Source: a virus
Virus record (IMG/VR): IMGVR_UViG_3300045988_110343
Location: 1 to 64,000 of that record
Length of the DNA: 64,000 nucleotides
Direction: 5' to 3' (one strand)
Shown here: positions 1-64,000 of the stretch, one piece after another
How the letters are laid out: the number at the start of each line of letters is the position of its first letter
Position numbering within the stretch: position 1 is the first letter of the stretch
Notes under the pieces: generated by a model
What the model was told of the DNA's origin: nothing
The model's input: the letters and a program-made list of their open reading frames with translations, nothing else
Databases searched by the model: none
Program-made: the position numbers and the translations under genes

Positions 1-195
1 GTTTGTCATAGTGCTTTGCCATAATGAGATCCTCCTTCAGTGCGGTACCTACATTGTACCATGATTTTTCTTATAAGGAATTCTCATTTTGACTTGTACT
101 ATTTATATTCTAACACCAAACATCAAAATCACCAGAGAAGCAACCTTTGTAGATTATTAAAGCAATTATGGCGATTATAAGTATCAATATCACCA

Positions 196-729
196 TTATT
201 CATCCACCTCACAATCAACATCAAATAGATATTTCATGATACGTTTTGTACCGATTTTGTTGGCAGCATCCTCTGCAATTTCTGGAGAAGTAAAATAAAT
301 GCCATTGATTGTTTGTGATGCATATAAATATGCCGTTGTTAAATCTCTATCTACAATGTCATACCTAATACAACAATGCTCATTTTCACCATCCCAAATT
401 AGTTTTTCCGAATTATTGTGTTCGTCAGCATATCTCTGCAACTCAACATTAACCTTCTGTTTTTCAATAGCAAACTCTGTATCCTTTTCAGTCTTAAATA
501 CATTACCTAAAGCTAATCTTCTCAAATCTGATGCTCTACCTTGCCATTTTGCAATACCGATCTGTCCATCATTAGTGATGTAATAATACTCATCTCCGTT
601 CTTTAACCCACATGGATTTGTTTCTTCTTTCTGTTCTGATTTCTCGCAGAACTGCTCAAATAATGATTTAAATAAATTCTGCTGTACTTCAGATAATTTT
701 GAAATATCAATTGTCTTTGCTATACCCAT
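196..729 (-). CDS. hypothetical protein (paralog of 746..1258)
   Basis: 177-aa ORF. Shares KTIDIS..LGNVFKT..RYA.EHN blocks with the adjacent 170-aa ORF, so this is a tandem duplication. Confidence 0.6.
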   Translation of the reverse strand: MGIAKTIDISKLSEVQQNLFKSLFEQFCEKSEQKEETNPCGLKNGDEYYYITNDGQIGIAKWQGRASDLRRLALGNVFKTEKDTEFAIEKQKVNVELQRYADEHNNSEKLIWDGENEHCCIRYDIVDRDLTTAYLYASQTINGIYFTSPEIAEDAANKIGTKRIMKYLFDVDCEVDE

Positions 730-745
730 TTTCTTTCACCTCACT

Positions 746-1258
746 TTATGCTCCAAAGATGTATTTAATGATTCTGTCTCTTCCGATTGCTTCAATTGCA
801 TCAACTAAAACATCTTTTGATGTAAACATAACTGTACCCTGTATTTTTGTTGTAGCCAATGTATCGCAAAGAAGTCTTTTTCCGTCTTCTTCACATCGAA
901 TACAATAACAACGATTGGCAAATTCTGTGCCGTTGTGTTCCTTTGCATACCGCTCAAGTTCAACTTCTACTTTTCTTTTCTTTCTTGCAAATACTGCTTC
1001 TTCTTGTGTTTTAAATACGTTGCCTAATACCCATCTACCGTTATCGACAATGCTATTAAACCATATTGCGCTATAAATAGATCCGCTACCATCAATGTAA
1101 TGATATCTTTCACCGTATTTTGGTTTCCAAACTTTAGACCCTGAATTAGTTTTTTCTTTTGGTTTCGCTCTTTCACAACATTTATCAAATAATGCTTTTA
1201 TTAGATCCTGTTCTGCCTCTGGCAATACTGAAATGTCAATTGTTTTTTCTGTACTCAT
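746..1258 (-). CDS. hypothetical protein (paralog of 196..729)
   Basis: 170-aa ORF with conserved blocks shared with the 196..729 product. Confidence 0.6.
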   Translation of the reverse strand: MSTEKTIDISVLPEAEQDLIKALFDKCCERAKPKEKTNSGSKVWKPKYGERYHYIDGSGSIYSAIWFNSIVDNGRWVLGNVFKTQEEAVFARKKRKVEVELERYAKEHNGTEFANRCYCIRCEEDGKRLLCDTLATTKIQGTVMFTSKDVLVDAIEAIGRDRIIKYIFGA

Positions 1259-1654
1259 TTATTTTCCCTCGCTTTCAAACTCTTCGATTTCTTTCCATGC
1301 CAGAACACTTTTGTCACTATAATAGCTTGCCCTTTTAGCTGTCGCATTTCTCCATCCATAAGAATCATGCCATGTTCTGTTTACGCAACCGCCTTTTACG
1401 GTTACTAAAACATCTTTGCTATCTTCTGGCAGATCATCAGGATTTTTTCTTAAATCATGCCATCTATACTTTTCTTTATATTCTTTTAGCTCTTTGAGTT
1501 CTACCAGACACTTTGCAAGCTGCTCATGATTTAAGGCGCAGCCAATAAGCCTGTCAAGTTCTTCATCGTCTGGATTCGCATGACACAACATGGCTTCTGT
1601 GTATTTCTTTGTTGCCATATCATTTGCGCATTTAATAGTTTCTTCTAAATTCAT
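1259..1654 (-). CDS. hypothetical phage protein (C-terminus loosely DUF551-like)
   Basis: 131-aa ORF packed 4 nt after the upstream gene. W/H-rich C-terminal block VLVTVKGG..W..SYGW. Confidence 0.45.
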   Translation of the reverse strand: MNLEETIKCANDMATKKYTEAMLCHANPDDEELDRLIGCALNHEQLAKCLVELKELKEYKEKYRWHDLRKNPDDLPEDSKDVLVTVKGGCVNRTWHDSYGWRNATAKRASYYSDKSVLAWKEIEEFESEGK

Positions 1655-1673
1655 TTGTTTCTCTCCTCTCTAA

Positions 1674-2117
1674 TCATCCACCAATATTCGGACAAATACA
1701 TTCCCATTTGTAATCGTCAAAATTAATCTCTTCGTCTTTTAAAATTTCACCATTTATAATTTCGACATTTCGATTGAACTGCATTCCTTTTTCAAATCCA
1801 TATATCTTCATATCCACTAAATACTTTTTAGATGTTTTTAACAGTTCTTCTGAATCAATATCATGTGCAAACTTTGAGTCAAGCGCTACAGTGACAATAT
1901 CTTCATCTTGATAGTCAGAGAAAAATTCATCAACTCCCAAAACAAAACCTCTATAAGTATTTTCAATCCAGTATGTTTCATCAGAAGTAATATCTCCAAA
2001 CTTATTTAAAGATAATGAATGCCCAGCACCAACAGGTTTTAATCCTTTTAACATAAATTCAATCACATTTTTCTTTTTTCCTCGGACTTTTAAAGTCCCT
2101 CGACACCAATTTGGCAT
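1674..2117 (-). CDS. hypothetical protein
   Basis: 147-aa ORF with N-terminal MPNWCRG motif; no family assigned. Confidence 0.5.
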   Translation of the reverse strand: MPNWCRGTLKVRGKKKNVIEFMLKGLKPVGAGHSLSLNKFGDITSDETYWIENTYRGFVLGVDEFFSDYQDEDIVTVALDSKFAHDIDSEELLKTSKKYLVDMKIYGFEKGMQFNRNVEIINGEILKDEEINFDDYKWECICPNIGG

Positions 2118-2131
2118 TTGCCTTCTCCTCT

Positions 2132-2416
2132 CTAATCAATTTCTGCGATACTTTCTACGAAGCAGTTGTAGTAAATATATCTCTTACCTTTGTAATCAAA
2201 CTTGACATATCCACCGTCATTTGTATCAATATCAATTTTTCCTTTATATTCAGCAATCTTCTTACCGTCTGCCGTGTATACTGTAATGACTCTATTCATA
2301 CCGCCATTCCAATCGCTTTTCATATCAACGATTTCTCTTTTGAATCCTGCGCATCCTGTCATTGATCCTAAGCAAATCGTTACTCCTAAAACCGTTGCCA
2401 AAATTTTCTTTCTCAT
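2132..2416 (-). CDS. putative lipoprotein
   Basis: 94 aa. N-terminal signal peptide with lipobox LGSMTGC. Confidence 0.6.
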   Translation of the reverse strand: MRKKILATVLGVTICLGSMTGCAGFKREIVDMKSDWNGGMNRVITVYTADGKKIAEYKGKIDIDTNDGGYVKFDYKGKRYIYYNCFVESIAEID

Positions 2417-2824
2417 TTATTTTTCTCCTTCTTCTTTATAGTAATATCCATACAAGCAGCAATCTCCAGAATCCCATGTGTCGTAATAACAACCGTCTGA
2501 AATTGCAACTACATGATTCGCAACATTTACCAAGTAATTGCCTTGTTTATGATCTTTTGCAAAACTTTCAACTGTTGGTCGTTTAGATCCTTTTCGGTTG
2601 CTAATACCTTGATAAGCAAACCCATTATCGAATAAATATTCTTCGTAACATTTTCGCTCTGATGGCATACACTGCATATCCCTTGCGTATAGTAACAAAT
2701 CATCAAATGTTGTTAACCATTCTTTATCAAGCACTTTTGTTAATGCTCTGATCACGCAATCTGAATGATTGTCTTTTGTATCTTTATCGTTTGGTTGATA
2801 ATATCTGTAAATTTTATTTGACAT
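2417..2824 (-). CDS. hypothetical protein (possible Cys/His hydrolase fold)
   Basis: 135 aa. Conserved-looking DCVIRAL Cys and NHVVAI His; assignment is speculative. Confidence 0.4.
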   Translation of the reverse strand: MSNKIYRYYQPNDKDTKDNHSDCVIRALTKVLDKEWLTTFDDLLLYARDMQCMPSERKCYEEYLFDNGFAYQGISNRKGSKRPTVESFAKDHKQGNYLVNVANHVVAISDGCYYDTWDSGDCCLYGYYYKEEGEK

Positions 2825-2990
2825 TTTCTCACTCCTTCATATTTCATTTTCTTGAAGTTTACCTTTCATTTGTTGAATATAATATACCACTTCTTGCACA
2901 TAGTGTCAATACAAAATCTTCAACTTCTTGAATATTTTATTTTACATCCTGTATATAATATGTTACAATATAGATGTGGAGGTATATCAT

Positions 2991-3194
2991 ATGATAAGTT
3001 ATAAACCGCTTTTCGTAACTTTAGCGAAAAAGGGTATGACAAAATCTGATTTACGAACCGCTTTAAATATGGGGTCTGGTACAATTGCCAAGATGGCAAA
3101 GAATCAGTATATCAGTCTCGAAAACATTGACAAAATTTGCTTATATCTTGATTGCAAAGTTGAAGATGTTATCGAGGTCATACCAAACGATTAA
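2991..3194 (+). CDS. XRE-family helix-turn-helix transcriptional regulator
   Basis: 67 aa from the internal Met of the 2928..3194 ORF. HTH pattern LAKKGMTKSDLRTALNMGSGTIAKMAKNQ. Followed by a hairpin plus T-run. Confidence 0.7.
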   Translation: MISYKPLFVTLAKKGMTKSDLRTALNMGSGTIAKMAKNQYISLENIDKICLYLDCKVEDVIEVIPND

Positions 3195-3199
3195 CCAAA

Positions 3200-3232
3200 A
3201 AGACTTTAACCATTTAGGTTGAGGTCTTTTTT
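3200..3232 (+). terminator. rho-independent terminator after the HTH gene
   Basis: Stem AAGAC...GTCTT with an inner AACC/GGTT pairing, followed by TTTTTT. Confidence 0.45.
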
Positions 3233-3234
3233 AG

Positions 3235-3372
3235 TGGAAACAACAGGAATCGAACCTGTGTCGGCAATTTATATGTGATGAAAATTAAATGTAAATAAAT
3301 AAAAATACTTATATGGAGGTAGAAAAATGAATGTTTATGTATTGCCTGCTCTACCAACTGAGCTATGTTTCC
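3235..3372 (-). tRNA. tRNA gene with a ~67-nt insertion in the anticodon loop (split or intron-containing tRNA, or a disrupted tRNA)
   Basis: On the minus strand: acceptor GGAAACA/TGTTTCC (7 bp); D-arm GCTC-AGTTGGTA-GAGC; anticodon stem GGCAA/TTGCC; T-arm ACAGG-TTCGATT-CCTGT; discriminator A. The anticodon stem halves are separated by 74 nt instead of 7. Confidence 0.6.
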
Positions 3373-3502
3373 ATGACTGGCACTTTATACAACTATATAT
3401 AGTGGTTCAATAATTGGATAATCACTATATATTGTGTTTTATAGAGTCATAAAATGCCAGTTTTATGTTTGTGAAATTAATTTTTGTAGATGAATTTATT
3501 CG

Positions 3503-4237
3503 TTATTTGCGAGCATTTTTCATCTGATCTAATATGACTTTAGCTTCTTGCTGTCGCTCTTCTTGCTCCATATGATAATCCAATGTTTCTGCACTAGATT
3601 CATACGCAATAGCAACGCCTTTGGCTTGTTCGCTAAGTTTCTTTGCTCCTTCTCGAACCTCTTCCAAACCTTCCTGAGCAGCATTTGAACTATTGTATTG
3701 GTCTAAATTTTTCTGCAATTCTGCAATCTGCTGATCTGCTTCCATCTGGAGAACCACAGTATCTTTTTCACCTTTTAACTTAATGAGCTGATCATATGCT
3801 TGGTTTTTAATTTCTTCTTGTTTATCTTTTGTCGCTTGCAACTCTGGGATTTTCTTTTCGTACACTGATTTCTGTGCCTTGAGCGTGGCTAATTTTTGAG
3901 CATAATACATTGCTTTTTTATCATCATTGTTATCAATATACTGGTTGATCATTGCCTCGGTTTTAGAAATTTCTTCTTTTGTTTCTTTGAGGTCATCTTC
4001 CATTGTTGCCAATCGACCAGCTACCATTGTGTATGTACCCATTGTTTTCTGGTAGAAATCCTGCTTATCTTTAATTGCAGTATTATATCTGGCTCTTGCT
4101 CCCTCTGGAGTCATTGCATTTTCTTTGATTTTTTCTGCAACTGTTCCAGATGCCACATTTTTAATCTGCTTTCCATTTTTAGTAAATTGTAAATATGCGA
4201 TAATCGCTACAATTACACAAATAATAATAATTGTCAT
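3503..4237 (-). CDS. membrane-anchored coiled-coil protein (PspA/IM30-like?)
   Basis: 244 aa. N-terminal TM helix, then a long K/E/Q-rich coiled coil. Immediately downstream of the flotillin gene. Confidence 0.4.
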   Translation of the reverse strand: MTIIIICVIVAIIAYLQFTKNGKQIKNVASGTVAEKIKENAMTPEGARARYNTAIKDKQDFYQKTMGTYTMVAGRLATMEDDLKETKEEISKTEAMINQYIDNNDDKKAMYYAQKLATLKAQKSVYEKKIPELQATKDKQEEIKNQAYDQLIKLKGEKDTVVLQMEADQQIAELQKNLDQYNSSNAAQEGLEEVREGAKKLSEQAKGVAIAYESSAETLDYHMEQEERQQEAKVILDQMKNARK

Positions 4238-4251
4238 AATAATTACTCCTA

Positions 4252-5712
4252 TTAGAACTCACGGTAATCTGCTAGCTCTGGTGTTCCAAGATTTTCATTA
4301 TCTGTAGATTCTACTTCTTTATCTTCAGAAACAAAATCTTTTAGCATCTTTGCAAGATCAACACCTGTAGATCCTTTAACACCATCTGATACCTGATTCA
4401 CAACATTCATAATATCTTTTGTTAATTTTGTTGTATTTCCTTCTCCATACATAGTGATACTTCCTACGTTTCCTAATGGCGCAGCTGCATTTTTAACTGC
4501 TTCTGGGAACATCTGGCACATCATTTCTACGATAGAAGCTTTACCCATCTGCTTCATAGCTTCGGCTTTCTTTTCGATCGCTTCTGCTTCAGCAATACCT
4601 TTTGCTTTAATCGCCTCAGCTTCTGCTACACCCTTTGCACGAATACCTTCAGCTTCCTGCTCCATAGCATATTTTGTAGATTCAGCTTCTTTTTCTTTGG
4701 CATATTTGTTAGCTTCAGATTCTTTCTGTTTCTTGTATAAGTCTGCATCTGCTTTCTGCTGTGAAGCATATCTTTCAGCCTCTGCCTGCTTCTTGATCTG
4801 TGCATCTAATGTCTGCTCTGTTACCTCAACGTCTTTGCGTTTCAGTTCAATTTCCTTTTCCTGACACATAATATTAGCATCCGCAGTTACAACTTCAATT
4901 TCTTTACGTGATTTTTCTTCCTGGATCTTGTATGCTGCATCTGCCTCAGCTTTCTTTGCTTTTGAAATCTTTTCAAGTTCAGATTTTTTAATCTCCAGAT
5001 TGTTATTCTTTTCTGCAATCGCTGTTGCTGACTCTACCTTTGCATCATTTGCTTCTTTTTCAGCCATTGCTTTTGCTTTTTCAATATCTCTTTCGCTTTC
5101 AGCTCTGGAAATCGCAGCCTTCTTCTTGATTTTAACAACATTATCTACACCAAGATTTTCAATAACATCATTATCATCCATAAAATTCTGAACATTAAAA
5201 CTAATAATATCTAATCCCATTGCAGCAAGATCTGGCTTCGCATTTTCTGTAACAAGCTGTGCAAATTTCTGACGATCAGAAACCATTTCTTCGAGACTCA
5301 TCTTTCCAACGATCTCTCGCATATTACCTTCAAGGACTTCTCTTGCGACCTGTCCAATATTGCCTACTGGCTTATTTAAGAAGTTTTCTGCTGCAAGTTT
5401 TAATCTTTCTGGATTACTGCTAACCTTTACATTGACTGCTGCATCTACATTGATATTGATATAATCTGCTGTAGGCACAGAGCTTGATGTCTTAACATCA
5501 ATTGGAATTAACTCAAGATTAAGGTGATCTGCTTTTTCAAAGAATGGGATTTTTAACCCTGCCTTACCAATTAATGTCTTAGGTGTCTTTCTAAGTCCAG
5601 AAATAATATAAGCTTTATCTGGACTTGCTTTGACATAACCGCTACCGATAATAGCTCCTACGCCACCTACCGCAATAACCACTGGTACCACTGTTCCAAT
5701 TACTTCAATCAT
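4252..5712 (-). CDS. floT: flotillin (SPFH/band-7 domain, FloT/YuaG-like)
   Basis: 486 aa. N-terminal TM plus SPFH domain. Blocks REVLEGNMREIVGKMSLEEM..AAMGLDIISFNV and C-terminal MFPEAVKNAAAPLGNV match B. subtilis FloT. Central EA-rich coiled-coil repeats. Confidence 0.85.
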   Translation of the reverse strand: MIEVIGTVVPVVIAVGGVGAIIGSGYVKASPDKAYIISGLRKTPKTLIGKAGLKIPFFEKADHLNLELIPIDVKTSSSVPTADYININVDAAVNVKVSSNPERLKLAAENFLNKPVGNIGQVAREVLEGNMREIVGKMSLEEMVSDRQKFAQLVTENAKPDLAAMGLDIISFNVQNFMDDNDVIENLGVDNVVKIKKKAAISRAESERDIEKAKAMAEKEANDAKVESATAIAEKNNNLEIKKSELEKISKAKKAEADAAYKIQEEKSRKEIEVVTADANIMCQEKEIELKRKDVEVTEQTLDAQIKKQAEAERYASQQKADADLYKKQKESEANKYAKEKEAESTKYAMEQEAEGIRAKGVAEAEAIKAKGIAEAEAIEKKAEAMKQMGKASIVEMMCQMFPEAVKNAAAPLGNVGSITMYGEGNTTKLTKDIMNVVNQVSDGVKGSTGVDLAKMLKDFVSEDKEVESTDNENLGTPELADYREF

Positions 5713-5778
5713 AAATATCTCCTTTGTTTATAAAATTTATTTATCACAACACCATATACAGATGTTATAACCTAGTTA

Positions 5779-6111
5779 CTAAATACACCCACCACATGAG
5801 TTAGGGCGAAAATCTTGTTCATTGATTGCTTTGAAGATCTGGTACTGAACATCAATGTCTGTTGTAATTTCATCTAACCAATATTTATTAGACTCAATCC
5901 ACTCATCTTGTTTCAGTCCGTCATAATATGATTCCCATTCTTCAACCCAGTCCTTAAAATACCATCGCTCATATCTTTTATATGTATTCATAGGTTCTGT
6001 GCGTAAGTCTTCTGGAATCTTATCGGTAACATCTTTACCATCAACATAAAGCTTCCATTCTCCAATACAGAGTGCAAAACCACGACCTGTCCATTTTGCT
6101 TTAACTTCCAT
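5779..6111 (-). CDS. hypothetical protein
   Basis: 110-aa ORF, W/Y/E-rich. Confidence 0.5.
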   Translation of the reverse strand: MEVKAKWTGRGFALCIGEWKLYVDGKDVTDKIPEDLRTEPMNTYKRYERWYFKDWVEEWESYYDGLKQDEWIESNKYWLDEITTDIDVQYQIFKAINEQDFRPNSCGGCI

Positions 6112-6131
6112 GTTTAATCATCCTCTTCAAT

Positions 6132-7094
6132 TTAATTTCCTAATGCAATTAATGAATTTCCACATGTAATTCTGTCTGCGTCTTCTTCTTTCGATGGAAC
6201 AAATACAATTACATCCCAACCGTCTTTTACAAGTGGTTGTTCAAATTTTTCATATACGTCAAAATCTGTTACAATCTCATATCCTTCGTCAACTGCTTCA
6301 ACTGTTTCATGGATAGGAGTAATCTTTACAATGCATTTTTCCTTATCGAAATACTTGTTCATCAAATCTACGTCTAAATTACTTTTGGACGTAACAGCAA
6401 AATTCAATGTGTACTTACGCTTCTTTGGCATTGGCAACCAATCAATAATGCCTCCGATCTCTGTTAAAGATAATGAACATCCTCGAAACATTTCATTTCT
6501 TTGTTCTTCATTAAGAGTATTGATAGAGAACTGAAGACCAAAGCCATCTTCTCCACCATATTCGAATCCAGTTTTAACCCATTTATGTAAAAATTCTTTT
6601 AAATTATTATTTGCCTTTGGCATCATTGTAGAAATTACTGGATGATATGTGTTGAAATGTATATCACTGTCTGGATCTGCTAACATATGTGCAATCTGTT
6701 TAGCCGAAGCAATTACATTTTGATTAAATGTAGGCTCTCCCATTCTTGCATAATGTACATTTAATCGTTCTCCATGTCTGATTCCTGATAAAGCAATTCC
6801 AGAAGTGATCTCCATCATTAACTCTGGCAACGATGCGTTTCCTTTAAATCCAAGTTTAGGGCAATCACAGAAATTGCAATGCATCGGACAACCTTTCTGC
6901 GACGAAACAGTCACAACTAATTTTTCTCTAATATCAACTGGTTTATGTTCAACTTTTTCAATTCGTTTATCATACCCAAGAAAATCTGCCTTAATGTTGT
7001 TTTCCTTGCCATAATCACCAACGAATAAGTATTCTAATGTTAAATCTGTATCGGAGATAATTTCTCCTGTATGTGTGTCTGTAATCTGTCTCAT
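6132..7094 (-). CDS. radical SAM enzyme, COG1533/spore-photoproduct-lyase-like
   Basis: 320 aa. CPMHCNFC (CX3CX2C) cluster, MGEPT glycine-rich motif, and an FSIN block resembling SplB. Confidence 0.6.
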   Translation of the reverse strand: MRQITDTHTGEIISDTDLTLEYLFVGDYGKENNIKADFLGYDKRIEKVEHKPVDIREKLVVTVSSQKGCPMHCNFCDCPKLGFKGNASLPELMMEITSGIALSGIRHGERLNVHYARMGEPTFNQNVIASAKQIAHMLADPDSDIHFNTYHPVISTMMPKANNNLKEFLHKWVKTGFEYGGEDGFGLQFSINTLNEEQRNEMFRGCSLSLTEIGGIIDWLPMPKKRKYTLNFAVTSKSNLDVDLMNKYFDKEKCIVKITPIHETVEAVDEGYEIVTDFDVYEKFEQPLVKDGWDVIVFVPSKEEDADRITCGNSLIALGN

Positions 7095-7124
7095 TTTCTC
7101 TCCTTCCTTTAAATTACTGTTTTA

Positions 7125-7592
7125 TTAATCAAATAATCCATACCCAAAGTGCTGTCTCAGTTCATCATTCCAACTATTAATCGATTCGACTTTTGGCTCT
7201 TGGACAAGCTTATATCGAAAATCTTCAGGCATAGACAGTGCGATAAAATTCATAATAAGTTTTGCACAATCTTTCCTTTCTTCAATATAATACACGCCAT
7301 CTTCTTTATAGAAATCAACCTCTTTAAAACACCCAGAATTATTTAAAATTTCAAATGCTGTTTCGCTCATTTCTGATTCTTGATACTCTGTCCAAATCAG
7401 TCTCTCACTTCTATAACCAAGACCTAGACCCGTATAATCTTCATTGTAATTAAAAGCTACTCCTAGCTTTTTACAACTGTCTTTATACGCTTGTCGAATT
7501 TTATGAATATCATAGTTACAATCAAATAAAAAACTTTCTGATATTTTATGCCCATCTTCCGACCAGTCGCCTAATTCTAATTTATAAATCAT
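7125..7592 (-). CDS. hypothetical protein
   Basis: 155-aa ORF. Confidence 0.5.
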   Translation of the reverse strand: MIYKLELGDWSEDGHKISESFLFDCNYDIHKIRQAYKDSCKKLGVAFNYNEDYTGLGLGYRSERLIWTEYQESEMSETAFEILNNSGCFKEVDFYKEDGVYYIEERKDCAKLIMNFIALSMPEDFRYKLVQEPKVESINSWNDELRQHFGYGLFD

Positions 7593-7649
7593 TCCAGTCT
7601 CCTTTCTTTAAGCACCCACCCGTCAAATTTGACGGGAAGGTGTATTATC

Positions 7650-8123
7650 TTAATCTTCTAACGAATCAATCACTGCACGTTTCGCAGCATCAATCTTTTT
7701 AAACTCAATCGCATGAAGAATATCACTTCTGGCAGAATCGGCATATGATAATGCCTGCTCTAATTCAAACTTCTTTTCTCCTAATTGATCTGAGTCATAT
7801 GCTAGAAGTCCTACTATGGCTCTTTCCTCAGTCTCTATATTGTCGATCAATGTATTATCACATTCCCAATCCATAAAGCAATTTCCATTACCTTTACGCA
7901 TTATTTCACTAGATTCCATAGGTTTTCCAACTTTACCTAGCTCAATTTCTCTGGCATGAAATCCGTCTTTCATCCACGTATATTTATGCTTCAAACCTAA
8001 AATGTGCTTTGCTTGCTTAGAGGTAAATTGAGCAGCTTCAGACTTACGATTATCACGAACGTATTTATTTCTTGCATGATCTCTTTTCACATAGAACTCT
8101 CCATTCGTAATTATGTATTTCAT
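7650..8123 (-). CDS. hypothetical protein
   Basis: 157-aa ORF. Confidence 0.5.
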   Translation of the reverse strand: MKYIITNGEFYVKRDHARNKYVRDNRKSEAAQFTSKQAKHILGLKHKYTWMKDGFHAREIELGKVGKPMESSEIMRKGNGNCFMDWECDNTLIDNIETEERAIVGLLAYDSDQLGEKKFELEQALSYADSARSDILHAIEFKKIDAAKRAVIDSLED

Positions 8124-8316
8124 ACATCACTCCTGTATTTAATTGTAGTTTTTTGGAAAAATTTTCATGTTGACGAACATATTTAGAATTGTTATAATGA
8201 TTTTAAGGATAATAATATCCTTATCTCTTAAACAATTCTAAATATCAAATTCGATTTTCTATCGTGCTGCCAACACGGTAGATTCAAAAAATCTTTTTTT
8301 GTTATCTATGATTTGT

Positions 8317-8682
8317 TTAGTTGAAATTTTTAGTTTGTGTGAAAGTAGAAGTTTTACCAAAGACTTCTGCTTTCTTTTTTATTGTCTGTATTTTTATTCC
8401 AACATTGTATCTCTCTTTGTATGTAAATTGCAGGCATTTGATTATGTCAAATATGTCGTCCTGCCTAATATGAGAGAACAAATTCTCATCTTGAATAAAT
8501 TCGATCCAATGATATGAAAGATCTTTATCTTTGCCATAGATCTTCATCTTTCTATCATCTGCTCGAATCTTATATTCACTCAGAAACCACGATGACATTT
8601 CTGATGAGTGTAAATCAAGTACATCAATATGCATTTGATTTGATTGATTCGCTACCAATGTTTTTAATATTTGATTGTCCAT
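8317..8682 (-). CDS. hypothetical protein (AT-rich island)
   Basis: 121-aa ORF in a visibly AT-richer segment. Confidence 0.45.
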   Translation of the reverse strand: MDNQILKTLVANQSNQMHIDVLDLHSSEMSSWFLSEYKIRADDRKMKIYGKDKDLSYHWIEFIQDENLFSHIRQDDIFDIIKCLQFTYKERYNVGIKIQTIKKKAEVFGKTSTFTQTKNFN

Positions 8683-8699
8683 ACATATACCTTCCTTTA

Positions 8700-9725
8700 T
8701 TATGTCATAATTTGATGTACACGATAATTCTTATAGTCCTCATCTTTATATAAATAACCAATAGTTTTACCAATTACAGTTTGACGATCACTAAATTGTT
8801 TCTTTTTTAATCTATATGATATATAATAATTATAATAAAATTCAATTGCAATTTCACTAAATTGACGTGCGATTATAGATCGTGCGATTCCTTCTTTTGA
8901 TTTAATATAATATAAATCTGCAATTGCCTTGATATCCATTTTAGATTTTAAATATTGTATAAAACCAGAATTAATAACATCAATGGTTGTCAATTTCTCA
9001 TAAGATAAAGTGTTACCAGTTAATTCTAATTGAGACTGCACATTATTATATATCCTCTTTTGCTCTGCTTGATATTCTTCTATATTATTACATTTTTTTC
9101 GTGGTATTAATACAAAATCATCATATATATTCGTATCTCCCATTTTCAATTTATATTCATTCAATGTCTCGATAAAATCTTTGGAGACTGGTTTCCCAAA
9201 AATTGTTAAATCATTTTGATTAATATCTGAGAATTTTAGATTTCTTAACTCCTTTCCATTTATCCCGTTATATAAACTCACAATATGAAATCTAGTATTC
9301 AATTTGGTATCGGCTGATGCATTGCACGACATCAGATTCGAAATAAACGCATTTATTTTATCTGGTGTAACATAATTAACATTAACTCTATTTGAAAAAT
9401 ATATATCAACTGCTAATTGCAAGTTTATAAATTTATCATTAACAAATGGATTATATTTAATGTAATTTTGTTCATATGCATAAGTATATAGTTTAACGAG
9501 CTGGTCATATCTTTTTTTAATAGAATTCATACTTTTGGTTTTTTTACCTCTAGTATCTGATAATATAGCCTCTTGGATTGTACCTGGTGCATACGTTAAC
9601 CCAGATTCATTGTCGTCCGCAATATCAGAATCTAACAACCAATTCCATGTTGGGCGACGTGATTCTGATACGTGAGAATCTATATAATTTTGTATCAATT
9701 CTTTATTATTCATAATATTCTCCAT
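8700..9725 (-). CDS. hypothetical protein; candidate partner of the PemK/MazF-like gene
   Basis: 341 aa, N/Y/K-rich with AT-rich codon usage. Begins 3 nt after the MazF-like ORF, suggesting one operon. Confidence 0.5.
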   Translation of the reverse strand: MENIMNNKELIQNYIDSHVSESRRPTWNWLLDSDIADDNESGLTYAPGTIQEAILSDTRGKKTKSMNSIKKRYDQLVKLYTYAYEQNYIKYNPFVNDKFINLQLAVDIYFSNRVNVNYVTPDKINAFISNLMSCNASADTKLNTRFHIVSLYNGINGKELRNLKFSDINQNDLTIFGKPVSKDFIETLNEYKLKMGDTNIYDDFVLIPRKKCNNIEEYQAEQKRIYNNVQSQLELTGNTLSYEKLTTIDVINSGFIQYLKSKMDIKAIADLYYIKSKEGIARSIIARQFSEIAIEFYYNYYISYRLKKKQFSDRQTVIGKTIGYLYKDEDYKNYRVHQIMT

Positions 9726-9727
9726 TT

Positions 9728-10177
9728 CTAGGATGCCATTGCATTCATGTACGATAACATGCCGTTTTGTATTAAAATGCCATGTCCTATTTTTAACATT
9801 AAAGATAGATCAGATATTCTTCCCCAATACTCTAAAAGATTATTCTTTGGAATTGTTCTTCCTTGCTCTAAATACACCTGTGATACAATTTTTAATCCAT
9901 TACTGGTATTTGGATAAATGGTTACATGTGTCGGTATCCAGTTCCTTAATTTTTTTGTAATTGGATACACGTTAATCTCTGTGCTCGTATTATTACAAAT
10001 ATTATTAGAATATACGATGATTGGTCTTTTCCCATGCAAGATATGACTACCTTCAATTTTCGGCAAATCTGCAAAATATATTCCCCAAACTTGAGGATTT
10101 TGATATTTGCCATATACATATTCTTTTCTTTTTCTGTTATCGTTTCCTTTTCTTTCTTTGTTAGTATATCCGTTCAT
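9728..10177 (-). CDS. PemK/MazF-family toxin-like protein
   Basis: Motifs GKRPIIVYSN, TEINVYPITKK and GLKIVSQVYLEQGRTIPK fit the PemK/MazF fold. Start placed at the internal Met, which has a GAGGGA RBS downstream of the predicted promoter; the track ORF starts at 10237. Confidence 0.55.
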   Translation of the reverse strand: MNGYTNKERKGNDNRKRKEYVYGKYQNPQVWGIYFADLPKIEGSHILHGKRPIIVYSNNICNNTSTEINVYPITKKLRNWIPTHVTIYPNTSNGLKIVSQVYLEQGRTIPKNNLLEYWGRISDLSLMLKIGHGILIQNGMLSYMNAMAS

Positions 10178-10224
10178 TTTTACGTCCCTCAACTTTCCCC
10201 AGTTGCATTTTTTGTTTTCATGAA

Positions 10225-10266
10225 TTAAATATACCATACTTTTTGCACCCTGTCAATAGGTGCAAG
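10225..10266 (-). promoter_or_regulatory. sigma70-like promoter with a palindromic operator (TGCACC-N9-GGTGCA)
   Basis: Minus strand reads TTGACA-17-TGgTATATT. The palindrome at 10244..10264 overlaps the -35. A near-identical 27-nt element recurs at 33661..33697. Confidence 0.55.
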
Positions 10267-10337
10267 AAAGAAAGTTAATTTTTATTGTAAACAAAGAATC
10301 TCTACATTTCTTATTATAATGCTACTATAGAACAAAA

Positions 10338-10658
10338 TCAAGATATTTTTCGAACAAATGTTCTCTTTTTGTTCGAACACTTCACTTTTCGTTTGCTTGG
10401 AAGTGGAAAATACTGTCTGACCTGATGTGGTTTGTCTAATCTCCACTTCTTTTCCTCAAAGTCATAGTCGCAAAAATCAAGCACTTCGTCCACACATCCA
10501 TCATTATATTTGTAATCCACGATTACAGGATATGTTTTATATCTCATATAACGTGATGCGTTATCTGGTTTTAGCGGTGGAATATCTGCTGAAATCCACA
10601 TAAGATTCTGGTTTACTTTCTTTTCTTCTTTATTTTGTCTAATTGTATTTATCTTCAT
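10338..10658 (-). CDS. hypothetical protein
   Basis: 106-aa ORF. Confidence 0.45.
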   Translation of the reverse strand: MKINTIRQNKEEKKVNQNLMWISADIPPLKPDNASRYMRYKTYPVIVDYKYNDGCVDEVLDFCDYDFEEKKWRLDKPHQVRQYFPLPSKRKVKCSNKKRTFVRKIS

Positions 10659-10670
10659 ACAAAATTCTCC

Positions 10671-11417
10671 TTATGAAATCCTAATTATCTGTTCGTAAAT
10701 TGCAATCGCATTATCTTCTGGGAAATTCTGGTTCACATGCATATGCCCAAAGAACCACTTTCTATATTCGACAGATTCTTTGATCTCTTGCAAATAATCC
10801 GTCAATATATCTGTTTTATATAGTCCTGCTCCGCCATCCATTTGTCTTAAAGCAGACGTGTACGGACTGTGTGTGATTATATAATCTACTTGTAGTCCAT
10901 TCTTCTTCAGATTCATTACACCTTCTACCATTTCTTCCTCTGAAGGAAGTTCTTCTTTCCACCATGATATATGATTAATGCGAAACATTTTATCGTAATC
11001 TCTATACCACTCATTAATTCTTGGATCGTTTTGCTCTAAAATCCCATCCTGAACATCGTGAGAACTAGCTCCACCAAACGTAAAGAATCTCTTTCCCTGG
11101 ATATCAAATATCTGCCCTCGCATGAGATGAAAAATAGAATCACGAATCTTATGAACCTTTCCGCCATTCCATTCTTCTACAGGATATTCGTACAGCCGAT
11201 CATAATTTTCATGGTTCCCACATACAAACAAAGTAGTAAATGGTTTGTTATCTAACCATTCCAGATTATATCGTTCTTCTTTTGTGTCATGCCACAGTCC
11301 AAAATCTCCGCAGATAATCACATAATCATCTTTGGTTAACTCAACTCCCTCTGGGAAAGAACGACTGTTTAATCGAGTCATCCAATCCCCATGTGTATCT
11401 CCTGTTACAAATATCAT
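10671..11417 (-). CDS. calcineurin-like metallophosphoesterase
   Basis: 248 aa. Motifs GDTHGD, GDFGLW, GNHE and GHMH. Confidence 0.8.
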   Translation of the reverse strand: MIFVTGDTHGDWMTRLNSRSFPEGVELTKDDYVIICGDFGLWHDTKEERYNLEWLDNKPFTTLFVCGNHENYDRLYEYPVEEWNGGKVHKIRDSIFHLMRGQIFDIQGKRFFTFGGASSHDVQDGILEQNDPRINEWYRDYDKMFRINHISWWKEELPSEEEMVEGVMNLKKNGLQVDYIITHSPYTSALRQMDGGAGLYKTDILTDYLQEIKESVEYRKWFFGHMHVNQNFPEDNAIAIYEQIIRIS

Positions 11418-12364
11418 ACAATTACTCCTTCCAATAACTCTTCTAATGCCTGCATATTATCTTCATGTACTCTATCATCTTGATCTGCATCATCTTTGCC
11501 AGTCTTATAAGCAAACTTGATAATCTCCATAACTCTATCATAACTCACATTAACAACATTTTCCTTCAATCCGTTAAAAGCCCCACTGATAATTTCCTTG
11601 TATGTCTGCGCAATATCATCAAACAATACATGAGTTTCTTCCTCTGTGATTGTTGCATACAGAAATGTCATTGCAGGGCTACTATGATTCAATAATCTCA
11701 TAAGTGTATACAATACGTTCTGATCATCTTTATGATCGACAAGTGTCCAATACACAAAGTTCTTTCGTAATGTATGCGTACCAATATTGTCCTCAATTCC
11801 AACTGCTTTAGCACCTTTTTTAACAAAATCCAAAGCATTTGCTTCAGTCATGTGTCCTGATCCAGACTTACATGTTCCAAAAACATAATCATCCATTGGC
11901 ACTTCGCCATCAATCTTGACATCATATTTAGTTCCTGCAACAGCTTCAAAGAAAATATCCACTGCTTCAGTTACCAAATCGTTAAAGTATACAGTTCTGA
12001 ATTTCTTTGTTTTCTTTTCCTGTTTACGAGTCTTATCGTCTAATAAATCGCCCCATTTGAGTCTAACAATATCAGAGATACGATATGCTGTATTGTTTCC
12101 AACTGTAACCAAAAGATTGTTTCTGGCAGCTACATATCGTTTGTACTCTGTGTACGATTTATCAATCTGGTCTCTAAAATATGCATTAAAGGCTGCAAAT
12201 TGTTTTCTGTCCTTGATCGGATACACTAAAGATGATACGCCTTTTTGTTTGTTAGATCGAGTCCATTTAGGACTTCCATCCTTACGTCTTTTAATCTTTG
12301 TTTCAGATTCTTCTGCGTTATTATTGTTTACTGTTTCAATAACTTCAAACTGTGTTGCTGCCAT
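11414..12364 (-). CDS. int: tyrosine-type site-specific recombinase / phage integrase
   Basis: 316 aa. Box motifs AYRISDIVRLKW (Arg), GTHTLRKNF (HxxR) and NHSSPAMTFLYA (catalytic Tyr). Confidence 0.8.
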   Translation of the reverse strand: MAATQFEVIETVNNNNAEESETKIKRRKDGSPKWTRSNKQKGVSSLVYPIKDRKQFAAFNAYFRDQIDKSYTEYKRYVAARNNLLVTVGNNTAYRISDIVRLKWGDLLDDKTRKQEKKTKKFRTVYFNDLVTEAVDIFFEAVAGTKYDVKIDGEVPMDDYVFGTCKSGSGHMTEANALDFVKKGAKAVGIEDNIGTHTLRKNFVYWTLVDHKDDQNVLYTLMRLLNHSSPAMTFLYATITEEETHVLFDDIAQTYKEIISGAFNGLKENVVNVSYDRVMEIIKFAYKTGKDDADQDDRVHEDNMQALEELLEGVIV

Positions 12365-12477
12365 GATAATCTCTCCTCTCTAATTATTGCACTGTTCACG
12401 TACTTCTGGTCTAATTTCTACTTCGATTAATTCCATAATTCTTACTCCTATTCTCTAAATTTAGGCAAAATAAAAAG

Positions 12478-12505
12478 AAGCCCTAAGCTTCTCAATCTCA
12501 TTCTA
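12478..12505 (-). terminator. rho-independent terminator
   Basis: Minus strand reads GAAGC-ttagg-GCTTC followed by TTTTTATTTT, downstream of the 12517..12981 gene. Confidence 0.5.
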
Positions 12506-12516
12506 TTATTCAATTT

Positions 12517-12981
12517 CTACAATGGTCTAATAATATCAGGATTCATGATCAGAATACTATCACAATCCCAACCGTAAAGCTCATAATATAACTCATAATC
12601 ACCTTTGGATAAATTAAGCTTAATTGCATCAACTCCATCTTCGACCATCTTCTCAAAATCTGGCACAACGCCCATTGTATCAAATAAATATTCTGGGAGA
12701 TAACCCGATAGATCTTGAGTTGGAACCTGCTTTAAATCGGCTTTCTCTGTCCATTCAACAATATTTGCCGAATCATCCAATGTAAATTTAAAGTTTTTGT
12801 CCAGTTTATCAATTCTAAAATCATTATCAATACACCATTTCTCCCACGGCTGATCCGCCTTTATATCCGATGCCCATAAACCGCCAAATGGTTTGTTAAT
12901 CATGTTTCTGTTCACAATTGACATAAACAACTCTTTCTCAAACTTATCACTGCCGTAGTGAATATAAATATTTTCTGACAT
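12517..12981 (-). CDS. hypothetical protein
   Basis: 154-aa ORF. Confidence 0.5.
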   Translation of the reverse strand: MSENIYIHYGSDKFEKELFMSIVNRNMINKPFGGLWASDIKADQPWEKWCIDNDFRIDKLDKNFKFTLDDSANIVEWTEKADLKQVPTQDLSGYLPEYLFDTMGVVPDFEKMVEDGVDAIKLNLSKGDYELYYELYGWDCDSILIMNPDIIRPL

Positions 12982-13002
12982 TTTTCCATCCTTTCGTCAA
13001 AC

Positions 13003-13725
13003 TTATCCCGTCATCTGCTTTTCAAAAAGCTGTCTTTCCAACGCACCGAAATCATAGTCACGATCACACTCCAAACGTGCAAGGTTTGTTACCTTGGACT
13101 TTTGTTTAGCGTTCTTCTTAGCCTGATTACGTTCCCAGTTTCGTACTGCTGCCTTCCAGTCTTGCATTTTGCTATTGCCCATCATCCAGTCTTTGGCTGT
13201 GTAATAATCCACAAACTCTTCTGGATCAATTCCATTGTGTCTCTGCTGGCAATATCTGGAGACTTGCTCGCAATCAGGCGGTGTGAATCGCTTTATATTA
13301 TTATTATTATATTTATTATTATTTTTTACTTTCTTTTTATGTGTCGCTTCTGTGTCGTTTTGGTGTCGTTTCTGTGTAGCTTTTTTATCCACAAAACCTT
13401 GATAAACACTGTAATTTACTATGGTTATGACTGTCTTTTTAGTGTCGCTTTTTACATGTATGATACTGTCGTTTTTCAGTGTCTTTAAAAATTTGACAAC
13501 CTTTGAATTACTCCATCCCCATCGATCACACAATCTTCTGATCGAAGTAACTACCGATCCTCGCTCAACTGTTTCTAAATTTCCATCAATGTATTTCGAT
13601 TGATCATTATATCCTGCGAGAATCAATAAGTCAATCATTGCTTGCCCTCTGGCAAATGGTTTATCTTCCCATAACCAGTGATCTGTAATTTTCCGATGGA
13701 GTTTAATCCATCCTGTATTACTCAT
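13003..13725 (-). CDS. phage replisome organizer / replication protein
   Basis: 240 aa. N-terminal WIKLHRKI..W..GQAMIDLLILA pattern is typical of a phage replisome organizer. C-terminal YYTAKDWMMGNSKMQDWKAAVRNW resembles the conserved phage C-terminus. Confidence 0.55.
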   Translation of the reverse strand: MSNTGWIKLHRKITDHWLWEDKPFARGQAMIDLLILAGYNDQSKYIDGNLETVERGSVVTSIRRLCDRWGWSNSKVVKFLKTLKNDSIIHVKSDTKKTVITIVNYSVYQGFVDKKATQKRHQNDTEATHKKKVKNNNKYNNNNIKRFTPPDCEQVSRYCQQRHNGIDPEEFVDYYTAKDWMMGNSKMQDWKAAVRNWERNQAKKNAKQKSKVTNLARLECDRDYDFGALERQLFEKQMTG

Positions 13726-13784
13726 GGCATCACTCCCATCTATATGCGGAGATAAAATTCTCCTTTAATACCTGCATATATTTA

Positions 13785-14000
13785 TTAATCTTCAACACAA
13801 TAATCACGTTTAAATTCTTCATAAGTCATGACATGTTTCCTGCAATTGACACAAACCATATATTTGTTATGCTTATAAAGGCTTGTAATGTCTTCTCCAT
13901 CTTCTTTTCCATTAAATTTGTAGAATTCTCTTCCTGATACATTAAAATCATTATATAATCCATCAGAACTCCCACAATATGGGCATTTTGTTATTACCAT
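13785..14000 (-). CDS. zinc-ribbon protein
   Basis: 71 aa with CPYCG...CVNC. Confidence 0.5.
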   Translation of the reverse strand: MVITKCPYCGSSDGLYNDFNVSGREFYKFNGKEDGEDITSLYKHNKYMVCVNCRKHVMTYEEFKRDYCVED

Positions 14001-14028
14001 TCATTCCACCACCTATCAGATTTTCGTT

Positions 14029-14757
14029 TTATTCTTCATCAAGTTCCATATGATTTACGTCAACAGGATTCTCTAATTTCAGAATATCTTCCTTCTGTTC
14101 TACTAAAGCCTGTTGAGCAATTGCATTAATTTTATTCTGGGCAAAGGCTTCGATTTCGCCTTTTGCTTCTGTGATTGTTTTATCCATTTGTTCTTGAAAC
14201 TGGTCGAAAATAAATTTTGATTCAGACTCCATTGATTTAGTGATTCTTCCTAATTTTTCCAGAATCATTTCTTTATCGCCCTTACTAATAGATTTCTTTG
14301 TGCTAAAAAGTTCCTTTAGTTCATTGTAAAATTCCTGTGCATCGTTCATATGCTCGTTCATAGAATCTTTAAATTCATTAGTAATCTGCTGCCTTTTATT
14401 AATAAAATCCGCTTCGTTAATACGTCCTTTGCCTTGTATGTATTTAATAGTACAAGGCACACCAGTTCCTGTATTCATTGATGTAATAACTTCTGCAAAT
14501 TGAGACTGAGACATTGCAACTTCAACAATTTCATGTCCACCAACATACCAGTCCTCATTTAATCCTCTAATGACCTTTCCTTCTCTCAACACCATATGAA
14601 TTGTATCATTATGCTGAATACTACTACCAAATAAATTACTATGCCCACCATGAGTACGCCTAAATGACAACATGCCAAATGATGGGTGTTTATATGATGT
14701 TCCAAGTGCATTTTCTGAGATTTCATAATCTCCTTCTTTTTTGATATTTTCTTCCAT
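14029..14757 (-). CDS. hypothetical protein
   Basis: 242-aa ORF. Confidence 0.5.
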   Translation of the reverse strand: MEENIKKEGDYEISENALGTSYKHPSFGMLSFRRTHGGHSNLFGSSIQHNDTIHMVLREGKVIRGLNEDWYVGGHEIVEVAMSQSQFAEVITSMNTGTGVPCTIKYIQGKGRINEADFINKRQQITNEFKDSMNEHMNDAQEFYNELKELFSTKKSISKGDKEMILEKLGRITKSMESESKFIFDQFQEQMDKTITEAKGEIEAFAQNKINAIAQQALVEQKEDILKLENPVDVNHMELDEE

Positions 14758-14851
14758 TTATTTCCGTTTCCTTTCTATCAAAGTTTCATTTTATTCTTTG
14801 CAAGCTACAATACAAGTTGGAGCGTTATACTTTCCAATATCCGCATAAAAA

Positions 14852-15193
14852 TTATCCAATACAGATTCTAATTTCGTATACACCCCCGTCCCTTCTCATT
14901 CCATTTTCTGTCTTTACATTAGAGTATACAACAATATAATCAATAGGTTCATACACAACTGTCTCCATGTGTTTAATATACTGTCTAACACTACTTTCTA
15001 CAGATTTAATATCGTCTGTTTCTGCACAAATACAACCATACGGAATCCAACTTTTAGAAACATTCTGTCCTTTATAAATAATCATTAAAGCTCGCTTTGA
15101 TTCACATTCATTCATTAACTGCATTAACAGTTTAGATTTTCCGTTACCCTTTAATGTTAATATATTCATTTTTCCATCACTCCTTCTGATCAA
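14852..15193 (-). CDS. hypothetical protein
   Basis: 113-aa ORF. Confidence 0.45.
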   Translation of the reverse strand: MIRRSDGKMNILTLKGNGKSKLLMQLMNECESKRALMIIYKGQNVSKSWIPYGCICAETDDIKSVESSVRQYIKHMETVVYEPIDYIVVYSNVKTENGMRRDGGVYEIRICIG

Positions 15194-15440
15194 ATATTTG
15201 TTTCATTACTGCATCAGTTTTAGCCATTGATTCATCAATATCTGTGTCACACATAAGTTGGAACAAATCTTCATAACATTTTGAGCACAAATAAACTGTA
15301 TGAGTTACAACATTAAACCCTAACTCATGTTCAAATAAAATTCTTTTCATACATCTATCGTCCTCAAAATGCTTTCCACATTCAACACACGAACAAAATT
15401 TATCACTTTCTCTAAGTTCTGCTACATTGTCAATTTTCAT
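15177..15440 (-). CDS. hypothetical Cys-rich protein
   Basis: 87 aa with CSCVEC..C..CSKC. Confidence 0.45.
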   Translation of the reverse strand: MKIDNVAELRESDKFCSCVECGKHFEDDRCMKRILFEHELGFNVVTHTVYLCSKCYEDLFQLMCDTDIDESMAKTDAVMKQIFDQKE

Positions 15441-15457
15441 AATTATACCACACCTCT

Positions 15458-16552
15458 CTATTCTTCTGAAATAATTTCCACCGCAGCTTCATAAAATCTG
15501 TTGTATAAAGTTGCATTAGTTTTAATAAGCTGAGATTTAGGAATGCCATGAGCATATTCATCCCAGTTAACGCCATTCTCTGTCATCTTAGTGTAGATTT
15601 TCCGATAAACAGACGTTCCACCTTTAGATTTATTTCCAATATGATTAGCATAGTTAGTAATCTTGATCTTCATTTCTTCCCAATCAGGCTGTGCGTTCTC
15701 TTTACGGAACTGTCGCAGAAGTTTTTCCAATGAATTAACTAACAGATCAGGATACTTGTCATAGCAAAGATCAATCGTTGGCACATTACCTCTCTCGCTA
15801 ATATTATACTTCTCTTTGTATTCTTTTCGATCCTGTTCCCACACAATCCCATATGTGTTAGTAAGATACCTATATGCCTCTCTAAGAATATCTCTAGTAG
15901 TGGTTCCTAGTTCGTCAGATTCTTTTAGAATATCATCAATGATAGAGTAGACATTAGATTTCCATTCATTAAGTTTGTATTCTGCGATAACACTTTCCGT
16001 ATCCACTACTGGAACATCTTTCGTAGGCTTTCCAATCTGCTTATACAATTCTTTCCGTTCGGCTTTCATCTCTTTAACAATGTCAGCCAACTGATTAAAT
16101 CCTTTAATAGTAACCTTGTACAGACGCTCATTGTTTCTTTCCATCTGCTTCATAAGTTCTGTCTGTTCTGTAAGAAACTGCTCTACTGTTGTTACAGGAG
16201 TTCCTGTTCTTAATTTTCCATGACGATAAGATTTAATAATATTCCATGCCCAATCCATAAAGGCATCTGCTTTTGGTTGACGACTTAATCTACATATCTC
16301 AAATACTCCAAGCTCATTATATACAACTGTTTCCCTATTCCTTCCATCAACCGTCCTCGTTTTGAGGACACTTGATTTTCCAACAAACCGATTCTTGTTC
16401 TTGTCGTGAATATTTTGGATTGCTTTTCTTGGATCTGCATATTCCAGTGCTTCTCCAATTTGATTTCTCGTCATCCAAATATCGTCCTCAGAACTATAAA
16501 AATCACACGATAAATCGTTAAAATTTTCCGTTTTTACTAACTGTAGGTTCAT
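15458..16552 (-). CDS. phage antirepressor (BRO-N / Ant-like)
   Basis: 364 aa. N-terminal BRO-like block FNDLSCDFYSSEDDIWMTRNQIGEAL. Confidence 0.55.
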   Translation of the reverse strand: MNLQLVKTENFNDLSCDFYSSEDDIWMTRNQIGEALEYADPRKAIQNIHDKNKNRFVGKSSVLKTRTVDGRNRETVVYNELGVFEICRLSRQPKADAFMDWAWNIIKSYRHGKLRTGTPVTTVEQFLTEQTELMKQMERNNERLYKVTIKGFNQLADIVKEMKAERKELYKQIGKPTKDVPVVDTESVIAEYKLNEWKSNVYSIIDDILKESDELGTTTRDILREAYRYLTNTYGIVWEQDRKEYKEKYNISERGNVPTIDLCYDKYPDLLVNSLEKLLRQFRKENAQPDWEEMKIKITNYANHIGNKSKGGTSVYRKIYTKMTENGVNWDEYAHGIPKSQLIKTNATLYNRFYEAAVEIISEE

Positions 16553-16874
16553 TCTTCATCTTCCTTTCTAAACTGTCTTATTTTTCTCTACACTCATTAT
16601 TTTTGTATAACTGTATTCCGTAAACCAATAGGAATAAAATCAACATTTAATTCCAACTATTAGTGTGCCAATCCTAATAGAAACCTATTCTATTCCTATT
16701 AGCTCTCTATGTAATCAACACCCTTTCCATTAACAATTATATGCTTAGTGAATCATTAGTTTGTGTATAATAAATTTGACAAAGAACCGACCTGCCAAAT
16801 CGGTTCCTGTCAAATATTTCCGTAAAATAAAAAGAACCTTCCGTTCGGTTCTTTGCCAAAATTATTATATGGAA

Positions 16875-17120
16875 TTAAATCAGCTGATAAATAAGCATTC
16901 CGAAAGCTACGATAACCCATAATGTCGTAATTGCTTTCATAGGCTTCATAATAGCTTCTAATATTTCCTCTAATACGTCTATATATTTGCGTAAATATAC
17001 CTTATTATGTTCACGATCAATTTTTCTTAGCGATAACCAAGCTAGGAAAACAATCACATATAACACAAAAGATATTCCGCAGAACTGTTCAAAGAAATGA
17101 ACAACCTGTTCTAATTCCAT
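16875..17120 (-). CDS. small membrane protein
   Basis: 81 aa with two hydrophobic helices. Confidence 0.45.
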   Translation of the reverse strand: MELEQVVHFFEQFCGISFVLYVIVFLAWLSLRKIDREHNKVYLRKYIDVLEEILEAIMKPMKAITTLWVIVAFGMLIYQLI

Positions 17121-18475
17121 ACTTCATCATCCTCATCTTCATTATCATATAAATTTTCCACTGGTGCTGTCTGTTGGAACATATCTGTTGGAGATAGGTT
17201 TCTAGCTTCACACATTGCACAAAAGACTTTCAGTACCTTATCCCATTCATATTCTTGAATCCACTGTAGAAATGGTTTCTTTCCACGTTTCTTAACATCA
17301 ATATGGTATTTGTATTGCAAGTTCTTATACAATTCATTCCACATAACAGAGAATTGTGTTCCTGTTACCGCAGCCAACTTCCTAATACCAGCGTTCATCT
17401 TATTGCGATCATCCCACGTCAAAATTTCCGCTGCTAATAACTTGTTATCATTCTGTAACTTCTGATTCTCTTCTTTGAGTTCTTTGTTCTGTGTTCGTAA
17501 ATCAGTTACCATAGCAAGCTTGACATCCTCAGAAAATGATGGGAAGTAGTGTTCAATGAACTGTGACTCTTTCCCAAAGTCAACTGCACCGCCTGTCTTA
17601 CGGATGTTTCTAAGGTATTCTTTGATCTGCTTCTTCATCTGCTTGGCAATCGGTTTACGTGACTGCATACACACTTCATAAAGCCCATCTTCTGTGAGGA
17701 ATAAGAATGGTGCTTTAGTTTTTCCGTTGGCGTCTAATTGACCTAAATTTTGAGTACCAACATTGTTGGTAGTTAAAATTTTAGTCTTGAATTTTTCCTC
17801 TTGATCAATTGTTTGTAGCATTACATTGACATTATACTTCCCAGTTCCAGTCTTTGCATAATCAATCCATTCTGCAACATCTCTTGCCAAGAATAACGGA
17901 TCTTCAATGCTTCTATACAGATCAATTCGTCTGCCTAAAATTTCCGTTGTGTCAACAAGCTTAACGCCTGCCTCTATCTGTTCTTGTTCTCTTCGTTCTT
18001 CCATCGTGATGTAATCATTGATAAAAACATAATGTCTAACGCTCTCAGCAAGGTTTGAAGTTTCCATCAGTAAAGACAATCTGATTAAGCATTTAAGAGT
18101 AAATACCTTAGCACCTTTATAGCCGAATGAGATATTTAATCCGTTCGGATACGTTACCACGATTCTTCCCTTCTGTTTTTCCGTTGTTGCGTTCTGACCA
18201 TCAATGATCTCTTGCACTGTCTTAACTTCCATTCCATCTGCTAAAAACTCTTTACGATACTTCGTACACAACCTCTTGACTTCATCAACATCTCCATCAA
18301 AGAATCGTGCTACCTGTTCCGTAGTAATATAATCTCGTCCAGGAAGCCACGGGATTGGCTTGATCGTAACCTGTTTCAAAAGCTCCGTGTTCTGCACCAA
18401 TTCATCTCTCTTTGCTTTATCCAAAATTGGATCGCAAGGAATTTCCATTTCGTTTAGATTCATAATTAATTCCAC
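17111..18475 (-). CDS. phage antirepressor, KilA-N/BRO-type
   Basis: 454 aa. KilA-N-like segment ITTEQVARFFDG and a central antirepressor-like region. Confidence 0.5.
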   Translation of the reverse strand: MELIMNLNEMEIPCDPILDKAKRDELVQNTELLKQVTIKPIPWLPGRDYITTEQVARFFDGDVDEVKRLCTKYRKEFLADGMEVKTVQEIIDGQNATTEKQKGRIVVTYPNGLNISFGYKGAKVFTLKCLIRLSLLMETSNLAESVRHYVFINDYITMEERREQEQIEAGVKLVDTTEILGRRIDLYRSIEDPLFLARDVAEWIDYAKTGTGKYNVNVMLQTIDQEEKFKTKILTTNNVGTQNLGQLDANGKTKAPFLFLTEDGLYEVCMQSRKPIAKQMKKQIKEYLRNIRKTGGAVDFGKESQFIEHYFPSFSEDVKLAMVTDLRTQNKELKEENQKLQNDNKLLAAEILTWDDRNKMNAGIRKLAAVTGTQFSVMWNELYKNLQYKYHIDVKKRGKKPFLQWIQEYEWDKVLKVFCAMCEARNLSPTDMFQQTAPVENLYDNEDEDDEVWN

Positions 18476-18556
18476 CTTTCTTATGTAAAAATTTGTATAA
18501 AAAAAGACACTTTGGAATTTTCCATAAGTGTCCTAGTTACCTATATTAATTTGTAA

Positions 18557-19084
18557 TTATTCTAGTTCTAGTTCGTCAATCTCTGGTGTATCAGAATGAT
18601 CCATTCCTTTTAGTTCTTCGATACTTGTTCCAAGTAAAGTAAGAGCCGACTTAAATCGTTTAGGATCAATATATCCTGTAGGTCTATGCCAAAAATTTTT
18701 AGCAAAATCGGGATCTTCTTTTTCCAATTCATATGCTATGTGATCGGCTTTATCGTACAATAGCCTTGCTCGTGTTGGCAGTTTCATTGGTTCATATCCT
18801 CTGCTCTGCTGTCTGTAATCTTCTATTATGTTATCCCAGCTAAGATCATCAGGAATCTTTTCTATGATATACACTTCCTGTAGAGCTTCCTCTGGAATGT
18901 CTGGATAATAAACTAAAGCATATCTTTCGTTTCCATCCTTAATATATTTATATACTTCATGCTCAATGTCTGGAAGTGCTGTATACTCTAAACCACTTTT
19001 CTTTAACTCATGCACCCAATTTGTATCTGTAAATGTTTGTACCCATACGTCTTTCCCATAATGTTTAATTTTATTCATATCCAT
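18557..19084 (-). CDS. hypothetical protein
   Basis: 175-aa ORF. Confidence 0.5.
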   Translation of the reverse strand: MDMNKIKHYGKDVWVQTFTDTNWVHELKKSGLEYTALPDIEHEVYKYIKDGNERYALVYYPDIPEEALQEVYIIEKIPDDLSWDNIIEDYRQQSRGYEPMKLPTRARLLYDKADHIAYELEKEDPDFAKNFWHRPTGYIDPKRFKSALTLLGTSIEELKGMDHSDTPEIDELELE

Positions 19085-19129
19085 ATCTCCTTTTCTTTAG
19101 TTTACTATAAACATTTATTTTGTACGTTA

Positions 19130-19807
19130 TCATTTTTCTTTGTTTCCATTCTTGTTCTTAATCATATCTTTGTGTTCTTCCAGAAATTTTCCGAACATTT
19201 CTTTTTCTGCCTTTTCTCTCGCTTCTATTGCATCTTCTTTATTTGCATATCTGCCCAAGTAATAATGCTTTCCTTTAAATTCTATCTGTGCCAACCATTT
19301 ATTTCTGCTTTTGTCCCATGACACCCCTTTTATTCCAGAAGTGTTTGTTTTAGGTTTCTTCATTGTTAGACTTCTTATATTTGTTCCGTCAATACACTGT
19401 TTCTTTGTTTCTTCTGCCATCTTTTTTCCTTGTTCTATCTCGTGCGGTTTTCTTAGGCATCCGCAGCTTTTTATCCTACCACTTGTCAAGCTTCCGCTAT
19501 TAACAAAGCTTATTTTTCCACAATCACATACACATTTCCAAATAATAGAATCATTCGATGCTTTTCTTTCTGTTGGTTCTATTGCTGTTAGCCTACCGAA
19601 TTTTTTACCAGTTAAGTCATTCATCTTTATTTTGGTAGTGCATCCACAATCTTTGCCGTTCTTTATGTGTTCTGCTCGTGTTGTGAATATTTTCCCGCAA
19701 GCAGGGCAGACAACTTTTGCCATTGTCCGTTTATTTTCTCTATAAACAGACAATATTTTAAAACCGTTTACCGTCTTGCCCTGCATTTCCAACCACTTTA
19801 TTCTCAT
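19130..19807 (-). CDS. AP2-domain protein with N-terminal zinc ribbons
   Basis: 225 aa. Repeated Cys pairs, then GVSWDKSRNKWLAQIEFKGKHYYLGRYANKEDAIEA (AP2/ERF-like DNA-binding domain). Confidence 0.6.
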   Translation of the reverse strand: MRIKWLEMQGKTVNGFKILSVYRENKRTMAKVVCPACGKIFTTRAEHIKNGKDCGCTTKIKMNDLTGKKFGRLTAIEPTERKASNDSIIWKCVCDCGKISFVNSGSLTSGRIKSCGCLRKPHEIEQGKKMAEETKKQCIDGTNIRSLTMKKPKTNTSGIKGVSWDKSRNKWLAQIEFKGKHYYLGRYANKEDAIEAREKAEKEMFGKFLEEHKDMIKNKNGNKEK

Positions 19808-19816
19808 ATTTTCCCT

Positions 19817-20083
19817 CTAAAAAAACTTTTGCACGTCTGTTACTTTTAATGTAAACAGCTCTCCGCCTTCATCTTCTATGATATTGAAGAAAATCTGCAC
19901 TTCATATTCCAATGTATCTTCTGCTTTGTATACAACATTTTGATCATCTTTGATAAATTCTGTTGCCCCTTCATCTTCAACAGAAACATAGCCATTTTCC
20001 ATCATGAAATTATCTAATTGATTGTATTTCATCTCTTCGCCCATCAGTTCTTCTCTTAATTCTTTCACATTTAATTTTTCCAT
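19817..20083 (-). CDS. hypothetical protein
   Basis: 88-aa acidic ORF. Confidence 0.4.
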   Translation of the reverse strand: MEKLNVKELREELMGEEMKYNQLDNFMMENGYVSVEDEGATEFIKDDQNVVYKAEDTLEYEVQIFFNIIEDEGGELFTLKVTDVQKFF

Positions 20084-20415
20084 AATTCATATCTCCTTCC
20101 GTACATAATCTACTTTATCAAATGATATTTTCCATCCTATCTTCCATTCAAAAGATCGGAAAAGAACTTATAAACCCCATACAGTATAGCGATACCTGCT
20201 ACAATCATTAAAATTCCATACCCGCATCCTAAAATAGCTCCTAACATACATTCCAAAGTGTCCTCGGGAATGATAAATATAATTATTAATACTACAACCC
20301 AAACCATAATTTACTCTCCTTTGCTCTGTTCTTTAAGTTTCTCTGATCATCTGGCACATCAACTAATATGTATATATTATCATCTTCTCTGACTGTAGTA
20401 AACAGTCCACAAAAA

Positions 20416-20622
20416 TTACAATTCACTTTCTTCTACCTCGCTTGCAAATAACTCACACCCATAGTCGTAGCCACCGCCATCACAAGGAATATCAATATCT
20501 CCTGTATTAATCTTTTCCTCTACAATATTTCTTGCTTCATCCTCTGTTTCTGCTTTAATTTCCACTGATCTCTTATATGTTTCTACAACATCTATTATGT
20601 ATTTTTTCATGTAAATTTCCAT
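20416..20622 (-). CDS. hypothetical protein
   Basis: 68 aa. Confidence 0.4.
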   Translation of the reverse strand: MEIYMKKYIIDVVETYKRSVEIKAETEDEARNIVEEKINTGDIDIPCDGGGYDYGCELFASEVEESEL

Positions 20623-20627
20623 CCTTC

Positions 20628-20942
20628 CTACAATCCATAATCACTAAAATGCATCATGCCGCATTGATCTTTCTCTTTCTTCTCATATTTCATAATTGAG
20701 ATACATCCAGCAAGAAATAATTCAAGTGACATTCCAACAATATTTTGAAATTTATCACATAATATTTTCCGATCTTCTTCTGAAAATAGTTCATACATTT
20801 CATGCAATATGTTTGTCCAGTCAATATATTGCTGTCCATTATTAATCCTCATCTCTTTTAATATCTGATCAGATTTATAAGGAATCATAGAAAAGCTCCC
20901 ATTTAACTTTTCAACCTCAGCAAATTGTTCTAAAATTTCCAT
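20628..20942 (-). CDS. hypothetical protein
   Basis: 104 aa. Confidence 0.4.
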   Translation of the reverse strand: MEILEQFAEVEKLNGSFSMIPYKSDQILKEMRINNGQQYIDWTNILHEMYELFSEEDRKILCDKFQNIVGMSLELFLAGCISIMKYEKKEKDQCGMMHFSDYGL

Positions 20943-20983
20943 TGATTATTTTCCATCCTTCCTACGATAAAATTGACATTTGA

Positions 20984-21235
20984 TTAATTAATAGATCCAT
21001 CTGCATTGACCAATCTATTTTCCATATCTGCGTTGTTATCTGCAATATTCTGCAATACATAAAACAGAGAATCATCCGCTTTAGACAATTTTCCGATTGC
21101 CTTAGATAAATTTCCAATGCTTTCAGTTAACATTTTCATATCTTCTTTACAATCATCTACGAACGTGTCATAGTCCATTCCCAAAGACATATTGAATAAA
21201 ATGTTTGCAATTCTTTTTACTTCGTTATTTTCCAT
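20984..21235 (-). CDS. hypothetical protein
   Basis: 83 aa. Confidence 0.4.
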   Translation of the reverse strand: MENNEVKRIANILFNMSLGMDYDTFVDDCKEDMKMLTESIGNLSKAIGKLSKADDSLFYVLQNIADNNADMENRLVNADGSIN

Positions 21236-21249
21236 AACTAATCACTCTC

Positions 21250-21444
21250 CTATTCTTTAATCTCATTTGCAATGTCGTTTCTTGTTCCTCTGATAGAGCA
21301 TCCTTCTGTATCATGTCGCATCAGGATCTCGTAAATCTGTTCTTCCTCTTCCTCTGTTAAGGAAAATCCTCCCCAGTATCCATAATCATTCTCTCCGTGA
21401 CACATAACGATTCCGATAATTTCCTGTTTTGTTTCTGTATTCAT
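21250..21444 (-). CDS. hypothetical protein
   Basis: 64 aa. Confidence 0.4.
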   Translation of the reverse strand: MNTETKQEIIGIVMCHGENDYGYWGGFSLTEEEEEQIYEILMRHDTEGCSIRGTRNDIANEIKE

Positions 21445-21525
21445 AATCTCTCACTCCTGTTCTGTGATAAAACTTTTCTTTTAACTCAAAAAGCAGCACC
21501 GATATAGATGCCGCTTTACACTAAT

Positions 21526-22674
21526 TTATTCCATTGACTGTTTTAAAGTTTTGATGTTTTCTAACACCTCATTAAATTTGTCAATCATGTTAATATTCAC
21601 TGGAAGAAGTACAATCGTATATCCATTATCAATAATTTTACATGGTGCTTTATCACTCATAACTTCCAGTGTAAACGTATCATTTTGAATAACTTTTAAA
21701 GCATCTAATACAAAGTTCGGATCGAATCCAATCACAAAATTTTCTGATAATTCATTGTTCTTTGTGTCGAGAAAATCCATTGATGACTCATTATGTTTGT
21801 TCTCACAATAAGATACTAATTTGTTTTCTTTATTATGTAGAAGCATTGGAAATCTTGAACCTTTAACATGATTTACATTATACTTTGTAATTTCCATTAA
21901 TTCTTTTGTTACAAGCTCTACTGATCCAGTCGGTTCAATCCCTTTTAAGATTCCATCTACATCAAAATATTTTCCATCTACCATTTCAATAAAGAAAGTA
22001 AAATCATTTCCAGTAAACTGTACATAATCTTGATTGGCTTGAATCTCTACGTTACCTTTATTTCCTTTTAAGCAATTTTTAAGCATTATATATGCCCTTA
22101 ATGGAATGTTAATTTCCGTCAGTGCTGTATCGCCAAACATATACTCAGATAAATCTTTCTGAATAATTCTGTACCCATCAAGTACAGTTATTGTTTTATT
22201 CATAATGTTTAAATTAAAGCAATTCATCATCGGTTTATTTTTGTCTAACTCTTTATTAAATAATGAAAGTTTTTCCATCATCTCAAAAAGATCATTCCCT
22301 GGAATAATGGCAACGTGTTGTAATTTTTTCAGTCCATTGTAGATCACATTGACTTCTGATCCTATAATACTCTGCACTTTCTTATCGGCTTTTACAATAA
22401 GTTTTCCATCATGTCTATGAAAATCAAAAGTAAAATCTTTTGCTTTCAATTTTGATATCTGTTTTAATTTAGCAAATGGCACAACGAATTTTCCAACATC
22501 GTCACAAGCACTATCTTTTACGACAATCATTCGTGCATCTGCTGTATTTGCAATAAACACTACCACGTTTCCACCCATAGATACAATACAATCATCTGTT
22601 ACGCTATTCTTAATTGTTTTTTCCAGTTTGTTTACCACGTCTTTAAAATCCTTTGCATTTAATGTAAATTTCAT
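21526..22674 (-). CDS. dnaN: DNA polymerase III beta subunit-like sliding clamp
   Basis: 382 aa. N-terminus MKFTLNAKDFKDVVNKL; length and alternating beta-strand pattern fit a three-domain beta clamp. Confidence 0.55.
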   Translation of the reverse strand: MKFTLNAKDFKDVVNKLEKTIKNSVTDDCIVSMGGNVVVFIANTADARMIVVKDSACDDVGKFVVPFAKLKQISKLKAKDFTFDFHRHDGKLIVKADKKVQSIIGSEVNVIYNGLKKLQHVAIIPGNDLFEMMEKLSLFNKELDKNKPMMNCFNLNIMNKTITVLDGYRIIQKDLSEYMFGDTALTEINIPLRAYIMLKNCLKGNKGNVEIQANQDYVQFTGNDFTFFIEMVDGKYFDVDGILKGIEPTGSVELVTKELMEITKYNVNHVKGSRFPMLLHNKENKLVSYCENKHNESSMDFLDTKNNELSENFVIGFDPNFVLDALKVIQNDTFTLEVMSDKAPCKIIDNGYTIVLLPVNINMIDKFNEVLENIKTLKQSME

Positions 22675-22715
22675 AATCTATATACCTCATATCTTTCTAT
22701 TAAATCTGCATTTTA

Positions 22716-23003
22716 TTATCCGACTAATTCTAAGTATCCAGCCTTTACAAGATCTTCTTTCTGTGACAGTGGTTGCGGTACATACTGCATACCCTTTTCT
22801 CTATCGTAGTCGTAATACCATACACCGTACTCCTCAATCGGTTCCAATATATGGATTGCAAGGCTAACTTCCATTACATTAACCGCATCAACGCAAGCGT
22901 TCTTCATATCTTCTAAGCTACATAATGTACTGTATTGTGGTTTTAATTTTTCCACAAAATCTTCAAAGTCTAATCTTTCATATTCTTCTCTACTAACTTT
23001 CAT
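22716..23003 (-). CDS. hypothetical protein (paralog of 23091..23393)
   Basis: 95 aa. Shares DAVN..LAIH.LE..YYDYD..KEDL..Y.EL with its neighbour. Confidence 0.5.
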   Translation of the reverse strand: MKVSREEYERLDFEDFVEKLKPQYSTLCSLEDMKNACVDAVNVMEVSLAIHILEPIEEYGVWYYDYDREKGMQYVPQPLSQKEDLVKAGYLELVG

Positions 23004-23030
23004 TCGTTCTTACCTCGTTTCTTTCCATTA

Positions 23031-23060
23031 AAAAAGGAAGATACATTTCTGCATCTTCCT
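23031..23060 (-). terminator. rho-independent terminator
   Basis: Minus strand reads GGAAGAT-gcagaaatgt-ATCTTCC followed by TTTTTT, between the two paralogs. Confidence 0.55.
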
Positions 23061-23090
23061 AGATTACTTTGTTTTATATTAAATTTTCCG

Positions 23091-23393
23091 TTAGTCAATC
23101 AATTCGATATAATCTGTGTCGATTAAATCTTCTTTATCTCTAATCGGATTCGGTTCATTTAATGTTCCCATTGTATAATCATAGTCATAATACTCTGCGA
23201 AACAATCTCTTAATGTTTCCAATAAATGAATTGCTAAATTATGATCTGCATTATTAACTGCATCAATTACATAATTTTGTAAATCATCTGCGGTACAAAT
23301 ACAATCATGCTCCATTGCTATTTCCATTACTTCTTCAAAACTTTTTGTTTCAAAATCCTTCTTATTAATTTTTAATACCATATTTTCCACCAT
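23091..23393 (-). CDS. hypothetical protein (paralog of 22716..23003)
   Basis: 100 aa. Confidence 0.5.
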   Translation of the reverse strand: MVENMVLKINKKDFETKSFEEVMEIAMEHDCICTADDLQNYVIDAVNNADHNLAIHLLETLRDCFAEYYDYDYTMGTLNEPNPIRDKEDLIDTDYIELID

Positions 23394-23395
23394 CC

Positions 23396-23647
23396 TTATT
23401 CACATTCTTTTTTTCCGATAAGCTGAATAATGCAACCAAAATCTCCAGCACGATATACTCTAATTTTGTCTGCCTTATAATCTGCCATCAATCCTACATC
23501 GTCATAGATTTTTAGCCATGCCCTGAATCCTGATGATGTTTCAAATTCCATCTCTAAGGTATAGTGATCTCCGATCTTTGCGTTCTCATCCACAATATAA
23601 GCATTATATCTTCCATCGGAGCCAAAATTTAAGATGTTCGCCTTCAA
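23396..23647 (-). CDS. hypothetical protein
   Basis: 83 aa. Confidence 0.4.
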   Translation of the reverse strand: MKANILNFGSDGRYNAYIVDENAKIGDHYTLEMEFETSSGFRAWLKIYDDVGLMADYKADKIRVYRAGDFGCIIQLIGKKECE

Positions 23648-23746
23648 TCAATCTTTTGTTGTACCTACAAAAATTAAAGCTGCAATATCACTATCCCAAT
23701 AAATTCTCTATCGTATTCTTTATATGATTTCATAATTTCCACCCTC

Positions 23747-24205
23747 CTATTCTTCATAATTTTCTAAATCCCAATGTTCTTTTAAAAGCTGGATCGCAAA
23801 CTCAGGATATCCCATAAAATAATAACTATCGTATACTGATTCTATCTGATCTTCATCCCAGCTTTCGTCATCATATCCATTTTCGTCTGCCCACGTTTCA
23901 AAATCCATTGCCGTTTTCTGAAAATCTTTAACCTTATTACTAATCCGTTGCAAGTCATTCTCTTCAATCGTGATTAAAGGTTTTCCATAATCATCGTAAA
24001 GATCTTCCCATAAGTCGTTGTTCCATTGTGACTTTGGCTCGTGTTGGATATAAATGTTTGTTAATCCATTTACATTCCAGCCCGTTGTAGCAACTAATTT
24101 TCCAGTTTCTTTCTCTACGCCATAAAACATTCCAGGTTTTACACAAAATCCACCATAAGAGGCGTGTCTGAAGTGTTCAGGTAAGATCAATTCTTTGAAC
24201 TCGTA
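23747..24205 (-). CDS. hypothetical protein
   Basis: Start moved to the Met with a GAAGGA RBS; the longer track ORF (to 24340) would read through the tRNA-like fragment. Confidence 0.45.
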   Translation of the reverse strand, partial: YEFKELILPEHFRHASYGGFCVKPGMFYGVEKETGKLVATTGWNVNGLTNIYIQHEPKSQWNNDLWEDLYDDYGKPLITIEENDLQRISNKVKDFQKTAMDFETWADENGYDDESWDEDQIESVYDSYYFMGYPEFAIQLLKEHWDLENYEE

Positions 24206-24284
24206 CATAATTTCCTTCTTTCTGCCTATCAGGACTTTAAATATTAATAGTTTTCCTTTATTATACACGATAATTTCCATCGTG

Positions 24285-24313
24285 AAAAGTAGCGAGGGCG
24301 GAATTGAACCGCC
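24285..24313 (-). other. tRNA 3'-half fragment (T-arm plus acceptor 3' strand); possible att-core remnant
   Basis: Minus strand reads CAGGCGG-TTCAATT-CCGCC-CTCGCTA. No matching 5' acceptor strand or anticodon arm lies upstream. Confidence 0.4.
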
Positions 24314-24339
24314 TGATAAAAGCACTCTTTTATCTACCA

Positions 24340-24445
24340 TACGCCACCGTTTTTCCGTTCCAATACGTCACTACTAGCAATCAGTAGTACAGTTTTTCCG
24401 TTCATTTAAAGTAACTATTAGCTTCAATAGTCCAGTATTTCCGTT
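24340..24445 (-). repeat. three tandem ~44-bp units: conserved AACGGAAA(A/T)AC motif followed by variable 6-7-bp hairpins
   Basis: Plus-strand TTTTCCGTT at 24342, 24386 and 24429. Each unit has a different perfect palindrome: ACTACT/AGTAGT, ACTATT/AATAGT, TACTCAT/ATGAGTA. Confidence 0.6.
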
Positions 24446-24483
24446 AGGGTGTATACTCATATCATCATGAGTAGTAAAAGCCT

Positions 24484-24741
24484 TTAATTGGCTATGTAAC
24501 TAAATAATTTTGACGGATCTTCTTTTAGAATTTCCGTCATGCCGTTAATTGCTTCTTCTTGCGTTTTGTACTTCCGAAAAATTCCGAATGTGTTCTTGAA
24601 TAGCAAGAAGTATTTATATCCATACAAGCCATCATCTTTCCCAGCGTTTGGAGGATTCTCTGTGAAGTACAGTGTGTTGTACTTTCGTTCAATGTGACAC
24701 GCTAATGATTCCATAGTTGTTCTGCGACTCATTCTTTCCAC
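24484..24741 (-). CDS. hypothetical protein
   Basis: 85 aa. Confidence 0.4.
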   Translation of the reverse strand: MERMSRRTTMESLACHIERKYNTLYFTENPPNAGKDDGLYGYKYFLLFKNTFGIFRKYKTQEEAINGMTEILKEDPSKLFSYIAN

Positions 24742-24748
24742 CTACTTT

Positions 24749-24946
24749 CTACTGTTCTGTACATTTATAATAAACATCTACATTGTTCTTATCATCGTGG
24801 CTCCAACTGGATCCAACGTATTTTCCACTCATACCGCAATCTTCAAGATCGTATTCACAACATAAGTCATTGTATTCATCGGGCGTATTACAAAAAATTT
24901 CTGTTCTACCATCGGAATAAGTATTTTTTACTATTATAATTTCCAC
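24749..24946 (-). CDS. hypothetical protein
   Basis: 65 aa. Confidence 0.35.
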   Translation of the reverse strand: MEIIIVKNTYSDGRTEIFCNTPDEYNDLCCEYDLEDCGMSGKYVGSSWSHDDKNNVDVYYKCTEQ

Positions 24947-24953
24947 CTTCCTT

Positions 24954-25226
24954 CTATAATCTTTCCATCAGTTCTACAGCTAAGATGTACGCTACATACT
25001 TCCACACATTCACGTAGCCGTTCAGATCTTCCAACTTACATTGCATAGCTGTATGAATCATTCCATCACAGAAGCCTTTACACTTAAGTTCTGCGATAAG
25101 ATCACGTTTTGCTATCGGTGGCAAGGCTGACACTCTGATTTTTCCAATATCAAAAGTGTTATGTTGTTCCTTCTCAATTGTCTGAATTACTACCATGTTT
25201 GTTCTTGTCATCTTTAAAATTTCCAT
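24954..25226 (-). CDS. hypothetical protein
   Basis: 90 aa. Confidence 0.4.
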   Translation of the reverse strand: MEILKMTRTNMVVIQTIEKEQHNTFDIGKIRVSALPPIAKRDLIAELKCKGFCDGMIHTAMQCKLEDLNGYVNVWKYVAYILAVELMERL

Positions 25227-25227
25227 T

Positions 25228-25731
25228 CTAGTGTTCCTCCTGGTTATCTTTTTTTGTAATTGTTATGTCGTAGCCTAACTTTTTCCACCATTCTTTTGTT
25301 CTTTGTCGAATATCATTTAAGTTATCCCACCACATATCGTTCAATTCTGGTACAATTTCTGCATAATCGTTTATATCTTGAATGACACCATATGATTCGC
25401 AAATAATAATATCGGGATATGATTTTACAGAAGGTATTGCCATATTTTCTATATTGAAAACATCAACCAATAATCCTACATCTTCATTATTTTCTACTTT
25501 AAAATAGGTGTACGTTCTATCACTGCTCGTATCTTCTACCATTGGCACAAGATCAAAATTTATTATCATTTTGTTTACAATGCTTTTCTTATCTTCCCAC
25601 TGTTTTGCACGTTTCAATCGTTCTTCGTATTGCAAACAATGACTTTTTGTCGTAAATCGTTTTCCATCTTCTGCGATATATACAGTGTCTTTGATGATTC
25701 TTTCTTTCGTTTCAATCTTCATAATTTCCAC
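25228..25731 (-). CDS. hypothetical protein
   Basis: 167 aa. Confidence 0.45.
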   Translation of the reverse strand: MEIMKIETKERIIKDTVYIAEDGKRFTTKSHCLQYEERLKRAKQWEDKKSIVNKMIINFDLVPMVEDTSSDRTYTYFKVENNEDVGLLVDVFNIENMAIPSVKSYPDIIICESYGVIQDINDYAEIVPELNDMWWDNLNDIRQRTKEWWKKLGYDITITKKDNQEEH

Positions 25732-25740
25732 ACTTCCTTT

Positions 25741-26049
25741 CTATGCCGTTTCTTCTTCTTTTTCGTACTCTTCACGATCCTTATAGTACATATCTAACAG
25801 TTCTCTATACTTCTTTTCGCTGTCTGTCATGTACAGTTCGTTGACACTAGACCATTCATTCAAGCCCTTTTCTAAGATCATCACGTACTTTCTTAGCTTG
25901 ATTCTGCCCCATCTCATGTTATTATTTCCAACATCAAAGAAATAGTTATCTAACATACAGCCTTCAAAACTATCTGCTAAGTAATCATCTAAAGTCATGC
26001 AAAACATTTCTACTGTATCATTATCAATAATCGTTCTATAATCTTTCAT
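25741..26049 (-). CDS. hypothetical protein
   Basis: 102 aa. Confidence 0.4.
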   Translation of the reverse strand: MKDYRTIIDNDTVEMFCMTLDDYLADSFEGCMLDNYFFDVGNNNMRWGRIKLRKYVMILEKGLNEWSSVNELYMTDSEKKYRELLDMYYKDREEYEKEEETA

Positions 26050-26328
26050 TTACGCCACCCCCATTGATTCTAATGCAAACATAAAAGCTACAACTTCTCT
26101 ATCACTAGAAAGAATATCACCCCTATAATTATTAAACTCTTTAACAAAATCTAAATGACTTTCTATAAAAGAATCACCAGCTTCAAGTGCTTCTATATAA
26201 CCAGCTACTCGATCATAGTTATCATATAAAAAGTCGTATTCTTCATTGAATTTTTCCAAAAATACCTTGATATTAATATTAATTTCTTTTCTCATAGTTC
26301 CAACCTTCTTTCTATCTGATCTTTCCAT
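26050..26328 (-). CDS. hypothetical protein
   Basis: 92 aa. Confidence 0.4.
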   Translation of the reverse strand: MERSDRKKVGTMRKEININIKVFLEKFNEEYDFLYDNYDRVAGYIEALEAGDSFIESHLDFVKEFNNYRGDILSSDREVVAFMFALESMGVA

Positions 26329-26920
26329 TATCTGCCACGGCTTCTACATCATCACAGTAACTATTACAAGGATTCCATACACAATAGCTTGTTACGTGCT
26401 TTCCCTTGCGTACACGTTTGTTATATGCAATGTAATAGTTTTTTCCATACGTTCCATGTCTACCTCCAGCAGAAACACTTTTAATAATTTCCACGTAAAT
26501 CGTATGTCGTGTGGCACGTTCACGGATCATTTTATCCGTTAATTTTCTAGTGTTGATATACTTTACCTTATAGGCGTTTAGATCGTAATTTCTGCGTATA
26601 TAATCGTTTACAAGCTGGATATTTCTATTCTTTGCTGTGATCTTTACGATCGAATCATCGAGCTTGTTTCTAGTGCCGTGAGTATTGAATTTTACAGTTA
26701 CAACGGTAGTCTCTGGATAGGCATATGATTCCTTGCGAACTTTCCAGCAATAACCATCTGCCGTGTCAATTGTGCCGTCACTGTTATAAATGCCGTTTAT
26801 CGTTCTGTACGTGCTTCTTTTTGTCTTTGCGTGTACAGTATTTCCAAAGATTAAAAAAGCCGTAAACATGAGTGCTACAGCTAATAGGATCTTGATTGTT
26901 TTGTTCTGTTTTGTTCTCAT
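26312..26920 (-). CDS. secreted protein (signal peptide)
   Basis: Start at the internal Met; signal peptide MRTKQNKTIKILLAVALMFTAFLIFGNTVHA. Confidence 0.5.
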   Translation of the reverse strand: MRTKQNKTIKILLAVALMFTAFLIFGNTVHAKTKRSTYRTINGIYNSDGTIDTADGYCWKVRKESYAYPETTVVTVKFNTHGTRNKLDDSIVKITAKNRNIQLVNDYIRRNYDLNAYKVKYINTRKLTDKMIRERATRHTIYVEIIKSVSAGGRHGTYGKNYYIAYNKRVRKGKHVTSYCVWNPCNSYCDDVEAVADNGKIR

Positions 26921-26939
26921 TGTGTGTTTACCTTCTTTC

Positions 26940-27341
26940 TTAATATTCAAAATTCGGAAATAGTTCGTATAAATCTTCTTCATCTATGTATTTTCCATTA
27001 ATTGTGATACTAACGGCATAGGATACAAAATATTTTCCATTATCATCTTCTAAACCATCATCATCTTCTTGTTTCCAAAAAGAAAAGCAACTACCACAAA
27101 TACAAATATCTTTTGCTTCTAAATTGTTAATAAAATGCTGATTGATTTCATTAAGAACGAATTGTTCAAAATTGAAATTTTCCGCTTTTGCTAATGTGGA
27201 TTTTCCCGTTAACCAGTCTGCATCTTTTCCACGTAAAGGATCAATAAGTTCTCCATGTTCATTCTCTTGAAATATGTCGGCAGAAATCCCATGCAATTTA
27301 ATTGTGTCAAGTTCTCTATATTTTTCAAAATTCATAATCAT
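26940..27341 (-). CDS. hypothetical protein
   Basis: 133 aa. Confidence 0.45.
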   Translation of the reverse strand: MIMNFEKYRELDTIKLHGISADIFQENEHGELIDPLRGKDADWLTGKSTLAKAENFNFEQFVLNEINQHFINNLEAKDICICGSCFSFWKQEDDDGLEDDNGKYFVSYAVSITINGKYIDEEDLYELFPNFEY

Positions 27342-27353
27342 TTACCTTCTTTC

Positions 27354-27545
27354 TTATTCTGTATCTGTATCATCATCAAAAAATCCAACGCAAGCAAGCA
27401 TATAGACAGCGGTAATCATTACCAACAACGCTTCTAATATAAAGGCTTGCGGGATCTTTATAAACGCAATAATAGCCATTGCAATTCCTACAATCGCAAC
27501 TGCTATATCTATCGGTTGTGGTTTATGTAATTGTATTTTTTCCAT
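27354..27545 (-). CDS. small membrane protein
   Basis: 63 aa with two TM helices. Confidence 0.4.
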   Translation of the reverse strand: MEKIQLHKPQPIDIAVAIVGIAMAIIAFIKIPQAFILEALLVMITAVYMLACVGFFDDDTDTE

Positions 27546-27560
27546 TGTTCTTTCCTCCTC

Positions 27561-27812
27561 CTACTCGTCAACTCTTTCTATCATAAAATTACCACCGTGA
27601 TATAAGTTCAGTCCGTGATTTCCACCAGTGATATACATATCATCAGTGATCCCATCACGTTCTATATCTTCATCTGAAACAAATACGCCCATATTTCCAT
27701 TAGATTCTAGTTGATCGATCGCAAGATCTAAGATTTCACCATAATCCGTTGTAGGTTCGTCAACTGTTACAAGTTCGCTGAAATAACCAAAAATCACTTT
27801 ATATTTTGTCAT
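27561..27812 (-). CDS. hypothetical protein
   Basis: 83 aa. Confidence 0.4.
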   Translation of the reverse strand: MTKYKVIFGYFSELVTVDEPTTDYGEILDLAIDQLESNGNMGVFVSDEDIERDGITDDMYITGGNHGLNLYHGGNFMIERVDE

Positions 27813-27905
27813 AATATCCTTCCTTCTGCCCTTTACGGGACTTTATTTCTTTATAAGTTCAATAAAATAGACAAGTCGTGTTTTGACTTGTCTATAATAT
27901 TCAAT

Positions 27906-28268
27906 CTATAAATACGCCACAAACTCTGAAAAATCAACCGTATCATATAAGTTCTTGATTTTCTCATGATATACATTGTCAAGTTCTTCTTGAGTATCTA
28001 CCCACGGCATACCATTAAAAACCTTCTCAGCTTCTTGTAAGATATACTGTTTTGCTAATGGCTGTAAATCACAAACAACCGTTTCTGCTTCTTTATGTGG
28101 GCAAAACGGTTCAATAAGATCCATTCTTATGTTATCTTGAATATAACTTTCCAAACTTGAACCGTTCTTTTTATCATCCGATTTATTAAAAAATTCCAAC
28201 AGTTGCCCAACCGTTAGAATTTTAATCTCATTGTCATCATATTCATCAGCATATAAATATTGTTCCAT
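27906..28268 (-). CDS. hypothetical protein
   Basis: 120 aa. Confidence 0.45.
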   Translation of the reverse strand: MEQYLYADEYDDNEIKILTVGQLLEFFNKSDDKKNGSSLESYIQDNIRMDLIEPFCPHKEAETVVCDLQPLAKQYILQEAEKVFNGMPWVDTQEELDNVYHEKIKNLYDTVDFSEFVAYL

Positions 28269-28287
28269 TTTAAAACACTCCTTTTAT

Positions 28288-28836
28288 CTAATTTAAAATT
28301 GAAATGTAGCCGTTGAATGCTTTAGAATTAACATACCAACCATACATATTCATTTCACGTCCATATTTTTCATAATCAAAATAATCTGATACGTTTGTTG
28401 GAATATTTTCAAGTAGTCCAGCATCTTCTACATAACGATAAGCTAAATCTTTCATACTGTTACAATCTGCATAGATAATATAATTACCATTTTCTACAAT
28501 GGCAAACGCTTCATCTAAGCTTGACGTTTCTGAACTAATTTCATTAAATACAGTTCTTTCTTCATCTGAAAGTTCTGCATAGCGTTCTCCGATTTCCTGA
28601 AGCCTTGAAAGTGGTGTGTATTCTCCCAACTCCGTTGTATCAAACTCTGCATCATAATCAGCAACAAAATATTCTTCATACTCTGCACCAATACCGATTT
28701 CTTTCAAGATGTTTTTGATTTCGTCTTCATCAGCAAGTGGGAAATTTACAGCTTTATCAATGATTTCTCCTTCATTGTATTTCCCTAAGTTTGTAACCCA
28801 TGCTGTAAAACCGTCTTTATTTGTGTTCGTGTTCAT
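28288..28836 (-). CDS. ardA: antirestriction protein ArdA-like
   Basis: 182 aa, acidic. N-terminal AWVTNLGKYNEGEIIDKAVNFPLADEDEIKNILKEIG follows the ArdA pattern (LG.YNEG..G.W.D...D.EE). Confidence 0.6.
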   Translation of the reverse strand: MNTNTNKDGFTAWVTNLGKYNEGEIIDKAVNFPLADEDEIKNILKEIGIGAEYEEYFVADYDAEFDTTELGEYTPLSRLQEIGERYAELSDEERTVFNEISSETSSLDEAFAIVENGNYIIYADCNSMKDLAYRYVEDAGLLENIPTNVSDYFDYEKYGREMNMYGWYVNSKAFNGYISILN

Positions 28837-28941
28837 GATTCTACCTTCTTTCTTGAAATACCCGACTTACATTTTATAAAAGCGGGATTTTGTTTACTTG
28901 TAATAAAAAAGACACAATCTTTTTTAGATCGTGCCTTTGGT

Positions 28942-29631
28942 TTACTGGTTACAATGGCAAGATACCCAACAATTCGGTTGATTGCAAGGGTGTAAACCTT
29001 TACCGCCGTTATTCTCCGGGCAATGTTCACAATTGCCAATGTTATTTTCAGAGTACATAAATTTTATATACTCATTTTGTGTAAAGCTAACACCATACAC
29101 GTTTCTTGTATATGGGCTGTATGCTTTATATACTTCCAACATACCGTAGTAGGCTTTTACACCTACTCTACCGATATTTCTTTTTTCTGAAGGACTTAAA
29201 AATAAAGATCCTTCATTGTTTAATTTGTTTTCAAACAATCTTACAACTTTTGTGTTTTCACTTTCTTTTTCATGATTCTCAAAATAATCTAATGGCAAAG
29301 ATTCAAATGCTGTATACATTTCAATATCGTATTCATGCGTTTCTTTCCCATATGCTTCTAGCTTCATGGAAATTGTATCATCTAACCAATGACCAGCATT
29401 AAGACAATACTCTTTCTCATCATCATTTTCTAAGAAGAAATAAATTACAACTTGATTGTTTTTCATCAAAGGGATCTCATAGATTTCTGCATTTGATGGA
29501 ATATTAACCATGTCCATCAATGTTCTACAAAGATTTAACAGTTCTTTACCATCTTCTTCTGTGCGATCTAGTGCTGAAGGTGGGAAAGAACAGATTTTTT
29601 CAACAATTGGCATAAAATTATTTTTATTCAT
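28942..29631 (-). CDS. hypothetical protein with C-terminal Cys/His-rich tail
   Basis: Start at the Met with a GGAAG RBS. C-terminus CEHCPENNGGKGLHPCNQPNCWVSCHC. Confidence 0.45.
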   Translation of the reverse strand: MNKNNFMPIVEKICSFPPSALDRTEEDGKELLNLCRTLMDMVNIPSNAEIYEIPLMKNNQVVIYFFLENDDEKEYCLNAGHWLDDTISMKLEAYGKETHEYDIEMYTAFESLPLDYFENHEKESENTKVVRLFENKLNNEGSLFLSPSEKRNIGRVGVKAYYGMLEVYKAYSPYTRNVYGVSFTQNEYIKFMYSENNIGNCEHCPENNGGKGLHPCNQPNCWVSCHCNQ

Positions 29632-29984
29632 AATTTCCTTCTTTCTACTTATCAGACTTGATAAGATTTTAAAATTTAATAGTTCTATAATGCCGATTAA
29701 AGCGGTATGCAAGACAGTGAACAATGTTCATATAATTTGTATACAAATTACTAACTACTAGGGTACAAGCCGTTGGCGTTCATTTATAAATACAAATATA
29801 CTACTAATTGATATACTTGCCATTGTGCTATAATCAGCACTAACAACCATTAAAAAGTTGTTTAAAGTTTGAACCATGTCTTTTCTACTCTAAGACAAGA
29901 AAAGAGTTGTTACAATTTGTTACAAAAAAACAGAGTATCAAAAATTGACACCCTTAAGTTTAGATCCGTTCAATGTAATGTATA

Positions 29985-30080
29985 GTGTTTTGCGTTGCTG
30001 GTGTCTCCCGACATTAGCCATACATACTAACTAATGGGTTATTAGCTAAATAACCTTAATGTCACTTATTGCATCGGGCG
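29985..30080 (+). ncRNA. structured RNA candidate (long-range 11-bp stem enclosing a GGTTATT-agcta-AATAACC hairpin)
   Basis: GGTGTCTCCCGA at 29988 pairs with TCGGGCGACAC about 70 nt downstream. Followed by the hairpin CATGG-N12-CCATG plus T-run at 30097-30130. Confidence 0.35.
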
Positions 30081-30225
30081 ACACTCTACCCTATCATCTT
30101 TTTTACATGGGTTATGGCGTTACCATGAGTTTTTATAGAAGTATTCTTTTCTTCTTTTATTCGGTTGTGTTTAACCGTTTTAAATAGGGATTTAAAAAGT
30201 CTGAATTGACTTTTTAGAAAAGATA

Positions 30226-30340
30226 TGGTATCCTAGAATTGTCTAGGTTCAGGGATACCGAAATCCCAAAGATGATATGGGCAGAAAGCCTTTTTTGATT
30301 AAGGCTGAACGCCTTTATCATCTTTTTTTATTTAATTTTT
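30226..30340 (+). ncRNA. small RNA candidate with its own promoter and terminator
   Basis: TTGACT-17-TATCCT promoter, then nested stems GGGAT/ATCCC, GATGATA/TATCATC and GCCTT/AAGGC, ending in TTTTTTTATTT. Confidence 0.35.
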
Positions 30341-30448
30341 GTAACCAGCATCTTAACTGGTGTCAAGTTAAGTGAGATTTTAAAACTCAACCGATCAATC
30401 AAGATGGTTTGTTTTGCTTCTCTTTTAACTTGTCTTTATTATATCATG

Positions 30449-30597
30449 ACTAGTATTGTTATGTCAATACTTTTTTCAATTTTTTTGATTTACTTTTTTG
30501 AGTAAATCGTGATATAATAATACCAATCGGATTGGACTTGTATGTCTTATCCTTTTGACAGTTATAATTATACAATACTAGTATTGTTATGTCAATA
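30449..30597 (+). promoter_or_regulatory. two 32-bp direct repeats carrying AGTATTG-N6-CAATACT palindromic operators
   Basis: Identical ACTAGTATTGTTATGTCAATACTTTTTTCAAT at 30449..30480 and 30566..30597. Copy 2 carries an extra CAATACT half-site. Upstream of the HTH gene. Confidence 0.6.
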
Positions 30598-30628
30598 CTT
30601 TTTTCAATAAATTTAGGAGTAATTTTAT

Positions 30629-30883
30629 ATGTATAATATTGTAAAAAATCAAGATGATCTTATCTTACAAATAAAGCACTATATGTTAGATAATAAGTTA
30701 AAGCAAAAAGACATAGTTGCCCGTACTGGACTATCTAAACAAACTATAAGCAATCTGTTAAACGGTAGGAGTAAAAACATGACACTAGACACTCTTTTTA
30801 TGCTTTTAAATGCTTTAGATTGTAATCTATCTGTATCTTTAAATAAGAATGATAATACAGATAACACCAGCAAAGATCAATAA
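30629..30883 (+). CDS. XRE/Cro-CI-type HTH transcriptional regulator
   Basis: 84 aa. HTH KQKDIVARTGLSKQTISNLLNGRS; RBS TAGGAGT. Confidence 0.7.
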   Translation: MYNIVKNQDDLILQIKHYMLDNKLKQKDIVARTGLSKQTISNLLNGRSKNMTLDTLFMLLNALDCNLSVSLNKNDNTDNTSKDQ

Positions 30884-30889
30884 TGCTGT

Positions 30890-31850
30890 TTACTCTGCCG
30901 TATGCACATATAAGCACTTATACAGTCGTTTAAATGCTTTAGAATGTAAGTATGCAAAGATCATTTGTATTATATAGAAGGAACACGTATATAATAGTAT
31001 TATTAATATAATATATAAGTATATGTGATATAGTACAATATGTAGCACTTATCTATGCCGTAGGTGTACTATTATATAGTATTATGTATATGTAGTATAT
31101 TTATTAATTGTGTCTTTAGGGTGCATGGTATATAGTTGTATATTATACTATTATATGTTATTATATAGTTATCATAGTTTGGATCTAGTTTTGCGTGGTA
31201 GTATGAGATATACTATCATGTTATATTTGTATATGTATTTATTTATGTATGATAGCTTGATCTTGTATGATTGCCATATATTAATTTGTTTAGTTTATAT
31301 TTTAATTTGTGTATTTGTTGCAAGTGCTGGAAGTCTGCCAAACATCGAACACTTGTTTGCTTAGTAGTGTATCATGGTTTTGCTGTGCTGTCAAGTGGTA
31401 TAGATAAAAGCTATGGGTGATGGTTTGGTATAGAGTGAAGTTATAGGTGGGTTTGTGGTGGTTTGTATTGAGTGATAGAGAAAATATTGTTTTGCTGGTG
31501 TTATGTGGCGTGAAGTTTTATTTTGTGTTGATGGCGTGGATAGACTATCCAACACATTATGTAAAAGTGTTGGATAATAGACAAGTGTTGTGTAGATAGT
31601 CGCAAAGTAGTAGTCCTATTTTGGAATACTACGACACGTCGTAAACCATATTATATTATACAGCATCTGATACACTATCATGTAGTTTTGGATACTATGT
31701 GGAAATAGTTGGAAATTATCTGTACTCCTGATCCTGATCTGCCTATAAATTATTTACAATAATTGTCAAAATTCATTTGATAAAAATATAGTATTTCAAA
31801 TAGATTTATCCAGTATTTACCATAGTTTTTATATATTTATAACTATAGTA
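30890..31850. other. non-coding zone, plus strand strongly G+T+A-rich and almost C-free
   Basis: Direct reading shows long stretches without C (gtatatgt..., tggtttgtggtggtttg...). Only a Y/L/M-rich spurious ORF is present. Confidence 0.6.
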
Positions 31851-32781
31851 TACATGGGGGTATATTTACATATTTCACAATATAGTTTTTATACTTTTTG
31901 CCTTGATGTCTTCAACACGCCAAATATCTCCCTCTCATTTTTTAATCCATTATTTTCCAATTTCTCAATCACTTCCTCCCAATTTCTTCCTTTTTCCTTA
32001 AATCCATCAAAATCCACACTATTCCTACACTTTCACTACTTTTCTCCTATCTCATCAAAAAACATTACGTCGTAAGTGACGTCGTTCAACTTCCCTATTT
32101 AAGCCACTTTTGATAATTACACCTTACCCAAAATGACAGATTTTTTACTTTTTCACACCTAACACACCACTTAATTCCTCATAAATACTGGCTTCAGACG
32201 ACCTCACTCAAATTTTATTACCATTTTGACCAAAATCAGACCTTTTGCACACCACTTTTTTGCAAGTTTTTATTTTCAAACCACAGCCACAAACTTCTCT
32301 TCTTTCCTTTATTTTTATACCACATCTTAAAAACCCAAAAATTCATTTTTGTACCCATGTCTGACGACCTCACTTTTTTGATTGTCAAAACAGGGTGTCA
32401 CCAATTTCGTACCTATTTTGCATCAAAAACCCTTATAAATACTGAAGAAAACGACGATTACTCTTCTACTCTTCTTCTCTCTTATCCCAAGCAAACAAGC
32501 AATTTATTGCGCAGTTTAGGAGAGGCAGGATAAGCGTTAGCGTTCCTTCTCGACATTGCTACCGCAGGTAATATCACTTACACTCTTCCATTTCTAAGAC
32601 AATCATGTTATACTTCCATTGAGGGCTTAGGCAACCCTTGGCATCTACGCCAAAACAGACATAAAAATGATATTAAGGTATTCAAGTTGGTACCCCAGAT
32701 AATGTATCTGCAAATGCATTATCAGAATTTATGCTCAGGGAAATTTCTCTGGGCATATTTTTTACAACTAACAATCTCTCA

Positions 32782-32817
32782 TTGCAATAAAATATCTTAC
32801 ATGATATAATCATATAT
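32782..32817 (+). promoter_or_regulatory. near-consensus sigma70 promoter driving a leaderless ORF
   Basis: TTGCAA-17-TGaTATAAT, then 7 nt to the ATG at 32818. Confidence 0.55.
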
Positions 32818-33126
32818 ATGGCATTGAACAAGAACATTCAATGTATTCCATGTATCAATAAAAACAATCCCTCGCAAGGCAAAACATTTTATAAGATGGA
32901 ATCCCTTGAGCTATCAACCAGATTTGTGACAGATAGTGAACACAAGCAATCTATCAATCAGACACTCAGCCTTGCAAGCAGGGATTATTTTTATGCAAAA
33001 AATTATCTTTCATACAGTCCTATAAAAAATCGCACTCTACAGATCATAAATCCATTTTACCTATCTACTCTAACAACTCTCCACGACATACCACAAAATC
33101 CATATTTGACGAATATACTCTTCTAA
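32818..33126 (+). CDS. leaderless small ORF (N/Q/S/T-rich product), reality uncertain
   Basis: 102-aa ORF starting exactly at the predicted TSS. Amino-acid composition is driven by the C/A-rich DNA. Confidence 0.3.
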   Translation: MALNKNIQCIPCINKNNPSQGKTFYKMESLELSTRFVTDSEHKQSINQTLSLASRDYFYAKNYLSYSPIKNRTLQIINPFYLSTLTTLHDIPQNPYLTNILF

Positions 33127-33660
33127 ACATTGAGAATCACATATAATCAACACATACCATCATGCAGCAGATTCCCAAATCAGATATCTGCCACAACACA
33201 TCTTAGATCTAAGACAAAAATATCTCTTCATTATACCCTTAAAAAATGTACTCTGAGAGAGCAAATTTTAATTCTACTATCGTACCCTAACAAGTTATCG
33301 CCAAAACATATAAAATGGAAATTAGTACCAGATTTCTCATCTAAACATTGAAAATGTACACTAAGTAATTGCACACATGACCTATATCGCACACTCATAC
33401 CGCATAGGGGGGGTACACTTTACATTGAAAAGACCATTATCTGCGCCAGCATATATTGTACGTGAAAAAGTACAATGGTATTTCCTATGAAAAAATACAC
33501 CTGAGAGATCATAAATCAATTTTATACCTTTCCACTACCAACAATACCAATTTACCAATAGAATGGAAATTCCCCCACGAAAAGCTCTTCTAAATGTACA
33601 GAATCCAGTATAAAGAAAATTACATTCTACCCAGATAAAAATATGACTAACTTCCCTCAT

Positions 33661-33703
33661 TGCACCCGTTGACAAGGTGCAAAAAGTATGTTAAAATACC
33701 AAT
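33661..33703 (+). promoter_or_regulatory. promoter with palindromic operator (second copy of the 10225..10266 element)
   Basis: TGCACC-cgTTGACAa-GGTGCA aaaagtatgt TAAAAT, then 6 nt to the ATG at 33704. Confidence 0.55.
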
Positions 33704-34096
33704 ATGCTTAAAAAGAAAATGAAGAAAGAAAGGATATATACCGTGAAGAATACAAATGATTTTATACATAATTGCAATGAAGAGACAAAACTCTCTTTCA
33801 ATTTGCCACCAGATATCACACCAGATATGATATGCCAGATAATCAATTATGGTAATCTGTGTAAATATTCTTTTAAAGAATATATGTTGGCAGATACCAG
33901 AAAAGAAATTGCAATGAAGATTCATAGTTATTGGAAAGATAATTCTGAGATATTATATCCAAGATCTTCAAGATTATATATGTGGTTGTACTACAATGAG
34001 ATAACCAGAAAAAGATTACGGACATTGCAGGAAGAAAATATAAAACAATTATCATATATGATCTACATGATGAAAAACAAAGAAAGGAGAAATTAA
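33704..34096 (+). CDS. hypothetical protein (leaderless start possible)
   Basis: 130-aa basic ORF. Confidence 0.4.
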   Translation: MLKKKMKKERIYTVKNTNDFIHNCNEETKLSFNLPPDITPDMICQIINYGNLCKYSFKEYMLADTRKEIAMKIHSYWKDNSEILYPRSSRLYMWLYYNEITRKRLRTLQEENIKQLSYMIYMMKNKERRN

Positions 34097-34129
34097 AAGA
34101 TGATCAATACAATTGTCAAGACAGATGAA

Positions 34130-34420
34130 AGATCAAAAGAGAAAAGAGATGAGCGTCAGCGAACACGGAATTTTTTCGTTGAGTAAGCGTCAGCGACCGA
34201 AACAAAAAATAGGTAGGGAATATTTATATTCCCGTGTTTTGTATAGGTAATATGTCCTATATATATAACACGTCTCTTATAGTTAATATTGTCGGTTGAG
34301 CGATTAAAAATTATTTGTCTAGCTATTTAGACGTGTCTATCAAATCAACACCTGTTGTACTTATGCTGAGATTTTGTCTACACACAAGTTAATAACCAAG
34401 ATAGCAAAGGAGAATTATTT
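34130..34420 (+). repeat. iteron-like repeats and palindromes upstream of the rep-like gene (candidate origin)
   Basis: AGCGTCAGCGA x2; perfect palindrome GGGAATATTTATATTCCC; inverted AACACGTCTC / AGACGTGTCT; recurring ACACG/CGTGT. Confidence 0.45.
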
Positions 34421-35284
34421 ATGAAACAAATTAAACCCGAAGGAAAACGACAGAACTTTCATGTTATTCCACATTTTCTAATCTACAATCCAGAGTTTGG
34501 AGAAAAAAGAATATTATTTCAAATGGCGTTAGCAAACAATATGATGTTAAAATGGAATCCAGAAAAACCACCGATTCTTTATAATACAAATTTACTCGTG
34601 CGCCAAATGAGCTTTTCACAGAATTACAACTCATCAGGCATCAATGAACAAGTTAAAAAATTTATGAAATTAATTGAAGACAAAGGCTATGTTAAAAAAG
34701 TTGCATCACCAATCAAGCAGCTTACATTATATAATGTTCCGAATGAAAACACTGAAGAAAATTTATTCCTACAAAAGAAACATTACGGTATAATTTATAA
34801 CTTCGAGTTCTTATACTTGCTCCGATTACATAAGACGAATTCAATGCCATATAATACCAGAATATGGAATGTATTACTCGTGTTAGCATATCTAAGATAC
34901 AATATTATCATGCGAGTTTCAGAAGATTTTAATTCGAAAAAAAATAGAAAGAAAAGACCAGAAACATATGTGAAAACATATGATGATATCGGAAAGGAAC
35001 TTGGATTACATCGAACTACTATTGAAAAATGTGTTAAGGTTCTTGATGAGGCAGGGATTATCTATCATGAGCAATTATTCAAAACTCTTCCTGGCACTGA
35101 TAGAGTTGTATATAGTCGAATTGCTTTTACAAATAAATATAAATATGACGGAACTCAAGAATATCGCTTGGATTCCAATTACGATTATAAAAAAGAAATC
35201 GAAGAAATTAAATTACAGTTAAAACCTTACGGAGAATTCGGGAAAGCAACTAATGCTTCTTCTGATTTAGAAAACCTTGATTAA
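34421..35284 (+). CDS. putative replication initiator (winged-HTH Rep-like)
   Basis: 287 aa. HTH-like DDIGKELGLHRTTIEKCVKVLDEAGIIY. First gene after the repeat-rich non-coding region. Confidence 0.4.
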   Translation: MKQIKPEGKRQNFHVIPHFLIYNPEFGEKRILFQMALANNMMLKWNPEKPPILYNTNLLVRQMSFSQNYNSSGINEQVKKFMKLIEDKGYVKKVASPIKQLTLYNVPNENTEENLFLQKKHYGIIYNFEFLYLLRLHKTNSMPYNTRIWNVLLVLAYLRYNIIMRVSEDFNSKKNRKKRPETYVKTYDDIGKELGLHRTTIEKCVKVLDEAGIIYHEQLFKTLPGTDRVVYSRIAFTNKYKYDGTQEYRLDSNYDYKKEIEEIKLQLKPYGEFGKATNASSDLENLD

Positions 35285-35379
35285 TCGCTTTGTTGGCAGC
35301 ATTGTGAGTAATCAAGTAAACACAAATTAAAAATTAACTAAACAATAATATACATAACGAAAGGATCTAACAAATTTTC

Positions 35380-35817
35380 ATGACAAAACAATTAAATACA
35401 GAACTCAAAGACTTATTGGCTACTTCTGATCGTATCTCATTTGAGAACATGACACAAGAACAGTTCGCAGTCAAACTTGCAGCACAGAGACTACGCACTA
35501 CTCCTTCTTCAAAGAAAAGATTAAAAAGAAATGATGGTATTCGAGCAAGAGATAGTACAACAGATTCTGTAGTCTATAAGCCAACGCATGACCAGTATTA
35601 TCGTATTTTCATCAACGATATTTTAAGCAATATTCAATCAGGTGGCACTGATTATTGTTTTAAATGGTATCAAGTAAAAGAATTGCTGCGGTTTCACAAG
35701 CACACGTTGATATGCAAAATGGTCAAAGAAAGCACGAGTGCCCGTGGCATTTATTTCAAGGTATCTCTTCCCAACGATTGGCGAAAGATTGAGAAGAATA
35801 TTATACCAGAACAGTAA
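35380..35817 (+). CDS. hypothetical protein
   Basis: 145 aa. Confidence 0.45.
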   Translation: MTKQLNTELKDLLATSDRISFENMTQEQFAVKLAAQRLRTTPSSKKRLKRNDGIRARDSTTDSVVYKPTHDQYYRIFINDILSNIQSGGTDYCFKWYQVKELLRFHKHTLICKMVKESTSARGIYFKVSLPNDWRKIEKNIIPEQ

Positions 35818-35894
35818 GCATGAATTACTGAAATACATAATAAACACAAATTAATAATTAAACTAAACAAATACATAAATAAGGAGACTTTTCA

Positions 35895-36323
35895 ATGAAA
35901 TCCAGAAAATTTAATAAAGAAAAATACACAGAACAGAAGGCAATGAAGAAAAAGAATCGTCCACAGCGCAGTTATAAAAGCCTTGGGACAACCATTGAGA
36001 TTCCGATCAATCACAGAAAGCATAAAATTTTAGCTACTGCCCGACATAATGATGAAAACGGCAAAGAGGATGAAACATTTACAGTGACACTTTCAATTGC
36101 CAAAGAGACAGGAGATTTCCCAATCTGGCATCAGTTTGAAGATGATTTACAAATCACGGCAAAGAGATATTCTCTTAGAACTGCTCTGATGGCTCAGGTA
36201 GTTGAGCTTGAAACAGCTGGCGATCTTGATATACATATTGAATCTGCTGATACTATCTACAAGCTTCTTGAATGTGCAGGCGATTACCTAAGCGGTAAAT
36301 CAAATACAGTGGAGGTGCAGTAG
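35895..36323 (+). CDS. hypothetical protein
   Basis: 142 aa; RBS GGAGAC. Confidence 0.45.
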   Translation: MKSRKFNKEKYTEQKAMKKKNRPQRSYKSLGTTIEIPINHRKHKILATARHNDENGKEDETFTVTLSIAKETGDFPIWHQFEDDLQITAKRYSLRTALMAQVVELETAGDLDIHIESADTIYKLLECAGDYLSGKSNTVEVQ

Positions 36324-36324
36324 A

Positions 36325-36534
36325 ATGATAGTTTTATTTACGATTCTGATTGGTGGTGCCGTACTGTTTTGCGCAGGAATGTGTCGTTCTGCTGCTACCA
36401 GAGAAATGATTACGGAAGATATTTATTGCCAGATCAAAGCAGAAAGTTTACATAAAAACGCTTTCAGGAAACCAAGAACTGAAATGGAACAGATGACAGA
36501 CATGATTTTTAAAGAAAGCGAGGATGATGAGTAG
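36325..36534 (+). CDS. small membrane protein
   Basis: 69 aa with an N-terminal TM helix. Confidence 0.4.
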   Translation: MIVLFTILIGGAVLFCAGMCRSAATREMITEDIYCQIKAESLHKNAFRKPRTEMEQMTDMIFKESEDDE

Positions 36535-45378: not shown

Positions 45379-45778
45379 ATTGGAGTGAAGATTTATCAGC
45401 ATTAATTTTGAACAAGAATTAGTAAAAATCGGATTAACTCCAGAAACATATGAGGCTGTCTGTGCAGATATTGACTCAAAACTTGATGGTGTAGTTGATA
45501 TCGACTGGCAGGAAATTAAAGAAAAATATCATGTACAATGTGCAAGCGATACAATTCGCAAGTCATCTTCTACTCCATTCGGTGGTAGATTTAGAGATGC
45601 TTATTTTCGTAGTAAGCAAAAATCTGAAAATGATGAAAAGTCTGAAGATCAGTTATTATATGAGAAAATTCGTAAGGAACGACAGAAATTACAGACAGTT
45701 AATTTAGAGAGAAATCGCATTTCTCGTCAAGAAAGCCGTTTTGAATTATTCAATGAATATGTAGCTGAAGCAATTCAG

Positions 45779-46615
45779 ATGCTACCAAACCAAGACTTCA
45801 AACCTCTGAGAGTTGAAGATAAATCTAAAGGATATGTGCTTTCTATCGCAGATATCCATTACAATGCAGTATTTGAAAGTATTAATAATAAATATTCTCC
45901 AGAGATTTGCATTGAAAGATTTCAGAAATTATTATCTCAAACTATCGCACTGGTACATAGGCTTGGTATTTCTAAGCTCAAAGTCGTCACATTAGGTGAT
46001 GATATTCAGGGCATCTTACGTCTTACTGACGTTAAATTAAACGATTCTGCCGTTGTTAAGGCAGTTGTTGATATTTCAAAAATCATTTCACATTTCTTAA
46101 ATGAATTATCCAAATATGTTGAAATTGAATATTATTGCGTAGGTCGAAGCAATCATAGCCAAACACGACCTATAGGAACAAGAGCTTCTGAGTTATGTGC
46201 GGAAGACTTTGAGTATATTATTGGTAATTACATCAATGAATGTTTGGCAAATAATGATCGTGTTGAAGTACATCTTGATCTGGAATCTGATTGTATCCAC
46301 ATTCCTATCGCTGGCTTTAATATGGTTGCAATGCATGGACATACCTTAAGAGGAATTGATAGTGCCATTCAAAATATGGAGTCTATTTATAACGAAGATA
46401 TTGACTTCTTATTGGTTGGTCATTACCATGGAATGCTTGAAAAATCTCTCAGCGAAGGTATTACATGCGATAAGGAAATTTTAGTGTGCCCAAGTTTTGT
46501 AGGTAGCGATCCTTATGCAGACAGTATTTTTAAAGGGTCAAAGAGTGCTTGCAAACTATTTGAGTTCACAGAACATGATGGGCATACAGCATCGTTCAAG
46601 ATGCAATTAAATTAA
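45779..46615 (+). CDS. calcineurin-like metallophosphoesterase (SbcD/Mre11-like nuclease fold); true 5' end is uncertain
   Basis: Motifs DIH, GDDIQG, GRSNHSQ, GHTL and GHYHG. The same frame is open for about 130 further codons upstream, back to a TGA at 45386, with no start codon. Confidence 0.6.
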   Translation: MLPNQDFKPLRVEDKSKGYVLSIADIHYNAVFESINNKYSPEICIERFQKLLSQTIALVHRLGISKLKVVTLGDDIQGILRLTDVKLNDSAVVKAVVDISKIISHFLNELSKYVEIEYYCVGRSNHSQTRPIGTRASELCAEDFEYIIGNYINECLANNDRVEVHLDLESDCIHIPIAGFNMVAMHGHTLRGIDSAIQNMESIYNEDIDFLLVGHYHGMLEKSLSEGITCDKEILVCPSFVGSDPYADSIFKGSKSACKLFEFTEHDGHTASFKMQLN

Positions 46616-46842
46616 CATTTCGGCAGTCTTTTTTAGGATCAATCTCTCAAAACAGGTCGGACAGACTGCCTATTATGAGCAGAGGATATTACTTCTTCTG
46701 CTCCATTTCTATAAATGATTTACGGGTACTCAAAAGTGGGTAGCCGTAGAAATATAAGAAATTATTAACAATTTACGATTTCTCTAAACTGAGAAATCGT
46801 GATAAAAACTATAAAATTACAAAGAATAAAGGAGAAATTATT

Positions 46843-47121
46843 ATGTTAAAAGGAACAGAATTAGTAGAAATTATTGCAGAAGCAAACGGAATTACTAAGA
46901 AAGAAGCAAAAATCGAATTAGACCGTGTTATTGAAGGAATTGCAACAGCAATCGAAAAAGGTGGAGTTCGTGTTTCTGGATTAGGAACATTTGAAGTTGT
47001 TGAACGTGCAGCAAGAACATGTAGAAACCCACAGACAGGTGAAATGATGGAAGTACCTGCTAAGAAAGCTCCAAAATTTAAAGCGGCTAAATCTTTAAAA
47101 GATGCTGTAGCGGCACAGTAA
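46843..47121 (+). CDS. hup: HU/IHF-family DNA-binding protein
   Basis: 92 aa. GLGTFEVVERAARTCRNPQTGEMMEVPAKKAPKFKAAKSLKDAV is the canonical HU arm. Confidence 0.85.
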   Translation: MLKGTELVEIIAEANGITKKEAKIELDRVIEGIATAIEKGGVRVSGLGTFEVVERAARTCRNPQTGEMMEVPAKKAPKFKAAKSLKDAVAAQ

Positions 47122-47133
47122 GGAAGCGAGTTC

Positions 47134-47652
47134 TTGTATAAAGAAAAATATAACAAATATGAAGATCTACAAATCACTGATTTCGAAGACGAAATCGATC
47201 TTTTATTTACAGTCGACGATCAGTTGGAAGACGGTGATATGTGCGTAGATATTGTGGCGGATGATATGACTATCCGCCATTTATTATCACTGGCAATGAC
47301 GGAGTTAGATTTTGCTCCAAGAAAAATTAGCATGGAAAAAGATCATGCATTATATTGCTTAGAAATGTTTGATGATGGAAGTCTAAGAGTATTTTTATAT
47401 GATCAGTTTCATAATGATTCTTTACAAGGAACTTCTATTTATCTATATCAGAATGATATTACACAGAATGTTGTTGAATTTATGTTAAATTTCTATGATG
47501 ATTCAAATATTATTCTGTATGGATATAATGATGAAGATGATGATTTTACTACTGGTGATGTCAGTGATTTAGATTCAAAACAAATTAAAACAGATTCAGT
47601 TATTGATACGCTTGTCGGGTTAGGTGTATTGATAGAATTGCTGGACTTATAA
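47134..47652 (+). CDS. acidic hypothetical protein
   Basis: 172 aa, D/E-rich; TTG start in the ORF track. Confidence 0.4.
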   Translation: MYKEKYNKYEDLQITDFEDEIDLLFTVDDQLEDGDMCVDIVADDMTIRHLLSLAMTELDFAPRKISMEKDHALYCLEMFDDGSLRVFLYDQFHNDSLQGTSIYLYQNDITQNVVEFMLNFYDDSNIILYGYNDEDDDFTTGDVSDLDSKQIKTDSVIDTLVGLGVLIELLDL

Positions 47653-47696
47653 AATGACGATGGTAGCCACAGTGCTACTCTCTATTACTTAACAAG

Positions 47697-48593
47697 GTGG
47701 TGAGAACAATAGGTAAATGTGAAAAGAAAAAATGTTTAGCTTGCGATAAAGATATTTCTGTACGACAGTTTTATTCAAGTAATTCACCGTTACACGCAGA
47801 CCACCTAGTACCTTGGTGTAAAAAATGTATATTCAAAAACGTATTAGATTCTGATGGCAGATTAGATAAAAACAAATGCAAATCTGTTTTACGCCAAATC
47901 GATAAACCATTTCATATCAAATATATCAATGCTGCAAGAGATGAATTATCAAGAAAAAATCAATCTTTAAATGGGGACGTTGATGATTACGGACAAAAAA
48001 TTTTTCAGTTGTATATGAAAAATATTCAAAGTTTGCCACAGTTAAGAAAAGAAACATATGCTGATAGCGATACAGAAGATCGGACATACGCTGAAAAATT
48101 AGCAGAATCTAATACAAAATCAATTCAAAAAAAGAAAGAGAAACAAACTTCTAATACTTCTCAAAAAACCTTTTCTAAAATCTATAGCCAGAAATGGCGT
48201 GGGGAATACACGCAGGAAGATATAGATTATCTTGACAATTATTATCTTGGACTTGAAAGAGATTATAAAATCGTTACAGAAAATCATAGAGATTACGCAA
48301 AGAAAATTGCAAAAGCGTCGCTTCAGATGGACAAGACTTTTGATGATATGATGAACAACGTCGCAGGGGCAGACGCTAAGTATAAGGCTGCCAGAGAGGC
48401 ATTTGACACACTGTCAAAGTCTGCCAAATTCAGCGAAAGTACCAGAAGTGTAAATGATGTTGGTGCAAGTAGCTTCTCAAAAGTTTGTGCTATGGTAGAA
48501 AGTCATAACTGGATTCCTGAATATCATCCGATGGAAAAAGATACTGTCGATGAATTAATTGACTATTTGAGTACAATTACAAAATCACTGTAA
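47697..48593 (+). CDS. putative terminase small subunit (assigned by position only)
   Basis: 298 aa with an N-terminal zinc-finger-like CxxC..C..C. Sits directly upstream of the terminase large subunit. Confidence 0.3.
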   Translation: MVRTIGKCEKKKCLACDKDISVRQFYSSNSPLHADHLVPWCKKCIFKNVLDSDGRLDKNKCKSVLRQIDKPFHIKYINAARDELSRKNQSLNGDVDDYGQKIFQLYMKNIQSLPQLRKETYADSDTEDRTYAEKLAESNTKSIQKKKEKQTSNTSQKTFSKIYSQKWRGEYTQEDIDYLDNYYLGLERDYKIVTENHRDYAKKIAKASLQMDKTFDDMMNNVAGADAKYKAAREAFDTLSKSAKFSESTRSVNDVGASSFSKVCAMVESHNWIPEYHPMEKDTVDELIDYLSTITKSL

Positions 48594-48605
48594 GAGGTAA
48601 ATATC

Positions 48606-50351
48606 ATGGATATTTTAGATATAGACTTCGATGAAGTGAACAAACGTATGGCTCAAAGAGCCAGTGAATTGGGAGTTCAAGATATAGATCCTTCAGAAGA
48701 TACCATAGATTACGAAGCATGGACAAAATTCTTTTCTTATTATCGGTATTACATCGATGATTTTGCAACAGATATTTTAGGGATCGAACTCTTTCCTTTT
48801 CAAAGAGTTATATTGAGAGCAATGGCAAGAGGGCAAATGTCAGTATTGATTGCATGTCGTGGACTCGGTAAGTCATGGATCGTAGCCGTCTTCTATATTT
48901 GCATCTCGATATTATATCCAAATGTCAAATGTGGAATTGCTTCAGGAAGTAACCAACAGGCTAGAAACGTAATTATTCAGAAAATTAAGGGTGAGTTAAT
49001 CAAGAATGGAACTATCGCAAAAGAGATAGTTATGCCAATTCATACTTCTCCTGATGATTGTTATGTTGAATTTAATGGTGGCGGTGAAATTCGTGCCATT
49101 ACTGTTGCACAAGATCGTGGTGGAGAATCTGCTCGTTCCTGGCGTTTTAATTATTTATTGATTGATGAAGCTCGTCTGGTTAAAGATGATATCATTGAAA
49201 CAATTTTGATTCCTATGACAAAAACCAAACGTCAAAATGCTTTAAAATGGCACAAAAATGAAAAGGGTAAAGTTATTTTTATCTCTTCTGCTTATCTGAA
49301 AACAAGCGGATTATACAAGAGATTTAAATATCATTTTGAGCAAATGTGCTCTGGGAACAAGAGGTATGTTGCAATTTGTTTCCCTTATCAAGTTGGTGTA
49401 CAAGCTGGTCTTTTTGATATGGAAGACATTGAGCAAGAGTTATCTAAACCTTCTATGACAAAAGACAAATTCGCTTATGAATATGAGGGAATTTTCGTTG
49501 GTTCCAGCGGAGAAAGTTATTACCCATATGAACTTACAATGCCTTGTAGAAAACTTGAATATGGCGAATCAGATCAACCTCGAAAATCTCAATCTATCTA
49601 TGTCATCACCCATGACGTAGCTGTATCTAATGAAAAGAATTCGGATAACGCATGTACTCATGTTATCAAACTGAAAATGAGACCAAATGGTACTTATACA
49701 AAATCTGTCGTGTATACAAAAGTCATGAATGGTATACCTTTGAATAAACAAAGAGATTTCTTAAGAGAACTCATTCATATACATTTCCCTAACACAAAGA
49801 AACTGGTTATAGATGATAACGGAGTTGGTGCAGGTTTACCAACAATGTTTTATGAAAGTTGGGAATATACAGATCCTAAAACGAAAAACACAGTAGAATA
49901 TCCGCCATTGATAAAAGACGATGATGAAGATGGATTTCTACTTGATAACGCAGTTCCATTAATTCGTGGTGTTCATGCGTCAAATGAATTTCATAAAACA
50001 TTCTATCCTTACATGAAATCATGCTTCGAGGATAGATCTCTTGAATTACTATCAACCTCTGAAGAAGTTGACTCTCTGTATAAGAACGGAGAGATTACTG
50101 CGGAACAATACGCACAGCATGTAGAGCATGACATCTTGCAGAGTGAATTAAGCAATATTAAGATGGATTATTCTGAACATGGAAATGTTCAATATGTTCG
50201 TATTGTCAAGGGGCAAAAGAGAGATAGAGCTACTTCTCTTTGTTATGGATTATCTGTTATTTATGAATGGGAAGAAGAAAATAGATACACATTATTTAAC
50301 AATAATAAAAGTCATGGTTATGACTTACTTAATGAATATACATATGTTTAA
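48606..50351 (+). CDS. terL: terminase large subunit
   Basis: 581 aa. Walker A-like ACRGLGKS, then an acidic nuclease-like C-terminal half. Packed head-to-tail with the portal gene. Confidence 0.7.
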   Translation: MDILDIDFDEVNKRMAQRASELGVQDIDPSEDTIDYEAWTKFFSYYRYYIDDFATDILGIELFPFQRVILRAMARGQMSVLIACRGLGKSWIVAVFYICISILYPNVKCGIASGSNQQARNVIIQKIKGELIKNGTIAKEIVMPIHTSPDDCYVEFNGGGEIRAITVAQDRGGESARSWRFNYLLIDEARLVKDDIIETILIPMTKTKRQNALKWHKNEKGKVIFISSAYLKTSGLYKRFKYHFEQMCSGNKRYVAICFPYQVGVQAGLFDMEDIEQELSKPSMTKDKFAYEYEGIFVGSSGESYYPYELTMPCRKLEYGESDQPRKSQSIYVITHDVAVSNEKNSDNACTHVIKLKMRPNGTYTKSVVYTKVMNGIPLNKQRDFLRELIHIHFPNTKKLVIDDNGVGAGLPTMFYESWEYTDPKTKNTVEYPPLIKDDDEDGFLLDNAVPLIRGVHASNEFHKTFYPYMKSCFEDRSLELLSTSEEVDSLYKNGEITAEQYAQHVEHDILQSELSNIKMDYSEHGNVQYVRIVKGQKRDRATSLCYGLSVIYEWEEENRYTLFNNNKSHGYDLLNEYTYV

Positions 50352-50374
50352 AAATTACAGGAAGGAGGTGCTAT

Positions 50375-51967
50375 GTGGCAACAAAAAATAAAACAGATGC
50401 ACAAACACAATCATATGTTACAGAATTTATTCAGGCATATAATAGTCAAAGTGCAGCTGGACAATCATTCTTCTTGTCTCCTCAATTGCTGAATAGTACA
50501 TTGAAGAATGTCAATATGAAAGGCGCAATTTTTCCAAGAGAAAAGATTGAAAGAATGGTTTTAGCACCTCATCAATTCGAACAAGAATTGCGACAGCTTT
50601 CATATTCATATTACAATTCGATTTCTATATACAGACATCTCATAGACTTTACGTCTTCTATATTAGATTTTGATTGGGAACCAATTCCTTACACATTGGA
50701 CGGAAAACCAATCACGGCATCTGATTATCATTCAAAAAGATTTCAAAAAGATTATAAAGTTGTAACTAATTTTTTTAATCGCTTTAATGTTAAAAGAGAA
50801 TTTAATAAAGTTATGTTCAATATTTCTAATTATGATACATACTATACATCACTTCGTGAATTCGATGATCATGCATATTTACAGGAACTGCCTGCTGAAT
50901 ATTGTATGATTGACGCAGATTCATATCTTGGATACCTCTTTTCTTTTAACTTATCTTATTTTGTTCAAAGCGGTGTCGATATTGATGGATATGCCCCATG
51001 CTTTAAAGCTATGTTTAATAATGCTTTACAATCATCTGAAAATACTTATGGGTCAAATTTAGCGAAACATAATGGACGATGGGTATATTATCAGCAAATG
51101 CATCCTGATGATGCTTGGGTATTTAAATACAATAACAATTTTGCAGGATCAGTTCCACCAGTATTAGACATGTTTTTAGATTATTCCAAATTAAGTAAGT
51201 TCAAAGATCTTGAGGAAGCCAAAAAAGAACTTGAGGCGTATAAGGTCATCTTTGCTTCTGTCCCACGCCTACAAAATGGAAAAATGGGAAACAAAGTGGA
51301 TGATTTTGCGATCAGCGCTGAAGAACTCGGTAAGTTTATTGCAACTGTAAAAGAAAGTCTTGGTTCTAATCTTGGATCAAAATCTGCCGTAGATTTTAAA
51401 GCTGCACCATTGGAGAATTTTAAAATGTTCGACTTCTCCCCTTCTGCTTCAGAGAAAAACTTATTAGAAACAGAGATGAATAACATGGTTCGTGAATCTG
51501 GTATGGCAGATGCAATTCTACAAGGCGGTAACAACGTATCGTCTATCAATTTATATAAACAGACAATCTCTGCAAAAATGGAAAAATTATATCCTCAATT
51601 TGCATCATTCTGTGAATATCATATCAATAAAAACACAGATAAATATAAATTCAAAATTAAATTTGTTGGAACAATGTTTGACCGTGAAGATCGTAGAAAG
51701 GCAGCTAATGAAGATATGGAAAGAGGAATTATCACCCCTGCTATATTCTCTTCAAGAGGTATTCAAATTACCGATGCAGCTAATACGATGAATTTTATGC
51801 ATGGACTTGGATTTCCTCAAAGCTTTACGCCTATTCAAACAGCATCTACGATGTCAAGCGAAGATAAGAAATCTTCTGGTCGAACAAAATTATCAGATGA
51901 TCAAATCACAGATTCTGGAGAACAGACAAGAAATATCGGTGCAAATGAAGATAAAAAGGAGGCGTAA
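50375..51967 (+). CDS. portal protein
   Basis: 530 aa directly after the terminase; GTG start with RBS GGAGGTG. Size and position are typical of an SPP1-type portal. Confidence 0.55.
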   Translation: MATKNKTDAQTQSYVTEFIQAYNSQSAAGQSFFLSPQLLNSTLKNVNMKGAIFPREKIERMVLAPHQFEQELRQLSYSYYNSISIYRHLIDFTSSILDFDWEPIPYTLDGKPITASDYHSKRFQKDYKVVTNFFNRFNVKREFNKVMFNISNYDTYYTSLREFDDHAYLQELPAEYCMIDADSYLGYLFSFNLSYFVQSGVDIDGYAPCFKAMFNNALQSSENTYGSNLAKHNGRWVYYQQMHPDDAWVFKYNNNFAGSVPPVLDMFLDYSKLSKFKDLEEAKKELEAYKVIFASVPRLQNGKMGNKVDDFAISAEELGKFIATVKESLGSNLGSKSAVDFKAAPLENFKMFDFSPSASEKNLLETEMNNMVRESGMADAILQGGNNVSSINLYKQTISAKMEKLYPQFASFCEYHINKNTDKYKFKIKFVGTMFDREDRRKAANEDMERGIITPAIFSSRGIQITDAANTMNFMHGLGFPQSFTPIQTASTMSSEDKKSSGRTKLSDDQITDSGEQTRNIGANEDKKEA

Positions 51968-51968
51968 C

Positions 51969-52163
51969 ATGTTCATTCGTAATCCTTTATCAATAAAACA
52001 GAAAACAATTAAAGTTAAAGATAATGATGTTTATGAATTTTTATCAAGACATGGTATTACACCTCTTGGAAAAGATGAAACTACCTGGTTCTATTCTGAT
52101 AATGATCGTACTGCATCATTATTAAAACAATATAGAAAAGGTGGTGATATAGAAAATGAGTGA
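51969..52163 (+). CDS. hypothetical small protein
   Basis: 64 aa starting at the ATG with a GGAGG RBS, 1 nt after the portal stop. Confidence 0.4.
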   Translation: MFIRNPLSIKQKTIKVKDNDVYEFLSRHGITPLGKDETTWFYSDNDRTASLLKQYRKGGDIENE

Positions 52164-53544
52164 TAAAAAACTTTTAAAGTTCGCAGTTGAAATGAAAGAA
52201 GACCCCGTAAAGGTAGAGAAATCTCAGTTCACAAAATTGCATTTACGCATTTATAGTGCCGACAAAATTAATGATCATAATTTCATCATGAGTATGGATG
52301 TGTTGAAAAAATATGCTGATACAATTGCTGGTAAGCCTATTTTGGCTTATTACAACAAGAACGGTGATTATGGTAAAGGTGATTTTGGGGGACATGAACA
52401 CAGTCCACTAGCACAGGAAATCGCAGTTGGGTTTATTCCTTTTAATCCAGAAATTTCTTATGAAACAGAAAATGCTACCACATATTTATGTGTCGATGGA
52501 TACATTTGGAATACATATTACGAGCATATTGTCGATGTGTTCTATAAAGATGGTGGTATTAAAGGTGTTTCGGTTGAGATGTATGTCTTAGATTCTAAAT
52601 TACAAAAGAATAATGTTGAGGAAATATTGCAATATTCTTTTACTGGAGTAACATTAATTGGCAAAACAGATGCTTATAATACAAAAATTAAGCCTGCTGT
52701 TGATGGGTGTCAAGCAAAAATTATACAATTCGCTGCTATTACATTAGATGATGTGATGCAGCCAGAATTTAATAAAGCAAAACAACTATTTGAAAAACAA
52801 TTAGTTAAAAATGCAATTGAGGAGCCAGAATCTAATGGCTCTATTTTATTGCAAAAAAATAAATCAGAGAAGGAGGAAGAAATGGCAGAAACTTCAAAAG
52901 ATCTCGAAAAAGAAATCAAAGATACAGAAGAAAAAGAAATTATTGAAAATTCTACAGAAGTTGTTGAAAGCAATATTGTTATTGAGAATTCCACAGAGGA
53001 AGTTCCTGAGACTGTTGAAAATGCAGAAAGCGATGGTCAAGCAGTTGAAGAAAATAGTAATGAAGTTGTTGAAAACTCTGACGATGTGGACAAGAACAGT
53101 GATCCAGATATTCAGGAAAATGACACAGAAGAAACTGAAAGTTCTTGTGATTACGATGAATTAAGCCAGAAATGTGCTGAATTTGCAACCGCTTTAAAAG
53201 AAAAAGAATCTGAAAATGAAGCATTGAGAATTGAAAACGCTTCTCTTCGTGAATTCAAACATAACAAAGAGATGGAAGATGTTACAAAAACAGTAAATCT
53301 TGTTCTTAACAGCGTATCTAGCACATTATCCGCAAAGCAATTAACTGAGTGGAAAGAAAAAGGATTACAGTGCAACGCTTCTACTGTTGATGGGTATGTA
53401 AATAGCTTAAAAGCATTTGCTTATGATATCCAGCAAGAAAAAGGCGTACAAGAAAAAGAATTATTAAGAAACTCAATCCCTACTCAGGCAGTTGAAACAG
53501 AGCCTGAGTCTGAAGACATTTGGGAAAGAATGAAAAACTATTAA
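52156..53544 (+). CDS. scaffolding protein, possibly with an N-terminal prohead-protease-like domain
   Basis: 462 aa. A roughly 230-aa globular N-terminal domain, then a highly acidic E/N/S-rich coiled-coil C-terminal half. Confidence 0.4.
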   Translation: MSDKKLLKFAVEMKEDPVKVEKSQFTKLHLRIYSADKINDHNFIMSMDVLKKYADTIAGKPILAYYNKNGDYGKGDFGGHEHSPLAQEIAVGFIPFNPEISYETENATTYLCVDGYIWNTYYEHIVDVFYKDGGIKGVSVEMYVLDSKLQKNNVEEILQYSFTGVTLIGKTDAYNTKIKPAVDGCQAKIIQFAAITLDDVMQPEFNKAKQLFEKQLVKNAIEEPESNGSILLQKNKSEKEEEMAETSKDLEKEIKDTEEKEIIENSTEVVESNIVIENSTEEVPETVENAESDGQAVEENSNEVVENSDDVDKNSDPDIQENDTEETESSCDYDELSQKCAEFATALKEKESENEALRIENASLREFKHNKEMEDVTKTVNLVLNSVSSTLSAKQLTEWKEKGLQCNASTVDGYVNSLKAFAYDIQQEKGVQEKELLRNSIPTQAVETEPESEDIWERMKNY

Positions 53545-53563
53545 ACCTAAAAGGAGGACAAAA

Positions 53564-54082
53564 ATGGCAACTAATATTCTTATTTTAAGATCAGCTGCAT
53601 CTGGGGACAACGATGTAAAAACTGGTGTGGCTACAACTGAAGTTGAAAATGGATATGCTGTTGCACTTGGCGAAGTTTCAACAGATAGAGAAACACGTAA
53701 CGCATTCAAGGTAGCAGCTCCTACAGAAGGAAAAGATTTAATCGGATTAGTATACAACGCTGACGTACCATCTCTGACAGACGGAATGGGAAACGTATTT
53801 AAAGGAATTACATCTGATCCTAGAACAATTAAATTTGAGGCAGGGACGCCTTTCAATATTTATATGCCTTCAATCGGAGACGAAATCGCAATGACAGAAA
53901 TCTCTGGAGAAGCAACTGGCGCTAAATATGTTATTTACAAAGCTGGCGACAGCAAGCCTACATATTCAACAGATGGTACTGATGGATTATTAACATTCAA
54001 GATCACAGGAAAGAAATACGTTTCTGTTGGTGCTGAAAGAGTCCCAACTGTAGAACTGATTGCAGTACCAAACGTAGCTTAA
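53564..54082 (+). CDS. putative head decoration or accessory protein
   Basis: 172 aa, G/T/A-rich, between the scaffold and capsid genes. Confidence 0.3.
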   Translation: MATNILILRSAASGDNDVKTGVATTEVENGYAVALGEVSTDRETRNAFKVAAPTEGKDLIGLVYNADVPSLTDGMGNVFKGITSDPRTIKFEAGTPFNIYMPSIGDEIAMTEISGEATGAKYVIYKAGDSKPTYSTDGTDGLLTFKITGKKYVSVGAERVPTVELIAVPNVA

Positions 54083-54105
54083 TAATAAAAGGAGGGATTT
54101 AAGAA

Positions 54106-55185
54106 ATGGCTTATAGAAAAATTGAATTTGCCACATCTGCTGGCAGAGATCTGATTCCAGCATTCAAAGAATATGTGAATCATTATAGAAAAGAAAACTT
54201 TGCAACATCTAAAATCTTTAGCAGAAATACATCACTGGCTGACAAGAGAAAATTAGTAGATAAAGTTGCTCATGCTGAAATTGCAAAATTCGCTAATGTG
54301 GACGAGTCCTTAGTTGGATCTACACAGTTAGTAACACATCCTGTATATAACTGGGCTTTCTTCGCAGTTGTAAACAAACTGGTTGATGCAGTTATTCCTG
54401 ATGTTGTAGCAGAAGATTTTGCAGCTGTCGCAAATGTAACAACTGTTGGTAGAGGAAACTCTGCAACATTCAAATTAAAATCTAACGATTTATTTGAAGT
54501 ATCCGTGAATGGAAACAGCCGTAGACATGTAAATGCTCAGAAACAGTTCACAGGTGAGAAAACTTTAACCCCTGTTAACCATACAATCACAACACAGGTT
54601 GATCTGTATAGAGTTATGATTGGAGAAGACTCTTTAGCTGAATATGCTATGAAAGTAATCTTATCTATCGAAGCTGAAATTTCTGTAGACATTGCTTACA
54701 CAATGCAGAAATCTTTTGATACAAGAACAGCTAATTTCAAAGCAACAGGATTCTCTGGTGCAACATTCCAGAAATTAGCCGCAAGAGTATCTGCTGCTAA
54801 CGGTGGTGCTCGTGCAATCGCTTTTGGTACATCTATTGGATTAGGTGAAATCTTACCAGAAGATCAGTATTTAAAGATGGGTCTCGGTGAAACATATAAT
54901 ACAATCGGATATTTACCAGTATTCAAAGGTATTCCATTAATGGCAATTAATCAGACTATCGATTACACATCTGCTGATTATGATTTTGCAATTGATGACA
55001 AATACATCTATGTTGTATCTCCTGGACTCCAGAAATTGGTACAGGTTGTATTTGACGATGAAGGATTATATATTTCTGATAGCGAATTTGCTAATGGAAA
55101 TTTAACACAGAATGCTTCATTACATAAAGGATGGGCTACAGGACTGATCACAAATGCAAAACATGGAGTTGTTAAATTAAGTTAA
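54106..55185 (+). CDS. major capsid protein (assigned by position and size)
   Basis: 359 aa immediately after the scaffold/decoration genes; strong RBS AAAGGAGGG. Confidence 0.5.
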   Translation: MAYRKIEFATSAGRDLIPAFKEYVNHYRKENFATSKIFSRNTSLADKRKLVDKVAHAEIAKFANVDESLVGSTQLVTHPVYNWAFFAVVNKLVDAVIPDVVAEDFAAVANVTTVGRGNSATFKLKSNDLFEVSVNGNSRRHVNAQKQFTGEKTLTPVNHTITTQVDLYRVMIGEDSLAEYAMKVILSIEAEISVDIAYTMQKSFDTRTANFKATGFSGATFQKLAARVSAANGGARAIAFGTSIGLGEILPEDQYLKMGLGETYNTIGYLPVFKGIPLMAINQTIDYTSADYDFAIDDKYIYVVSPGLQKLVQVVFDDEGLYISDSEFANGNLTQNASLHKGWATGLITNAKHGVVKLS

Positions 55186-55248
55186 TATAACAAAATGGTT
55201 GAGAGGGTCAAAACAGATCCTCTCTTTTGAATAAAGGAGCGATTAAAA

Positions 55249-55983
55249 ATGGCAGAGACTAAATCTACCAAAACAACAGCTAAAACATCTACGACTAGAA
55301 AATCAACTTCTAATTGTACCAAAGATGATTTGGTTAAAATGAATCAAGACTTGCAGGAATCAAACGCAAAGTTACAGAAACAGATACAAGAAATGATGGA
55401 AAATATGAAAATTTTAATGGCTGAAAAAACTGAGATTGAAAAGAAAAACGAAGAAATGCAAGAATCTCTTGATTCTGTTTCTGAATCAGAATATACAGAC
55501 ATCAATCCATTAAAGCCAATTAAAATTGTTTCGTTAACTGATGGTACAGTTGTACTCAAAACACAGCCAAGCGGTGGCAAAGAATTTACAATCGACAAGT
55601 TTGGAAGTGCTATTACTGTTACATATCAGGACTTACAGAATATTATTATCAACGACCGATCATTTATTGAGGACGGTGCCGTTTTCATTTGTGATAAAGA
55701 TGTTGTTAATAATAACTATTTAGATGAATATTACAATAACTTCTTAACATTAGATACAATCAAAAATATTTTATCATTTGATATTGATCATGTTACAGAC
55801 ATGGTGGCTAATACTACAGAATCTATTCAGGAATCTATTATCTCTTTACTTGTTAAGAAAATTAATAACAATGAATATGTAGACATGAATAAAGTAAGTG
55901 CTATCGGTCGTGTTTGTAAGAAACCATGTGATATTTTAAGATTAGCAATGGATATAAGAAGTGTTGATGAATCTGCGAAGTAA
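55249..55983 (+). CDS. structural protein with N-terminal coiled coil
   Basis: 244 aa; RBS AAAGGAG. Confidence 0.4.
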   Translation: MAETKSTKTTAKTSTTRKSTSNCTKDDLVKMNQDLQESNAKLQKQIQEMMENMKILMAEKTEIEKKNEEMQESLDSVSESEYTDINPLKPIKIVSLTDGTVVLKTQPSGGKEFTIDKFGSAITVTYQDLQNIIINDRSFIEDGAVFICDKDVVNNNYLDEYYNNFLTLDTIKNILSFDIDHVTDMVANTTESIQESIISLLVKKINNNEYVDMNKVSAIGRVCKKPCDILRLAMDIRSVDESAK

Positions 55984-55997
55984 TTCGGAGGTGTAAT

Positions 55998-56474
55998 ATG
56001 GACAAAACACCTTATACAGATATTATTGAGTTGGTTTTGGCACTGATGAAGTCATATGAATTAGATTCAATTTATGATGACGCAATACAAAACTCAGAAG
56101 ATAAGGATGATTCTTCTGGTGATAAAGCAATGATTTTATTTTTCTTACCTTATTTCAAATATGCGTCTGGAGAACTGCAAATTGCAGGATCATCAATTGA
56201 CACAACAAGAGATGATGAAAATATGTCTTTCTCTACTCTTCTAACAGATGGAGAACAGTTAATGTTTGCAAAATATATTCTGATAGGGTATTTACAGAAA
56301 GAGACATTTGATATTCTACAAATGAAACTTCATTTACAAGACGGAGACTTCAAGACATTCGCAGAAAAAAATAATCTGGAAGCCAAACTCAATGCATTAA
56401 ATACGTTGAAAGACGAAATTAGTTGGAACGTCACAAGAAGCGGATATCACGCTAATGAAAAAGTCTGGGGGTAA
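55998..56474 (+). CDS. hypothetical structural protein (head-tail connector region)
   Basis: 158 aa. Confidence 0.35.
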   Translation: MDKTPYTDIIELVLALMKSYELDSIYDDAIQNSEDKDDSSGDKAMILFFLPYFKYASGELQIAGSSIDTTRDDENMSFSTLLTDGEQLMFAKYILIGYLQKETFDILQMKLHLQDGDFKTFAEKNNLEAKLNALNTLKDEISWNVTRSGYHANEKVWG

Positions 56475-56476
56475 TT

Positions 56477-64000: not shown

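What the first reader, a model, noticed from the sequence alone, without database searches (positions are those of the whole stretch)
3235..3372. Intact four-arm tRNA interrupted by a ~67-nt insertion in the anticodon loop
On the minus strand every canonical tRNA helix pairs perfectly: acceptor GGAAACA/TGTTTCC, D GCTC/GAGC, anticodon stem GGCAA/TTGCC and T-arm ACAGG-TTCGATT-CCTGT.

The two anticodon-stem halves are 74 nt apart instead of 7. At 67 nt the insert is too short for a group I intron, and bacterial tRNAs are not known to carry archaeal-type bulge-helix-bulge (BHB) introns.

No split of the 74 nt gives a canonical U33 loop.

The insert also carries a GGAGGT RBS plus ATG on the opposite strand, opening a 32-codon ORF antisense to the tRNA.

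This could be a phage-encoded split tRNA needing unusual processing, a novel short tRNA intron, or a tRNA inactivated by a small insertion.
Basis: seen in the sequence. Interest (0 to 1): 0.75.

Follow-up and report, generated by a model that had tools for sequence, protein, structure and literature searches.

The report
Phage tRNA with a conserved 74-nt loop
A family of large human-gut phages keeps a perfectly tRNA-shaped gene whose 7-base anticodon loop is replaced by a 74-base structureless stretch. That stretch is conserved as tightly as the tRNA itself and shows no known splicing signal, so it is most likely a tRNA-shaped regulatory or decoy RNA rather than an ordinary tRNA, a classical intron or a dead gene.

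Summary
The feature is real. Rfam's tRNA model hits window 3235-3372(-) at 46.4 bits (threshold 29), and all four helices pair as described, with the anticodon-stem halves 74 nt apart.

Two details are wrong:
- A U33 split does exist. ARAGORN with introns calls U32|67 nt|U33-AUA-AA.
- The antisense ORF is 28 aa, not 32 codons. Indels break its frame in relatives, so it is not a gene.

The element is single-copy in more than 50 related ~160-kb gut-phage contigs. No insert-free allele exists in the viral, genome or metagenome collections.

Within one recombination block, substitution-variable sites are 17% in the exons and 16% in the insert, against 40% at third codon positions. Both exons and insert are therefore under purifying selection, which argues against a pseudogene.

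The insert (U35 A26 C12 G1) is unstructured. It has no bulge-helix-bulge motif and no ribozyme or group I signature. No splicing endonuclease or RNA ligase was found among the 46 ORFs scanned against Pfam in the window.

Best reading (about 0.4): a non-decoding tRNA-shaped RNA that displays a functional single-stranded loop with an anti-Shine-Dalgarno-like UACCUCC core.

Main rival (about 0.25): a protein-spliced intron at position 37/38 of a CAU tRNA.

The function is not demonstrated and no target was found.

The parts
3235..3372 (-). Whole tRNA-shaped gene (138 nt): 5' half, 74-nt expanded loop, 3' half. No encoded CCA.
   Evidence: Rfam RF00005 46.4 bits. ARAGORN -i call. MFE and consensus folds give a cloverleaf.
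3342..3372 (-). 5' half, tRNA positions 1-31: acceptor 5' strand, U8, D arm with G18G19, A26, anticodon-stem 5' strand GGCAA.
   Evidence: Sequence. Substitution-variable sites 4/31, pi 0.010. Pairing counts.
3268..3341 (-). 74-nt expanded 'anticodon loop' (equivalent to a 67-nt insert plus 7 loop nt). Composition U35 A26 C12 G1. No predicted structure.
   Evidence: Composition, MFE -2.2 kcal/mol and no BHB. No conserved structure. 12/74 substitution-variable sites, against 40% at codon position 3.
3336..3341 (-). UACAUA: invariant first six loop nucleotides, a former CAU anticodon loop with A33. Family indels begin immediately 3' of it, at the 37/38 position.
   Evidence: Alignment A1. Closest local tRNAs are CAU tRNAs.
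3315..3321 (-). UACCUCC: anti-Shine-Dalgarno-like core, the only C-rich block of the loop.
   Evidence: Nearly invariant in 19 variants, with one C>U and one A>G. Mild generic pairing to phage start regions, 6% of shuffles do as well.
3235..3267 (-). 3' half: anticodon-stem 3' strand TTGCC, 3-nt variable loop GAC, T arm, acceptor 3' strand, A73.
   Evidence: Sequence. 7/33 substitution-variable sites. G.U-preserving changes.
3384..3410 (-). Promoter-like TTGAAC-15 nt-TATAAA ending 11 nt before tRNA +1. This is an inference only.
   Evidence: Read from the sequence. Most family variants keep TATAAA, TATAAT or TACAAT at this distance despite two unrelated upstream forms. NOT called by the consensus scan because of the 15-nt spacer.
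3196..3233 (.). Hairpin plus T/A runs between the tRNA and the convergent HTH gene. Strong terminator on + (-18.5 kcal/mol, U6), weaker on the tRNA strand (-12 kcal/mol, U5).
   Evidence: Folds of both strands. Family changes keep pairing on the + strand.
3327..3413 (+). Antisense 28-aa ORF behind GGAGGT. Not a conserved gene.
   Evidence: Length 9-46 aa in 41 loci, frame broken in 11.
2991..3194 (+). Convergent neighbour: 67-aa XRE/Cro-type HTH regulator. A real gene, given as context.
   Evidence: Codon-position periodicity, 28/88 variable sites at position 3 against 7/88 at position 2. Weak PHROG repressor hits. Sequence.

Best explanation
The locus encodes a tRNA-shaped non-coding RNA that no longer decodes.

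The tRNA body is intact and selected. It comprises the acceptor stem, the D/T elbow with all tertiary-contact nucleotides, and a 5-6 bp anticodon stem. It most likely serves as a processing and stability module, through RNase P at the 5' end, 3' trimming and CCA addition, and a nuclease-resistant fold.

In place of the 7-nt anticodon loop, the anticodon stem presents a 74-nt G-poor, structure-free, sequence-constrained single strand. This strand is retained in the mature RNA and is the working part. The most likely mode of action is base-pairing through its C-rich UACCUCC core and AU-rich flanks, either to Shine-Dalgarno/start regions or to read-through antisense transcripts from the convergent HTH gene. 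Acting as a single-stranded decoy for an RNA-binding protein or endoribonuclease is the alternative.

SHOWN: the cloverleaf, its maintenance across the phage family, purifying selection on both the body and the loop, and the absence of known splice signals.

INFERRED: expression, processing, retention of the loop, and the pairing or decoy mechanism. No target has been identified.
For: - Cloverleaf at 46.4 bits with canonical U8, A14, G18G19, G53T54T55C56, A58, and a G15/C48 pair.
- Present as a single copy in all 41 close syntenic loci and in 52 contigs overall, with a 70-78 nt loop.
- 99.5% of stem cells are paired, against 26-51% for slid controls. All 6 one-sided changes are G.U-preserving.
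- Substitution-variable sites are 11/64 in the exons and 12/74 in the insert (P = 1 between them), against 81/202 at third codon positions of the two adjacent genes (P = 8e-4 and 1.6e-4). The adjacent intergenic stretch has 31/103.
- The insert has no structure and no BHB motif, and no Rfam ribozyme or intron hit.
- No insert-free allele exists in the viral, GTDB-genome or metagenome collections.
- No splicing endonuclease or RNA ligase was found among the 46 window ORFs scanned against Pfam.
- The 3-nt variable loop and A33 would be odd for a decoding tRNA.
- The same genome has a second non-canonical tRNA-shaped element at 24289-24374.
- Distant relatives carry acceptor/T-arm mimics with a variable middle downstream of the homologous gene.
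- Established precedent, from my own knowledge: phage P1/P7 c4 and P4 CI immunity RNAs are RNase-P-processed and act through loop pairing with ribosome-binding regions. Engineered 'tRNA scaffolds' stabilise RNAs inserted at the anticodon stem (PMC3753655 surfaced; not read).
Against: - No target was found. The best duplex with 81 phage start regions is no better than shuffled inserts achieve (24% of shuffles do as well). The longest complementary run anywhere in the window is 12 nt, which is typical of shuffles.
- The single 24-nt antisense match to a Lachnospiraceae gene start is a one-off. It is absent from metagenomes and sits on a frame-disrupted gene.
- The family is shallow and mosaic, so there are no compensatory double changes.
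- One contig (L004) has two broken acceptor pairs.
- Loop nucleotides 32-37 are invariant and indels start exactly at 37/38, which fits an intron equally well.
- Only 64 kb of a ~160-kb genome could be inspected for enzymes.
- There is no expression data.
- Part of the constraint on the insert could act on the other strand or on the DNA.
Confidence: 0.4

Rival explanations
1. It is a genuine intron-containing pre-tRNA. A 67-nt intron sits at the canonical 37/38 position of a CAU (Met or Ile2-type) tRNA, and is removed by proteins rather than by self-splicing. A sequence- or structure-specific endoribonuclease would leave 2',3'-cyclic-phosphate and 5'-OH ends, and an RtcB-type ligase from host or phage would join them. 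This would be a new kind of tRNA intron for a bacterial virus.
For: - The cloverleaf is complete, including a maintained anticodon stem (3 of 5 pairs show G.U-preserving changes).
- Loop nucleotides UACAUA (32-37) are invariant apart from one variant. Family indels begin exactly after position 37, and the nucleotide before UUGCC is always A, so every variant could yield loop UACAUAA.
- The nearest local tRNAs are CAU tRNAs sharing the acceptor, T stem and A73.
- ARAGORN also finds a U33-containing split.
- The phage encodes a MazF/PemK-family endoribonuclease at 9728-10237 and a beta-CASP RNA nuclease at 43570-45000.
- UACAU, which I recall as the Firmicute MazF site, occurs twice in the insert and ACAU four times (P about 0.04 and 0.002, post hoc).
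Against: - No BHB motif, no ribozyme or group I signature, and no RNA ligase or EndA-like protein among the 46 ORFs scanned against Pfam.
- The spliced loop would carry A33 instead of the near-universal U33. The alternative split gives an A34 'AUA' anticodon. The variable loop is 3 nt.
- Cutting at the UACAU/ACAU sites would not regenerate a 7-nt loop (inference from the sequence).
- UACAU is not avoided in phage transcripts, 114 observed against 113 expected.
- The insert is as constrained as the exons, which is unlike protein-spliced introns.
- No intron-less allele exists anywhere.
Confidence: 0.25
2. It is a disabled tRNA: a CAU tRNA gene hit in its anticodon loop by a recombination or integration event that left a scar. 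Its RNA has no function. The apparent conservation reflects recent common ancestry or hitch-hiking within a recombination block.
For: - Anticodon loops are classic integrase crossover sites (established knowledge), and two integrase-family genes lie 5-9 kb away.
- The insert starts with ACAUAAA and ends with ACAUAUAAA.
- It carries an orphan RBS plus ATG with no conserved ORF.
- The high-identity block extends about 1 kb beyond the tRNA in the 74% tier.
- One contig has two acceptor mismatches.
Against: - Within the same block, third-codon positions vary at 40% of sites, against 17% in the exons and 16% in the insert. Intergenic flanks vary at 30-37%.
- Stem changes are G.U-compatible in 6 of 8 cases.
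- The terminal repeat is not significant (P = 0.05-0.13).
- The insert is not repeated elsewhere in the window or in other genomic contexts.
Confidence: 0.15
3. The constrained element works on the other strand or as DNA. One option is that the conserved GGAGG-N7-10-ATG is a real ribosome-loading site on plus-strand read-through transcripts from the convergent HTH gene, acting as a leader or mini-ORF whose peptide does not matter. The other is that the repeated ACAT motifs are protein-binding sites in a lysogeny-switch region, with the tRNA halves incidental.
For: - SD plus ATG at good spacing is kept in all variants even though the frame is not.
- A 24-nt identity exists to a bona fide gene start in a Lachnospiraceae MAG.
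- The locus abuts an XRE/Cro-type gene with divergent promoter-like sites.
- ACAT/CAT enrichment.
Against: - It does not explain selection on the D arm, T arm and acceptor, or the G.U-preserving changes, which would be C.A mismatches on the plus strand.
- A strong plus-strand terminator (-18.5 kcal/mol plus U6) lies between the HTH gene and the insert.
- The motif enrichment is post hoc and would not survive multiple-testing correction.
Confidence: 0.1

Closest known systems
Canonical bacterial/phage tRNA (Rfam RF00005), in particular CAU-anticodon tRNAs (Met / Ile2) of gut phages
   Same: All four helices, tertiary-contact nucleotides and A73 are present. The acceptor and T stem are nearly identical to CAU tRNAs in contigs L129, L136, L218 and L221.
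   Different: 74 nt instead of a 7-nt anticodon loop. The loop-like start has A33. The variable loop is 3 nt. It cannot decode as encoded.
Archaeal/eukaryal protein-spliced tRNA introns (bulge-helix-bulge, position 37/38)
   Same: The insert position is compatible with 37/38. The length of 67 nt is within the eukaryotic range. Canonical-position tRNA-Tyr introns are present on viral contigs, two of them giant-virus contigs (L132, L174).
   Different: No BHB motif. No EndA or ligase seen. A bacterial (Shine-Dalgarno-using) host. The insert is as conserved as the exons.
Group I introns in bacterial tRNA anticodon loops (cyanobacteria; Patescibacteria, PMC13011429 title and abstract)
   Same: An insertion in the anticodon loop of a bacterial-type tRNA gene that standard annotation misses.
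   Different: 67-74 nt with a single G. No P1-P9 core, no terminal G, no Rfam hit. No intron-less alleles.
Phage immunity antisense RNAs with tRNA-like, RNase-P-processed precursors (P1/P7 c4 RNA, P4 CI RNA; from my own knowledge)
   Same: A small phage RNA near lysogeny-type genes. A tRNA-like fold usable by RNase P. A single-stranded segment complementary to Shine-Dalgarno-type sequence.
   Different: No Rfam C4 hit. A full canonical cloverleaf rather than a loose resemblance. No complementary target found in the 64 kb available.
Engineered 'tRNA scaffold' RNAs (foreign RNA inserted at the anticodon stem for stable expression in bacteria; PMC3753655 surfaced, not read)
   Same: The same architecture: a tRNA body with the payload replacing the anticodon loop.
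   Different: Those are artificial. A natural phage counterpart has not, to my knowledge, been described.
tmRNA and YrlA/Y-RNA tRNA mimics
   Same: tRNA-like acceptor/T-arm module joined to a non-tRNA functional module.
   Different: No G3.U70, no pseudoknots, no conserved tag ORF, and a full D arm (unlike tmRNA). Not circularly permuted with a Ro-binding stem (unlike YrlA). ARAGORN finds no tmRNA.

Membership tests
tRNA (RF00005) | Cloverleaf with acceptor, D, anticodon and T helices scoring above the curated threshold | tested here: met
   46.4 bits against gathering score 29. 21 pairs, 99.5% of cells paired across variants.
tRNA (RF00005) | 7-nt anticodon loop with U33 and a purine at 37, allowing decoding | tested here: not met
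   As encoded the loop is 74 nt. Only hypothetical splicing restores 7 nt, giving either A33-CAU or U33-AUA.
tRNA (RF00005) | Variable region of 4-5 nt (class I) | tested here: not met
   GAC, 3 nt, between TTGCC and the T stem. The Rfam alignment is uncertain there.
BHB (archaeal/eukaryal) tRNA intron | Bulge(3)-helix(4)-bulge(3) motif at the exon-intron junctions | tested here: not met
   0 motifs in the anticodon arm, against a mean of 0.66 in 300 shuffles.
BHB (archaeal/eukaryal) tRNA intron | Splicing endonuclease (EndA/Sen) and RNA ligase available | tested here: inconclusive
   None among the 46 window ORFs scanned against Pfam. About 100 kb of the phage and the host genome could not be examined.
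Group I intron | Conserved catalytic core (P3-P9), usually >= 200 nt, terminal G | tested here: not met
   67-74 nt, one G, MFE -2.2 kcal/mol, no Rfam hit at E <= 1.
Small self-cleaving ribozymes (hammerhead, twister, HDV-like, etc.) | Match to the curated covariance models | tested here: not met
   A permissive Rfam scan of 3100-3500 returns only tRNA.
tmRNA | tRNA-like domain with G3.U70 plus a tag reading frame and pseudoknots | tested here: not met
   ARAGORN tmRNA search negative. Pair 3:70 is A-U. Indels shift every frame in the insert.
c4/CI-type phage antisense RNA | Rfam C4 model match, and complementarity to a target ribosome-binding region in the same phage | tested here: not met
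   No C4 hit. No above-chance complementarity in the window. The rest of the genome was not available.
Mobile repeat / MITE insertion | Multiple copies, terminal inverted repeats, target-site duplication | tested here: not met
   Single copy in the window and one per contig in 52 contigs. The terminal direct repeat is not significant.
Protein-coding small gene (antisense ORF) | Reading frame conserved among relatives | tested here: not met
   Length 9-46 aa, frameshifts in 11 of 41 loci.

The most novel reading that the evidence does not exclude
A natural 'tRNA scaffold': a bacteriophage uses an intact tRNA body to process, stabilise and display a 74-nt single-stranded effector segment with an anti-Shine-Dalgarno-like core. 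The segment acts on host or phage translation, or decoys a tRNA- or RNA-targeting nuclease. This would be a class of phage regulatory or anti-defence RNA not yet described. The equally novel alternative is a protein-dependent, non-BHB tRNA intron in a bacterial virus.
Probability: 0.35. Interest if true: 0.8.

Novelty: new variant of a known kind. Interest (0 to 1): 0.6.

Why it matters
Phage tRNAs are currently being reinterpreted as counter-defence tools against anticodon nucleases (titles and abstracts of PMC10264068, PMC11464382 and PMC11555353, seen). An abundant gut-phage lineage keeps a tRNA body under selection while replacing the decoding loop with a constrained single strand. That points to a function beyond decoding.

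If the loop is retained, this would be a natural counterpart of the engineered tRNA scaffold and a new type of phage small RNA. If it is spliced, it would be the first short, non-ribozyme, non-BHB tRNA intron in a bacterial system.

Either outcome can be tested directly with one RNA-seq or Northern experiment. The case also shows that standard tRNA annotation silently misses such genes, since default ARAGORN did not call it.

Tried and rejected
1. **GenBank phage relatives.** No near DNA match. A distant search hit only a T-arm. The flanking protein reaches only Bacillus phage G at 25% identity.
2. **Antisense ORF as a gene.** Rejected because the frame is not conserved.
3. **BHB intron, group I intron, ribozymes.** Rejected.
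4. **Mobile repeat.** Rejected, the insert is single-copy.
5. **Insert-free or parental tRNA.** None in viral, genome or metagenome collections.
6. **Trans-target search in the window.** Nothing above shuffles.
7. **Host-target lead.** One exact 24-mer match to a Lachnospiraceae AAA-ATPase gene start. It is not the phage, the gene is frame-disrupted, and the match is absent from metagenomes. Treated as coincidence or at most a lead.
8. **MazF link.** The UACAU/ACAU enrichment is only nominal and post hoc, and the motif is not avoided in phage transcripts. Speculation only.
9. **Integration-scar terminal repeat.** Not significant.
10. **Functional link to the upstream 244-aa gene.** It is a TM plus coiled-coil protein with no RNA-related family or structural hit. 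Dropped.
11. **Syntenic tRNA-like elements in the 36-38% tier.** Seen by eye in L042 and L045 but not detectable with Rfam. Synteny rests on one gene only, so this is weak support.
12. **Conservation as evidence on its own.** The genomes are mosaics and the high-identity block extends beyond the tRNA. I therefore used within-block codon-position controls instead.
13. **Literature.** Four full-text searches found no description of a long anticodon-loop insert in a phage tRNA.

Full report

The conserved tertiary nucleotides are present: U8, A14, G18G19, A21, G53-T54-T55-C56, A58, and the G15/C48 pair.

Rfam's tRNA covariance model hits exactly these coordinates at 46.4 bits (gathering score 29; E = 9.6e-07 over the whole 64-kb window), despite the penalty for an 81-nt insertion. 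Default ARAGORN does not report it.

Two sub-claims fail:
- With introns allowed, ARAGORN calls tRNA(ata) with a 67-nt intron after position 32. So a split giving U32-U33-AUA-A37-A38 exists.
- The antisense ORF behind GGAGGT (3315-3320) is 3327-3413(+), 28 aa, not 32 codons.

The 3-nt variable loop (GAC) is a further oddity.

**2. What genome is this?**

Flanking ORFs match PHROG families, and a T4-type large terminase lies at 48606-50351. No GenBank phage is close.

IMG/VR holds about 50 near relatives of 140-170 kb from human-gut samples. Genes at 1-30 kb run on the minus strand and genes from about 30.6 kb run on the plus strand. A normal array of 10 tRNAs lies at 41824-43316(+). 50 of 81 start regions carry a Shine-Dalgarno motif, so the host is an SD-using bacterium.

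The split tRNA lies alone in the minus-strand region:
- Upstream is a TM plus coiled-coil protein at 3503-4237.
- Downstream, on the opposite strand and converging on it, is a 67-aa XRE/Cro-type HTH gene (2991-3194). It is real by codon-position periodicity.
- A hairpin at 3196-3233 separates them. It is a strong terminator on the plus strand (-18.5 kcal/mol, U6) and a weaker one on the tRNA strand (-12 kcal/mol, U5).
- A TTGAAC-15-TATAAA promoter-like pair ends 11 nt before tRNA +1. Most variants keep a TATAAA, TATAAT or TACAAT box there although the upstream sequence comes in two unrelated forms. The consensus scan does not call it, so the independent promoter is an inference.
- Two integrase-family genes, a MazF/PemK toxin and ArdA lie within 25 kb.

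**3. Conservation**

All 41 syntenic loci whose flanking protein is 74-99% identical carry both tRNA halves, 70-78 nt apart. The insert core is single-copy in 52 viral contigs, always in this context. It has no second copy in the window.

Nineteen distinct tRNA-plus-insert sequences exist. On the cloverleaf, 99.5% of cells are paired, against 26-51% when partners are slid. Six one-sided changes all give G.U. Two cells are broken, both in one contig. There are no compensatory double changes. RNAalifold returns the cloverleaf and nothing inside the insert.

The genomes are recombination mosaics, and the high-identity block runs about 1 kb past the tRNA. Raw identity therefore proves little.

**4. 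Selection, with internal controls**

Across 37 haplotypes of the same block, the fraction of substitution-variable sites is:

| Region | Variable sites | Percent |
|---|---|---|
| Exons | 11/64 | 17% |
| Insert | 12/74 | 16% |
| Third codon positions of the two adjacent genes | 81/202 | 40% |
| Neighbouring intergenic stretch | 31/103 | 30% |

Fisher tests give exons vs position 3 P = 8e-4, insert vs position 3 P = 1.6e-4, and insert vs exons P = 1. One search gives the corresponding pi values: 0.010 and 0.026 for the exons, and 0.120 for position 3.

Most of the insert's extra variability is indels in A/T runs. So the tRNA body is not decaying, and the insert sequence is itself constrained. 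It argues against a pseudogene or scar, and also against a freely evolving, disposable intron.

**5. Is it an intron of a known kind?**

- The insert is U35 A26 C12 G1 with an MFE of -2.2 kcal/mol. A brute-force search for helix-bulge(3)-helix(4)-bulge(3)-helix finds 0 motifs, against 0.66 in shuffles.
- A permissive Rfam scan of the locus returns only tRNA: no group I or II intron and no small ribozyme.
- No insert-free allele or spliced-like copy exists in IMG/VR, in 185,579 GTDB species genomes (with a pattern that forced the 3-nt variable loop), or in JGI metagenome contigs.
- No tRNA has the same acceptor and D arm with a different anticodon stem.
- 46 window ORFs were scanned against Pfam, with NCBIfam and PHROGs used on subsets. 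None is an RNA ligase, polynucleotide kinase or EndA-type endonuclease.
- RNA nucleases are present: a MazF/PemK toxin (9728-10237) and a beta-CASP/RMMBL enzyme right after the tRNA array (43570-45000).

**6. What speaks for an intron anyway**

The first six loop nucleotides, UACAUA, are invariant except for one A35G variant. Family indels begin exactly after them, and the base before UUGCC is always A. Every variant could therefore yield a 7-nt loop U-A-CAU-A-A by excision at the canonical 37/38 site.

Among 831 tRNAs extracted from all sequence held locally, the closest to the exons are CAU tRNAs of unrelated ~77-kb gut phages. They share 6 of 7 acceptor positions with a compensated 7:66 pair, an identical T stem and A73. 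The ancestor was therefore probably a CAU (Met/Ile2-type) tRNA. A33 and the 3-nt variable loop would nevertheless be unusual in a working decoder.

**7. Tests of a retained, functional loop**

- The only C-rich block, UACCUCC (3315-3321), is anti-Shine-Dalgarno-like and nearly invariant.
- Duplex energies with 81 phage start regions show only a mild generic effect (6% of shuffled inserts match the mean energy) and no specific target (24% of shuffles match the best duplex).
- The longest complementary run elsewhere in the window is 12 nt, as in shuffles.
- A scan of GTDB genomes for the 24-nt core found one hit. It is the reverse complement of the SD-spacer-ATG of an AAA_14-type ATPase gene in a Lachnospiraceae MAG. 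That contig is not the phage. The gene is frame-disrupted there, and the non-phage context is absent from metagenomes. I treat it as a coincidence, or at most a hint to the host.
- ACAU occurs four times, CAU seven times and UACAU twice in 74 nt (nominal P = 0.002, 0.001 and 0.04). This is post hoc, and UACAU is not avoided in phage transcripts.
- The terminal near-repeat ACAUAAA / ACAUAUAAA is not significant.

**8. Other tRNA-shaped oddities**

- The window holds a second cryptic tRNA-like element at 24289-24374(-). It has a 7-bp acceptor, a perfect T arm and a long extra hairpin. It scores 22 bits against tRNA-Sec (sub-threshold) and folds with z = -2.9.
- In phages whose homologue of the upstream gene is only about 38% identical, a 57-nt acceptor/T-arm mimic without an anticodon arm (L042) follows that gene. 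The same ends with about 78 extra AU-rich nucleotides occur in L045, L046 and L074.
- These are not detected by Rfam and synteny rests on one gene, so they are weak support. They do fit the picture that the middle of tRNA mimics in these phages is expandable.
- A pattern scan also showed that many unrelated viral contigs carry single tRNAs with 45-75-nt inserts of several different kinds. None resembles this insert.

**9. Verdict**

The antisense ORF is not a gene, and 'inactivated tRNA' is disfavoured by the selection data.

I favour a non-decoding tRNA-shaped RNA that displays a constrained single-stranded loop (0.4). The alternatives are a novel protein-spliced 37/38 intron of a CAU tRNA (0.25), a recent scar (0.15) and an other-strand or DNA-level function (0.1). 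The remainder covers anything else.

No literature precedent for such an insert in a phage tRNA was found. The function is not shown. One RNA-level experiment would decide between the models.

Noticed in passing
window 24289-24374 (-): Second cryptic tRNA-shaped element: acceptor GTAGTGA/TCGCTAC, T arm GGCGG-TTCAATT-CCGCC, and a long extra hairpin. Sub-threshold tRNA-Sec hit (22 bits). Missed by ARAGORN. Overlaps the start of ORF 23747-24340.
   Followed up: partly
L129, L136, L146, L218, L221, L124, L150, L156, L167, L177, L181, L184, L190 (coordinates): Unrelated viral contigs carry single tRNAs (paired acceptor ends, standard D and T arms) with 45-60-nt inserts that share a 'GC hairpin + (A/C)CAGCAA + ~25 nt' pattern. 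A second group (L178, L196, L199, L203) shares 'CGTAC(A)ATAC...hairpin...GTTACTT'. The nature of both groups is unknown.
   Followed up: partly
L042 4081-4137; L045 4061-4195 (also L046, L074): About 350 nt downstream of the distant homologue of the 244-aa gene lies a 57-nt acceptor/T-arm mimic lacking an anticodon arm (L042). The same ends occur with about 78 extra AU-rich nucleotides forming two hairpins (L045). Neither is detected by Rfam.
   Followed up: partly
window 3376-3461 (-): An inverted repeat ACTGGCA...TGCCAGT lies just upstream of the tRNA. It encloses about 72 nt in the window form but only about 12 nt in other family members. The extra ~60 nt contains its own long hairpin (ATATATAGTG...CACTATATAT) and the TTGAAC/TATAAA promoter-like boxes.
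   Followed up: partly
L223 389-414 (Lachnospiraceae MAG CAKRWT010000014.1): The 24-nt insert core is the exact reverse complement of the SD-spacer-ATG region of an AAA_14-type ATPase gene, which is frame-disrupted there and sits beside an intact paralogue. Either chance resemblance of ribosome-binding regions, or a hint to a host or target.
   Followed up: partly
window 43570-45000 (+): A beta-CASP/RMMBL RNA-type metallo-nuclease (aCPSF1/Cas14-like, well below equivalog cut-offs) is encoded immediately after the 10-tRNA array. It is a candidate phage tRNA-processing enzyme.
   Followed up: no
window 8700-12364 (-): A cluster of an integrase-like gene (8700-9725), a MazF/PemK-family toxin (9728-10237), a metallophosphoesterase (10671-11417) and a tyrosine integrase-family gene (11414-12364). 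This suggests a temperate or plasmid-like lifestyle and a phage-borne toxin.
   Followed up: partly
window 2881-2969: Divergent promoter-like sites: minus strand TTGACA-17-TATATT (11/12 matches) and plus strand TTTACA-17-TACAAT (10/12). They lie between the XRE/Cro-type HTH gene and the next minus-strand operon, a layout like a genetic switch.
   Followed up: no
window 6132-7094 (-): A radical-SAM protein (phrog_24834) with weak similarity, limited to the core, to RlmN/Cfr RNA methyltransferases. It lies 3 kb from the split tRNA.
   Followed up: no
window 28288-28836 (-): ArdA anti-restriction protein (PF07275, E = 9e-30).
   Followed up: no
L132, L174 (giant-virus contigs); L217, L153: tRNA-Tyr(GUA) genes with canonical-position introns of 40-59 nt. 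L132 and L174 are on giant-virus (GVMAG) contigs. The eukaryote-type interpretation is my inference.
   Followed up: no

Follow-up and report, generated by a model that had tools for sequence, protein, structure and literature searches.

A flotillin gene in an exchangeable accessory slot beside a membrane-anchored PspA/Vipp1-like gene of large gut phages

The locus and its residence in a phage genome

The window (the whole 64-kb stretch of viral DNA that was analysed) contains a short minus-strand operon centred on two genes for predicted membrane proteins. The features of this region are:

2928..3194, plus strand: gene for an HTH_26 (Cro/C1-type) regulator, convergent with the operon; conserved right-hand boundary of the slot
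3197..3231, no strand assigned: hairpin with runs of A and T at its flanks (15-nt inverted repeat, 87% complementary; -12 kcal/mol, z=-3.1)
3235..3372, minus strand: tRNA gene with its anticodon loop interrupted by 67 inserted nt (Rfam tRNA 46.4 bits, E=6e-9; ARAGORN intron mode)
3503..4237, minus strand: gene for a 244-aa, predicted membrane-anchored PspA/Vipp1-like protein (phrog_33389, PF04012 family, PDB and Foldseek matches); constant gene of the slot
4238..4251, minus strand: 14-nt spacer between the flotillin and PspA-like genes with an AGGAG ribosome-binding site, read from the sequence
4252..5712, minus strand: gene for a 486-aa flotillin (Pfam, NCBIfam and PDB profile matches); swapped-in cassette of the slot
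5713..5778, minus strand: 66-nt spacer upstream of the flotillin gene with an AAGGAG ribosome-binding site; left cassette edge
5779..6111, minus strand: soluble backbone gene, 110 aa (Pfam PM0253 family, phrog_20678; domain and PHROG matches)
6132..7094, minus strand: gene for a 320-aa radical-SAM protein, weakly RlmN/Cfr-like by its matches; the 110-aa gene follows 20 nt downstream

Both larger open reading frames lie exactly where an initial annotation of this DNA had placed them. The 14-nt spacer that separates them, with its ribosome-binding site, indicates that the two genes are co-transcribed. The interrupted tRNA gene directly downstream of the PspA-like gene is conserved in relatives and is probably part of the same transcript. 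The hairpin, located where the operon and the HTH gene converge, probably acts as a terminator in both directions and defines where the unit stops at its 3' side. A scan for consensus promoters and terminators gave a signal no better than that of shuffled sequence; accordingly, no promoter is assigned, and the evidence for the terminator is the inverted repeat with its predicted fold. At the other end, the 66-nt spacer is ~89% identical at the nucleotide level in relatives whose P-type ATPase gene begins at the same point, and the 110-aa PM0253 gene is kept upstream of the slot whichever cassette occupies it. At the position of the radical-SAM gene many relatives have NAD-salvage genes. Co-capture of the radical-SAM gene along with the flotillin was considered and set aside on gene context: the gene order and side differ from those in Longibaculum, and NAD-salvage genes are found there in most relatives. 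The radical-SAM gene that comes after the flotillin on the Longibaculum chromosome is treated as a coincidence.

A terminase, a portal and a tRNA array (10 tRNAs) lie, together with phage-family genes, to the two sides of the locus, and a sliding clamp, a DnaD-like protein and Ant are encoded as well. The carrier is a large gut phage of ~160 kb whose host is probably a Bacillota of the Erysipelotrichaceae or Lachnospiraceae type. The initial annotation had named bacterial chromosome flanking a prophage as the origin that would undo its account. What was found is a phage-borne locus: PHROG families lie on both sides of the flotillin/PspA-like pair, which lies at a depth of 47-115 kb in IMG/VR contigs that are 140-166 kb long, and the same arrangement recurs far from the contig ends in more than 30 independent IMG/VR contigs. 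The idea that this is bacterial DNA, either prophage-adjacent chromosome or an assembly chimera, draws on the ~70% identity of the phage flotillin to the chromosomal flotillins of Longibaculum and Coprobacillus (~69% for that of Longibaculum muris) and on two tyrosine-recombinase-like genes 3-7 kb from the operon. It is nevertheless scarcely credible given the above recurrence and flanking phage genes, to which may be added that the flotillin locus on the host chromosome is set among other genes and lacks a PspA-like gene, that no housekeeping genes occur within +/-10 kb of the pair in the relatives, and that the breakpoints of homology between phage variants coincide with gene edges.

The flotillin and the PspA/Vipp1-like protein

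The motifs from which the 486-aa product had been recognized as a flotillin (REVLEGNMREIVG, MGLDIISFNV and AAAPLGNV) are all present in its translation, and sequence profile searches bear the recognition out. The protein matches the Pfam Band_7 model (PF01145), which had been suggested as a check for the SPFH domain, over residues 50-207 (E=1.2e-23, 84.5 bits against a cut-off of 23.6), and it marginally passes the cut-off for the C-terminal Flot domain (PF15975; 27.9 bits against 27) over residues 355-427. Residues 29-455 match the cryo-EM chains of human flotillin-1/2 (9bq2/9l3g) with E=4e-52. The NCBIfam FloT model NF058507 is aligned over positions 54-476 of its 477 (E=2.2e-88) with 297.4 bits, which is below its equivalog cut-off of 700 bits. 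Judged by these profiles, the phage protein is a member of the flotillin family without the status of a FloT orthologue by the NCBI criterion. Its domain order comprises a hydrophobic anchor (~1-29), the SPFH/Band_7 domain (50-207), an A/E/K-rich coiled coil (~210-400; 39 A, 37 E and 34 K in residues 200-400), the Flot domain and an acidic tail, which is longer than in the host proteins, a feature that is common to the phage relatives. The maximum of Kyte-Doolittle hydropathy in a 19-residue span is 2.48 at residues 4-22, with six K/R and one D/E in the flank; from hydropathy alone the protein is predicted to be anchored at its N-terminus, with its bulk in the cytoplasm. Bacterial flotillins usually, though not universally, have an adjacent partner gene of the NfeD family. 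Neither gene adjoining the phage flotillin, i.e. the PM0253-family gene upstream and the PspA-like gene downstream, has an NfeD match in Pfam.

The 244-aa protein had been described as a transmembrane-anchored coiled coil of PspA/IM30-like architecture, and the present analysis takes this likeness further, to homology. Its only hydrophobic segment is at the N-terminus (residues 1-20), with a flank rich in lysine behind it; hydropathy (Kyte-Doolittle 2.54) and the AF2 model place a TM helix at residues 2-18. This hydrophobic helix is found where the N-terminal amphipathic helix alpha0, which mediates reversible membrane binding, was looked for and not recovered. In one relative (P0018) a TerD domain is present at the N-terminus instead. 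The AF2 model is all-helical, with a pLDDT of 78 overall and above 90 across a hairpin formed by residues 44-102 and 106-182, which is followed by helices at 187-207 and 215-243; it thus predicts an ESCRT-III-type fold with a long alpha1-alpha2/3 hairpin and then alpha4 and alpha5.

In the suggested search with the PspA_IM30 model (PF04012), the window's own protein taken singly scores 14.1 bits (E=0.036), far below the gathering threshold of 33.9. Among family members, PF04012 is matched by 11 of 13 at an E limit of 0.1 and by 55 of 92 at a limit of 0.01 (best E=6.6e-13), with the second-ranking Pfam family matched by only 6. A profile of the 92 sequences compared with the PDB recovered PspA/Vipp1 as its top four hits (E=1.5e-6 to 2.1e-6), with profile positions 47-205 aligned to chain residues 28-187, and generic coiled coils were at least 100-fold worse. 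In Foldseek comparisons Vipp1/PspA fill most of the top ranks (TM 0.5-0.64, prob 1.00); the E-values (0.016) are weak, long helical hairpins being expected to score in this way, and the structural alignments show 13-16% identity to canonical PspA/Vipp1. Taken together, these profile and fold matches identify the 244-aa protein as a true but distant homologue of PspA/Vipp1 within the ESCRT-III superfamily. TelA, which is the last gene of many bacterial ter operons, was considered as its identity and set aside, with no TelA among the Pfam families listed and PF04012 dominant.

The PspA-like family is phage-specific, being essentially confined to phage contigs: it comprises 251 cluster representatives in 1.84 billion proteins, and in 185,579 species genomes only three loci were found, all in MAGs and all with an ATPase-TerD cassette. 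Both genes of the window are under strong purifying selection, with a dN/dS of 0.07 for the flotillin (against the relative L004) and of 0.066 for the PspA-like gene.

Exchange of cassettes in the accessory slot

The cassette upstream of the PspA-like gene was compared in 80 related viral loci. In 46 of these it consists of genes for a P-type Ca-ATPase and TerD, with or without TerF, in 33 of the flotillin gene, and one locus has none. The 33 flotillin loci form one shallow clade, in which the flotillin and the PspA-like gene occur together in 33 of 34 contigs. Flotillin-type and ATPase-type loci (the relatives of ATPase/TerD type include L013, L016-L019 and L056-L104) are ~90% identical in nucleotide sequence until the start codon, and the identity resumes at the start of the pspA-like gene, so that the homology break between the two slot types falls exactly at the cassette edges. 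A tblastn search with the TerD, TerF and ATPase proteins of the relatives against the 64-kb window gave no match. In this clade the flotillin has precisely replaced a Ca-ATPase/vWA-TerF/TerD cassette. An exchange of the whole module, with the pspA-like allele co-varying with its partner, was also considered. It was rejected on the grounds that the closest allele that is not linked to a flotillin (73%) is linked to TerD, and that the empty slot of L048, which lacks any cassette, has an allele of the flotillin type (95%).

The initial annotation had presented the flotillin and the coiled-coil protein as a dedicated pair, a view that the comparison does not support. The PspA-like gene is usually accompanied by Ca-ATPase/TerD genes, and L022, L023 and ~50 more distant viral loci carry a flotillin with no PspA-like neighbour; hence the two do not constitute a conserved pair. 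As each gene is found without the other and L048 is free of any cassette, cooperation between their products is not required, and may not occur. One could accordingly view them as independent genes that became adjacent in a hotspot for accessory genes, with the flotillin a host-derived moron having a role of its own, for instance as a scaffold for a membrane protein of the phage or of the host. The three states of the slot, the standalone nature of the distant phage flotillins, and the recurrence of flotillin near NAD-salvage genes in several phage lineages, which suggests a general accessory island, are all in keeping with such independence. Against it stand the shared transcript indicated by the 14-nt spacer, the joint occurrence of the genes throughout nearly all contigs of the clade, and experimental precedent for SPFH-PspA cooperation, in that PspA of Bacillus subtilis is brought to the membrane by the SPFH protein YdjI, which is needed for its localisation there (PMC8581546). 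The flotillin, TerD and Ca-ATPase cassettes moreover share a theme of envelope or ion stress: in B. subtilis, the sigma-W regulon for envelope stress takes in floT, floA and pspA as well as the TerD-family yceC-H operons (PMC3498285), although Bacillus is only a distant proxy for the host. On balance, independence is somewhat doubtful. The PspA-like gene is the constant element of the slot and, on the preferred explanation, its ancestral one.

As the initial annotation had asserted, flotillins are rarely carried by phages. A tblastn match to flotillin is present in 10 of 50,697 GenBank phage records, with only 5 covering at least 80% of the query, no PHROG family matches flotillin, and relatives occur in at least 150 of 2.9 million IMG/VR contigs; phage flotillins are thus rare, without being unique. 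Megablast of positions 1-12000 of the window against GenBank phages gave no match, relatives being visible at the protein level. Literature searches on phage-encoded flotillin, and on PspA in connection with abortive infection or membrane repair, turned up no study devoted to either. No prior report of the flotillin variant of the slot or of the cassette swap was found; the terD/pspA-like/Ca-ATPase set is known from the Jug phages (2026).

A putative membrane-homeostasis function and comparison with known systems

The functions that had been proposed for the pair were microdomain remodelling, a block to superinfection and the buffering of envelope stress; the exchange of flotillin with Ter and Ca-ATPase genes favours a role in envelope or ion stress. 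By analogy with the bacterial systems, we infer, with a probability of about one half, that the accessory operon is a phage-supplied membrane-homeostasis module that keeps the host membrane intact. It would supply two membrane proteins at the cytoplasmic face during infection. The flotillin, apparently captured from a Bacillota host, would form SPFH oligomeric scaffolds that generate organised or fluidised membrane patches. In the PspA-like protein the TM helix would replace the amphipathic membrane-binding helix and provide a permanent tether, and the anchored protein might polymerise on the stressed bilayer, sealing leaks and preserving the proton-motive force. Together or in parallel, with any physical interaction between them being conjectural, the two could preserve the integrity and energisation of the host membrane up to the point of programmed lysis, against insults from the phage itself, from abortive-infection effectors of the host or from competing phages. 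The terD, pspA-like and Ca-ATPase genes of the gut Jug phages are highly transcribed in vivo (PMC12880540). Against the homeostasis reading, the pair has neither a PADLOC match nor an annotation known from anti-defence, and the locus was not classed as a defence system.

Other functions can be envisaged for the same proteins. Assemblies at the membrane face, such as a flotillin cage, a PspA-like polymer or a Ter/vWA lattice, might block DNA injection by a second phage or the action of bacteriocins. Iyer et al. proposed a role of this kind for the jumbo-phage Ter components TerD, TerF-vWA and TelA (PMC7824862), flotillin is interchangeable with a TerF/TerD cassette, and the early/accessory arm in which the operon resides also holds anti-repressor, MazF-like and other conflict-type genes. 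However, neither protein resembles known superinfection-exclusion proteins, the pair and the four upstream genes have no match to PADLOC models at E<=0.01, and the two proteins lie on the cytoplasmic side, away from the receptor or injection channel on which most known exclusion proteins act; such exclusion or inter-phage competition is consequently unlikely.

PspA-type proteins respond to the loss of proton-motive force, and the same loss triggers holins. The operon might hence control the timing of lysis, its products stabilising the membrane against the phage's own holin in an antiholin-like manner, preventing premature lysis and enlarging the burst. The membrane-stabilising host protein DynA does measurably delay phage lysis (PMC8844932). 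Yet the annotated neighbours within ~8 kb are radical SAM, PM0253, HTH and integrase-like genes and small unassigned ORFs, with no lysis genes recognised among them, and the operon belongs to the early/replication arm on the minus strand, apart from the structural and late genes that begin at ~34 kb on the plus strand, which makes this possibility improbable.

NAD salvage is a known counter-defence theme, and relatives carry NAD-salvage genes just upstream of the slot. It is thus conceivable that the PspA-like protein is an immune decoy, mimicking host PspA and titrating PspA-tethered defence parts such as a Cap2-conjugated cyclase of type II CBASS; in B. subtilis, PspA is the sole protein to which a CBASS cyclase is conjugated, and infection sets the cyclase free (PMC11153139). 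At the above-noted identity to canonical PspA, mimicry of a conjugation site is unlikely, and no link is apparent between a CBASS system of this kind and the presumed hosts, leaving this purely speculative idea highly improbable. A broader extension of the homeostasis reading would have a phage-specific branch of ESCRT-III/PspA proteins, hard-wired to the membrane by a TM helix, act in large gut phages as the common output of interchangeable sensor or organiser cassettes (flotillin; Ca2+-ATPase with TerF and TerD; ABC/OmpA-like). Such a viral membrane-integrity system, directed against membrane-depolarising abortive-infection effectors, would constitute a new class of anti-defence, but the proposal is a bold one with rather poor odds.

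If the homeostasis reading is correct, phages would actively maintain host membranes between the punctures of entry and exit, and membrane homeostasis would join the host functions taken over by phages, alongside the neighbouring NAD-salvage genes of the relatives. The three allelic states of the slot (flotillin, Ca-ATPase/Ter and empty), in genomes that are otherwise near-identical, would offer a natural experiment that could help dissect the roles of bacterial flotillins and Ter proteins. The TM-anchored PspA-like family might likewise be a compact and tractable subject for the study of ESCRT-III-type polymerisation without a recruitment step.

In its architecture the phage flotillin is comparable to bacterial FloT/FloA (B. 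subtilis YuaG/YqfA) and eukaryotic flotillin-1/2, with the anchor, SPFH/Band 7 domain, A/E-rich coiled coil and Flot region in the same order. It differs from FloT/FloA in being phage-encoded, in having no adjacent NfeD-type gene and in its longer acidic C-terminal tail. The other protein shares with PspA/Vipp1 (IM30) the predicted alpha1-alpha2/3 hairpin, alpha4 and alpha5, and with Vipp1 a conserved 'G-D-E...A' turn of its family that aligns at the hairpin tip. In contrast to PspA/Vipp1, it has a TM helix in place of alpha0, so that its anchoring would be constitutive, and unlike in PspA systems no PspB, PspC or PspF genes were recognised among the annotated phage neighbours.

Among phages, the closest setting is that of the gut Jug phages and further huge phages (Sci Adv 2026, PMC12880540; for jumbo-phage Ter systems, PMC7824862), in which phage terD stands beside pspA-like and Ca2+-ATPase genes, as it does in the relatives of the window; the Jug pspA-like gene is likened here by description and may belong to the same family. 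Unlike the window phage, the Jug-type phages infect Bacteroides/Phocaeicola and have genomes of 360-402 kb, and the two papers make no mention of flotillin, whose gene here occupies the position of ATPase/TerF/TerD. Bacillus phage G gp247 (phrog_33389), annotated only as 'gp247', is 25% identical to the PspA-like protein over 91% of the query, with equal length and the same N-terminal anchor. Its gene is flanked by ABC-transporter-like genes on one side and a pair of OmpA/MotB-domain genes on the other, and neither flotillin nor TerD is present there.

Among bacterial systems, B. subtilis pspA-ydjGHI (YdjI/SamI) similarly encodes an SPFH protein together with a PspA homologue, and the families of the sigma-W regulon (flotillin, PspA and TerD) are those that alternate in the phage slot. 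The gene order is reversed in B. subtilis, where pspA comes first, and the phage locus is devoid of YdjG/H homologues. Unlike the phage flotillin, B. subtilis YdjI is soluble and is recruited by YdjG/H; conversely, the phage PspA-like protein has, unlike B. subtilis PspA, an anchor of its own and may need no recruiter.

Affinities of the two proteins

The features of the window discussed here are as follows:

3235-3372 (-): tRNA gene whose anticodon loop carries a 67-nt insert, directly after the PspA-like gene (Rfam tRNA, 46.4 bits, E=6e-9)
3503..4237 (-): PspA-like gene, a real ORF of 244 aa
4252..5712 (-): flotillin gene, a real ORF of 486 aa
6132-7094 (-): radical-SAM protein, phrog_24834, with weak RlmN/Cfr-like matches
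8700-9725 and 11414-12364 (-): two tyrosine-recombinase-like genes
9728-10237 (-): MazF/PemK-like gene, between these two
10671-11417 (-): metallophosphoesterase, also between these two
36524-39352 (+): 942-aa ORF, the largest in the window, matching phrog_8308 (function unknown; E=2e-239)
41824-43316 (+): 10 tRNA genes in an array (Ser, Glu, Tyr, Arg, Asn, Leu, Gln, Met, Pro, Thr), preceding the packaging/structural genes

The 486-aa product is a bona fide flotillin-family member. It matches the Pfam Band_7/SPFH (E=1.2e-23) and flotillin C-terminal (27.9 bits; cut-off 27) domains, aligns with the NCBIfam FloT model over positions 54-476 of 477 (E=2.2e-88), and has the human flotillin-1/2 complexes 9bq2 and 9l3g as its best solved relatives (E=4e-52, residues 29-455). 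A basic flank comes after the single hydrophobic segment at the N-terminus, and the middle region is rich in A/E/K. The initial annotation had called this protein FloT; the family assignment stands, but its 297 bits on the FloT model, against an equivalog cut-off of 700, indicate that by the NCBI criterion it is not a FloT orthologue. An AAGGAG ribosome-binding site sits 5' of the gene, and another such site, AGGAG, lies in the 14-nt spacer before the 244-aa gene; a scan for promoters identified none. A few GenBank phages, including csAssE-Sib and Vibrio phage KIT04, also carry a "flotillin family protein" annotation.

The 244-aa protein falls in phrog_33389 (function unknown) and by itself gives a marginal match to PF04012 (E=0.036; 14 bits vs 33.9). 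Its relatives give consistent evidence at the family level: PF04012 is matched by 11 of 13 first-round relatives (best E=7.8e-11) and by 55 of the 92 members of a wider set (best E=6.6e-13), the second commonest Pfam family being matched by only 6. A profile of these 92 sequences recovered the PspA/Vipp1 chains 8qbw, 8qbv, 8qbr and 6zvr as top PDB hits (E=1.5e-6, as against 5e-4 with an earlier 13-sequence profile), aligned across helices alpha1-alpha4 and ahead of tropomyosin-type coiled coils by about 100-fold. The AlphaFold2 model (pLDDT 78; >90 along the hairpin) has a TM helix at residues 2-18, followed by a long hairpin (44-102 and 106-182) and, at the C-terminus, two more helices. Most top ranks in a Foldseek search with this model are Vipp1/PspA (TM 0.5-0.64, prob 1.00), with E-values (from 0.016) as weak as expected of helical hairpins. 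Thus, the protein is a distant PspA/Vipp1 homologue with a TM anchor, which goes beyond the PspA/IM30-like architecture first proposed for it. However, canonical PspA/Vipp1 proteins possess the amphipathic helix alpha0 at the N-terminus, where the phage protein has its hydrophobic TM helix. In the related locus L016 (8001-9080) a natural fusion, P0018, has a TerD domain in place of this anchor, and is direct domain-level evidence tying TerD to the PspA-like family.

This family is small, with 251 cluster representatives (E<=1e-3, among 1.84 billion proteins), and is present in 147 IMG/VR contigs; among 185,579 species-representative genomes it turns up in just 3, each time on a MAG contig with the same phage-type cassette. 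It is essentially restricted to phages. One of its members is gp247 of Bacillus phage G. We found no recognition of such a phage-specific TM-anchored PspA subfamily (including gp247 and phrog_33389) in the searchable literature.

A slot with three states

The best 80 IMG/VR loci with a PspA-like gene were sorted by the gene or genes preceding it.

Occupants of the slot upstream of the PspA-like gene (loci; PspA-like identity to the window)
Flotillin: 33/80; 95-99%
PM0253, P-type ATPase, vWA-TerF, TerD (same backbone): 8/80; 73-74%
ATPase/TerD: 38/80; 41-43%
Empty, PM0253 then the PspA-like gene 18 nt away: 1/80 (L048); 95%

The 38 ATPase/TerD loci comprise 36 with the ATPase and three TerD genes, one with these plus NAD synthase and one with TerD only. 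The empty arrangement was confirmed by a separate check, and independent metagenome contigs display the same slot pattern. At the nucleotide level, L004 (flotillin-type) and L018 (ATPase/Ter-type) are about 90% identical as far as the start codon of the first gene in the cassette, with homology returning at the pspA-like start (73%); the flanking PM0253 and convergent HTH_26 genes are common to both. Compared with L018, the window shows these breakpoints too (6123-5707 at 89%; 3388-2968 at 98%). Parsimony makes the Ter/ATPase arrangement the ancestral one, replaced by flotillin in one shallow clade.

The flotillins of two other phage loci, L022 (81% identity; followed by RNase H and Ca-ATPase) and L023 (71%; placed after NAD-salvage genes), have no adjoining PspA-like gene, and none occurs within 6 kb of the flotillin in roughly 50 viral loci of greater divergence (43-64% identity). 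In ten of the latter the immediate flanks, when read, held ordinary phage genes and no NfeD-like genes. With the PspA-like gene mostly beside ATPase/TerD (46/80), the dedicated flotillin/coiled-coil pair initially envisaged gives way to a cassette variant; the two genes are not a conserved two-gene system. In L022 (2020-6941) flotillin, an RNase H-like gene and the P-type Ca-ATPase stand in a row, implying that flotillin and the Ca pump can co-occur rather than only substitute for each other. A rough NJ tree, which carries no support values, places the window, L004, L022 and L023 flotillins beside Lachnospiraceae/Erysipelotrichaceae proteins, a grouping consistent with a single capture and later shuffling between phages.

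A third context of the PspA-like family is seen in phage G (L001, 168844-179512), where the gene is flanked by ABC-transporter-like and OmpA/MotB-domain genes, and in L003 (MT835556), a 38-kb faecal phage contig, where its neighbors are, on one side, an ORF similar to an ABC-transporter permease and, on the other, a 528-aa ORF of OmpA-type resemblance, as judged by reading its sequence. Neither locus has flotillin or TerD.

For the window against L004, flotillin has a dN/dS of 0.070 and the PspA-like gene one of 0.066; values between more divergent phages are 0.11-0.13, at a dS close to saturation. Both genes are kept by selection and neither is a decaying passenger.

Phage setting and neighboring genes

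The window encodes a terminase large subunit, portal, sliding-clamp-like protein, DnaD-like loader, several anti-repressors and the 10-tRNA array, and PHROG-family genes lie on either side of the pair. Close relatives of the pair are 47-115 kb deep in IMG/VR contigs that cluster in length at 140-166 kb, with no housekeeping genes within 10 kb on either side. The closest named flotillin relative is a Longibaculum muris chromosomal protein (~69% aa identity), whose locus differs in its neighbors (PadR, HAAS, an 80-aa ORF, flotillin, radical SAM) and lacks a PspA-like gene. The phage genes around the pair and this distinct host locus together argue against bacterial chromosome beside a prophage, and bear out the reading of the locus as phage-borne. 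The probable host, an Erysipelotrichaceae or Lachnospiraceae-type member of the Bacillota, is assigned by flotillin similarity.

A radical-SAM gene also adjoins the Longibaculum flotillin, on the other side than in the window; the window's version is common to 11 of 80 IMG/VR loci, and NAD-salvage genes hold its place in many relatives. A block of isochorismatase/nicotinamidase, NAPRTase/NAMPT-like and NAD synthase genes lies directly upstream of the slot in L004-L008 (5938-9600), L018 (1-3497), L019 (85-3748) and L023 (1626-5226). NAPRTase and NAD-synthase genes also occur within 6 kb of the distant phage flotillins L134, L163, L172 and L173 (NAD synthase only in L143), suggesting a shared accessory or counter-defence island. 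The distant relative L013 has an integrase, PemK and MrpR set comparable to the recombinase-like and MazF/PemK-like genes of the window.

The interrupted tRNA gene is missed by ARAGORN in default mode and called as 'tRNA-Tyr(ata)', with an odd anticodon, in intron mode; just where the insert lies is ambiguous. The gene is kept by relatives, whose inserts measure 67-71 nt (153 nt in L019). A group I intron would need more sequence than the insert provides.

Possible function and known systems

Both proteins are predicted to lie on the cytoplasmic face of the host membrane. From this position, and the published YdjI, sigma-W, Jug and DynA results cited below, we infer that the pair might be a phage-supplied membrane-homeostasis module. 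In this scheme, patches of membrane would be organised or made more fluid by flotillin, and polymers of the anchored PspA-like protein, forming on stressed bilayer, would limit the leakage of ions; acting jointly or in parallel, the two would let the cell stay energised up to programmed lysis. Candidate insults include the phage's own action, host abortive-infection effectors or competing phages. As each gene is found without the other, direct cooperation is plausible, though not required. The main rival is that these genes mediate superinfection exclusion, already proposed for jumbo-phage Ter genes (PMC7824862).

The anatomy of the slot is solid, and its three states offer a testable natural experiment. 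Neither a phage operon joining flotillin with a PspA-type protein nor a clean three-state slot (flotillin, Ca-ATPase/TerF/TerD, empty) was found described in the searchable literature; the two proteins themselves are new members of known families.

Several known systems inform the membrane-homeostasis reading. DynA, a host membrane stabiliser, slows phage lysis (PMC8844932). In gut Jug phages the terD, pspA-like and Ca2+-ATPase genes are highly transcribed, and a pspA-like gene beside terD, likened here by description, was reported in 2026 (PMC12880540). In B. subtilis PspA needs the SPFH protein YdjI to reach the membrane (PMC8581546), and the sigma-W envelope-stress regulon takes in floT, floA, pspA-ydjGHI and the TerD-family yceC-H operons (PMC3498285). 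This shared membership suggests that the slot alternates within one stress-response repertoire, always beside a PspA-type protein.

What the first reader, a model, noticed from the sequence alone, without database searches (positions are those of the whole stretch)
24280..24445. Tandem motif-plus-hairpin units and a tRNA 3'-half fragment; AACGGAAA motif recurs across the early region
Read on the minus strand, three consecutive ~44-bp units each contain AACGGAAA(A/T)AC followed 3 nt later by a different perfect hairpin. The third motif is followed instead by a tRNA T-arm plus acceptor fragment (GGCGG-TTCAATT-CCGCC-CTCGCTA).

The same motif (plus-strand TTTCCGT[TA]A) occurs at 16612, 16825, 16843, 23080 and 24530, always intergenic. 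At 23080 it is followed by a terminator hairpin, and at 16840 it sits inside a terminator loop.

This may be a promoter or processing element for phage small RNAs, a regulator binding site, or recombination sites. The tRNA fragment may mark an old attachment site.
Basis: seen in the sequence. Interest (0 to 1): 0.6.

Follow-up and report, generated by a model that had tools for sequence, protein, structure and literature searches.

The report
Conserved tRNA-like RNA with hairpin leader
The spacer between two early genes of an uncultured Clostridium-phage-c-st-like phage encodes a conserved structured RNA, made of two hairpin units with an invariant AACGGAA motif followed by a complete anticodon-less tRNA-like fold, which is not a leftover tRNA fragment or a genome-wide motif and whose role is inferred, not shown.

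Summary
The core observation holds. On the minus strand, AACGGAAA(A/T)AC occurs three times exactly 43 nt apart (24445, 24402, 24359), and the first two copies are followed by hairpins.

The "tRNA 3'-half fragment" is misread. It is a self-contained 61-nt tRNA-like fold (24288-24348): a 7-bp acceptor-type stem, a D-loop-like UAUGGUA, an 8-bp hairpin and a canonical T-arm. About 60 related IMG/VR phage contigs carry it, 99% of cells in the whole proposed structure pair, and the T-stem shows compensatory changes. ARAGORN and Rfam do not call it, and it has no anticodon loop.

The "motif across the early region, always intergenic" claim fails. Most other copies lie inside ORFs, enrichment fades under strand-aware models, and covariance models find no further unit or tRNA-like copy in the window.

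The attachment-site idea has no support: no host-genome match, and the recombinase gene lies 12 kb away.

Relatives show three allelic states: long element, short element, or short-gene-long. Recombination between paralogous copies explains the variable T-arm.

Best reading (inferred): an intercistronic RNA module whose tRNA-like end recruits RNase P and RNase Z to cut the early transcript and release a small tRNA-like RNA. The AACGGAA motifs would be protein or RNase recognition sites.

The parts
24484..24741 (-). Upstream early ORF (85 aa, no Pfam or PHROG match). Its TAA stop at 24484-24486 opens the 275-nt spacer.
   Evidence: Conserved in relatives at a mean of 84.5% nt identity.
24454..24473 (-). 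Hairpin H0, TACTCAT-gatgat-ATGAGTA. There is no U-tract, so it is not a terminator.
   Evidence: Two haplotypes (ACUCAU.../GUCUG...) both fold, with 5 pairs changed on both sides, effectively one event.
24435..24445 (-). Motif copy 1, AACGGAAATAC. It is predicted single-stranded.
   Evidence: AACGGAA is invariant in all 29 distinct relatives.
24413..24432 (-). Hairpin H1 of unit 1, GACUAUU-gaagcu-AAUAGUU.
   Evidence: Invariant in 29 sequences. The paralogue comparison with H2 shows U-A to C-G and G-U to U-G exchanges.
24392..24402 (-). Motif copy 2, AACGGAAAAAC. In many relatives it reads AACGGAAUGAC.
24369..24389 (-). Hairpin H2 of unit 2, UACUACU-gauugcu-AGUAGUG.
   Evidence: The top pair is U-G in 16 sequences, U-A in 12 and C-G in 1. 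This is tolerated in RNA on this strand but gives an imperfect DNA palindrome.
24349..24359 (-). Motif copy 3, AACGGAAAAAC. It directly abuts the 5' end of the tRNA-like element, at the inferred RNase P site between 24349 and 24348.
   Evidence: The cleavage site is inferred, not shown.
24288..24348 (-). 61-nt tRNA-like element. Its parts are the acceptor-type 5' strand GGUGGCG (24342-24348), the D-loop-like UAUGGUA (24335-24341), an 8-bp hairpin with AGUG loop (24315-24334), the T-arm (A)GGCGG-UUCAAUU-CCGCC(C) (24296-24314), one unpaired U (24295), and the 3' strand CGCUACU (24288-24294).
   Evidence: - MFE is -22.7 kcal/mol with z -3.0.
- 99% of cells pair across the whole proposed structure, and the T-stem shows 3-4 pair types per position.
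- RNAalifold recovers the fold independently.
- Covariance model R1 scores 91 bits and finds a single copy in the window.
- ARAGORN does not call it, and the best Rfam hit is a weak tRNA-Sec match at 22 bits.
24260..24288 (-). Sigma-70-type promoter TTTTCA-17-TATAAT for the downstream gene. The perfect inverted repeat CACGAT-N7-ATCGTG (24266-24284) sits between the -35 and -10 boxes. The -35 box overlaps the last base of the tRNA-like element.
   Evidence: Best promoter match in 22.5-26 kb. The inverted repeat is unique in the window and nearly invariant in relatives.
23747..24208 (-). Downstream early ORF (153 aa, very acidic C-terminal half, no family match), with RBS AGAAGGAAA at 24211-24219.

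Best explanation
**What it is.** The 275-nt spacer between two early genes encodes, on the minus strand, a conserved structured non-coding RNA module. It is transcribed as part of the early polycistronic RNA.

**The 3' domain (24288-24348)** is a tRNA-derived, non-decoding tRNA-like element. It has an acceptor-type stem, a D-loop-like GG segment and a canonical T-arm, which are the parts that make the tRNA "top half" and elbow. A dispensable 8-bp hairpin sits where the anticodon arm would be.

**The 5' domain** is hairpin H0 followed by two homologous 43-nt units. Each unit is a single-stranded invariant AACGGAA followed by an AU-rich hairpin. A third AACGGAA motif directly abuts the tRNA-like 5' end.

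**Inferred mechanism.**
1. Host RNase P recognises the acceptor/T-arm stack and cuts right after motif 3.
2. RNase Z (or 3' trimming) plus the CCA-adding enzyme finish the 3' end, where no CCA is encoded and a U-rich tail follows.
3. This punctuates the transcript. The upstream mRNA gains a hairpin-protected 3' tail carrying the AACGGAA motifs, and a stable tRNA-like RNA of about 61 nt is released.
4. The downstream gene is expressed from its own operator-bearing promoter, which starts at the last base of the element.
5. The invariant AACGGAA copies are most likely recognition sites for an RNA-binding protein or an endoribonuclease.

**Shown versus inferred.** Shown: the fold, its conservation and covariation, its strand, its uniqueness in the window, and the allelic states. 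Inferred: transcription through the region, RNase P and RNase Z cleavage, and any role of the motif.
For: **Structure**
- The tRNA-like fold is the MFE and centroid structure, with z -3.0.
- RNAalifold recovers it independently.
- In 29 distinct relatives, 99.1% of cells in the whole proposed structure pair. T-stem positions show CG, GC, GU and AU. Acceptor-stem changes are only G-C to G-U on the 3' strand, which is neutral in RNA of this strand and a mismatch on the other.

**tRNA-like features**
- The T-loop is UUCRAUU with a closing G-C pair, and there is a UGGUA segment.
- The next-best hits of covariance model R1 are the phage's genuine tRNAs.

**Not a fragment**
- In genomes where another gene sits upstream, the element starts cleanly at (A)GUGGCG without the motif units.
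- The alternative acceptor register with GUAGUGA fails: 86% paired, with two pairs broken in half of the sequences.

**Not coding**
- Indels of 1 and 14 nt occur among relatives.

**Context**
- There is no terminator between the upstream genes and the element; the only one is at 23060-23035.
- The units are more conserved (94.5%) than the flanking genes (85-89%).
- AACGGAA is invariant in all 87 motif instances.
- RNase P measures the acceptor/T-stem stack from the elbow and cleaves non-tRNA tRNA-like substrates (PMC4919913).
- The phage encodes its own beta-CASP RNase next to its tRNA cluster.
Against: - There are no transcript or cleavage data.
- The 3' strand carries 1-2 unpaired nucleotides between the T-stem and the acceptor stem, which a canonical RNase P or RNase Z substrate lacks.
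- All relatives are close, so the compensatory changes reduce to a few haplotypes. Recombination between paralogous copies can import whole T-arms, which weakens covariation as proof of selection.
- Some T-stems carry mismatches (L015, L033, L007).
- H1 never varies and H2 varies at one pair only, so the RNA nature of the unit hairpins rests on G-U pairs and on context.
- The long copy in short-gene-long genomes lacks the motif leader, so the motif is not required for the element.
- No function can be tied to either flanking gene.
Confidence: 0.42

Rival explanations
1. Decaying tRNA gene and recombination scar. The element would be a tRNA pseudogene that lost its D-stem and anticodon arm. The 43-nt units and partial copies would be debris of unequal recombination. 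The locus would matter only as a hot spot where gene cassettes are gained and lost.
For: - Three allelic states exist: long copy only, short copy only, and short-219-aa gene-long.
- Alleles are mosaic. L004 combines a long-copy 5' part with the short copy's TTCGATTCCTATCCCGTCAC.
- The tail of unit 2, GUGACGUAUUGG, resembles the element's 5' end, GUGGCGUAUGG.
- The T-arm plus 3' strand is the most variable segment, at 81% identity.
Against: - Pairing is kept in 96-99% of cells, with several fully compensated T-stems.
- The 5' half and the units are more conserved than the neighbouring protein genes.
- AACGGAA is invariant in all copies.
- Distant homologues of the inserted gene in other phages are not flanked by such elements.
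Confidence: 0.17
2. DNA-level element. The three AACGGAA(A)AC direct repeats on a 43-bp (four-turn) spacing, together with the inverted repeats, would be binding sites for a phage regulator or initiator acting on double-stranded DNA. They would be iterons, a centromere, or upstream activating sites for the adjacent promoter.
For: - The spacing is regular at 43-44 bp, with perfect 6-bp inverted repeats.
- An operator-like inverted repeat lies in the adjacent promoter.
- The closest deposited phage is c-st, which I recall from memory to be kept as a plasmid prophage; plasmid prophages use repeat centromeres.
Against: - The motif occurs on one strand only. The unit hairpins contain G-U pairs, and H2 is an imperfect palindrome in 16 of 29 sequences.
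- The units are contiguous with a proven RNA fold on the same strand.
- No Rep, Par or Tub gene was found next to the region.
- GC-skew and the strand switch put a likely origin near 30-32 kb instead.
Confidence: 0.1
3. RNA sponge or pseudo-antitoxin. The tandem units would form a small RNA that titrates an RNA-binding protein. Candidates are a CsrA-type A(N)GGA binder or a host type III toxin-antitoxin or Abi endoribonuclease, as with pseudo-ToxI of phage PhiTE. The tRNA-like element would serve only as the processing handle.
For: - Three invariant single-stranded ACGGA cores lie between hairpins.
- The 43-nt period is in the range of the CptI and TenpI repeats, reported as 45 and 50 nt (PMC12373285).
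- The location is in a phage early region.
Against: - There are only two units, and they are diverged (32 of 44 aligned positions identical), whereas antitoxin repeats are near-identical.
- No toxin-like neighbour was found in Pfam or PADLOC.
- There is no Rfam ToxI or abiF-motif hit.
- No arrays of these hairpins exist in JGI metagenomes.
- The GGA motifs are not displayed in hairpin loops.
Confidence: 0.1
4. Remnant attachment site: the 3' part of a host tRNA gene carried in attP or left by an old integration event.
For: - The T-arm plus acceptor-like sequence looks like the 3' end of a tRNA gene.
- A tyrosine recombinase is encoded in the window.
Against: - The 25-mer has no exact match in 185,579 species-representative genomes.
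- A search with the element's conserved 5' part gave only a chance coding hit.
- The 3' strand co-varies with, and pairs to, an adjacent 5' strand.
- The recombinase gene is 12 kb away.
Confidence: 0.03

Closest known systems
Canonical tRNA genes, including the phage's own cluster at 41.8-43.3 kb
   Same: A 7-bp acceptor-type stem, a 5-6-bp T-stem with a UUCRAUU loop and a closing G-C pair, a D-loop-like UGGUA, and no encoded CCA. The phage's tRNAs are the next-best hits of the element's covariance model.
   Different: It has no D-stem. It has no anticodon arm: an 8-bp stem with a 4-nt loop stands in its place, or nothing at all in the short copies. There are 1-2 unpaired nucleotides at the T/acceptor junction. 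ARAGORN and the Rfam tRNA model do not call it.
tRNA-like domain of tmRNA
   Same: The architecture is an acceptor stem, a D-loop without a D-stem, and a T-arm, with both RNA ends in the acceptor stem. A helix leaves the junction where the anticodon arm would be.
   Different: There is no tag reading frame and there are no pseudoknots. A G-U pair at position 3 is not conserved. ARAGORN finds no tmRNA. The element is 61 nt long rather than about 350.
tRNA-like processing handles on longer transcripts: MALAT1/mascRNA, MEN-beta, and the tRNA-hairpin TMER transcripts of MHV68. RNase P substrates of phages P1/P7 (C4 RNA) and phi80 (M3 RNA) are recalled from memory.
   Same: A tRNA-like fold embedded in a longer transcript next to hairpins, which would let RNase P or RNase Z define RNA ends (PMC4919913).
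   Different: There is no sequence or family relationship, and no Rfam hit to mascRNA or C4. The mascRNA, MEN-beta and TMER examples are eukaryotic or herpesviral. Cleavage here is untested.
Bacterial Y RNA (YrlA) tRNA-like module
   Same: A non-decoding mimic of the tRNA T-arm, D-loop and acceptor region, encoded by bacteria and some phages (PMC4201824, listed).
   Different: From memory, in YrlA the RNA ends lie in a Ro60-binding helix, not in the acceptor stem. No Ro60 gene was seen here, and there is no Rfam hit.
Type III toxin-antitoxin antitoxin repeats (ToxI, CptI, abiF-motif RNA) and phage pseudo-ToxI
   Same: Tandem structured RNA units of 34-50 nt with purine-rich single-stranded boundaries (PMC4627078, PMC12373285). 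Phage pseudo-ToxI sitting in a phage intergenic region is recalled from memory.
   Different: There are two diverged units, no adjacent toxin, no evidence of a pseudoknot, no sequence similarity to CptI, and no Rfam hit.

Membership tests
tRNA | Detected as a cloverleaf by tRNA finders or the Rfam tRNA model | tested here: not met
   ARAGORN finds 10 tRNAs elsewhere and none here. There is no Rfam hit at gathering score. The best hit is tRNA-Sec at 22.1 bits against a gathering score of 47, in a register that covariation rejects.
tRNA | T-arm: a 5-bp stem, a 7-nt UUCRANN loop and a closing G53-C61 pair | tested here: met
   GGCGG-UUCAAUU-CCGCC. The closing pair is G-C in 26 of 29 sequences and G-U in 3. 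Stem positions covary.
tRNA | 7-bp acceptor stem joining the 5' and 3' ends | tested here: met
   GGUGGCG/CGCUACU is 99% paired, with only G-C to G-U changes.
tRNA | Anticodon arm with a 7-nt loop, and a D-stem | tested here: not met
   An 8-bp stem with the 4-nt loop AGUG cannot give a 7-nt loop, and it is absent from the short copies. No D-stem is present.
tmRNA | Tag-peptide reading frame and pseudoknots, a conserved G3-U70 pair, and detection by ARAGORN | tested here: not met
   ARAGORN finds no tmRNA. The element is 61 nt. G-U occurs at stem pairs 4 or 5 in about half of the sequences and is not fixed at pair 3.
RNase P / RNase Z substrate (tRNA-like) | Coaxial acceptor plus T-stem stack of about 12 bp capped by a T-loop/D-loop elbow | tested here: inconclusive
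   There are 7 plus 5-6 bp with a T-loop and a GG segment, but 1-2 unpaired nucleotides interrupt the 3' strand.
RNase P / RNase Z substrate (tRNA-like) | Actual cleavage at the 5' and 3' ends of the fold | not testable with these tools
   Needs RNA-seq or RACE, or in vitro cleavage.
Prophage attachment site / tRNA gene fragment | Sequence identity with the 3' end of a host tRNA gene, next to an integrase gene | tested here: not met
   The 25-mer has 0 matches in 185,579 genomes. The tyrosine recombinase is at 11414-12364, 12 kb away.
Type III toxin-antitoxin antitoxin RNA | Near-identical tandem repeats upstream of an endoribonuclease toxin gene | tested here: not met
   The two units share 32 of 44 aligned positions. 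Neighbours have no Pfam, PHROG or PADLOC match. No Rfam match to a type III antitoxin or abiF-motif family appears in the E<=10 scan.
CsrB/Rsm-type protein sponge | Multiple A(N)GGA motifs, mostly in hairpin loops, that bind CsrA | tested here: inconclusive
   Three invariant ACGGA cores are present, but in linkers rather than loops. Binding is not testable here.
CRISPR repeat, mini-array or RNA anti-CRISPR | The same repeat occurring in arrays with spacers | tested here: not met
   No array of the H1 or H2 hairpin sequence occurs in JGI metagenome contigs. The period of 43 nt is too short for repeat plus spacer.
Intrinsic terminator | GC-rich hairpin followed by a U-tract | tested here: not met
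   The only terminator-like site in 22.5-26 kb is 23060-23035.

The most novel reading that the evidence does not exclude
The phage makes a minimal "top-half" tRNA: acceptor stem, T-arm and elbow, with no anticodon. After RNase P and RNase Z processing and CCA addition, it would act as a translation-neutral decoy for host factors that act on the tRNA acceptor end or elbow. Candidates include abortive-infection toxins that modify or cleave tRNA 3' ends. Diversification of the T-arm and 3' strand among relatives would then reflect an arms race, and the AACGGAA-hairpin leader would be a second, co-released effector RNA.
Probability: 0.08. Interest if true: 0.8.

Novelty: new variant of a known kind. 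Interest (0 to 1): 0.5.

Why it matters
Non-decoding tRNA mimics are known from tmRNA, Y RNAs, plant-virus 3' ends and mammalian lncRNAs. They are barely described for DNA phages. This element is absent from Rfam 15 and from all 50,697 deposited phage records searched.

It is conserved, with structural covariation, in a clade of roughly 160-kb uncultured phages related to Clostridium phage c-st. It is therefore a clean candidate for a new phage RNA family.

If RNase P and RNase Z do process it, it would be a bacterial-virus example of tRNA-like transcript punctuation. It would also give a handle on how large Firmicute phages organise early transcripts.

If the small RNA has a function of its own, such as acting as a decoy or sponge, it would be a new type of phage counter-measure.

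The locus also shows how paralogous structured-RNA copies can drive gene gain and loss.

Tried and rejected
1. **Genome-wide motif.** Exact and 1-mismatch searches, ORF mapping and strand-aware Markov expectations show the dispersed AACGGAAA copies are mostly coding and composition-driven. The unit covariance model finds no further unit.
2. **AACGGAA x3 pattern in IMG/VR.** The scan returned only the same clade plus unrelated coding or simple repeats.
3. **tRNA-Sec-like reading with GUAGUGA as the 5' acceptor strand.** Rejected by pair counts, and by genomes where the element lacks that upstream sequence.
4. **Attachment-site origin.** Two genome-collection scans gave nothing but a chance coding hit in Myroides.
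5. **Known RNA family.** An Rfam scan at E<=10 gave only noise: tRNA-Sec at 22 bits, MIR390, snoR101 and GOLLD at 10.7 bits.
6. **Similarity in deposited phages.** Megablast, blastn and tblastn of the flanking gene gave no meaningful match. c-st shares the terminase, but tblastn with the nearby clamp gene finds no c-st match.
7. **CRISPR-like or antitoxin-like arrays of the hairpins in metagenomes.** None found.
8. **Cassette element.** Homologues of the inserted 219-aa gene in other phages (42-54% identity) carry no tRNA-like flanks or tRNAs.
9. **Small ORF across the units.** A 28-codon frame exists in the window, but its ATG is missing in the other H0 haplotype and indels break it (read).
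10. **Function from neighbours.** Pfam, PHROGs and PADLOC gave nothing for the ten closest ORFs or for the inserted gene.
11. **Literature.** Full-text searches found no description of such a phage element.

Full report
**Context**

The window is a novel phage with GC about 33%. Genes lie on the minus strand up to about 30 kb and on the plus strand afterwards. A cluster of 10 tRNA genes sits at 41.8-43.3 kb.

No deposited phage matches at the DNA level. The large terminase is 58% identical to that of Clostridium phage c-st. Sigma-70-type promoters and strong Shine-Dalgarno sites fit a Firmicute host.

The finding lies in the 275-nt spacer between an 85-aa ORF (24484-24741) and a 153-aa ORF (23747-24208). 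Both are on the minus strand, and neither has a Pfam, PHROG or PADLOC match.

**Check of the observation**

On the minus strand, AACGGAAA(A/T)AC occurs at 24435-24445, 24392-24402 and 24349-24359, exactly 43 nt apart. The first two copies are followed after 3 nt by hairpins H1 (24413-24432) and H2 (24369-24389). Units 1 and 2 are homologous along their whole length, while the third shares only the motif.

The claim that the motif recurs "always intergenic" does not hold:
- Of the eight other exact copies, six are inside ORFs, one is a ribosome-binding site and one overlaps a stop codon.
- The whole-window shuffle expects 2.2 copies against 11 observed.
- All copies lie on the purine-rich coding strand. 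There, Markov orders 3-4 expect 3.3-5.5, and the 7-mer is not enriched outside the tandem.
- A covariance model of motif plus hairpin (R2) finds only the two units in 64 kb.

**What follows the third motif**

It is not a tRNA 3' half. The sequence is GGUGGCG-UAUGGUA-GAUAAAAG-AGUG-CUUUUAUC-A-GGCGG-UUCAAUU-CCGCC-CU-CGCUACU (24348 down to 24288). It folds as a three-way junction with these parts:
- a 7-bp acceptor-type stem;
- an 8-bp hairpin;
- a canonical T-arm;
- a D-loop-like GG segment.

The fold is both the MFE and the centroid structure at -22.7 kcal/mol, with z -3.0. ARAGORN and Rfam do not call it. The only Rfam hit is a weak tRNA-Sec match (22 bits, E 0.08) that uses a different 5' strand.

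**Comparative evidence**

The 153-aa protein retrieved 37 IMG/VR loci from phage contigs of up to about 170 kb. A DNA pattern search retrieved more. I aligned 29 distinct versions of the spacer.
- My structure pairs in 99.1% of cells.
- T-stem positions show up to four pair types (CG, GC, GU, AU).
- The acceptor stem changes only between G-C and G-U, always on the 3' strand. This is neutral for an RNA of this strand and not for the opposite one.
- RNAalifold recovers all helices independently.
- The rival acceptor register suggested by Rfam is broken at two pairs in half of the sequences.
- Indels of 1 and 14 nt rule out coding.
- The unit region is 94.5% identical to the window on average, against 85-89% for the flanking genes and 81% for the T-arm plus 3' strand.
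- AACGGAA is invariant in every copy of every sequence.

**Allelic states**

Relatives show three arrangements:
1. A long element only, as in the window.
2. A short element without the 8-bp hairpin, in four contigs.
3. Units, short element, a 219-aa gene of unknown function, long element, then the promoter, in about ten contigs.

Alleles such as L004 join the long 5' part to the short copy's T-arm and 3' strand. Recombination between paralogous copies therefore explains much of the apparent hypervariability. This also weakens covariation as a proof of selection.

Homologues of the inserted gene in other phages have no such flanks. Covariance model R1 finds a single copy in the window, and the next-best hits are the genuine tRNAs at 14-17 bits.

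**Surroundings**

Directly after the element comes the best promoter match of the region, TTTTCA-17-TATAAT at 24288-24260. It carries a perfect, clade-invariant inverted repeat, CACGAT-N7-ATCGTG, between the two boxes. No terminator lies between the upstream genes and the element; the only one is at 23060-23035. The module should therefore be transcribed with the upstream genes.

**Interpretation**

RNase P recognises the acceptor/T-stem stack and the elbow rather than sequence. It also cleaves non-tRNA substrates that present tRNA-like folds (PMC4919913).

The most economical reading is an intercistronic processing module:
1. RNase P would cut after motif 3.
2. 3' processing and CCA addition would finish a tRNA-like RNA of about 61 nt.
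3. The upstream mRNA would keep a hairpin-rich tail bearing the AACGGAA motifs.
4. Those motifs would be protein or RNase recognition sites.

All of these steps are inferred.

Rivals are:
- a decaying tRNA and recombination scar;
- DNA-level repeats for a regulator;
- an RNA sponge or pseudo-antitoxin (type III antitoxin repeats described in PMC4627078 and PMC12373285);
- an old attachment site.

The attachment-site idea fails the tests I could run:
- The 25-mer has no match in 185,579 species genomes.
- The 5'-part pattern gave only a chance coding hit.
- The recombinase gene is 12 kb away.

No arrays of the unit hairpins exist in JGI metagenomes.

**Verdict**

This is a real, conserved, previously undescribed tRNA-like RNA element with a structured, motif-bearing leader. 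It is specific, so far, to one clade of uncultured phages. Function remains inferred.

Noticed in passing
window 3235-3372 (-): A tRNA(CAU)-like gene interrupted by an AT-rich insertion of about 64 nt at the 37/38 position of the anticodon loop. Rfam tRNA scores it 46 bits, and ARAGORN does not call it. The insertion is kept, with small indels, in 47 of the 48 clade copies found. One copy has a much longer, unrelated insertion at the same site.
   Followed up: partly
window 43561-45000 (+): A 479-aa beta-CASP / metallo-beta-lactamase ribonuclease (Beta-Casp 6.8e-25, RMMBL RNA-specificity domain 1.5e-7) is encoded directly after the tRNA cluster. It is a phage RNase J/CPSF-like enzyme that could take part in RNA processing.
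   Followed up: no
window 24266-24284: A perfect inverted repeat, CACGAT-N7-ATCGTG, lies between the -35 and -10 boxes of the promoter of the 153-aa gene. It is unique in the window and nearly invariant in the clade, so it looks like an operator.
   Followed up: partly
window 30100-31300: The strand-switch region has the lowest GC (0.30), short AT-rich tandem repeats (31129-31250), and two spots, 30452-30474 and 30580-30602, that gave equal weak scores (8.7 bits) in the covariance-model scan and may be one repeated 23-nt sequence. It is a candidate replication origin or divergent promoter region.
   Followed up: no
window 11414-12364 (-), 4252-5712 (-), 15458-16552 (-), 17111-18475 (-), 40695-41462 (+): A tyrosine recombinase, an SPFH/flotillin-like protein and three Bro-N/anti-repressor-like proteins are encoded in the window. 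From memory, c-st, the closest deposited relative, is maintained as a plasmid prophage, and a recombinase would fit that lifestyle.
   Followed up: no
L001 5196-5855 (inserted gene in about 10 related contigs): A 219-aa gene with no family match sits between the short and long tRNA-like copies. The sequence after the short copy looks like a deletion derivative of the promoter that follows the long copy, so the duplicated module was tRNA-like element plus promoter.
   Followed up: partly
window 16553-16874 (-): A second long intergenic spacer in the early region has a terminator-like hairpin whose loop reads GAACGGAA, followed by a long imperfect inverted repeat (TTGACAGGAACCGA...TCGGTTCTTTGTCAA). 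It shows no homology to the 43-nt units.
   Followed up: partly

What the first reader, a model, noticed from the sequence alone, without database searches (positions are those of the whole stretch)
30890..33700. About 2.8 kb non-coding zone with extreme, mirror-image strand composition skew flipping near 31850
From 30890 to about 31850 the plus strand is G+T+A-rich and nearly devoid of C. From about 31850 to 33700 it is C+A+T-rich and nearly devoid of G.

The flip sits exactly where transcription diverges, leftward genes on one side and rightward genes on the other. As a result any RNA transcribed outward from the centre on either side would be G-depleted.

Phage genomes are normally gene-dense, so a skewed non-coding block of this size is unusual.

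It contains GC-containing islands (ACGTCGTAA in both halves, GACGACCTCACT twice), a perfect palindrome TGGATAGACTATCCA and DnaA-box-like TGGATAA motifs.

Candidate roles are a replication origin or terminus, packaging or recombination sites, or long non-coding RNAs.
Basis: seen in the sequence. Interest (0 to 1): 0.7.

Follow-up and report, generated by a model that had tools for sequence, protein, structure and literature searches.

The report
Phage genome-end packaging region, strand-skewed flanks
The odd gene-free zone is most likely where this large SPβ-like phage cuts and packages its DNA: a short terminal repeat flanked by two mirror-image stretches, each almost lacking one base, an arrangement shared by distant relatives that I could not find described in the searchable literature.

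Summary
The mirror-image skew is real but patchy. Window 31000-31600 has G 23% and C 7%. 31851-32500 has G 7% and C 27%, the most extreme skew in the 64 kb. 32950-33350 is again G-poor, and 32500-32950 is balanced. The zone is non-coding by a comparative test.

The flip is not where transcription diverges; the strong leftward promoters lie at 30.44-30.60 kb. The flip marks the predicted genome terminus of a ~160-kb SPβ-like phage that encodes the single-subunit RNA polymerase YonO (36524-39352).

A conserved box (GGGGGTATATTTACAT, 31856-31871) lies 48 nt before a conserved cut box (31908|31909). In Perkons, BUCT083 and BUCT082, annotated repeat edges or record ends fall at the equivalent positions, defining a 251-264-bp terminal repeat. 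Across 17 lineages, GC skew steps from about 0 to -0.74 exactly at the cut. The mirrored C-poor block ends one repeat-length upstream.

Identity as the packaging/terminus module is well supported. Why the flanks are strand-pure is unresolved. My favoured idea is structure-free, non-pairing single strands next to the repeat. The module is a new variant of a known kind.

The parts
30438..30608 (-). Two perfect sigma-70-type promoters (TTGACA-17/18-TATAAT) inside 32-nt exact direct repeats. This is the real start of leftward early transcription. It lies outside the finding and shows that the skew flip is not the transcription divergence point.
30629..30883 (+). XRE/Cro-type helix-turn-helix gene bordering the zone. 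SPβ has the HTH gene yonR next to its packaging gap, though there it is on the opposite strand.
   Evidence: Pfam HTH_26 E=4e-12. Passes the coding test. SPβ map.
31000..31600 (.). Left skewed block. The + strand is C-depleted (C 7%, G 23%, T 43%). It corresponds to the C-poor block that ends at the left edge of the terminal repeat in relatives.
31537..31648 (.). Cluster of palindromes and inverted repeats (TGGATAGACTATCCA at 31537; AACAC..GTGTT; GTAGTAGTCC..GGAATACTAC) plus the half-site CTACGACACGTCGTAAACC (31631-31648), next to the predicted left repeat boundary. Several IMG/VR contigs of close relatives end here, at window ~31545-31645.
31645..31908 (.). Predicted short direct terminal repeat (~245-265 bp) of balanced composition. 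The right edge is predicted from the conserved boxes. The left edge is approximate (31640-31665), inferred from Perkons/SPβ geometry and from where the skew ends.
   Evidence: The left cut box is not detectable in this lineage.
31856..31871 (+). G-run box GGGGGTATATTTACAT. It is conserved in SPβ, phi3T, BUCT082/083 and many metagenomic YonO phages. A near variant lies in the Perkons terminal repeat.
31909..31921 (+). Cut box TCTTCAACACGCC, starting 48 nt after the G-run. The predicted terminase cut is at 31908|31909, and the G depletion starts here.
31909..32470 (.). Right skewed block. The + strand is G-depleted (G 7%, C 27%). In most close relatives it is replaced by an unrelated ~775-785-nt allele (about 50% identity) with the same composition. 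As RNA it is the least foldable stretch of the 64 kb.
32067..32085 (+). Tandem pair of ACGTCGT half-sites exactly 12 nt apart (ACGTCGTAAGTGACGTCGT), a candidate terminase-binding repeat. 13 of 17 lineages have a lineage-specific CG-containing repeat with the same 12-nt spacing at +48..+159 from the cut.
32197..32456 (.). Reverse-orientation half-sites of the same family: GACGACCTCACT at 32197 and 32363, and ACGACG at 32451. Also the palindromic GGTGTCACC (32394) inside a 16-mer that appears inverted in the other allele.
32473..32817 (+). Conserved island of balanced composition with a + strand intrinsic terminator (32730-32757) followed by a + strand promoter (TTGCAA-17-TATAAT, 32782-32810). 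No covariation support for a structured RNA.
32950..33400 (.). Second G-depleted block (G 9%), containing degenerate ~220-250-nt direct repeats (33018-33613).
33407..33425 (+). Inner G-run box GGGGGGGTACACTTTACAT, closing the G-poor region. Similar inner boxes occur in Perkons and in two other lineages.
33669..33697 (+). Sigma-70-type promoter (TTGACA-17-TAAAAT) for the first rightward ORF. It lies inward of the skewed blocks.
36524..39352 (+). YonO-type single-subunit RNA polymerase gene. It is always found 0.9-7 kb downstream of the module in relatives.

Best explanation
The zone is the genome-terminus and DNA-packaging module of a ~160-kb temperate, SPβ-like phage that encodes the YonO RNA polymerase.

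Anatomy. At its centre is a ~250-bp sequence (about 31645-31908) that would be present at both ends of the packaged linear DNA as a short direct terminal repeat. Terminase is predicted to recognise three elements: the conserved G-run box (31856-31871), the cut box 48 nt downstream, and an array of CG-containing half-sites. That array comprises the 12-nt-spaced ACGTCGT pair at 32067-32085, reverse copies at 32197, 32363 and 32451, and one copy at the left boundary (31631-31648). Terminase is predicted to cut at 31908|31909 and about 250 bp upstream.

The skewed blocks. They are the unique sequences immediately inside each genome end. At both ends the strand that runs 5'->3' inward is G-poor, so the strand ending 3' at the terminus is C-poor.

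What is shown: the position, the boxes, the fixed geometry, the conservation of composition without conservation of sequence, and the sharp steps at the repeat edges.

What is inferred (about 0.3 probability): why the blocks are strand-pure. My preferred mechanism concerns single strands exposed next to the ends by 5'->3' resection, by the unreplicated 3' tails of linear replication, or by repeat duplication. Those strands use a three-letter alphabet. They therefore cannot fold, and the two tails cannot pair with each other. The terminal repeat is then the only pairing-competent segment available for recircularisation or concatemer formation. The repeat itself stays balanced because it sits at both ends in opposite polarity.
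For: - Synteny: ArdA and early genes leftward, an HTH gene, the gap, small ORFs, then YonO rightward. This matches SPβ/phi3T and Perkons.
- The SPβ genome opening point lies between yonR and yonP, with a precise ~250-bp block (Kohm et al.; Kohm and Hertel review).
- Perkons has 264-bp terminal repeats mapped with PhageTerm.
- Perkons' repeat edge lies exactly 48 nt after its G-run, and the G-poor block (G 2-8, C 23-28 per 100 nt) starts there.
- The BUCT083 record starts exactly 48 nt after the same box.
- The linear BUCT082 record starts at the other boundary (|CTTCGATTCC), 251 nt upstream. The preceding 50 nt contain no C.
- SPβ itself carries the full module in the yonR-yonP gap.
- 53 of 80 viral contigs with the 16-mer box show the signature. 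Every one with enough downstream DNA has a YonO homolog (22-58% identity), and none of the chance hits does.
- Meta-profile of 17 lineages: skew goes from -0.09 to -0.74 within one 50-nt bin at the cut, the middle ~250 nt is balanced, and the C-poor block spans -600..-300. 17 control loci are flat.
- 13 of 17 lineages have a CG-containing repeat spaced exactly 12 nt at +48..+159, against 1-9% of shuffles. Reverse copies lie just inside the left edge in 8 of 13.
- The block sequence is replaced between close relatives while the composition is kept.
- As ssDNA, both strands of both blocks fold at 0 to -0.9 kcal per 150 nt, against -8.4 to -8.7 for the repeat and a coding control.
- G is exchanged for C with G+C constant and A not raised, so simple deamination is not the cause.
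Against: - No virion read data exist for this phage, so its ends are predicted, not mapped.
- A left cut box is not detectable in this lineage. Contig ends of relatives cluster near the predicted boundaries (31545-31645, 31884) but not at identical nucleotides.
- Kohm et al. interpret SPβ packaging as pac/headful, not as exact terminal repeats.
- BUCT083 is deposited as circular, and how its start was chosen is unknown.
- For the functional part: a structure-free requirement alone does not fix which base is missing, yet the polarity is the same in all lineages.
- A + strand RNA (ncr1052) maps across the equivalent SPβ cut, so an RNA-level role is not excluded.
- The repeat itself is not strand-pure, so exposed repeat strands can still fold.
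- The second G-poor block (32950-33400) lies more than 1 kb from the end.
Confidence: 0.75

Rival explanations
1. The blocks are templates for G-poor, C-rich untranslated RNAs transcribed outward from the terminal repeat. The RNAs would be structure-free. They could act as Rho-loading (rut-like) insulators that stop transcription leaving the repeat, or as non-coding RNAs. They could also couple transcription to packaging, as T7 RNA polymerase pausing at the concatemer junction does.
For: - Outward RNAs are essentially unfoldable (0 and -1.65 kcal per 150 nt), whereas inward RNAs still fold through G-U pairs (-22.9 and -7.5). That could explain why G rather than C is the missing base on the outward strand.
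- The right block is closed by a + strand terminator in the window (32730-32757) and by a hairpin in phi3T.
- A 183-nt RNA (ncr1052/ncr44) was reported between yonR and yonP on the yonP strand. With my calibration it spans the G-run box and the cut.
- The G-run box contains a -10-like TATATT.
- C about 27-30% with G 4-8% over more than 250 nt is the composition of Rho utilisation sites (established knowledge).
- YonO always accompanies the module.
Against: - The strong early promoters lie inward of the blocks on both sides, so the main early transcripts do not include them.
- No good -35 precedes the G-run box in the window.
- A transcription model does not explain why the whole ~250-bp repeat is balanced, nor why the steps coincide to within a few nucleotides with mapped DNA ends.
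- The mapped YonO late start site is not at a G-run box.
- ncr1052 rests on few reads, and its genome-version coordinates are uncertain.
Confidence: 0.25
2. The skewed blocks are simply extended terminase recognition DNA (pacL/pacR- or cosB-like). The strand-pure background serves to make the few CG-containing binding sites unique and to position terminase, with no role for single strands or RNA.
For: - Lineage-specific half-site arrays with fixed 12-nt spacing and fixed position relative to the cut.
- In the window, 6 of 12 copies of the CGTCGT/GACGAC family fall within 820 nt.
- Most of the sparse G residues in the right block lie in or next to CG-containing islands.
- Lambda cosB and SPP1 pacL/pacR are precedents for binding-site arrays flanking a cut (established knowledge).
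Against: - Outside the islands the sequence is not conserved, even between alleles of one species.
- Removing CG from the background does not require mirror-image polarity or G+C conservation.
- CG is not depleted relative to expectation in 31909-32470 (10 observed, 10.2 expected).
- The skew extends 400-600 nt or more, well beyond the sites.
Confidence: 0.2
3. The zone is (or contains) the replication origin or terminus. The skew would reflect replication-strand bias or an unwinding element next to the Rep-like gene (34421-35284).
For: - A weak replication-initiator-like ORF lies 0.7 kb to the right (PHROG E=5e-5).
- A very AT-rich TATA-repeat stretch lies at 30950-31290.
- The tandem repeats could be iterons.
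- The genome-wide coding-strand switch occurs here.
Against: - DnaA-box-like motifs are at background frequency.
- The skew magnitude (0.5-0.9) and its step-like edges at mapped DNA ends are unlike replication skew.
- The polarity is opposite to the usual G-rich leading strand for forks leaving the centre.
- There are only two direct repeat copies.
- The module travels with YonO and the termini, not with the Rep-like gene.
Confidence: 0.07
4. The skew is a neutral mutational footprint, for example damage to strands that are often single-stranded near the ends, and has no function.
For: - The skew decays with distance from the repeat edge over about 400-600 nt.
- The blocks evolve faster than the genes (80-91% against 93-98% identity).
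- The repeat would be exposed in both polarities and so would stay balanced.
Against: - The composition change is G->C with constant G+C. A does not rise on the G-poor strand (A 0.29-0.33 against 0.36 background), which is not the spectrum of cytosine deamination.
- There are runs of 83-149 nt with zero C or zero G, and single-bin steps.
- Unrelated alleles share the composition.
- The feature is retained across hosts from Bacillus to gut Firmicutes.
Confidence: 0.1

Closest known systems
Genome opening point / pac region of Bacillus phage SPβ and relatives (between yonR and yonP), and the 264-bp short direct terminal repeats of Psychrobacillus phage Perkons
   Same: Same genomic position: upstream of the small ORFs and yonO, next to an HTH gene, with ArdA and early genes on the other arm. 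Same G-run box. Same 48-nt distance to the cut box. Same ~250-bp central segment. Same mirror-image flanks.
   Different: I found no published description that mentions the boxes, the 12-nt repeats or the strand-pure flanks. SPβ packaging is described there as pac/headful. This phage is only 41-49% identical in YonO. It has a much longer zone (2.8 kb against ~0.95 kb in SPβ), with a second G-poor block and an inner G-run box.
Phage T7 terminal repeat with flanking SRL/SRR short-repeat arrays and the concatemer-junction pause site for T7 RNA polymerase
   Same: A short exact terminal repeat (160 bp) flanked by gene-free DNA. The SRL array just inside the left repeat is G-poor on the inward strand (skew -0.4 to -0.7 over ~190 nt), the same polarity. 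A phage-encoded single-subunit RNA polymerase is part of the system (the roles of T7 RNAP are established knowledge).
   Different: T7's flank is a heptamer array (CCTAAAG), not a repeat-free compositional block. The T7 right side is not mirrored. YonO is unrelated to T7 RNA polymerase. No link between YonO and packaging has been shown.
Lambda cos (cosQ-cosN-cosB) and SPP1 pac (pacL-pacC-pacR)
   Same: A cut site with an upstream element and, 50-170 bp downstream, an array of repeated binding sites for the small terminase subunit. The 12-nt-spaced half-sites and their reverse copies have the same layout.
   Different: No sequence similarity. The ends here are a ~250-bp direct repeat, not 12-nt cohesive ends or headful permutation. 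Binding of terminase to these sites is untested. Neither lambda nor SPP1 is known, to my knowledge, to have strand-pure flanks.
Rho utilisation (rut) regions
   Same: C-rich, G-poor, unstructured RNA over more than 80 nt if the blocks are transcribed outward.
   Different: No evidence of Rho dependence. The blocks lie upstream of the main early promoters. The edges coincide with DNA ends, not with transcription units.

Membership tests
SPβ-type (YonO-phage) terminus/packaging module | Location in the gene-free gap upstream of the small ORFs and yonO, at the switch between leftward and rightward gene arms | tested here: met
   YonO homolog at 36524-39352. Gene map. SPβ, phi3T and Perkons maps.
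SPβ-type (YonO-phage) terminus/packaging module | G-run box GGGGGTATATT(T/A)ACAT | tested here: met
   Exact match at 31856-31871. The relaxed form (G-run followed within 1-10 nt by TTTACA) occurs only twice in the 64 kb, both in the zone and on the + strand. Identical box in SPβ, BUCT082/083 and phi3T.
SPβ-type (YonO-phage) terminus/packaging module | Cut box 48 nt after the G-run, with onset of G depletion at that nucleotide | tested here: met
   TCTTCAACACGCC at 31909. It is weaker than the consensus ACTTCCATTTCCACAC, but the other allele of the same species has TGTTCAATCAC. The skew step is at 0 in the meta-profile, which includes this lineage.
SPβ-type (YonO-phage) terminus/packaging module | Balanced ~250-264-bp segment bounded on the left by a C-poor block | tested here: met
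   31600-31850 has skew -0.06, between +0.52 and -0.57. The exact left edge is not determined.
SPβ-type (YonO-phage) terminus/packaging module | The ~250-bp segment is physically present at both ends of virion DNA | not testable with these tools
   This needs virion sequencing reads or end mapping. Only indirect support is available: contig ends of relatives cluster at ~31545-31645 and 31884.
Lambda-type cos site | Repeated small-terminase binding sites next to the nicking site | tested here: inconclusive
   A 12-nt-spaced half-site pair plus reverse copies are present and conserved in layout. Protein binding is untested.
Lambda-type cos site | Short single-stranded cohesive ends | not testable with these tools
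   Relatives with mapped ends have ~250-264-bp direct repeats instead, which argues against membership.
T7-type terminal repeat with SRL/SRR arrays | Arrays of short (7-bp) tandem repeats flanking the terminal repeat | tested here: not met
   No short-period arrays were found in the blocks. The composition is conserved but not a repeat unit.
Replication origin (DnaA boxes / iterons / AT-rich unwinding element) | Clustered DnaA boxes | tested here: not met
   TGGATAA: 16 in 64 kb, 2 in the zone. TTATNCACA-type boxes are not clustered.
Replication origin (DnaA boxes / iterons / AT-rich unwinding element) | Multiple tandem iterons next to an initiator gene | tested here: inconclusive
   Only two direct copies (32067, 32079). 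The Rep-like ORF is 2.3 kb away and is only a weak match.
Known RNA families (Rfam 15) | Covariance-model match | tested here: not met
   No hit at gathering thresholds in the zone. With E<=5, only a chance microRNA hit, and that outside the zone.
Rho utilisation region | C-rich, G-poor, unstructured transcript | tested here: inconclusive
   Composition and lack of structure are met for outward RNAs. Transcription and Rho dependence are not testable here.

The most novel reading that the evidence does not exclude
The mirror-image, strand-pure flanks are a functional, telomere-like end device of a whole clade of YonO-encoding Firmicute phages. They would make the end-proximal single strands (or outward RNAs) structure-free and mutually non-pairing, so that the ~250-bp terminal repeat is the only sequence able to anneal. 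Possibly they also work together with the phage's own RNA polymerase in end processing or packaging, as T7 RNA polymerase does at the T7 concatemer junction.
Probability: 0.25. Interest if true: 0.75.

Novelty: new variant of a known kind. Interest (0 to 1): 0.58.

Why it matters
- It gives a nucleotide-level, testable model of the packaging signal of SPβ-type phages, whose mechanism is still described as unresolved: G-run box, 48-nt spacer, cut box, 12-nt-spaced repeats, and a 251-264-bp repeat. It suggests these phages have exact short terminal repeats rather than headful ends.
- The motif-plus-skew signature can locate true genome ends of related phages directly in metagenomic contigs and prophages.
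- Conservation of base composition and polarity without sequence conservation next to DNA ends points to a physical, strand-specific requirement in end processing. I have not found such a requirement described for phages.
- The constant linkage to the YonO polymerase raises a testable question: is transcription coupled to packaging here, as it is in T7?

Tried and rejected
- Rfam at gathering and permissive thresholds: nothing in the zone.
- blastn of the zone against 50,697 phage records: no match.
- Coding potential: rejected by indel and ORF-integrity tests in relatives.
- DnaA boxes: not enriched.
- G-run box as the published YonO late promoter: rejected. The primer-extension primers and the calibrated start site (SPβ L179:9202) lie about 210 nt downstream of the second G-run copy, and there is no similarity at the start site.
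- Chi-site protection: B. subtilis Chi (AGCGG) contains C and cannot occur in the C-free blocks of the Bacillus phages (reasoning).
- Cytosine-deamination footprint: the base spectrum does not fit.
- Restriction-site avoidance: GC-containing palindromes are not depleted in the blocks.
- Structured RNA in island 32473-32817: no compensatory changes.
- Cut box repeated at the left boundary: found only in Bacillus lineages, not in this one.
- More distant YonO-type phages: TR-TP1 shows only a weak G-poor spacer and PMBT24 none, so the sharp module is clade-specific.
- Clostridium phage D-1873 has IS elements upstream of its YonO and was not analysed further.
Full report
**1. The observation**

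Counting bases confirms a strong, mirror-image strand bias, but in patches.
- Window 31000-31600 has G 22.8% and C 7.2% (GC skew +0.52).
- 31851-32500 has G 7.4% and C 26.6% (-0.57).
- 32950-33350 has G 9% and C 24% (-0.45).
- 31600-31850 and 32500-32950 are balanced.

The 300-nt windows in these blocks are the most extreme of the whole 64 kb (mean -0.07, sd 0.23). There is a 149-nt run with no G and an 83-nt run with no C. The sign is opposite to that of the neighbouring genes, whose coding strands are G-rich.

The zone is truly non-coding. ORFs inside it carry many 1-nt indels and are intact in only about half of the close relatives. The flanking HTH (30629-30883) and Rep-like (34421-35284) genes are always intact, with third-position bias.

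The flip is not where transcription diverges. Two perfect leftward promoters lie at 30.44-30.60 kb, and a rightward HTH gene lies to the left of the flip.

**2. What phage this is**

Genes run leftward up to 29.7 kb (including ArdA and a Bro-N anti-repressor-like protein) and rightward from 33.7 kb.

The 942-aa protein at 36524-39352 is 41-49% identical to YonO, the single-subunit RNA polymerase of SPβ, phi3T, Perkons and Clostridium phage D-1873. Forrest et al. 2017 describe YonO's function. The large terminase is 58% identical to that of Clostridium phage c-st.

IMG/VR holds many near-identical contigs of up to 166 kb.

**3. The position is that of the genome ends in relatives**

Kohm et al. 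place the SPβ genome opening point between yonR and yonP, just upstream of yonO, followed by a precise ~250-bp block (review). Perkons has PhageTerm-defined 264-bp direct terminal repeats. Its YonO lies 2.1 kb from the right end and its ArdA 5.2 kb from the left end, the same order as in the window.

**4. Conserved boxes at fixed geometry**

At the start of the window's G-poor block lies ACATGGGGGTATATTTACAT (31852-31871).
- phi3T has ACAGGGGGTATATTAACAT exactly at its own skew flip, where skew goes from +0.74 to -0.69 and one 100-nt stretch has G 36 and C 0.
- SPβ has the box in the yonR-yonP gap.
- In Perkons the repeat edge lies exactly 48 nt after the G-run (...CCCTAAGC|TCATCTATCCACAC), and the G-poor block begins there.
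- The BUCT083 record starts exactly 48 nt after its box (...CCCATAGC|ACTTCCATTTCC).
- The linear BUCT082 record starts at the other boundary (...TATGT|CTTCGATTCC), 251 nt upstream. The preceding 50 nt have no C.

The two Bacillus cut boxes resemble each other (ACTTCCATTTCC and CTTCGATTCC). The resulting repeat is 251-253 bp, matching Kohm's block.

By this geometry the window's right cut is at 31908|31909 (|TCTTCAACACGCC), and the repeat spans roughly 31645-31908, which is the balanced centre. Contig ends of close relatives cluster at about 31545-31645 and at 31884. This is suggestive but not decisive.

**5. Generality**

- 53 of the 80 have a G-poor 300 nt starting at the predicted cut, with a balanced 264-nt middle and usually a C-poor block upstream.
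- Every signature locus with enough downstream DNA has a YonO homolog (22-58% identity) on the same strand. No chance hit has one.
- Over 17 non-redundant lineages, the mean skew steps from -0.09 to -0.74 in one 50-nt bin at the cut and decays over 400-600 nt. The C-poor block occupies -600 to -300.
- G+C stays constant and A does not rise. 17 control loci are flat.

More distant YonO-type phages show at most a weak version. T7's SRL array is G-poor with the same polarity, but its right side is not mirrored.

**6. The GC islands**

In 13 of 17 lineages, the G-poor block holds a CG-containing direct repeat spaced exactly 12 nt, at +48 to +159 from the cut. The repeat sequence differs between lineages. 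Shuffles give such a pair in 1-9% of trials.

The window's ACGTCGTAAGTGACGTCGT (32067-32085) is this element. Reverse copies occur further in (the window's two GACGACCTCACT copies and ACGACG) and just inside the left repeat edge (the window's CTACGACACGTCGTAAACC).

This is the layout of small-terminase binding arrays such as lambda cosB. Binding itself is untested.

**7. Allelic replacement**

In most close relatives, window 31833-32470 is replaced by a 775-785-nt segment that is about 50% identical, which is random level for this composition. The replacement keeps the G depletion, the G-run box, a cut box and CGTCG-type islands. Composition and architecture are therefore maintained while sequence is not.

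**8. Physical consequence**

As single-stranded DNA, both strands of both blocks are essentially structure-free: 0 to -0.9 kcal per 150 nt, against -8.4 to -8.7 for the repeat and a coding control. As RNA, only the outward G-poor strands are structure-free. The right block is the least foldable RNA of the 64 kb.

**9. Interpretation**

Identity as the terminus/packaging module is well supported (about 0.75-0.8).

The reason for the strand-pure flanks is inferred. Three observations point to a process tied to the linear ends:
- The steps coincide with DNA ends.
- The shared repeat is balanced.
- The polarity is mirrored.

I favour structure-free, mutually non-pairing single strands next to the repeat, which would aid repeat annealing for recircularisation or concatemer formation (about 0.3).

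Rivals are:
- Outward G-poor RNAs, supported by ncr1052 in SPβ, a -10-like element in the box and terminators that close the block.
- A pure terminase landing pad.
- A replication origin.
- A neutral mutational footprint.

Chi protection, deamination and restriction avoidance were tested and rejected.

**10. Novelty**

The approximate pac location in SPβ and the Perkons repeats are published. I found no description of the boxes, the fixed 48-nt geometry, the 12-nt repeats or the mirror-image strand-pure flanks. I rate this a new variant of a known kind.

Noticed in passing
window 3235-3372 (-): Rfam calls a tRNA spanning 138 nt (46 bits), but ARAGORN does not report it. It may be an intron-containing or otherwise unusual tRNA, located far from the main tRNA array.
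   Followed up: no
window 41824-43316 (+): An array of 10 tRNA genes lies between the YonO/HU-like region and the structural genes (terminase at 48606-50351). By analogy with SPβ it may lie within the YonO-transcribed late unit.
   Followed up: no
window 30449-30480 and 30577-30608: Two 32-nt exact direct repeats, 128 nt apart, each carry a perfect consensus leftward promoter. In many close relatives the adjacent HTH region (30378-30855) is replaced or only ~69% identical, which looks like alternative immunity/regulatory alleles.
   Followed up: partly
window 32387-32402 versus L002 (other allele): The 16-mer AGGGTGTCACCAATTT, with palindromic core GGTGTCACC, is present in both unrelated alleles of the G-poor block but in opposite orientation. 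It may be another protein-binding site.
   Followed up: no
SPβ L179:8990 and phi3T L054:12437; window 33407: A second, degenerate G-run box (GGCATGGGGGTGCCGTCAAT in SPβ, ACATGGGGGTGTTGTCAAT in phi3T) lies about 210 nt upstream of the mapped YonO late start site, downstream of yonN. The window's inner box lies about 300 nt upstream of the first rightward gene. This may point to a shared factor at the pac site and at transcription units.
   Followed up: partly
phi3T L054:10656-11072; BUCT083 L057:1737-2980: The yonO gene is split in several SPβ-like phages. BUCT083 has a GIY-YIG nuclease ORF between the two parts, suggesting an intron or intein-like insertion in the polymerase gene.
   Followed up: no
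window 33704-34096 (+): The first rightward ORF (130 aa) shows no third-position substitution bias and has several 1-nt indels among relatives, although it is intact in 22 of 24. It may be fast-evolving or not a real gene.
   Followed up: partly
T7 NC_001604 nt 26-40 and 161-167: T7's terminal repeat contains CCCCCATAGGGGGTA, and its junction pause signal ATCTGTT sits right at the repeat edge. Both superficially resemble the G-run box and the ATCTATT-type cut boxes seen here (Perkons, L117). This is probably coincidence.
   Followed up: no
window 33018-33613: Three degenerate direct repeats of ~220-250 nt (for example CTCTTCTAAACATTGAGAATCACATATAA at 33118, 33336 and 33585) lie within the second G-poor block. 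Their role is unknown.
   Followed up: no
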